The position numbers and the translations under genes were made by a program. Below the pieces are notes generated by a model. That model saw only the letters and a list, made by a program, of their open reading frames with translations. It searched no databases and was not told the DNA's origin. A stretch of 32,000 nt of DNA from Zygophlyctis sp. KS116 (lineage: Eukaryota; Fungi; Chytridiomycota). Below, piece after piece: positions 1 to 32,000 of the stretch (position 1 is the stretch's first letter; the number at the start of each line of letters is the position of its first letter). The stretch covers positions 6,302-38,301 of the forward strand of contig BAAFSQ010000083.1 in the NCBI GenBank assembly GCA_054661495.1. Direction: 5' to 3'.

Positions 1-133
1 ATCAGCAAACGATTCATTTTTTTCCACTAACCCTGCCACTGGATATAAACCCTAATGTTTAACTGAAATTCGTGAATTATAGACGTTATTCATCTTTTTT
101 CCAGAAAGATGATTTAATACAAAATTTAAATAA

Positions 134-3100
134 TTAACTTGGATAGAATTTTCCAAAGAGCTGTCGTCCCTTGTCATGAAGCTCAGTCATTGGCGTAACT
201 GGCTTTGATTCTTCTAAACTGCTCTTTAGATTGGAATCTGACATTGCATCTTCAGATTTTGTCCGGCGAGAGGCTGCATATGATACATTAGAATCATTAC
301 TAGATGATTCAGAAGTTGAGCGTCTTTTACGTCTTAGTAGTTTTTCAACAAATGTTTTTTTACTCTTGATACTTGCAGTTTCAGCTTGAGCTGCATCAAG
401 ATCAGCTGCTAATAGTGAAGTTTGACTACCTTGACGATTCTCTAAAGTTTTTTTCTTTGGGAATATTTTTTCTCGGACTAGTGCACCGGTATTGGCAAAT
501 ATTACACGAATCGCATCACGACGTATCTCTTGAATGAAATTATACCAGGACCAAGTCTTGTTACGGTACTCCAGAGTCGGTAAAAAGAATGGGAACATGT
601 ATAAATCTTCTAGATTCTTTTCTTTTGATCCCTAAAATTTAGAAAGTTAAAAATAATCATTACCTTGTAGCTTATACAATGATTAGCTCCGGGAACTTTG
701 ATGAAAATAAATGATTTGTTGTTAGAAGCTCGAGACTGCATCAGTTTTAAGTCTTTGGCAGATTCAAGCTGTTGAAGGGATGAAAAAATTAAATCATCAT
801 CGGCAGTGAAACTGGAATCCCGAGTATCTTTAACACCAGATGAATAACCTCTAGATGGAAAAAAGTAGGTCATCAGACTTTTTCCAATATCAAAAGTCAT
901 TTGAATCAATAGAGGGAAAATATTGATCTCGAAATGATGAAATACTTGAATGCCAGCTACGGGTGGTATTTCCTTCCACAAAAATCTTAACATCTTATTC
1001 TTGTTGAAATTAACCACAGTATTTTGGGAAATATAGGGAGACAAAACATTTCTGAATGAGTTCGGAGTATTAGTTAGATTTTCAATGAGGAGCGAGTCAA
1101 TTTCTAGGGTGCTGGATGCTGATGAGTCTTCGTAACCAATAGATTCAAATTGTGGATTGGTTATAGTTAGCCGGCAAAACTCTCCATTGGCATCAATCAG
1201 CCTCCACAACAATTTGTCAATTGAGACACCAATCTTTGAGTTGACAGCAGCCGATCCCCTTTTGGTTTCCAAATTATAAGTTGTTTTAAAAGCCTCGATT
1301 AATATAAAAAGTTCATCTTGGTATAATGCTAAAGATTTTCTTAAACCATCCGTGCCTGGTTCTGTTTGAGATGAGCCAGAAGGATCATAACGGAGAAACG
1401 CATCAGTTCTCTTGATCTTTTCCTGAAATGAAACAATTGAATCCAAAACCTTTGATATTTCTTCTTGACTTTGGTCCAGAAAGATCATCATTTTCTTAAG
1501 TTGTTCATTTCTGAAACCCCGCATGGGATCTTTATAAATTAGTAAATTAGTGAGAGTGTCACATATAACAAGATATTCTCCTGAAGTTAATGAGGCTTCA
1601 AATTCAGGAAAACCTATATGCATCACGTCTATTAAATCATCACTATTTGAATGTTTTTTTGATTGAACAAACAGTGGATTGTGTTTATCTCGAATAATTC
1701 GCATAGCCGTATTTTCAACAACTCTTTTTAGGTCTTCCGAATCAAGAGAGTGGTCAATTAGACATTCAATCGGAACCCAAATTGGCCAGGTATTGATATC
1801 TAAAGAAGACATGGGTGTCTCTAGTAGAGTGGTTTTGAGCTTTAGATCTGTACTTCGAACGATGAAAAATTGTGCGTCACTTATCGAATAAACATTTCGA
1901 TTCTTGACAGTGTTTTGAGTTTTGTCGGAATCGTCGTAACCTAAATCAAAGGTAATATCCGTCTTATTTCGAATAGATATTGCCTTATAGTGCATAACAC
2001 TTGCAGTCACGACCACAGATTGCAAGCAGGTGCTACCGTCCTCATTTTTGACAAGAGATTCAAAACTTATCTGTGAATTTATAAGCTGCACTTGTACGTC
2101 TCCGATCGCAAAATTGTCATGGGCAACGAAATCAGGATTGTCTGGATCTTTTGATGCAATATAATTATTTGCTGATAAATTAGAAGCTAAACGAGTTAAA
2201 GTGGGTGGATATAGTGATTTTCTTCTCCCTGTTTCTCTTTCTTCGTTTTTGTCTAAAGCATCTGTTGACTGCATTCTTTCATTAGGGACGAAAATTCTAT
2301 TTGAATTTTTAACATCTTTTAACAGCATTCCAAGAATATAATCCAGAGATATCTGCCCATCTTTTTTGATTTCAAACGCATTTCTGTTTGAAGATCCTTG
2401 GTAAGAGAATGTTTTATTCGGAAGCTGAATGGCTGCATCAGCCTTTTTCACCTTAATCAGCTCAGTGATTGTTTTAACGGCACTATATGAAGTACAGTAT
2501 CTGAGAGCATAATTACGATCTATCATGTCGAAAAGTTTAAAAATAACATTACGAACGTTGGACTTCCACAAAAACGTTATGTTATGTACGTCAATTTGAT
2601 GCCTAAAAGGAGCTGTATGGCCGTCGAGTTTTATCGGTTCCTGCTCTTCTCGCGCTAATATAATTTATTAACTATATTTTACCTAAATTGATTCTTAACT
2701 CACACCTTTTAATGTAAGCTTCAATCACTGCCTTTTTTTCATACAGGAGTGCTAATTGGTCGCCTAATTCATCAGCTTCCTTGAATATTAATCTAAAAAA
2801 ATTTACCGCTTTTAATGAGTTATCAAAAAACACCATCATTCTTGAAGAAATTGATTGCTGAAGTTTCAAACAGTGCCATATTTGCGCCTCTAGCTGAATC
2901 AATCTTTCCTCGAATAATTGAATTTGGACTTTGTAAAGGTCTTGAATATTAAAATAAAAATTAAATACCTATGCTTTTACGGTTTTCTTGCTCGGCTGCA
3001 TTTTTTGGATCTTGGCTTCGTCGATAATATGTTAATTTCGGAGAAGAAATGAAGGGACAAATCCGAATATCCGATAAATTAGGAGTTAAATAAAAGTCTT

Positions 3101-6100
3101 CATCAGTGAACCAAGACGTATGAGTGTCATCATCATTATCCGCTTTGAAAAATGGCTCTTCAAAGACCCCATCATCAAATCCGGATGATATTGTGCACAT
3201 TTCTAGGATTTCAAAATCTAATTCTGATTCTTGCAAATTCCACTTGGACGCAGATTTAGTCTTTGACTGATTGCTCGTATTCTTAAGAATCATTCTTTGA
3301 ATAAGTCGTAAGTCAAGATTCATTTCATCTGCACGTATTCTTGCCCCAACAAATCCAGCAATATCTTCAGTTTGAGCAAGAAGAGAAAATAAGAGCGGGT
3401 AAGCAGATGCCCTTAATCTGATTGAATTTATTAGTAGTGAAAGTTTGGGTTTTTGAAATTTTGTCGTCACAGTTGAAAAAAGGCTTCCTGTTCTAACCTG
3501 TTGATTTGTCAGGACTGACTGATAAACTTGCGCAAAAGATGAAAGTCGGTTTATAGTTTCAAGAGTTAAATATAGAGAATTTATAGGTATAGATAGCCCG
3601 GAATAAAACTTCTTTGGTGATGTGATTTCAAAAGTTATGTGAATGGCTCTTGTCCGAAAGCCTGCAAATGAATCCCCGTTTGGTTCATAACTAGGAGATT
3701 GGGGATTTTTAAGGCTGACCTCTGAATGTCTAATCCATTTTATGACGTGTCTCACACCTACAGGAATAATTTCATAACGTATTCCAATGGCTAGCCGGAC
3801 CCCGCCTCTTAAACGAATGAAATCGCTATCTCCCAGAGTTTGTGACTCATTTTTAAACGATGGCAAAGATAAACGTAACTGTCCGCATTCAATAACAACG
3901 TCTTTTCCTTCAGCGGGATCACCACCAAGTTCAATATTTACACCCTTATCAGCGCAAATATCAATTCCTTGAGTACCAGAAGATTTACGAGGATCAAAAT
4001 AGGGATCAAAACTGCCCAAAACTCGAACTCTGATTTCCCCACCTTTGACTTTGATCTGATTCAATCCATGAATCATAATTCTTAGCTTATCCCACCACCC
4101 CACAGGAGGACTAGTATCAATAGTGTCTTTTGAAAAAGTGTCAATGATCCTGATCATATCTGATAGGCAAGGTTCAATTGATGCTCCGTAAGTCAATCTT
4201 AAAATCCCGGAAGAACGAAACACGCTCTTTGAGTTTAAGTAAATTTTGACCGGATTCATTGATCTACTTACTACCAAAGATGGTGCTGCAAGCGGTCCTA
4301 AATCCAACTCCACATCTCTCATTGAATCCGGATCAAATTGCTGTCCGACTAGAATTAGTAATCCTTTGGTTTCCCAAGTGTGCTCTACGGATTCTGAAGA
4401 AGGTATGGATACCAGAGGAAATGGATAGTTTCTTAGAATAGCCTTCAGGTCCGAAAATTTGAAAGTGATATCTCTAGGAATAAGTTCATCATATATAAGA
4501 TCAGGTGGTGTAGTATAATCCATAAAATTTAGAGACGCTTCAACAGTAGTTTTTGGAAGAGTTGGGGGAGAAAAACATAGATCAACGTTATGTGCCTCTA
4601 CTTTGAATAAAGGGTATCGATCTAAAGAACGAATTTTCTTTACAATATCAATCCAAGAACGAGAGTTGAATTCATCAAGCAGCTCTAACTCCCTTTGGAA
4701 ATTATCGTCAATTCTAAACAATGAGACTAACAAAAACTTCATTACCTATCGTATTCCCCACTCTCTTTATGAAGACGGGCAAGTTTTACGAATTCTTTAT
4801 TGCGAGCTATTCTACTCTGTTGTTCTTCATAGCCAAAAAGATAATTATTACTTAATGATATTTCAAAAGGATCATCCTGTACTGTGAATAAAAGTTCTTT
4901 AACAGAAATTCTGATGATAGGAATTTCTGCAGGATCAATAAATGTTTTACCCTCCAAACAATACGTGTCAGGTACAAATTCCAGATGTTCGATGGCAAGA
5001 TTCTTAATAGCCTTACTCATATTTATCATATTTTCAAATACGTTTTCCAGCTTGTAGCCATTTGGTACATTAAAATGTAAAAAACGACTAGTAACAGCCA
5101 TCAAGAACTTGTGCGCCTTAACTCCATTGGCCATAATGATGTCCCCGTGGGCTTCTGACAAGCAGAAAATAGATTCATATTTATGAGAATCAACGTCAAC
5201 CAAAACTTCAACTGATGCTTCATTGATATCAAATTCAATATCTCCTTGCTGAATATTTAACATTACAGGAGAGAAATAGAACCTCGTCAGAACGTCTTTC
5301 TCTAACTGCCATTTAATTTCTAAATTGGTTGATACAATTTTACAATTCAGCTTCGTAGTTTGTGGACTACTTTTTGAGTCTGCTAATTCGAAAGACTTTG
5401 AAATTCTGATTATATGCTGGAAAGAAAGTATAAATACATATATATCACATAGATTAAAACTAGCTTGAATCTGTTCTGTACTAACAGTAAGTAAAGGAAT
5501 CTTTCCAGTGGGTTTGATCAGCTCGGCTGTGATTCCCGGCACCACTAGAACTGCATTTTTTACGGGCCTGTAAATTTCTGAAAACTTGATTCCTTTATAG
5601 ACGATGAAAGAAATGCTTGAAAGAGAAATATTCGAAGTGATATCTCCTCCAGAAATATTTAATTTTGAAGATATGTCACGCACCTCTATTCTTACACTTG
5701 TTGAAGGTAAATCTGATTTACAGTCGATAAGAACCACAGGAATATCAAGAATCCCATCAAGTTTAACTCCTGTTCCATTAATTTTTTTGGCTTGAGATTT
5801 CCCATTCTTTTGAAAAGTCTGTTGCAGATACTGTTTCAATTTTTTATAATTAATTGAAGAATCATCTCTGATACCAGAAAGACTTGTTTGGATAGCTTCA
5901 ACTGCTCCTTGAACATGTAAATGTAATTCTGAAGAATCGTAAGCCATAAAAATCCCAATATGAGCATGAGCATAAGCACAACTTGCCAAATTAAATTCTA
6001 ATTTTTGATCTATAAATACATCTATTGACATTCCATTCATAAATATTTGACAGTGACCAATTGCAAATTCTATAGAAGGAGACGCAATTTCCTCCTTTTG

Positions 6101-7255
6101 ATCTGCGGCATCGAATACCATTTCTATAGAATCCCATGAAACCCCAAAAGAGACTGTTTGATCTACTTCATCCAAAAAAGAAAACAATAATTGTTTTTTT
6201 GATATTTTAAACTTTACTTGTACACAAAAATACTGTAACAGTTGTTGTACTAGAACCACTGAATCACTTTTTGAATCTTTTAAATCTGAATTTTGAAAAA
6301 TATCAGAGAGTATAATTTTTTGATTTGCAGAAAGAACCAAAGCATCTAAATCTACTAAAAGAGTAGACACCATTCCTTCGTTTGGCCTAAATAATTTAAA
6401 TTCCAAACTTGAATTTTCCAAATTTAAAATATTAAATTCCTTTAAACTCCCTATAATCCCATTTATTCTAACCTTGAATTCCAAAAACCTCTTTCCAAGA
6501 GAAAATTCCATATTAATTTTTTTAAATTCTAGTAAAACTTTTGAATTCACTACAGAATTTAAAAAATTAACTTGTATCCTTGGATCTATCTTGTCTAATA
6601 ATTCCCAAAACTGATTAATTTTTGCAATCACAACTAAAAAATCTAGAGTCTCTTGTTTTTGATCAGTTTTAAATTTCTCTAAATCCAAATTTAAATCCTC
6701 TACTTGTAATTGAATCCTTGGTTTTACTAAAATATCTCTTAAATCTTTAAGAATCACGTAAGCATTCAGAGAGACTAATGCAGACTCTTCCTGAATCACT
6801 TGTAATCCTAAAATATCCAAATTTAGAGAAACCGAATCCAATATTTTCTCTATTCCAATTTTCCCTTGATGAATTTCGACTCTAAACTCTATCCCATCTT
6901 TTTCTAAACTTATTTGAGCATCTCTGACAACTATTCCAAATATTTTAAGCATAGAGAATGGAACATTTTTCAAATTGAGTTCCTTTTTAGATGATTTCCT
7001 ACTATTTACTTGTATTTTCACAATTGGAGAATTTAATCCAAATATTATCCATTTCCCATTCCTACCAAATTCCAAACTTGTAGATTTTACATAAAAGTCC
7101 TTGTATCTAATTCCATAAATTCTAAATAGTCCAATAGACTCAAAAGAAATCCCAATTGACCTTTTTAGAACAGTTTTAGAGTACAATACTATTACTGATA
7201 TTCCTAAAATGAATAATAAAACTCCATTTCCCATTATTTGGGAAAGTAATTCCAT
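134..7255 (-). CDS. FMP27: Fmp27/Hobbit/BLTP2 (KIAA0100) bridge-like lipid transfer protein, about 2324 aa
   Basis: Five ORFs join in frame via introns at 4714-4745, 2941-2968, 2780-2806 (in-frame, stopless, inferred), 2655-2682 and 632-663. There is an N-terminal TM anchor after the ATG at 7255 and family motifs DDPFE, LRNYPFP, SPPVGWWDKLR, DSFAGFR and SYKG-KEKNLED...PTLEYRNKTWS. Confidence 0.9.
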
Positions 7256-7307
7256 TAAAACTCTGGAAAATTGGAAAATTCTACGAAAATACAATAAATG
7301 GCTCTAG

Positions 7308-7679
7308 TTATCCAACTAAACCACCATTTGGATACTTTATTTGAAAGTCTTTTTCTCTCTTGAATAATAATATATGCGGTTCTGGCTCTAGAATTATTTA
7401 AAATAAATTAACCGTGTATCATGTAATGATTCCATCCTGCAGATTGTTTAACTCCCAAACTTCTCCATTCTGAATCTGACATGAGTCGTCCTATATCTTA
7501 TCAAAACAATAATACCCTTGGGAACATACTGAGCTATTTCCTTTGGTAGTACAACGTGTCTGTATTCAAAATCTTCATCATAGTATCTGGGAGAATAATA
7601 TATTTCATCTTCATGCTTGTTAATATCAATTTCTCTCTGTTCTAAAGGATTAATAATAGAATTTACTTGCGATAGACAT
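7308..7679 (-). CDS. CKS1: Cyclin-dependent kinase regulatory subunit Cks1/Suc1, 98 aa (not in the ORF track)
   Basis: Removing three 25-nt introns (7642-7666, 7491-7515, 7388-7412) gives [98 protein letters not shown], with all Cks hallmarks. Confidence 0.96.
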
Positions 7680-7731
7680 TTCCTTGTTTGAACCTAAAAC
7701 TGAAGATTACTAATGTTTTTATGTATTCAGT

Positions 7732-7762
7732 ATCTATTAGATCTATTATATCTATTAGATCT
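7732..7762. repeat. Short tandem repeat, about 3.4 x 9 bp (ATCTATTAG/T), in the divergent intergenic region
   Basis: Sequence reads atctattag atctattat atctattag atct. Confidence 0.6.
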
Positions 7763-7935
7763 TGATCTGTTTTTAATAAATTCTAATGTCAATTCTGTAA
7801 TCAACAATTTTGAAACGAGATTAGAAAGATTTCTTCAATTCGTATAATCAATGTCCGGACACCACAACAAATGAGGCGCCTCAAATCCCCCCAAACGGGC
7901 TGATCTAAAAATACATTTCTAATTATAAATAACAA

Positions 7936-10843
7936 ATGTCTAGTTGTGCTACTAATAGGGACTGTAGTTCAGGGAATGTTTGTGTAAATCGGACCTGTCA
8001 GCCTCCTCCAAGTCAGGGCTTGCCATTCTATGTTTGGGTTGTAATTGGTATCGGTGCTGGGATTTTGTTTGGGGCAATTGTTTTAGTAGTCTTTCGTAGG
8101 AGGAAGAGAAATAGCCAAAAGAGAAATAGGCAAAAGATAAAAACGGGTAGGAAATCTGAAAGATTGAATCCTCCATTATATAATAGAGGTGAAGGAGATG
8201 GTCCGGCTCCATTGCCTCAAGGTTATAAGAAGCCTATTGATCTATTCCAAGTTGCTCAGTTGAATAGAAATGAAGAAGCCAAAAGGTTATCAAGACTTTC
8301 TGCTGCTTATTATGCACTTTCTCAAGTGGGATCTGATGAGGTTTCAGTACATAGTAATCAGTCACAATATGGAGAGTATCCACAGCCTATTCAAATGAGA
8401 CCCGTTAACTCTAATAGGAACTCATTTATTCCTTTTAGTCATGAATCAAGACCAAGGCCAGTTGGGACAAGTGGTGAGAATTATAGATATTCTTATGCTT
8501 ATCCGACAATGGTTTATAATACTCAGACTTCGGAGATGGGTATGCGAGGTGTTTCAGGAACATCAGGTTCTCGCTTATCAATGATGCATATGGGTGTGAC
8601 TCCGGTCCCATTACCAAATTTTGAAAATTCAAATTACAATTCTAGAGGTAATGGTTCTGCCGGAAGAGGTGTGGAATTAAGACATTCAAAGTCTGCTTAT
8701 AGTCATCCTTATCAAGGTGTTTATGATGGCTCTCAAGCTGTTGCTGATGCTCGAGGAATGAATATAAGTCAGGATCGAGTGTCTGTTAAAAGAACTCAAT
8801 CTGACTCCGAAACAGCTTCTTCATTTATTCCGCAGAACCAATTTATACTACCAGAGCATCAGATTTCTAATTTTAGGGATTTCAATGATCCGGAAAGTGG
8901 TAAATCTCTATCTGAAGAGAATCTGCAAAATAATAGCGGATTTTTCCATCAAGGTCAGCTAAAAGACGAGCCATCTCTAAATCAACAAATGACAATGGTT
9001 GACAGGAGGAAAACATTGACTTTGGATATGCGTTATTTTGAAGCATTTGGGAATACTAATACTACTCCAACAACCCCTTCTAAAACAACACCATTGATAA
9101 ACCTAGGAAATAGTGGTAGAAACAATATAAATGAAGATAATACTGCTATGCAAGATATGGCTAAGATGGAGAGAAATGAGTCTAAATCATTCGAAATGGG
9201 TAATCAAATGATAAATGAATCTCTAGGGCCTTTATCTCCTTCGATGGTTACGCCCGTATTCAATCCTAACAACTTGAAGGTTCGCCAGCAAGATATAACT
9301 TTTTTAATTCAAAGAAGAGTGTCCTTACCTGCTCAAAGTCCTCCATTGGATTTAAAAAACAAGCCTGATTCTCATTATCCAATATCTTCTCCAGAGGTAA
9401 CATATCACAATTAATATCAAGAATGCCTCATTTGAGTCTACTGTTGTTAATCCAATGTCTCCAATCTTGAATGAGCAGCTTCCGAAAATTTTGGAAACTT
9501 TGTCTAATGAATCATTTGGCAATAATGAATCTCATGATCAGTCACTTGAAAAGGAAAGAAACATCGACCAATTTTCAAACCGGCAGAAAATAAATTCGGG
9601 ACAATCCACCGACTCTGTAGAGCCATCTGTTCAAACAAATAAGGAAGAAGCTACAGTCTATAAGACAGAATTTCCAAGCACAGTACAACAAAACGCACAA
9701 GAGTATTATCATTCAAAAGACTCTCCAGAAGCCATTCTGGATAATCAGAGCAATATAAGTGCTTCTGATGATCCAGCAAACGCACCAGGACTGCTCAATA
9801 GTATGCAAGCTATAAAAACAGCCGGAATGACAGCGAAAAATAGTGTATCTAGCTCTCAAGAATCTTTACAAACAATGGTAGACGAGTCTGAAGATGAATC
9901 TAGCAAAGTATTTCTAGAAACCTGTCATAATTCTGAAAAAGAAGAATCATCAAGCCCCCCAACGTTGTGCAATGTAGAAAAAGAAGAAATTTTGAGTCAG
10001 CCTAAAATTTCTCTAGCAGTGCAGATTAAGTCTGACAAGGATGTTTCAGGTCCGCTTAAGCAATCTCCAGAAGTAAGAGATCATTTGGAAGAATTAAATA
10101 CTGCGAATGGCTTTCCAGAAACGTTTCGTGATCCTGATGACGAATCTTTGAGCCCACAAGACGTGCTGGAGATAGTAGACTATCTAGAAAAGGAAGAAGT
10201 TTCCAGTAAATCTAAAGACTCCATAGGAAGAGAAGACGTTTCTGTGAGCTCTGAAGACTCTCTTAAATACTCTCCAGAGAGAGAAAGTGTTTCTGTGGAT
10301 TCTAAAGACTCTCCAGAAAGATTTGACAACATAAATGATGAAGAATCTTTAAGTTCAAACGAAGTGATAGAGATTGTGGACTATCTCGAAAAGGAAGAAG
10401 TTATTAGTCAATCCAAAAACTCTCCAGAAATAGTTGAAGAAGAGCCTGTCGAGGAAAATCACTCTGAAATAGTTCAAGATAATGATGAAGAAGAAAATCT
10501 CGAGAATATCTTTCCAGAAACCAAAGATCCACAATTCCTGGGAATGGTAATAACTTTAATTAATTTCTAGAATAACTCTTTAAAAACTCACATGATTTCT
10601 CCAATGTTTAGTGATCAAATGATGTCAAATATGTTTGATAACCTACCAAAAGAAGAATCAACATCTAATGAATCTATTGTTAATGGAAAAACTTTTCCAG
10701 ACATTCATGATCATCAATCTCTACCAACTAGTTTAGAATCTGAAAAATTAACTGTAAATACTCAAAATCCTCCTCAACTTCCTTTAAGAAACGGTAGACT
10801 TTCTGGTGGCCGACCTCTCCCATCTCACATGAAATTTTCGTAG
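7936..10843 (+). CDS. Uncharacterised single-pass membrane protein: N-terminal 4-Cys module, TM helix, long disordered cytoplasmic tail, about 952 aa
   Basis: Three ORFs join in frame via introns at 9397-9421 and 10547-10570. CATNRDCSSGNVCVNRTC precedes a hydrophobic helix and RRRKR. It is paralogous to the gene at 21851-22475. Confidence 0.8.
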
Positions 10844-10878
10844 AATTCTTAATGAATTATATAGAAAACATGCAACTT

Positions 10879-11436
10879 TTATTTCTTGATGTTTTTTCCA
10901 AATGATCCTGGATCATTATCTCCAATATCAATATCATCTCTATACTCTCTCAATAACTTTTTCTTTTTCCTTTCTTCCTTTTTAGCCTTGAATCTCTTTA
11001 TATCTTTACTGCTAACTTTTCTTTTTGGAGCATTTTGTAATTCTAAACCTCTTTTTTCTTGATAACCAGCATAATCAAAAAACTGACTCATATGCCTTTC
11101 TGCTCTTGCTACACCCAAACTTTTTGGATCATTTACATACCCACGATCATCCCTAGAAATATTCATAAAAGTGCCATTCTTTACATTAAAAGCTCCAGCA
11201 ACTGATCCATCAGTACTTACAGAGCCGATTGAAGGTTTAGCTATGATTAGAGATTAAAACTTACATTGGCCATACTTTCCATACCATTCTGCATATTCCC
11301 TTGAAGAAAAGAATGGATCTGTTAGACTTAGATTTGATATATTGAGACTTTCTGGATACTCCCATGATGTTTCTTGACTAGTAGTATTCCAAAAGTAATA
11401 TTTCTTGCTCGACTCATCTAGCACTGGACACCACAT
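10879..11436 (-). CDS. Fungal WW-domain protein with a basic coiled C-terminus
   Basis: WW motif W...YYFWNTTSQETSWEYP. A 24-nt intron at 11241-11264 joins it to AGAFNVKNGTF...RAERHMSQFFDY...KKEERKKKKL. The start codon is uncertain. Confidence 0.75.
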
Positions 11437-11452
11437 TTCCTAAAATTTTATA

Positions 11453-12219
11453 ATGATTCATGTCCAGCCAAGATTTAGAGTTTTGAAAATAACTGATATC
11501 TCTGTCCCAAAACATTCTTGTGCTACTGTAAATGATACCAATCATAACTCCACTCGTAACAGTACCCGAATGCTCTTGATCACTGACGGTCTCAACGAGT
11601 TCCGTGCTCTTGAGAGAGAATCCCTGAATATATCTCTAGAGTCTATGCTAGTGCTAAAAAATGTCCCATCCAAGAATAATATATTACTCCTGACAAGAGA
11701 CAACACAAGGTAAAGAGCATATCTAACAAGAGTATTAATAATGACTCTGTGAATGTGGATGATGATGTTTATGTTTATGCTGATGATGATATGATTCTGG
11801 ATGATATGATTAGCATGGATGCTATGATCAACTTGGATGCTATGAATAGACACGATCTGAAAGACGATCTAAAAGAGACTATATCTAGTCTAAAATCTCA
11901 AATTCATGGACCAGTAAAAACTATAGAAATTATAGCAAGTATTCAGGAAATATGTAAAATGGGACTAAGTAAATCTGGATTTCAACAGTCTCTAGTTATA
12001 AAAGATGATTGTGATTCTCTAAAAGTAAAAGTTTCAGAGTCTCTAATTCATACAAAATTAGGAATAGATGGAGAAACTGCTAGAAATATTAGAAAGACTC
12101 ATGCTGGAACAGGAGAATTAGTGAATTTATTGGCTGATTGGTATAAATGGTTGGAAAATTTAAAGGATTTCAAGTTTATTTTGGAAATCGGACAGGGAGG
12201 AGTAGAATGGATTGGATGA
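11453..12219 (+). CDS. RMI1: RMI1-like protein (OB-fold, acidic linker, RMI1 C-terminal OB-like domain)
   Basis: RMLLITDG..FRALE...LKNVP..NNILLLTRDNT matches the RMI1/TDRD3 OB-fold, and VIKDDCDSLKVKVSESLIHTKLGID resembles RMI1_C. The in-frame join needs a 23-nt intron at 11710-11732 with a GAG acceptor. Confidence 0.7.
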
Positions 12220-12280
12220 TTTATTTAATGAATAATTTAGTATTGAACCTTGACATTTTCCTAAAAATTGTAACTCAGAT

Positions 12281-13017
12281 ATGCAATTAAATGTTTCTCA
12301 ACTCAATTTTTCTCAATTAAATGTTGATCCGTCGGCAGCGGTGATCCCTCCTCAGCCCAATGCAGCCATTGTGAGTCAAGAGAAAAATTCATTACATAAT
12401 GTAACATCGCCTACAACTGCAAGTACATTTTATTCTCTAAATTAATAGCGCCATGGACGGTTGGTATAATTATTAGAGATTTTGCTTATAAAGACTCTAG
12501 GCATCATGGAATTTATCCAAAAGGTCAATCAATGGAACAAGACTTGGAATTACCCATTCAAGGACAAGATTTGCTGGTAATTTTAAGAGTTTTGGAATCG
12601 GACTTGTCTAGAGTTTTAGGAGTATCTGTTTTATTATCTACAGTAATTTCTAATTTTAATCATTCTGCTCAACATGAATTAGAAATGGACGTTGAATTTG
12701 GTCAGGAATTAATTGTAATTGATAAAGGTTCAACATCAACTGAAATTAAAAATAATGAATCTGGACTAGATAGATGGGCGTCAATGGATGATGAGGAAGA
12801 AAATTGTATTTTACAAGTTAATTATGAACCTGAATTAAAGGATTTTGCTGATACTATTACAGGTTTTCAGGATCAAAAAGAAGAGTGTTTCTTGTGTCTA
12901 AGGCTCAAGGTGAATGGGCATTTACAAGGTGTTGGAAGTTCATTAAGAGGAAAAGCAAAAGTAGAATTACAAGATATTGGATTGATTCCAAATGAATATA
13001 GAACATGTAAGAACTGA
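12281..13017 (+). CDS. Nbp2-like protein with a degenerate, insertion-split SH3 domain, about 236 aa
   Basis: ATG at 12281 and a 26-nt intron at 12423-12448 are in frame with ORF 12532. IRDFAYKDSRHHG resembles the Nbp2 N-terminal motif. SH3-like segments are VISNFNHSAQHELEMDVEFGQELIVID and GLIPNEY. Confidence 0.6.
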
Positions 13018-13032
13018 TTAGTATCATGTATT

Positions 13033-13500
13033 TTAAACGAATAATATAAACATTGTGTATAACAATACTGTTGGCAATGTAGTTTTAGCTGATCCTTTTA
13101 GAGAATAACTTTCCATGTCTGCTTCTCTGCTGTATTGAAAATCAGATCCATTACATACTCTTTTAATCGTAATATCAGGTGTGATTGTCCACATTGACTC
13201 TTGTCCGTCTACTGATAAACTCAACTTTATTGCTTGATCGTTAATATTTGTTAAAGAGTTATTTCTTAATCCGAATGATTTATAGATTTCAGGTGAGATT
13301 GAGACTCCAATCAGATTATATTGAGATTGGAAATAGAATACATCGGATCCTTGTGAATTGATCTTGACTTGAGGTGTAGAATCGTAATTAAAGCTCTTGA
13401 TCCATAAATGTCCATTGCTAAATGCTAAATTCTTATCAATGCAGTTTGAATTGTATGTAATGGATGCGTCAATTTCTGATATATCTCTCATTTGCGTCAC
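13033..13500 (-). CDS. Hypothetical protein, possibly GPI-anchored; 5' end unresolved
   Basis: 155-codon ORF ending in small residues plus a hydrophobic tail (GSAKTTLPTVLLYTMFILFV*). No signal-peptide exon could be assigned confidently. Confidence 0.5.
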   Translation of the reverse strand: MTQMRDISEIDASITYNSNCIDKNLAFSNGHLWIKSFNYDSTPQVKINSQGSDVFYFQSQYNLIGVSISPEIYKSFGLRNNSLTNINDQAIKLSLSVDGQESMWTITPDITIKRVCNGSDFQYSREADMESYSLKGSAKTTLPTVLLYTMFILFV

Positions 13501-13648
13501 TGGACGTCTGTTCCACCTCGGTCTATTGGGTCATCATTCTAAAAATAGCTGCTGCGACAGTACCAAAAACAAACGTAATTTATTCGACCATCAAAAATGC
13601 TCTACTAATCCTCATCTACATATTATTATTGATTCCAAGTCAAGTGAT

Positions 13649-16600
13649 CTAAGGCTCTGAATCGTCCACACTGCTTCGATCCAGAAAATCAGGAACAGAT
13701 ACGCGCCGATTGGGATTTTTTCTGCTTGATAGAATAGGGGTTTTTACAGGAGATTTTAATACAGATGAGTTTGCCTCATCGCTAAGGCTTTGAAGAGAGT
13801 TTTCTTGATCATTTGAACTTTTCCCCATCTTCCTCTGGTTAGATATATTCAGTCCATTATCATCAAAAAACTTTTGAATCACTCGATTCATGGAATATTC
13901 TACACAATTTTTTGTAAGCAATTTATCTACTGATTTCTGATCCATGATAATTATTGGGGATTTTTGAATTTTTCCGTAATTCGCAATGTCCGGTAATATA
14001 TCTGGACCATTTCCTGTAGTGGCAGAGAAAGGCTTAAAAAAAGACATGATGTCTTTTTGCTGCTGGAGTATTTAATAAAAAATTATGCTTACCATCTTTC
14101 TGTCAGATTCGTTAAAAGCATATTTACATGGCTTCATTGTAGATTTTTTCTTTGCATCAGACATAATGTCTACCTAAATTTTACTCAATCCAGTCATTCT
14201 TACTGCTTTGGATTCTGAGTCGTTACATGGTTTAGAAAGTGATTCTAGCTCATTATTCTATCAGATTAGTAAATTATCTGAAGCATACTGTGCATATATC
14301 CATTTTGTCTACTGTTTGAACTTGATCCACCAGTGCGGTTTCTGATAATGTAATTTCGGACATTTGTGGCCTAGAGGTCACAACTGACGATGAATCTTGT
14401 TCAATTGAATTATTTACAGAATCTTTTTCTTGAGATTCGTGGTCAATATTATGTTCTAAATTCGGAAGCGACCTTCTTTTATGCATTCGACTTGATGCTG
14501 CTAGTTCAAGATCGAGGTCCAGAGCTGCAGTACAGTCCTCCCCCTGTAACCAATTCGGCTTAGATCTTCTTCTACCGGATCTTCTCGTTTGATCTTCTAG
14601 ATAAAAGGCTTTATCCAATTGATAGTAATAATCATCCACGGCACTAGTCGATGTGCGCTTTTTTACTTTAGGCAACTTCTTTCTTTTCACCAAAGGATTT
14701 TTAAAGTCAGAATCAGATTGTTCAGCTGCTAAATTTTTATCATCGTCAATGGTGGCTGTCTCATGCATATCCTCCGTTTCGGGCTTTCTCTTGCGAGTGT
14801 TTTTAGCCGATCTCGATTTAGCCTTATCATCAACTTGGACTTCCTCCTTAGAAGCCGAAATTTCATTAGAATTCAACATATACTCTTCTACATTGGTGTT
14901 TGATTTTCGTTTTTTTCGAGATGATTTTGATTTGATATCGGCTTCTAACTTTTCTGTAGAAACCTCATTATATAAATCTATTGCTTTTTCATCATTAACT
15001 TGATTGTTCATTGTTTTAATTTCATTTGAGCACGATATATACTCTTTATCCAAAATCTAATGGTTCAAAACTGTAAAAAATTACTATGAGAGCTGCTGAT
15101 AAACTATTTTGGGACTTCCTTGAATTTGGAGAAGTTAAAATAGGATTCAGCTATATTGGTAAAAAATATTTTAAGTACCAAAGGGTCTGAAATCTCCATT
15201 TTATCATCATCTGATTCTTTGGCAATACGAGAGAAAAATGACAAGATGTTTCCATTTTTAGATTTGTTTCGAATATTTGATCCTAAATTCGACAACTTTA
15301 AACTAGCGAATTTCTTGAATGATGATTCAGGATCCGATTGTTTGAATTTTCGAGAATCAGAAAAATCGTTTCCAGGCCGGAATCGTATTGAAGACTTTGC
15401 AGAGCTCGGAGGAGCAAAGCTTTGATCAGCAACATCTGTTTCAGCAGTTTGTTTCTTCTGTTGTTAAATATATTTAAAAATCACACCCTGTATATTCTTG
15501 GAGGCTTTCTTTTATCCAAATTTTCTTTTCTAGCAGACTTTTTTGCTTTCTTCATATACCGGTTGTTCATTTCAAGCAACCTTTCTCTTTCCAATTCTTT
15601 GATTCGATTTTGCCGTGCAAGGTCTCTTTCTCTCCACGCCTTCCATCTCATCTTACCAGAAACAACCCCTGTAACTAGAAACTCTTTAGCAAGTCTCATT
15701 GGCTTATCATCTTGTTCCAGAAACCTAGGGTCTTCGGCTTGTATATTACGGAAAATAGTATCTTCCTTTTGAACCTTTAAACTTGAATATAAGCTTTAAA
15801 TGAGAATTACAATGAGTGGTCCTCAAAATATCTGATCACTTCTTCGTCCTCGTCAACATTTTTGAAAATAGAGACATCAACCTCATCTTTTGGTATGCTA
15901 ATTGCCGGCCAAAAAGCACCACCATCTCCAAGGTGAATCACCACAAGCTTCTTGGCAAATTCAACTAACAATAAATGAACATAAACATACTAGAATCTGG
16001 GAAATCGGGGCCCGGATCAATCGGCACTATTTCCTCAATATCTTCGTCGGAATCTTCGTCCGATTCAAAAGTACTATATCTATCCTCGAACTTGAAAAGT
16101 TTTGTAATATCAAATCGTTTTACACCATTGGAGAGCTTAAGCAACTTGAGTTGCTTACGAATTGCTAGCATTGAAGTCTATCATCATTTGCAAAATTAAA
16201 TTACATAAATTTCAAAGCAAATTTCTCCATTGTGACGCATCTTTGTAATTGGTTTTCTCGAGGGGAATGGCATATTAAAGATGAGTAAATGACGTACACA
16301 GCGAACACAAGGATCAAGAGACGTATCACTGCCAGCTGAAGATCCCATTTCAGAATGTGGAGTATGGCAACAAATGCATCTAGTCATTCTCCTAAGATCC
16401 TCCAATTCCTTTTTCCTAATCTTTAAATGTTCGCCGAAATTAGGTATGTCATAGTAGTTAAAATTAGCCGCTCTGGCAGTAGCTGCTCGAGCTTTTACAG
16501 AGCCTAGTAAAGCCCCTTCACCAAAATTTTCTATTTCTGAATCTGCTATCAAGTCTTTTCCAGCAAAACCATTTCTTTGAAATCTAAAAGATTAAAAGAG

Positions 16601-17926
16601 AAAATAAAACTACTTTTCACAAGTCACGCATAAACATTCTTGATTGTTAACCCCAAAATAATTGGCTGAATAAAAAGTCGTGATTTCTTCTCCCACTTTA
16701 ATCGGTTTGACCACTTTAAAAGACACAATATTTGTATTCATATTGATAAACTAATATTATAATTCAGCATATACCTTTGTATTTGCTTGACAATCATGAT
16801 TGACAAATCGTGCAGGACCAAGAAATAAACACATGCACTTTTTCTTTGTAGAGTACATTACACTAAAATCTCTATTCTTGAGTGCCAGCTCATCTTCTCT
16901 AGATAATTCTGCAATTACTCCTGTACAAGCTTTAATTTGATCACCAGGATTCCAATCTTGCGTTGCAACCAGTTTTGCTTCTGCCTTTTCAGAACTACTA
17001 TACCTAAAAGTCCTGTTAATCTCAAACCCAGCATTTGGAAGATAAACCATTAAATATCTACATAAATGCCTATCATTAAATAATTCTAATATACTCTTTT
17101 AGCAACATTTCCTCCCTTTCCGTTAAACCATTCTTAAGAGTCTGTGAATATTTACTCTGCAGTCGCGATAAAGCAATTTCAAACAAGTAATTTTCTTCTG
17201 GGGAAGAATCTCTAGTTTTAAGTCTAATTTTTAGTATAATTTCGCACATACTCATTCAAAACCAGAGGATCTTTTAAAATTTGAATCAATTGATTAGCCG
17301 AATCTTCCACCTCCTTTTTTGTAAGAATATTATTCCTAATAAAAAAAGTTAAAATGACTGCCAAAGCCTCACTTGAAGTCAGCGACTCATAGATACTATC
17401 ATCTGGAATCAATGCCAACTCCTCTCTTTGAACTTTTTTCTCTAATTCTTCTGCCTGATCTGCATCCCTTGACTCTTTTAGACCATTTTCCTCTAAATCA
17501 TTTCCATTTAGAGTCTCGAAAGCCTGCATAGTCTGATTTTCAATTACATTTTCGTGTCTAGTCTCTTGCTCCAACTCGTGATTTTCTTGTAAAAATTGTA
17601 TACTTGAATCCGTTTCCTGTGCTATTACTTTTTCCTTTAAAGAATTATCAATTTCTAAAGAATCTAAAGACTCTTGCACTATATTTTCTATATTCTGAGA
17701 ATTTTCTAGAATTCCATCAGTCTCTTGTAGAGCTATATTTAGAATGAATAATATTACCGCTATGCATGAATTTATGAGTTTCAAATCCCAAAAACATTGT
17801 ATCCAACAAGAGCGAAGAACATAAATCATCAAAAACCGATAATTCAGCATATGGATATCCAGCATCAGCCTTTCTCCTTCCTTCTCGAACAATCTTTTCT
17901 TGAATTACTTGGTCTGCAGTTTCCAT
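13649..17926 (-). CDS. SET9: Histone H4K20 methyltransferase Set9/SUV4-20 (KMT5) with Zn motif, PWWP-like domain and long tail, about 1295 aa, 15 exons
   Basis: Introns at 17733-17757, 17224-17251, 17070-17094, 16751-16774, 16584-16613, 16178-16204, 15965-15990, 15782-15810, 15458-15486, 15151-15178, 15057-15084, 14258-14288, 14174-14203 and 14063-14092 give one open frame of 3888 nt. Motifs: [46 protein letters not shown], post-[11 protein letters not shown] and fungal-Set9-type CVRCVRH..FNMPFP. Confidence 0.92.
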
Positions 17927-17995
17927 TTTTAATATGTTGTAATAGGAATTATAATTTATAATTTATTATTATTCTTGGGCGGAGGAATTTCAAGA

Positions 17996-18003
17996 ACGCG
18001 AAA
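17996..18003. promoter_or_regulatory. Candidate SBF/E2F-type element ACGCGAAA in the divergent Set9/Caprin-like promoter
   Basis: Exact SCB core CGCGAAA about 70 bp upstream of the Set9 ATG, in otherwise CpG-poor DNA. Confidence 0.35.
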
Positions 18004-18247
18004 CGAACGGCCTGATCAGCCATGCGATTTGAATGCGATTTCAAAACAATTCTTAGCAATTCTTACAAAGGCTAGGATTAAACCAATCATGCATCATTTG
18101 ACACATTGCATAAATGAATAAACAATAAACCATGAATAGATCATTGTCTGTTTTAGGTCTACAGAGTTTGCGTTTCAGTTCAGTTTAATGACTAGCGGCT
18201 AGATAGTAGTGTCCAGTGTCCAGGACTCATCCGCAGGAAACAGAAAA

Positions 18248-18892
18248 ATGACTTTGGAAAATGGATCTGAGAATTGCGGATCTGATGCTGCTGATAGAGA
18301 TCAGAAATCTCAAATTCTAGATGCTGTCGGTAAACGTCTTCGGACACTCAAAAAGAAATTACAGAAAATACAAAAGTATGAAACTTCTATTTCTACTCTT
18401 AATCCTGATCAAGTACAAGCCATAGAGAAAAAAGATGCAATATTATTAGCAATAAAGGAATTAGAAGAATTAAATAAATCTCTAGAGTCTATTCAATTAG
18501 AAATGGATCTGGCTCAATTGGAAATGTCTGAAAATAGAGAAAAAGAAATTTTGGCTAAAATAGATGATGCTGTTCAAGAAGCAAAGAAAATTCCAAAATC
18601 TTCAACTTGCACTTTATTAAAATGGATCGGACTACTTAATGATAGATTAGAACCTGCTGAATTTTATTTAGAATCAAACTTGTTTATTTGTCTATCCTCT
18701 CTACATAAAGTATTATGTTCAGATCAGGGATATGATATAGCTCAGTCTTTATTAAATCACTCAAAATCTGAATTTTTGGGATATACTTTTGAATATTTAG
18801 TCAAGACTATTGAATCTCTAACTCTACCAGTAAAGTCTGATAAAATGTCTTTTATGACTAGTGAAATAAGTAAGTTTTTAAAGAGATCATGA
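18248..18892 (+). CDS. Caprin-like coiled-coil protein
   Basis: KRLRTLKKKLQKIQKYE...LNPDQVQAIEKKD...IKELEEL resembles the Caprin HR1 coiled coil. First ATG is at 18248. A GTAAGT at 18870 suggests a possible alternative last exon. Confidence 0.55.
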   Translation: MTLENGSENCGSDAADRDQKSQILDAVGKRLRTLKKKLQKIQKYETSISTLNPDQVQAIEKKDAILLAIKELEELNKSLESIQLEMDLAQLEMSENREKEILAKIDDAVQEAKKIPKSSTCTLLKWIGLLNDRLEPAEFYLESNLFICLSSLHKVLCSDQGYDIAQSLLNHSKSEFLGYTFEYLVKTIESLTLPVKSDKMSFMTSEISKFLKRS

Positions 18893-19012
18893 TGAATTTA
18901 ATTCGATTAGTCTTAAAGACAATGCCATGGTTATAAATACTAAATTCTGAATCTCTATGCTCCTAAAACTAAAACTTAGAAAAAAACAAGTTATCAGTCT
19001 CTCTACAGAAAA

Positions 19013-20858
19013 ATGTCAAATAAAAGTGTATCAGCTTCTGATGCGAATAAGTTAGCCTCGCAAATGATGTCTTTTGGTTTACAGGATGAGATTTTAAGTC
19101 CAATTAATGAGTCTTGTTTAAAAGATGTAAGATTTACAGTCTTATAATAGGAAATTCTAGAGAGGAAATGGTTGTCTTGGCTGAAAGAGAATTTAGGATC
19201 TGGAGAGATTTTACTGGAAATTGGGAGGGAAAATGGGTCTGCATTGAACTTTACGATTCAGGAATTTGAAAAGATTTATAATGATATTTCTCTAGCATCG
19301 TTGGAAATTTCTGCACATTCTGTACTGTTACATTCTACAATTGTTGATAAAAATATTAAATTTGGATATATTCTCGTTCGAAAGACGCCAGGTACTTGAA
19401 ATGTGACTTGAAAAATTAGGAAATGTTACAGAAATTCCTGAACTAAGGATATGTGTCGTTGGGAATGTAGATTCTGGGAAATCTACTTCACTAGGTGTTC
19501 TTACAAAGGATGTTTTAGATGATGGAAGGGGGAAAGCTAGAGTGAATTTATTCAAACATAAGCATGAAATTGAGTCTGGAAGAACTTCTTCTATTGGTTA
19601 TGAAATTATGGGGTTTGATGAACAATGTAGAGTTATAACTCCTACAACTCTTGGAAAAACTAAAATTAATTGGGATGATATTTGTGTGAATGCATCAAAG
19701 GTGATTACTTTTATAGATTTGGCTGGTCATGCAAGATATTTAAAGACAACTGTGGCAGGAATGACTGGAAATGCTCCGGATTTTGTAATGTTGATTGTAG
19801 GTTCAAATTCTGGAATTATTGGAATGACTAAAGGTAGTTGAGAAAAGGTTAATTTTTAGAACATTTGGTTCTAGCTTTGGCTCTTCAAGTTCCGGTTTTT
19901 GTAGTTATTACAAAAGTAGATATGTGTCCAAAAAATATTTTAGAACAAACAATTAAGCAAGTTACAAAGATTTTGAGATCTTCAGGTAAGTGATATTTGA
20001 TTTTATTCTAGGTGTACGCAAAGTTCCTGTTTTTATTAACAATATTGAAGATGTTTGCATGACTGCTAAAAATTTTATATCAGAAAGGTAATAGAGTTTA
20101 GATAATTATAGAATATGTCCAGTTTTTCAGGTTTCTAATGTTTCGGGAATAGGATTGGATCTTGTAAAAACATTTCTGAATCTTTTACAAGGGAATAGAT
20201 CAATTGAAAAATTCGACTCTTCACAGCCCTTGGAATATAGGATAAATGATACATTTAGTGTAACTGGAGTTGGAACTGTTGTTGCAGGGACTATAATGTC
20301 TGGTATAAAACCTTTTTTTTATAGTTTAGGAACAGTTCAAGTTGGAGATATTCTTCTTCTTGGTCCGGATGTAAATGGTGCATTTACTCCCACTCTTATT
20401 AAATCTATACAGAGAAAAAGAGTTAGCGTACCCCATGCTGTAGCAGGACAATCAGTATCTTTTGCGTTGAAAAAGGTTAAAAGATCCAATATTAAGAAAG
20501 GAATGATTCTAGCAAGGTAAATAGATTTATGGCTAAATTTAGTAAATCCTTAAAACCAATTGCAGTCATGGAATTTGAAGCAGAAGTTTTAGTTTTGTAT
20601 CACTCTACAACCATGGCATGTAAATACCAAGCAATGGTTCATTGTGGAGCAGTTCGGCAGAGTGCGAGAATAATTTCAATGGACAGGGAGTTCATTAGGA
20701 CGGGTGATCGTGCATTCATCCGATTTCAGTTTGTACAACACCCCGAGTATCTTAAAATTGGATCACTAATGGTATTTCGTGAAGGTATTTATAGGCATTA
20801 GTAAATCTTAGGACTCACAAAGGGAATAGGAAGAGTAACAAGAATTTTTGTAGAATAG
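19013..20858 (+). CDS. GTPBP1: GTPBP1/GTPBP2-family translational GTPase, about 545 aa
   Basis: Eight introns: 19127-19150, 19392-19419, 19834-19859, 19986-20011, 20088-20111, 20303-20329, 20517-20542 and 20785-20811. Motifs: [39 protein letters not shown] and EF-Tu-like domains II/III. Confidence 0.92.
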
Positions 20859-21053
20859 ATTTCTTTTCTTGTCATAGTTTAGACCGGTTTTACGTGGAAT
20901 TCGATCATGATTGAGTATTTCAAACAGTTTTGTGTGGGATAAGTGATCCATCCTCTTCCGGGAAGTATAAATCCATAGAATAAGGCGGATAAAGTCAGAT
21001 TGATCAAACTCTTGAATGCGCCTATTAACTCACGAATTTTTTACTTTTGGGCC

Positions 21054-21779
21054 ATGGAAAGTATTACTTTGACTGTCTCTCACGGTAAGAATATATACAA
21101 GATCCCACTCTCCCCAACATCAAATGTTGCGAATCTTAAATCAGCCATAGAAATACAATCAGGCATTGCATCTTCTCTGCAAAAGCTGTTGGCAAAAGGA
21201 AGTCTTTTAAAAGATGATCAACCAGTTGGAAATTTTGGAGAAAAAACTAAAATCATTCTTATGGCTACTGCTAGTACAGATATTGCAAAGGTTGCGGCCG
21301 GTGCTCTCACAAGTATTGTTTCTCCTGCCGCATCAGCAACAGTTGTTGTAGAGTCTTGGACCGATAAGACTGTATTATATAATATCTTAAATTTAGGAAC
21401 ATTCTAAAATTCTTAGTAAAGGTATGCCTCCTGATGTAATGCCTGGGATCACTGGAATTAAGGAATCTCTTCCAGAGAGAGGAATTGTAGGATTATTGAA
21501 TAGCTATGGTACTAAAACTCGTCTAACTTTTAAATATGATGAATTAGTAATTGGAACAAGTGGTAATAAGTTTTATTAAAAATATTAGAAAGAACTCTTC
21601 CAGTACCATACGACTCTATTACATCTGTATCCTCTCAAGCTCTACCTGACAAGAAGGAGTATCATATACTTTGTCTACAGTTGGGACCTACTGAAAAGTC
21701 AAATTATTATCTATACTATGTTCCTGCTCAATATATTGAGGCGATTAAGGATGTGATCTTGGGAAGATTTCCATTCTGA
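21054..21779 (+). CDS. UBFD1: Ubiquitin-like domain protein of the UBFD1 family (UBL plus C-terminal PH-like domain), about 224 aa
   Basis: Introns at 21372-21396 and 21563-21588. N-terminal UBL (LQKLLAKGSLLKDD) and C-terminal HSKILSKGMPPDVMPG...KTRLTFK...LQLGPTEKSNYYLYYVPAQYIEAIKDVILG. Confidence 0.85.
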
Positions 21780-21850
21780 TTTTTCATGTAAAACTAGTAA
21801 AATAGGATAAGCTGATTTATTAATCTTGAAATTAGCTATGAGTTTTAACT

Positions 21851-22475
21851 TTATCTACTAAATGGATTAATAATCATAATACACACTTCCCTGATTCGGA
21901 TAACCATATTGATTAGCAGGATACTGTGATTGTGATCCTTGAGCATTGTAATAAGCATCTTGGTTATAGCTTTCAGGATAACTTTCCTGATAATTTGACT
22001 GGAATCCATACTGAGGCTGTGCCTGATAATAAGATGCTTCATCAACTTGTTGCTGACTGATGGATGATGCAGGATAAACAGATCGTTGAAGCGATGTTTG
22101 ATTTATATCTTGGACTGCTGCCTTTTGTCTTTCTATTTTTTGCTGTTGAACAAGGATTGCATTCTCTGCTTTTTTATTAGCATCTGCAACTTGAAGCAGA
22201 TCTACCGGTTTTTGATAATTTCTTGGTAGTGGCGCTGGCCCATTTAAATTTAAGTCCCCCTTTTCAAATCTATTCTTTTTCTGTCTAGAAGTATCTGGCC
22301 AGCAGCAACATCTAACAAACATGAAAATGATCAATAGTATTCCTATTGCAATAACTGCCCATCCCCAGGCAGGGACTTTAGCAATAACATTCTCAGCAGT
22401 TAGCGGGGAACAAACTTCTTTAATACACAATTGTCCAGTAGAACAATCGGCTTCTGAATTGCACTGTATAGGCAT
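21851..22475 (-). CDS. Uncharacterised single-pass membrane protein, short paralogue of the 7936 gene, about 200 aa
   Basis: MPIQCNSEADCSTGQLCIKEVC, a TM helix, RCCCW, GPAPLPRNYQKPVDLLQVA and a Y/Q-rich tail. It ends at 21867 if unspliced, or at 21851 if a tentative 25-nt intron at 21858-21882 is removed. Confidence 0.75.
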
Positions 22476-22560
22476 TTTTAAACAAGCTAAAAATAGAAGC
22501 GGCAACTCTGTATCACGAGAAACGGCCGCATGTTATAATTATAGAAACATTGTGATAAAA

Positions 22561-23074
22561 TTAGAATAAATCAAGTTTTTCAATATTTGCAATGCGTAAT
22601 GACCTCCTTTTATTTTTGATAAAGGGATCAGTAGTTGATTTAGAATTTTCAGATTTCTTTCTAGATTTACTAGTTTTGCACGACGAATCATTCGGCATTG
22701 ATTTTCTCTTTTTTATCTGTGTTTCTGAATGCTTTGTTGTTTTTTTAAATAGAAATATGTGCGGTTCAGGAGCATGAATCAAGTAATGTTCCCATCTATA
22801 TAATTAATAAAGATAAATAATACCCTGGCGATTGACAAATACCAATATATCGCCATTCATCATCCGATAGTAGCCTTTTCTTGAAATTATCATTAAGTGA
22901 ATAATAGAACTTTTTTGGAAGAATGACATGCCTTGAATGAATAATTGAGCGTTACCTGTATTCACAAAAGTCTGTGCAGTATTTATCAGAATATCTTATT
23001 TGTTTTTGAAAATCCTTGAGTTCCTTTGTTAGATCTTTTCGATGACAAAAGGGGGGAAGAGCTGTTTTAGTCAT
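22561..23074 (-). CDS. Second, divergent Cks-family protein with a basic C-terminal extension, 153 aa
   Basis: Introns at 22932-22955 and 22796-22823 give MTKTALPPF...IRYSDKYCTDFCEYRHVILPKK...[35 protein letters not shown] plus a tail of about 60 aa. Confidence 0.9.
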
Positions 23075-23564
23075 TTAATAATTCTTTCGGAGTCTGAACT
23101 TAATCTTGATCTACAATCTCGACTGCATTTTCAGATATCAAATAGATAAGTCATTGCTAGCATTGCTTTCACTCATAAACCCAATAAAACTCTAGTCAAA
23201 CATACCAATATATCGCCATTCATCATCCGATAGTAGCCTTTTCTTGAAATTATCATTAAGTGAATAATAGAACTTTTTTGGAAGAATGACATGCCTTGAA
23301 TGAATAATTGAGCGTTACCTGTATTCACAAAAGTCTGTGCAGTATTTATCAGAATATCTTATTTGTTTTTGAAAATCCTTGAGTTCCTTTGTTAGATCTT
23401 TTCGATGACAAAAGGGGGGAAGAGCTGTTTTAGTCATTTAATAATTCTTTCGGAGTCTGAACTTAATCTTGATCTACAATCTCGACTGCATTTTCTGATA
23501 TCAAATAGATAAGTCATTGCTAGCATTGCTTTCACTCATAAACCCAATAAAACTCTAGTCAAAC
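22839..23564. repeat. Direct tandem duplication, 2 x 363 bp, one mismatch
   Basis: Units 22839-23201 and 23202-23564 are identical by eye except 23133 (A) versus 23496 (T). Confidence 0.95.
23192..23437 (-). pseudogene. 3'-truncated copy of the second Cks gene created by the tandem duplication, 73 aa
   Basis: Duplicated ATG at 23437 and intron at 23295-23318; the frame reads ...EWRYIGMFD* across the junction and lacks GW..Y and HxPEPH. Confidence 0.7.
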
Positions 23565-23637
23565 ATACAAATATAGCAGATAGAATCATTTAACACAATA
23601 TCAACCTACTCTCAGTAAACAACGGCTCAAAACTCTA

Positions 23638-24723
23638 ATGACTGGAATTCTATTTATCACAAAATCATTGAATCAGGAAATGGTTGCAATTCTAAAAACA
23701 TTATGTAAATGGCTTCATGCTCAAAGACCAGACTTGCGATTGTTCATTGATGAGAAAATTGAAGATATTCCGGATCATTGCAACTCTTGGAATCCGTCAT
23801 TCATTCTTTTAAGTAGAGATCAGATTGATTTAGTTGTTACTATCGGAGGGGATGGCACAGTGCTATATAGCTCTTGGTTATTTCAGAATTCAAATGTGCC
23901 ACCAACCATGAGTTTTTCTTTTGGATCTTTGGGGTTTTTAACGGATTTTGATATCACAGCTATACGAGATGACATTATTGATTGGATAAATAATCCTCAA
24001 AATTATACGAAAACTACTAGAATGAGATTAACTGCAAAAGTATCACGATATGATTCTGAGAAGAAAATGTTAAAATCTAAAAGATCTAAGTCTTGGAAAG
24101 ATGATCCATGTATATCGATTGTAGGAGATACTAGGATTACACCATCTCAAGAAACTTGGGTTGTTCTAAATGATGTTGTTATTGATAGAGGGCCAAGTGC
24201 ATATATGACACAATTAGAAGTACTAGTAGATTCAGAAGACTGTACAGTTGTACAAGCTGATGGTTTGTTATTTGCAACACCTACAGGATCAACTGCATAT
24301 TCTGTAATTCTAAATCTTTTCTAATATTAGGTCTCTGCAGGTGGGTCTCTAGTTCATCCTCAAGTTCCGTGTATCTTAATGACTCCATTATGTCCACATT
24401 CACTTTCTTTCAGACCAATGATTCTTCCAGATTCTGTGCAAGTCAAGGTTGTCGTTCCTCTAGATTCTAGATATTCGGCATGGGCGTCTTTTGATGGAAA
24501 GCATCGTATACAATTAAACTACGGTGATTCAATAACAATTAAAAAGTCTCGGTTGAATATGATTACAGTAGATCCTTGTTCATCCCCATGCTCTTCTTTA
24601 AATTGGTTTAAAAAACTTTCCAACACTTTACATTGGAATGTTCGAGCCAGACAACGTGGAACTGATGTATCAGAGGAGGAGGAACTTTTGAAAAAGTTGA
24701 ATGGTTTATTCTCTATCAATTAG
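23638..24723 (+). CDS. NAD(H) kinase (Utr1/Yef1-like), about 352 aa
   Basis: Motifs GGDGT, GSLGFL, VLND and DG...TPTGSTAYS|VSAGG across a 27-nt intron at 24304-24330, then TPLCPHSLSFRP. The frame stays open for about 18 codons upstream, so the start is uncertain. Confidence 0.92.
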
Positions 24724-24828
24724 AAATTATAATTAATGGATTCCTGGCGCCCAATGGTATCTAGTGTTGTCACTAGTGTTAATAGCGATCTTATCATCTT
24801 TTAATCTCTTTTTAATACACTAATTGCA

Positions 24829-27800
24829 ATGAGAACATTTACATGCCAATTACGGATTCATGATGAGAGGTTTTCTAAAGAGGATCTGCTTATATCTACT
24901 GATCTGATTCCTGACTTGGAAGAGGGAGACTTGATCCAATTGTCACAAGGAACAGAGGAAGATGCGATCAAAGTTATTGTACAAGTAACGGCTGGGAGTA
25001 TGGATAAAGAGTTCTTATCAAAGCATCCGCAATTGTTGTTCTCTGCTAGTTCGGGGCTTGCAAATGCTGTTGAGCTAACACGGCGACGAGATATATTTAT
25101 CAAGAAGATTGATGATCAGTCAGCGATTTTAGATTTAGTAGAAATCTCGTTTAGAGATCAGTATGGTAACTGCAACTTAATTTTTAATCAATAGTTGCAA
25201 GGCCGGAAATGTGGAGATTGAAGCTATTGTTAGCTGGTACTACAGTTTACAAAGTATTTTTTTCATTTGATCCATAGGGGAAAAAGATATCATCTTTAGG
25301 AATAAGAGCTCAAATCAAGGATCTTTATTTAGGTGGGTCTCTAGTATCATCAGGATTGGTTACGGAGCGAACACGAGTAATCTTTCGTTCCGAGACCGCA
25401 AAATGCTTTATATATATCCAAATGTCGAAAGATATGTGGGAATTTGATGATGATGGAGAAATGTACTCTGAAAAATGTATTCACGGTTTTCTTCCAGAGT
25501 TATTTTCAAGATGGAAGGAAGCAAGTGCAAATCATGTCGTGTCTATTATTCTGTTTGCCAGAATATTTTATCCAAATCAAAAATCAAATTCATCAGCATT
25601 CGAAAAACTAGATCCTTTAGCTGAAAAAGATCATGTGCTGCATACATTAGAGGATTTATCTGGAAGGTTATTTAATGATTTTTATAGAGTCATTATTGAT
25701 TGGGAGACTTGGGCAGATTGGTCAGAAGTCTTGAAAACAATCAAGCATGAATTTTACCGTTTTGAGAAAGATGTATTATCAAGACATGATTCAAACGGTT
25801 CAGTTGTTCTATTGGGAGAAAATTCACATTCCTCAGATGGGAATATATTAGAAGCTATTAATTTGGCTCTTAATCCATTTGATAAGCATTTCATTGACAG
25901 AGATCTTCTCCGGACAGGACTTTCTATTGTTTTAGTTACTCCAGGAGTCGGGTTTTTTGAAACTGAAAAAGAATTATCTAGAATTACATCTCAAAGAATG
26001 ACAGACAATGGGTTAAGTCTTGATCTGGTCTGCCTGTCAAAGCCCCCACTATTTTCAACGCCATTATTTAGATTTAATGCAGCCGAAGAAAATCACGAAA
26101 ATATCTACGGATCAGAAGATAATTCTTCCTCATATATTTATTCTGCTTCGGATCGAATTTCAATTCCACAGTCACTCGCTGTCGGTGAACAATCAGACTA
26201 TATTTCAACAAAGCCTAGCCAGCCAACACGACAATATTATTGGATACCCCAATGGATTGATTGTAGTTACTGGAGTAGATTAGATATCTTGAATAATCCA
26301 GATGTATTTAGGCCTCGCTGTAAAATGCCCGATATTCAAGTCATGGGATCTGATCCTATAATAGCCCCATTGATTGATGACTTTATTTTCCCTCTCAAAA
26401 GTGCAATGCCTGTAAATGACGACGGTCAAATATTGCCGTCTGCAACAAATGTAGAATATGACGCATATGATGATGCTGTATTCGAGTCTGTATCTCAAAA
26501 AGTACATTCTAATTTATCCGGATCGATGGAAAATCGCAACTCTTCAATATTATCTGATAAAGTACGATATGATGGAAATCCTCTTACTAAAGCATCATCA
26601 TATAGCTCTGATATTTCTCCTAGCTATCTCATAAGTGGTCAGGAATATTCTAAAAAGACGGAAGCTGGAATGCAAAGCGCATCTTATGACCCTATGGATG
26701 CTTCGAACTATACCAGCTCTATGAATCCAATTAAAATACGTCCCAGAAATGGATCTCCGCCCACAGATTACATCACTGGCCGTAGCATGCCCTCAACAGT
26801 TATGATTTCGCCTGGAGAACGATTTATTCGAAACTCGCCACGAAAAACTGCCGTTTTACAATCTCGTCAACCTGGCAATGTTCTGAATCCGCTTAGAATT
26901 GGTCAAGTCGACAATAGAGCTTATCATCCTTGGAAACATGTTTTGCCAAACTCTCTACAGGATAAACCCTTGATGGATTGGAAGAATCTTTGCACGCCTG
27001 CATGCTTACCAATTACTACGGATTATTTCCCAACTCAAGAAGAACTATCAAATTTGTATCAGGAGTATACTTATTCTGTATCTTGGGCAGATGATTCGAT
27101 TTACCAGGAGCAATCAGTCTCGGAACAGGAAAAAGTCGGAGCACTCTTGACAGAGCTTATCAGCCAGCGCCTTGCACAAGGCTATCAATTGATTACTCAG
27201 CCATTTTCTTTAGAGAGAAAAAATATACCGCCCCCTGAAAAGGGCGTCAGTCATGATGCTTTAAACATGGAACATAGAAAAGCTGGTAAGATTCCTATTT
27301 CTGTGCCTCATTACCTCTCCTTAGGAAATCATGTCCATCGCCTATTTTACGATTCTTCAGGAAAAAATGTTGAGGTAAAGCTCTATTTTATATAATTTAT
27401 CAGGTCAAACGTTATGTGAAGAATAATATATTTGATTCGCAAAGTACCTTATACCATTGTTCAATATGGCCAAAATATAGTGACTTTTACCGTGCCAAGA
27501 AGTTCATATTCTCCAGCCCATTATCAGCTCGCTATAATTGGAACTATCTAGACCATTTGATTTCTGGATATCAAGATGAAATGACAGAAAATCTGAAGTT
27601 TTGGCGGACCAGATATTTACTGATTCCATTTGAAAGCGAAAAAATATCGAAAAATAGCTTTTCAGTGTCTCCAGATGAAGTTTTTGATGAAGAGGAGGTT
27701 TTAGTGGCCGGTTTTTTGAAGTTTGTGGATTTTTTCGACAAGAATCAAAGCACTAGTAAAGGTGAAAAGGAAAAAATGAATTCAACCGGTCTAGCAAAAA

Positions 27801-29155
27801 AAGGGGTTAACATCATTTTGACCACATTTGATCCAGCAATTCATGTCCGAGGTGAATTATTGGGGAATAATCGCAGCGAAAGATCTGATAGTATTCCTGC
27901 AGTAACAATCAAAGAGAGGTTGACCAAAAACGCTCCCTTTGAAACTATTGCTAAGAATATGCAGCAAAGTGAGAACGGGGTGAATTTCAGTGATCGTCTG
28001 TGGCATTTCATAACTTATCGTCATGTATTCATAGGAAAGGATTGTGTAGATTGGTTCCTTCAGAATTTCGCAGACATTGATTCGAGGGAAGACGCCGTAA
28101 ATTTTGGCAATATATTATTAAACCAGGGCTATTTTGAGCATGTTTTAGCCAAACATGGCTTTTTGGACGGTCATTACTTTTACCGAATCAAACAGGAATA
28201 TGTATCTCAGGACCTCGTGCTTAAGACCAAATCGAATTCAAGCTGGTTTAAAACTTTAAGCTTGACACAGTTAGATATATTCAATTCTGACATGGAATCG
28301 AAGTTAAGTAAACTTAATACTTTAAAGCCTCGCCAAAATATGAAATTTGAAAGTAGAAAGTTTGAATTGACAAAACGAATTGGTAAATTAAACTATTCGA
28401 TTTAATAACAGTGTTGGATATGGATCCTAATGGAGTCTCTTCGCGTCATGAAATTTCAATTTTACAGTATATTCACTAAATTTAATATAAAGTTATGATA
28501 CTATTTTCAATCCAAGGAATTGTTTTGGATTTCAAATACATTGGTTGATGTGCACGGCTAGGTTGATAGAGAATATGCTCCATACTTGGTCTAGATCCGC
28601 AGAAAAATGTGGGTTTAGACTCATAGAGGCTCCCATTCAGCAAACCATGCCTTTTGCTGATATAAATCCCTTTCAATCCGTGATCAGCATCGATTTTTCA
28701 GTCTCTCCTCCAAAGTTTGATTCGGAAGCTTCCGAAAATCCATTAAAAAACATTCCCGATGAATGGTTTGAACGAGGTATTTTTTTGTCTGATCATTATT
28801 AGAGCTGTTGAAAAAATTTGATTTTGTTCTTGATACAGAAGCCGATGCCTTATTCTCAAATGTTGAATACTCATATCTCCGTACTCCATTTGTTTATACT
28901 CAATTCATTCACAGAAGTGGAATAGCTATAGTCCAGATCATTCCTGGACAAGGCTATCGATGGGTCAAAAACAGACTTCATCTCACATCTATAAACTCAA
29001 TTTCTTCTCGTGCAACAGCGCACTCATTAAAAACAGACGTGATCAGACAGGAATTGTTTGATTTTGTAAAGAATCCGGACTTATTGTCAACTTTCTGGAA
29101 AGTCAGCACCGAGAAGATCTTGCGAGTGTTAAGGTTTGAACCGGCTGCAAAATGA
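24829..29155 (+). CDS. IML1: IML1/Sea1/DEPDC5, GATOR1/SEACIT subunit, about 1387 aa
   Basis: Introns at 25166-25194, 25254-25277, 27375-27403, 28383-28411, 28467-28492 and 28777-28802. Motifs: FRSE.A...YIQMSKDMWEFD, GNILEAINLA, DRDLLRTG, PACLPITTDYFP, QRLAQGYQ and a DEP domain (DRLWH...FIGKDCVDW...FLDGHYFY). Confidence 0.95.
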
Positions 29156-29694
29156 GAGTCAGAAATGTACCTCATCAGGAAGGAAACTGGGCCACATTGG
29201 TGTATATCTCCTTGGATAATATATATCTGGATACATTTATTCATCAATGCATGCAATCTCTTAAAGATCAATCGCTGTGCCCGATGGAAGATCTTCATAT
29301 TTCACTTTCCAAAACTTTATATCTCAAAGCTCATCAAATTACCAATTTCATCAATGCTTTAGAGCGGCAAGTGCAGACCCAAAATTTTCAGATATCTTTT
29401 TCAGATCTAACGACTTATGAAAATGATGAAAGAACTTGCAACTTTTTAGCATTGAATGTATTAAGCGGGAAATCTGATCTGTTAAAATTAGTTAATGTAG
29501 TGAATACTGTTGCTTCTAGTTTCGGACATGCCAGCTATTATGAGGAACCAAGCTTTCATACCTCTTTTGCAAGGAGTTCAAATAGAATAGAAATCAATCC
29601 AAATTTAAACTCAAATGCAATACATTCTGTTATAGTTGATATAAACAGTATAAATGTAAAATGTGGCAATAGAATCTATGAAATAAACCTTTAA
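29152..29694 (+). CDS. USB1: U6 snRNA 3'-5' phosphodiesterase USB1/Mpn1, 180 aa
   Basis: RVRNVPHQEGNWATLVY and two 2H motifs, LHISLS and FHTSFA. No introns. Confidence 0.9.
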   Translation: MRVRNVPHQEGNWATLVYISLDNIYLDTFIHQCMQSLKDQSLCPMEDLHISLSKTLYLKAHQITNFINALERQVQTQNFQISFSDLTTYENDERTCNFLALNVLSGKSDLLKLVNVVNTVASSFGHASYYEEPSFHTSFARSSNRIEINPNLNSNAIHSVIVDINSINVKCGNRIYEINL

Positions 29695-29696
29695 TA

Positions 29697-30566
29697 CTAC
29701 ATCAATATGCACTTGTCCCTTTTAGAATCAGATGAAGATCTTGATAAAGGCGCTTGCTTTTTTGTCTTTGTAAATCTCTCTTGCTCTTCAGACTCTTGTA
29801 ATGATAATGCTAGCGCTAAATCCGCTGTTTGATCTTCCTGATTTGAATTATTTAGAAAATCTGAATTATAAAAACTGGAGTCCCCCTGTAAAGCAATAGA
29901 TTCCCAAACGATTTCAGAATTATCCAGAAATCCAGAGTCTGTTACCAGTGTATATAATACATCTTTAAATTTGACTAAAACTGAGAAATGATTTCCTCGA
30001 AAGAATATGTATAGATCATTATTCTCCAAACTTGAAAGTTCCAATAGTCCTACAGCCGTGGCTTGATTTGAAGAATCATTCAAGAAATCATGAATTATTT
30101 CCTGTTTAAACTCATCCTGGCCTGATATTGAAACCAACAGCGAAGAATAACATCCATACTCTTGAATAATTTCATATAAGCCTTGATTCTGAGGATCTAC
30201 AGTCCATGAATGGCAGGTTTTAACATTTAAAAAGTTGAATAATTCATCTGCATTCGTTTCTAATTTGAAACTAGAGTCGAAATGAACATTTACATCAAGC
30301 GGTACATGAAGCTTTTGTAGAGAGTTTAGCAACTTATCCATATTTACATTTTGAGAAGAATCATTTGTCAGAACCAATTCCCCAATCGCCGAGACAAGTT
30401 CCTCTTGCGAAATAGTATTTCTCTCGTTTAACAGTGGCATTAGTCCTCTAAGACTCAGAATGTTTGATAATGCTAATAATGGACATGGCCCATTTTCATT
30501 CTGCATGACAATAGAAACATGCTTGTCAATAATAGGGGAATATATTCTCTTCAACGGAAACTGCAT
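29697..30566 (-). CDS. MINDY-1/2 (FAM63/Miy) deubiquitinase, about 289 aa
   Basis: Catalytic QNENGPCPLLAL and FFRGNHFS, LVTDSGF, MIU-like DLALALSLQE and a C-terminal CaaX (CILM). The ATG at 30566 is preferred because 30632 lies inside the SPP coding sequence. Confidence 0.92.
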   Translation of the reverse strand: MQFPLKRIYSPIIDKHVSIVMQNENGPCPLLALSNILSLRGLMPLLNERNTISQEELVSAIGELVLTNDSSQNVNMDKLLNSLQKLHVPLDVNVHFDSSFKLETNADELFNFLNVKTCHSWTVDPQNQGLYEIIQEYGCYSSLLVSISGQDEFKQEIIHDFLNDSSNQATAVGLLELSSLENNDLYIFFRGNHFSVLVKFKDVLYTLVTDSGFLDNSEIVWESIALQGDSSFYNSDFLNNSNQEDQTADLALALSLQESEEQERFTKTKKQAPLSRSSSDSKRDKCILM

Positions 30567-30582
30567 TAAAAAGAAAAACACG

Positions 30583-31831
30583 CTAATCGGCCTTTCTGCG
30601 ACTTGATCTCTTTGGTGATTTGGAAGGTTCATCTTGAGATTTTCCAGTAAATTTCTTTAAAAGTGCAGATTCTTTTTCACTATCCCAGGCCAACATGTTT
30701 TTGGTATCCCCCAAGAAGAGTGAAGTAATCAATACAGATAAAATACACGCTGGCGACAAATATAATAATGCAGGCTATACATTAGACTTAATAAAATTAC
30801 CTGAGCTGCCTGAAAATTGTGCATGACTGTCATTGTTGAAATTAAACCAAATATATATGATAAAAAACAAGACTTAAAATAAGGTCTTGGATAATAGGAT
30901 GACAAGGGAGCCTTTTTTCCTTCTGGACTTGATAAATATCTATAATAATCATATCTAAGACAGAGAGCAATAAAAAATCCAGGTAAAGCTATATCGCCCA
31001 ATCCTAATAAACTGAATTTTGTATTGTCGGGTGTAGATAAAATACCAGCATTAATTACTTCCCAAATATTCTTTGGCCATAAAACCTTTATAGGAACATC
31101 AAAAGACTTTGCAACTGTTACCATAACATCAGTTCCTTAAATTTAGTAAATTAAAATATACCAAAAACCCAAAATATATCGTAAAAAAACAATCCAGATA
31201 GTAACAGAATTCCAGTTTTAAAGGAATCAATTTGTAATAACTCAATTGCAGCAAATGAAAATACTACTCCGTAACAATTTGAGAGAATCCAGTGCTTACT
31301 GAGTGCATACGCAATTGCAAATATTATAGAAACTTTTAATAGAAAAATGTGTACTAATCCAAATTTCCAATCCAGTAATTCTAAAATAAATTCTAGTTAA
31401 CTTACTATTTTCTTTGGCAGAGAACTGAAGATGAAAATACCCAGGTAGTTTACCAAATAAGCTAGAAATAATCGACACAATAAATTCAAACATTGAGCCA
31501 ATTCCAACAAGGGAAAAATAAGCAGTCATAATGATATTTACCCATTTTTTATCTAAATATTTAACTGAGATTTAGAATCTAGGGACATACATATCACATA
31601 CAAGGACAGCAAAGATACACTTCCATACAAGGGAAACATTTTAGCATCTTCAAAGGATAATACTTCACTGATGGATTCTTTTTCATCGGTTGATGGCTGA
31701 GCTATTAAGGAAAAGACAATTACCTTTTTAACTGAGGCAAAGCTACCCGCATAAATCGGAATCAATGCGAGAACAACGAGAGCACCATACGCAATAAAAA
31801 TCGTATTTTCAGGATCGTAGAGTTGTTCCAT
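30583..31831 (-). CDS. Signal peptide peptidase (HM13/SPP, family A22B aspartyl intramembrane protease), about 372 aa
   Basis: Introns at 31697-31723, 31565-31590, 31381-31405, 31136-31161 and 30775-30800. Motifs FFYDIFWVFGT, LGLGDIALPG and Q|PALLY; the protein ends RRKAD*. Confidence 0.93.
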
Positions 31832-32000
31832 TTGAAAACGCGCAATTGACGCAGGAACTCAAAGGCCCACAGTCGGAACGAATGGCCATGGAATCTCAAA
31901 GACCTGAATGGATCATTGAAAAGATTTAAGGCATGGATTGTTGCCGCAGTTTCTTAAAAAAATGAAATTGATCTCTTCTGTTGCTTATCTCTGTTTGATA

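What the first reader, a model, noticed from the sequence alone, without database searches (positions are those of the whole stretch)
15640..15964. Set9/SUV4-20 fused to a PWWP-like reader domain hidden in small exons
Seen: exons largely missing from the ORF track splice to [25 protein letters not shown]...[20 protein letters not shown]...[11 protein letters not shown]. This has PWWP architecture: an xFWPA strand, a YF-D-S-F loop and a C-terminal helix. Known: in S. pombe, Set9 is recruited by a separate PWWP protein, Pdp1, and the SUV420H/Set9 enzymes I know carry no PWWP. Inference: this is a writer-reader fusion that could let H4K20 methylation self-propagate or couple it to another methyl mark such as H3K36me.
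Basis: partly seen in the sequence, partly recalled or inferred. Interest (0 to 1): 0.8.

Follow-up and report, generated by a model that had tools for sequence, protein, structure and literature searches.

The report
Set9 methyltransferase with built-in PWWP reader
This chytrid fungus's H4K20 histone-methylating enzyme (Set9/KMT5) does carry its own PWWP chromatin-reading domain, but dozens of early-branching fungi and two protist relatives share the fusion, so it looks like an old, overlooked design and not a one-off.

Summary
On the minus strand, a Set9/KMT5B-type gene starts at ATG 17926 and has at least 9 exons, with introns of only 24-30 nt. Exon 8 (15964-15811) and exon 9 (15781-15481) follow its SET domain.

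No Pfam or PDB search recognises exon 8 or 9 alone. The support is indirect:
- The two exons match, in order, a roughly 125-residue domain present in 53 of 255 Set9 relatives.
- Pfam calls that domain PWWP in several of those relatives.
- AlphaFold folds it confidently (pLDDT 89.7), and every top structural match is a PWWP domain (Z up to 9.4).
- A metagenome contig from a related chytrid has the same SET-to-PWWP exon order and the same intron positions.

The fusion is not unique to this genome. It occurs across Chytridiomycota and in Blastocladiomycota, Kickxellomycotina, Basidiobolus, Mortierellaceae, Fonticula and the holozoan Pigoraptor. It was not detected in the Dikarya, Mucorales or animals sampled. 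It therefore looks ancestral to opisthokonts. I found no paper describing it.

Not supported or untested: the 15-exon transcript (the 3' exons are probably a separate gene), and what the domain binds. I did not search or fold the joined spliced protein.

The parts
17758..17926 (-). Exon 1: ATG start and the N-terminal helical segment of the SUV4-20 family (..[20 protein letters not shown])
   Evidence: The ORF piece matches the N-terminal region of 60 of 150 Set9/KMT5 relatives. Gene model.
17252..17732 (-). Exon 2: acidic low-complexity insert, then the conserved pre-SET helices. The acceptor could also be at 17723, in frame.
   Evidence: Frame analysis. No homologue match for the insert.
17095..17223 (-). 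Exon 3: pre-SET helical region
   Evidence: Gene model. Flanked by 28-nt and 25-nt GTA..TAG introns.
16775..17069 (-). Exon 4: SET domain core, including ..[10 protein letters not shown]..
   Evidence: PDB KMT5B/SUV420H1 at 8e-25. Pfam SET partial hit. 1335 library hits. Conserved in L006 at 81% DNA identity, with differences 13/7/32 by codon position.
16614..16750 (-). Exon 5: end of SET and the post-SET motif CxCxxC
   Evidence: Matches 122 of 150 relatives. The 24-nt intron before it must be removed for the sequence to align with KMT5B.
16205..16583 (-). Exon 6: linker plus the fungal Set9 zinc-type motif C.CC...C.RC.RH..IF..PFP.R
   Evidence: Matches 21 relatives. The same motif appears in the consensus of chytrid, basidiomycete and mucoralean Set9 alignments. 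The 30-nt intron choice (16613-16584) is supported by L006.
15991..16177 (-). Exon 7: acidic linker (..[21 protein letters not shown])
   Evidence: Conserved in L006. Gene model.
15811..15964 (-). Exon 8: first half of the PWWP domain (strands 1-3), with motif A-F-W-P-A and RYFED
   Evidence: Profile of other Set9 proteins: E=2e-12, positions 25-58. phmmer hits to 5 relatives at the places where Pfam calls PWWP. 66% identity in L006, third-codon-position bias 10/7/24.
15782..15810 (-). Intron 8: 29 nt, GTAATT..CAAG, splits a Phe codon inside the PWWP domain
   Evidence: Removing it restores the frame and the alignment with homologues. L006 has an intron of the same length, position and phase.
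15481..15781 (-). Exon 9: second half of the PWWP domain (strands 4-5 and helices, ..[11 protein letters not shown]....RWKAW), then a basic coiled tail. TGA stop at 15483-15481 unless spliced at 15487.
   Evidence: Profile E=1e-6, positions 71-118. Alignment A1. Own-genome profile search also hits C83:21899-22066, which is window 15598-15765.
15104..15457 (-). Possible exon 10: a 117-codon open frame with no ATG near its start, reachable through a 29-nt GTGTGA..ACAG intron (15486-15458). It would extend the protein to 859 aa. Uncertain.
   Evidence: Open frame of 119 codons in 35% GC DNA; weakly positive codon score only in this frame. No homologue and no RNA junction.
13649..15011 (-). Probable separate downstream gene, with ATG at 15011.
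   Evidence: The ORF has its own ATG near its 5' end. The only joining intron available is atypical (74 nt, GTCCC donor). No Set9 relative matches it. One metatranscriptome contig lies at 14754-14904.

Best explanation
The locus is the chytrid's orthologue of Set9/KMT5B-C, the SET-domain enzyme that methylates histone H4 lysine 20. It has at least 9 exons on the minus strand, and its polypeptide carries a divergent PWWP domain about 170 residues after the SET/zinc region. Shown: gene structure, orthology, homology of the domain to PWWP, and a wide phyletic spread of the fusion. Inferred: the PWWP acts in cis as a chromatin anchor. It would bind a methylated histone lysine together with nucleosomal DNA and hold the enzyme on its substrate. 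S. pombe achieves this in trans, with the separate PWWP protein Pdp1 that binds H4K20me and is needed for Set9 action. The most likely ligand is the enzyme's own lower-methyl product (H4K20me1/2), which would favour conversion to higher states and local spreading. H3K36me2/3 is the main alternative. The architecture is most simply read as ancestral to opisthokont KMT5B/C, lost later in animals, Dikarya and Mucorales.
For: Orthology: SET exon against PDB KMT5B/SUV420H1-2, E=8e-25. 1335 library hits, the closest named ones being Chytridiales Set9 proteins. The N-terminal helix and the Set9 zinc motif are conserved.

One gene: open 743-codon frame after removing eight 24-30 nt GTA..AG introns. 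Contig L006 from a relative has the same exon order from SET to PWWP and the same intron positions and phases. More than 50 species have SET and this domain in one annotated protein.

PWWP identity: Pfam PF00855 is at or above its cut-off in P0014, P0015 and P0120, and below it in P0053 and P0008, at the positions exon 8 matches. Profile A1 hits only PWWP chains in PDB down to E=0.06: DNMT3B 5.6e-4, Pdp1 2l89 3e-3, ARID4A. The AF2 model of the Phlyctochytrium domain has pLDDT 89.7, with five strands followed by helices. All 50 top Foldseek matches are PWWP. VIA-align gives Z 9.4-7.5 at 2.5-3.3 A over 80-100 residues, all PWWP. Paralogues of the same subtype in the same genome give weak direct Pfam PWWP hits.

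Cage: the second Trp of the motif and the strand-3 aromatic (Y of RYFED, aligned to DNMT3B W263) are kept, as is the Asp aligned to D266. The DNMT3B residue numbers are from memory.

Ancestry: in the SET tree, the Pigoraptor protein with PWWP is sister to animals (100/100), and Fonticula branches next.
Against: No tool recognises the window's own exons as PWWP directly: Pfam on single exons, PDB phmmer, PF00855 scan of the genome and ESM Atlas all gave nothing. I did not search or fold the joined domain. There is no RNA read across any junction. In this lineage the motif is one residue shorter (A-F-W-P-A; L-W-P-G in L006), and the first cage aromatic cannot be placed, so methyl-lysine binding may be weakened. 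The ligand is unknown: the profile scores DNMT3B (an H3K36me reader) slightly above Pdp1. The ancestral reading needs three to five independent losses. The Pigoraptor sequence comes from a transcriptome.
Confidence: 0.75

Rival explanations
1. The fused PWWP reads H3K36me2/3, as most characterised PWWP domains do. It would target H4K20 methylation to transcribed or H3K36-marked chromatin instead of reading the enzyme's own product.
For: The best sequence and structure matches include H3K36me readers: DNMT3B, BRPF1, HDGF/HRP-2, NSD, Ioc4. In Zymoseptoria, H4K20me3 and Ash1-dependent H3K36me3 are functionally linked (PMC10553808).
Against: Pdp1, the only PWWP known to work with Set9, is reported to bind H4K20me, and it aligns over the strand 2-3 loop without a gap while DNMT3B needs one. 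Fold similarity does not reveal ligand.
Confidence: 0.3
2. In this lineage the domain keeps the PWWP fold but has lost methyl-lysine reading. It would serve only as a DNA- or nucleosome-binding or protein-docking module.
For: The motif is shortened to A-F-W-P-A (L-W-P-G in the relative L006), and the residue aligned two before the first Trp is Gly. The Asp aligned to DNMT3B D266 varies in the family: N in P0014 and P0015, V in P0008 and P0012. A strongly basic tail follows the domain.
Against: The cage Trp and the strand-3 Tyr are kept in the window and in 19 of 20 family members. The Phe before the Trp could supply the third aromatic. The third-position bias shows purifying selection on exon 8.
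Confidence: 0.2
3. The SET exons and the PWWP exons belong to two adjacent genes, and the fusion is an artefact of joining open frames.
For: No RNA read spans a junction. The genome is very compact, with near-zero spacers noted elsewhere in the window.
Against: Exons 7 and 8 have no usable start codon context. Every junction from exon 4 to exon 9 has a 24-30 nt GTA..AG intron that restores the frame. Positions and phases are conserved in L006, where one intron is 25 nt and therefore cannot be read through. Independently annotated proteins of more than 50 species have both domains.
Confidence: 0.03

Closest known systems
S. pombe Set9 (Kmt5) with its partner Pdp1 (PWWP protein; PDB 2l89)
   Same: Same enzyme family and same kind of reader domain. 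Profile A1 hits the Pdp1 PWWP at E=3e-3, with an ungapped strand 2-3 loop. Pdp1 is reported to be in a complex with Kmt5 and required for H4K20 methylation (PMC10553808, citing Wang et al. 2009).
   Different: Here reader and writer are one polypeptide. The sampled ascomycete Set9 proteins show no trace of the domain by profile-profile comparison. Whether Pdp1 descends from this PWWP subtype is untested.
Animal KMT5B/KMT5C (SUV420H1/H2)
   Same: Orthologous N-terminal helices, SET and post-SET regions (E=8e-25). The SET tree recovers a Holozoa clade.
   Different: No PWWP domain detected in the Xenopus, Myxine, Pelobates, Callorhinchus, Mytilus or Eurosta representatives.
NSD1/2/3 (and other SET enzymes with PWWP domains)
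   Same: A reader-writer fusion of PWWP with a SET methyltransferase. NSD3 PWWP2 and NSD2 PWWP1 are among the structural matches.
   Different: A different SET subfamily (H3K36 rather than H4K20), a different domain order, and PWWP sequences that are not closely related.
DNMT3A/B PWWP domain
   Same: The best sequence-profile match in PDB. It shares WWPA and the strand-3 aromatic and acidic pair.
   Different: It is attached to a DNA methyltransferase and reads H3K36me2/3. The Set9-type domain has a longer strand 2-3 loop with a conserved E.D.SMP signature and a trailing W..W helix.
Annotated Set9 proteins of early-diverging fungi (e.g. Phlyctochytrium arcticum KAI9095837.1, Synchytrium microbalum, Basidiobolus ranarum Set9)
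   Same: Same architecture and same domain subtype. The window gene is one more member.
   Different: Most are annotated with SET only. Precomputed Pfam lists PF00855 for three of them. The window copy has the shortened A-F-W-P-A motif and tiny introns.

Membership tests
KMT5B/C - Set9 (SUV4-20) histone H4K20 methyltransferases | SET domain of the SUV4-20 subtype, closest to KMT5B/C and not to other SET families | tested here: met
   Exon 4 against PDB: all 10 hits are KMT5B/SUV420H1/H2, E=8e-25 to 2e-22. The library search returns Set9/KMT5 proteins.
KMT5B/C - Set9 (SUV4-20) histone H4K20 methyltransferases | N-terminal helical segment preceding SET, and the post-SET CxCxxC motif | tested here: met
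   Exon 1 matches 60 of 150 relatives and exon 5 matches 122 of 150.
KMT5B/C - Set9 (SUV4-20) histone H4K20 methyltransferases | Fungal Set9 C-terminal zinc-type motif C..C ... C.RC.RH ... WP.R | tested here: met
   Present in exon 6 (CICC...[16 protein letters not shown]). The same motif is invariant or nearly so in alignments A2, A3 and A4.
KMT5B/C - Set9 (SUV4-20) histone H4K20 methyltransferases | Methylates H4K20 | not testable with these tools
   Needs an enzyme assay or a mutant.
PWWP domain (Pfam PF00855, Royal family) | Scores above the Pfam gathering threshold (25.6 bits) | tested here: inconclusive
   The window's exons scanned singly gave no hit. I did not scan the joined domain. 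Homologous domains score 28.9 (P0014), 26.1 (P0015) and 25.6 (P0120), with others below. Same-genome paralogues score 16-18 bits.
PWWP domain (Pfam PF00855, Royal family) | Five-stranded barrel followed by a helical bundle, superposable on solved PWWP domains | tested here: met
   Met for the homologue P0014:520-660: pLDDT 89.7, all top-50 Foldseek matches are PWWP, Z up to 9.4. It carries over to the window only by alignment.
PWWP domain (Pfam PF00855, Royal family) | P-W-W-P motif at the start of strand 2 | tested here: inconclusive
   The family has [FY]-W-W-P-A. The window has A-F-W-P-A and the relative L006 has A-L-W-P-G, one residue shorter. Variants such as S-W-W-P and P-H-W-P are accepted in known members (from memory).
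PWWP domain (Pfam PF00855, Royal family) | Aromatic cage of three residues for methyl-lysine | tested here: inconclusive
   Two positions are kept: W of FWPA aligned to DNMT3B W239, and Y of RYFED aligned to W263. The Asp is also kept. The third aromatic cannot be assigned without coordinates.
PWWP domain (Pfam PF00855, Royal family) | Binds methylated histone lysine and/or DNA | not testable with these tools
   Needs binding assays.

The most novel reading that the evidence does not exclude
KMT5B/C arose in the opisthokont ancestor already fused to a PWWP reader, so reader-assisted H4K20 methylation is the original design. Animals, Dikarya and Mucorales later lost the cis reader. The fission-yeast partner Pdp1, and the free-standing 183-residue PWWP protein of the same subtype in this chytrid, would then be detached descendants of that same PWWP lineage.
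Probability: 0.2. Interest if true: 0.65.

Novelty: new variant of a known kind. Interest (0 to 1): 0.5.

Why it matters
How Set9/KMT5 enzymes find chromatin and move from mono- to trimethylation is poorly understood outside fission yeast. One recent fungal study states that Pdp1 is the only known Kmt5 partner and that it has no orthologue in filamentous ascomycetes (PMC10553808). A conserved, built-in PWWP in the Set9 of most early-branching fungal lineages, Fonticula and a close relative of animals gives a concrete hypothesis: the Set9-Pdp1 partnership is the trans form of an ancient cis arrangement. The hypothesis is testable in tractable chytrids such as Spizellomyces. It also shows that standard domain annotation misses this PWWP in most of the proteins that carry it. 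For this genome alone the finding is ordinary, since the gene is a normal member of its clade.

Tried and rejected
**Searches that gave nothing**
- Pfam on each exon alone: only weak SET hits, no PWWP.
- phmmer of exon 8 against PDB: nothing.
- ESM Atlas feature search with exon 8: only low-scoring bacterial clusters.
- PF00855 scan of the whole genome: it found a different, canonical PWWP gene but not this locus.

**RNA evidence**
- The only holders were two freshwater metatranscriptomes. Each gave one 151-nt contig inside an exon and no junction.

**Wider homologue searches**
- Word-index search with the Phlyctochytrium PWWP region returned only itself.
- Contig look-ups for the two closest SET fragments gave contigs of about 1 kb, or no DNA.
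- A local hhalign script misbehaved. I replaced it with the profile-profile tool, which found no PWWP in basidiomycete, ascomycete, mucoralean or glomeromycete Set9.
- phmmer of the free-standing PWWP paralogue against PDB was uninformative.

**Ideas rejected**
- A ciliate-type genetic code, prompted by the tiny introns. Gln is encoded by CAA/CAG, and the introns shift the frame.
- The single 13-15-exon gene. It needs an atypical 74-nt GTCCC intron, and the next ORF has its own ATG.

The exons were joined only inside scripts, to check frame and length.
Full report
**Gene structure**

The finding lies in a minus-strand eukaryotic gene in AT-rich DNA (35% GC). Earlier notes of this scan attribute the genome to a freshwater chytrid. 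Three-frame translation and a shortest-path search over GT..AG introns give an open frame from ATG 17926 through nine exons to a TGA at 15483-15481. That is 743 codons, after removing eight introns of 24-30 nt that all start GTA and end AG.

Several of these introns are not multiples of three, or they carry in-frame stops. Removing them restores residue-for-residue alignment with KMT5B, for example across NHDCQANTK|FINMNTN. So they are real introns, not read-through coding sequence.

**Identity of the enzyme**

- The largest SET exon (16775-17069) hits only KMT5B/SUV420H1/H2 chains in PDB, at E=8e-25 to 2e-22.
- It has 1335 relatives in the representative library. The closest named ones are Set9-type proteins of Chytridiales (Dinochytrium, Podochytrium, Physocladia, Siphonaria) and Spizellomycetales.
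- Exon 1 carries the family's N-terminal helix and exon 5 the post-SET cysteines.
- Exon 6 carries the zinc-type motif C..C...C.RC.RH...P.P.R. This motif is invariant or nearly so in chytrid, basidiomycete, ascomycete and mucoralean Set9 alignments.

This is the genome's orthologue of Set9/KMT5. A second, more distant Set9-like SET region sits on another contig (C341, 40% identity).

**The PWWP-like segment**

Direct recognition failed for the window's own sequence: Pfam on single exons, phmmer against PDB, the ESM Atlas and a PF00855 scan of the genome all found nothing.

Homologues gave the answer:

- Exon 8 alone finds five of the 150 Set9 relatives, downstream of their SET domains. At those positions Pfam reports PWWP at 28.9 bits in P0014, 26.1 in P0015 and 25.6 in P0120, against a cut-off of 25.6. 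P0053 and P0008 score lower.
- A profile built from six such regions, without the window, hits exon 8 at E=2e-12 (positions 25-58) and exon 9 at E=1e-6 (positions 71-118), in order.
- Alignment A1 shows a shared signature: VFV.P.D...WWPA..VP..E.D.SMP...VV.YFED.SYS...EP...AV.RA..FL..G....W..W. The window's two exons fit either side of intron 8.
- The A1 profile hits only PWWP chains in PDB down to E=0.06: DNMT3B 5.6e-4, S. pombe Pdp1 (2l89) 3e-3, and ARID4A.
- AlphaFold2 on the Phlyctochytrium domain, with A1 as its alignment, gives pLDDT 89.7 and five strands followed by helices.
- All 50 best Foldseek matches are PWWP domains. The second-look aligner gives Z 9.4-7.5 at 2.5-3.3 A over 80-100 residues, again all PWWP.

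For the window, the fold assignment therefore rests on homology.

**Are SET and PWWP in one gene?**

There is no RNA junction evidence. The only public RNA holders were two metatranscriptomes, each with one 151-nt contig inside an exon (16333-16483 and 14754-14904). Comparative evidence fills the gap.

- A 1321-nt freshwater metagenome contig (L006) from a related organism covers the SET exon through the first 17 codons of exon 9.
- It has the same exons in the same order. Introns 4 to 8 sit at the same positions and phases (24-29 nt), and one is 25 nt and so shifts the frame.
- Exon 8 is 66% identical in protein. Its DNA differences fall 10/7/24 by codon position, like the SET exon's 13/7/32.
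- SET and this domain sit in single, independently annotated proteins in more than 50 species.

**Distribution**

A profile of the domain finds it in 53 of the 255 Set9/KMT5 proteins collected.

Present in:
- many Chytridiomycota
- Hyaloraphidium
- Sorochytrium (Blastocladiomycota)
- Coemansia and Dipsacomyces (Kickxellomycotina)
- Basidiobolus
- Mortierellaceae
- Fonticula alba
- the holozoan Pigoraptor chileana

Not detected in:
- basidiomycete, ascomycete, mucoralean or glomeromycete Set9, even by profile-profile comparison
- the animal KMT5B/C representatives

In a maximum-likelihood tree of the N-terminal and SET region, Pigoraptor (with PWWP) is sister to animals at 100/100, and Fonticula branches next. 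The holozoan case is therefore not a fungal contaminant. Presence or absence needs five changes on the tree, at least three of them forced by well-supported branches. The simplest reading is one old fusion and several losses. This fits the published inference that KMT5B/C arose in Opisthokonta (bioRxiv 10.1101/2021.11.30.470311).

**Is it already known?**

Precomputed Pfam lists SET+PWWP for only three of the proteins (P0014, P0179, P0184). The others show SET alone. Six full-text searches found no paper describing a Set9/KMT5-PWWP fusion. PMC10553808 states that little is known of Kmt5 partners in fungi apart from S. pombe Pdp1, and that Zymoseptoria has no true Pdp1 orthologue. The architecture is present in databases but, within my limited search, undescribed.

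**Mechanism (inferred)**

PWWP domains bind methylated histone lysines through an aromatic cage and bind DNA through a basic surface. In the window, the cage Trp (FWPA) and the strand-3 Tyr and Asp (RYFED) align with DNMT3B W239, W263 and D266 (residue numbers from memory). The motif is one residue shorter than in most relatives, so the third aromatic cannot be assigned.

By analogy with Pdp1, I favour a cis-acting anchor that reads H4K20me1/2 and promotes higher methylation and local spread. Two rivals remain open: reading of H3K36me, and a cage-less DNA or nucleosome anchor. The Pdp1 alignment spans the long strand 2-3 loop without a gap, whereas DNMT3B needs a four-residue gap. That is only a weak hint of closer kinship.

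**The 3' end**

After exon 9 the frame ends at a TGA. However, a 29-nt GTGTGA..ACAG intron (15486-15458) would join it to a 117-codon open frame that has no ATG near its start, giving an 859-residue protein. I consider this plausible but unproven.

The next ORF, open from 15056 with an ATG at 15011, can be joined only through an atypical 74-nt GTCCC intron. It matches no Set9 relative.

**Other copies in the same genome**

The Set9-type PWWP profile also finds three other loci:
- a free-standing 183-residue protein on contig C6 (weak Pfam PWWP hit)
- a protein on C115 where the domain is followed by an extended PHD finger (zf-HC5HC2H_2, 7e-17)
- a copy on C34

A canonical PWWP with a TFIIS-type helical bundle, LEDGF-like, lies on C18. 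The free-standing copy is a candidate functional analogue of Pdp1.

**Verdict**

The window gene is an ordinary member of a widespread, apparently undescribed Set9+PWWP architecture.

Noticed in passing
window 15458-17757 (introns of the Set9 gene); L006: All eight supported introns are only 24-30 nt long (GTA..AG), and the related metagenome contig has equally small introns at the same sites. As far as I recall, that is unusually short for a fungus.
   Followed up: partly
window 14277-15056, minus strand: The downstream 260-codon ORF (ATG at 15011) contains [16 protein letters not shown], which resembles the CENP-C motif as I remember it. Pfam gave no hit. It may be a divergent centromere protein gene and not Set9 exons.
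   Followed up: no
window 13652-14071, minus strand (about 14035-14058); also about 15210-15235: A canonical PIP-box-like motif QKDIMSFF sits at the start of the last exon. A weaker one, NGNILSFF, lies in the possible exon 10. These are candidate PCNA-binding motifs and are untested.
   Followed up: no
L009:1378-1929 (+) = G000:C6: A free-standing 183-residue protein consists almost only of a Set9-type PWWP domain (V-F-W-P-A motif, trailing KWKIW). It lies between unrelated housekeeping genes and is a candidate Pdp1-like partner in the same genome.
   Followed up: partly
L010:1054-1905 (-) = G000:C115: Another gene joins the same PWWP subtype, across a small intron, to an extended PHD finger (Pfam zf-HC5HC2H_2, 7e-17). 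Its tail KYKWKAWLEMDQQRKSRIKKE closely parallels the tail after the Set9 PWWP.
   Followed up: partly
L012:1333-2106 (-) = G000:C34: A fourth copy of the Set9-type PWWP (..VFVDPQDPKSLFWWPAIVI..), split by introns. The gene context was not worked out.
   Followed up: no
P0057 (Clydaea vesicula), P0158 (Lobulomyces angularis): Set9 proteins of Lobulomycetales carry four tandem copies of the PWWP-type domain.
   Followed up: no
P0065 (Fonticula), P0089 (Dipsacomyces), P0164 (Coemansia): These Set9 proteins carry a C-terminal Tudor-knot/MSL3 chromo-like domain in addition to the PWWP-type domain, so they have two reader modules on one writer.
   Followed up: no
L008 = G000:C341:3371-3568: A second Set9-like SET region in the same genome, 40% identical over 65 residues.
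   Followed up: partly
L001:634-1725 (-) = G000:C18: A canonical PWWP (33 bits) with a TFIIS/Med26 helical bundle, which is a LEDGF/HDGF-like H3K36me-reader architecture in this chytrid.
   Followed up: partly
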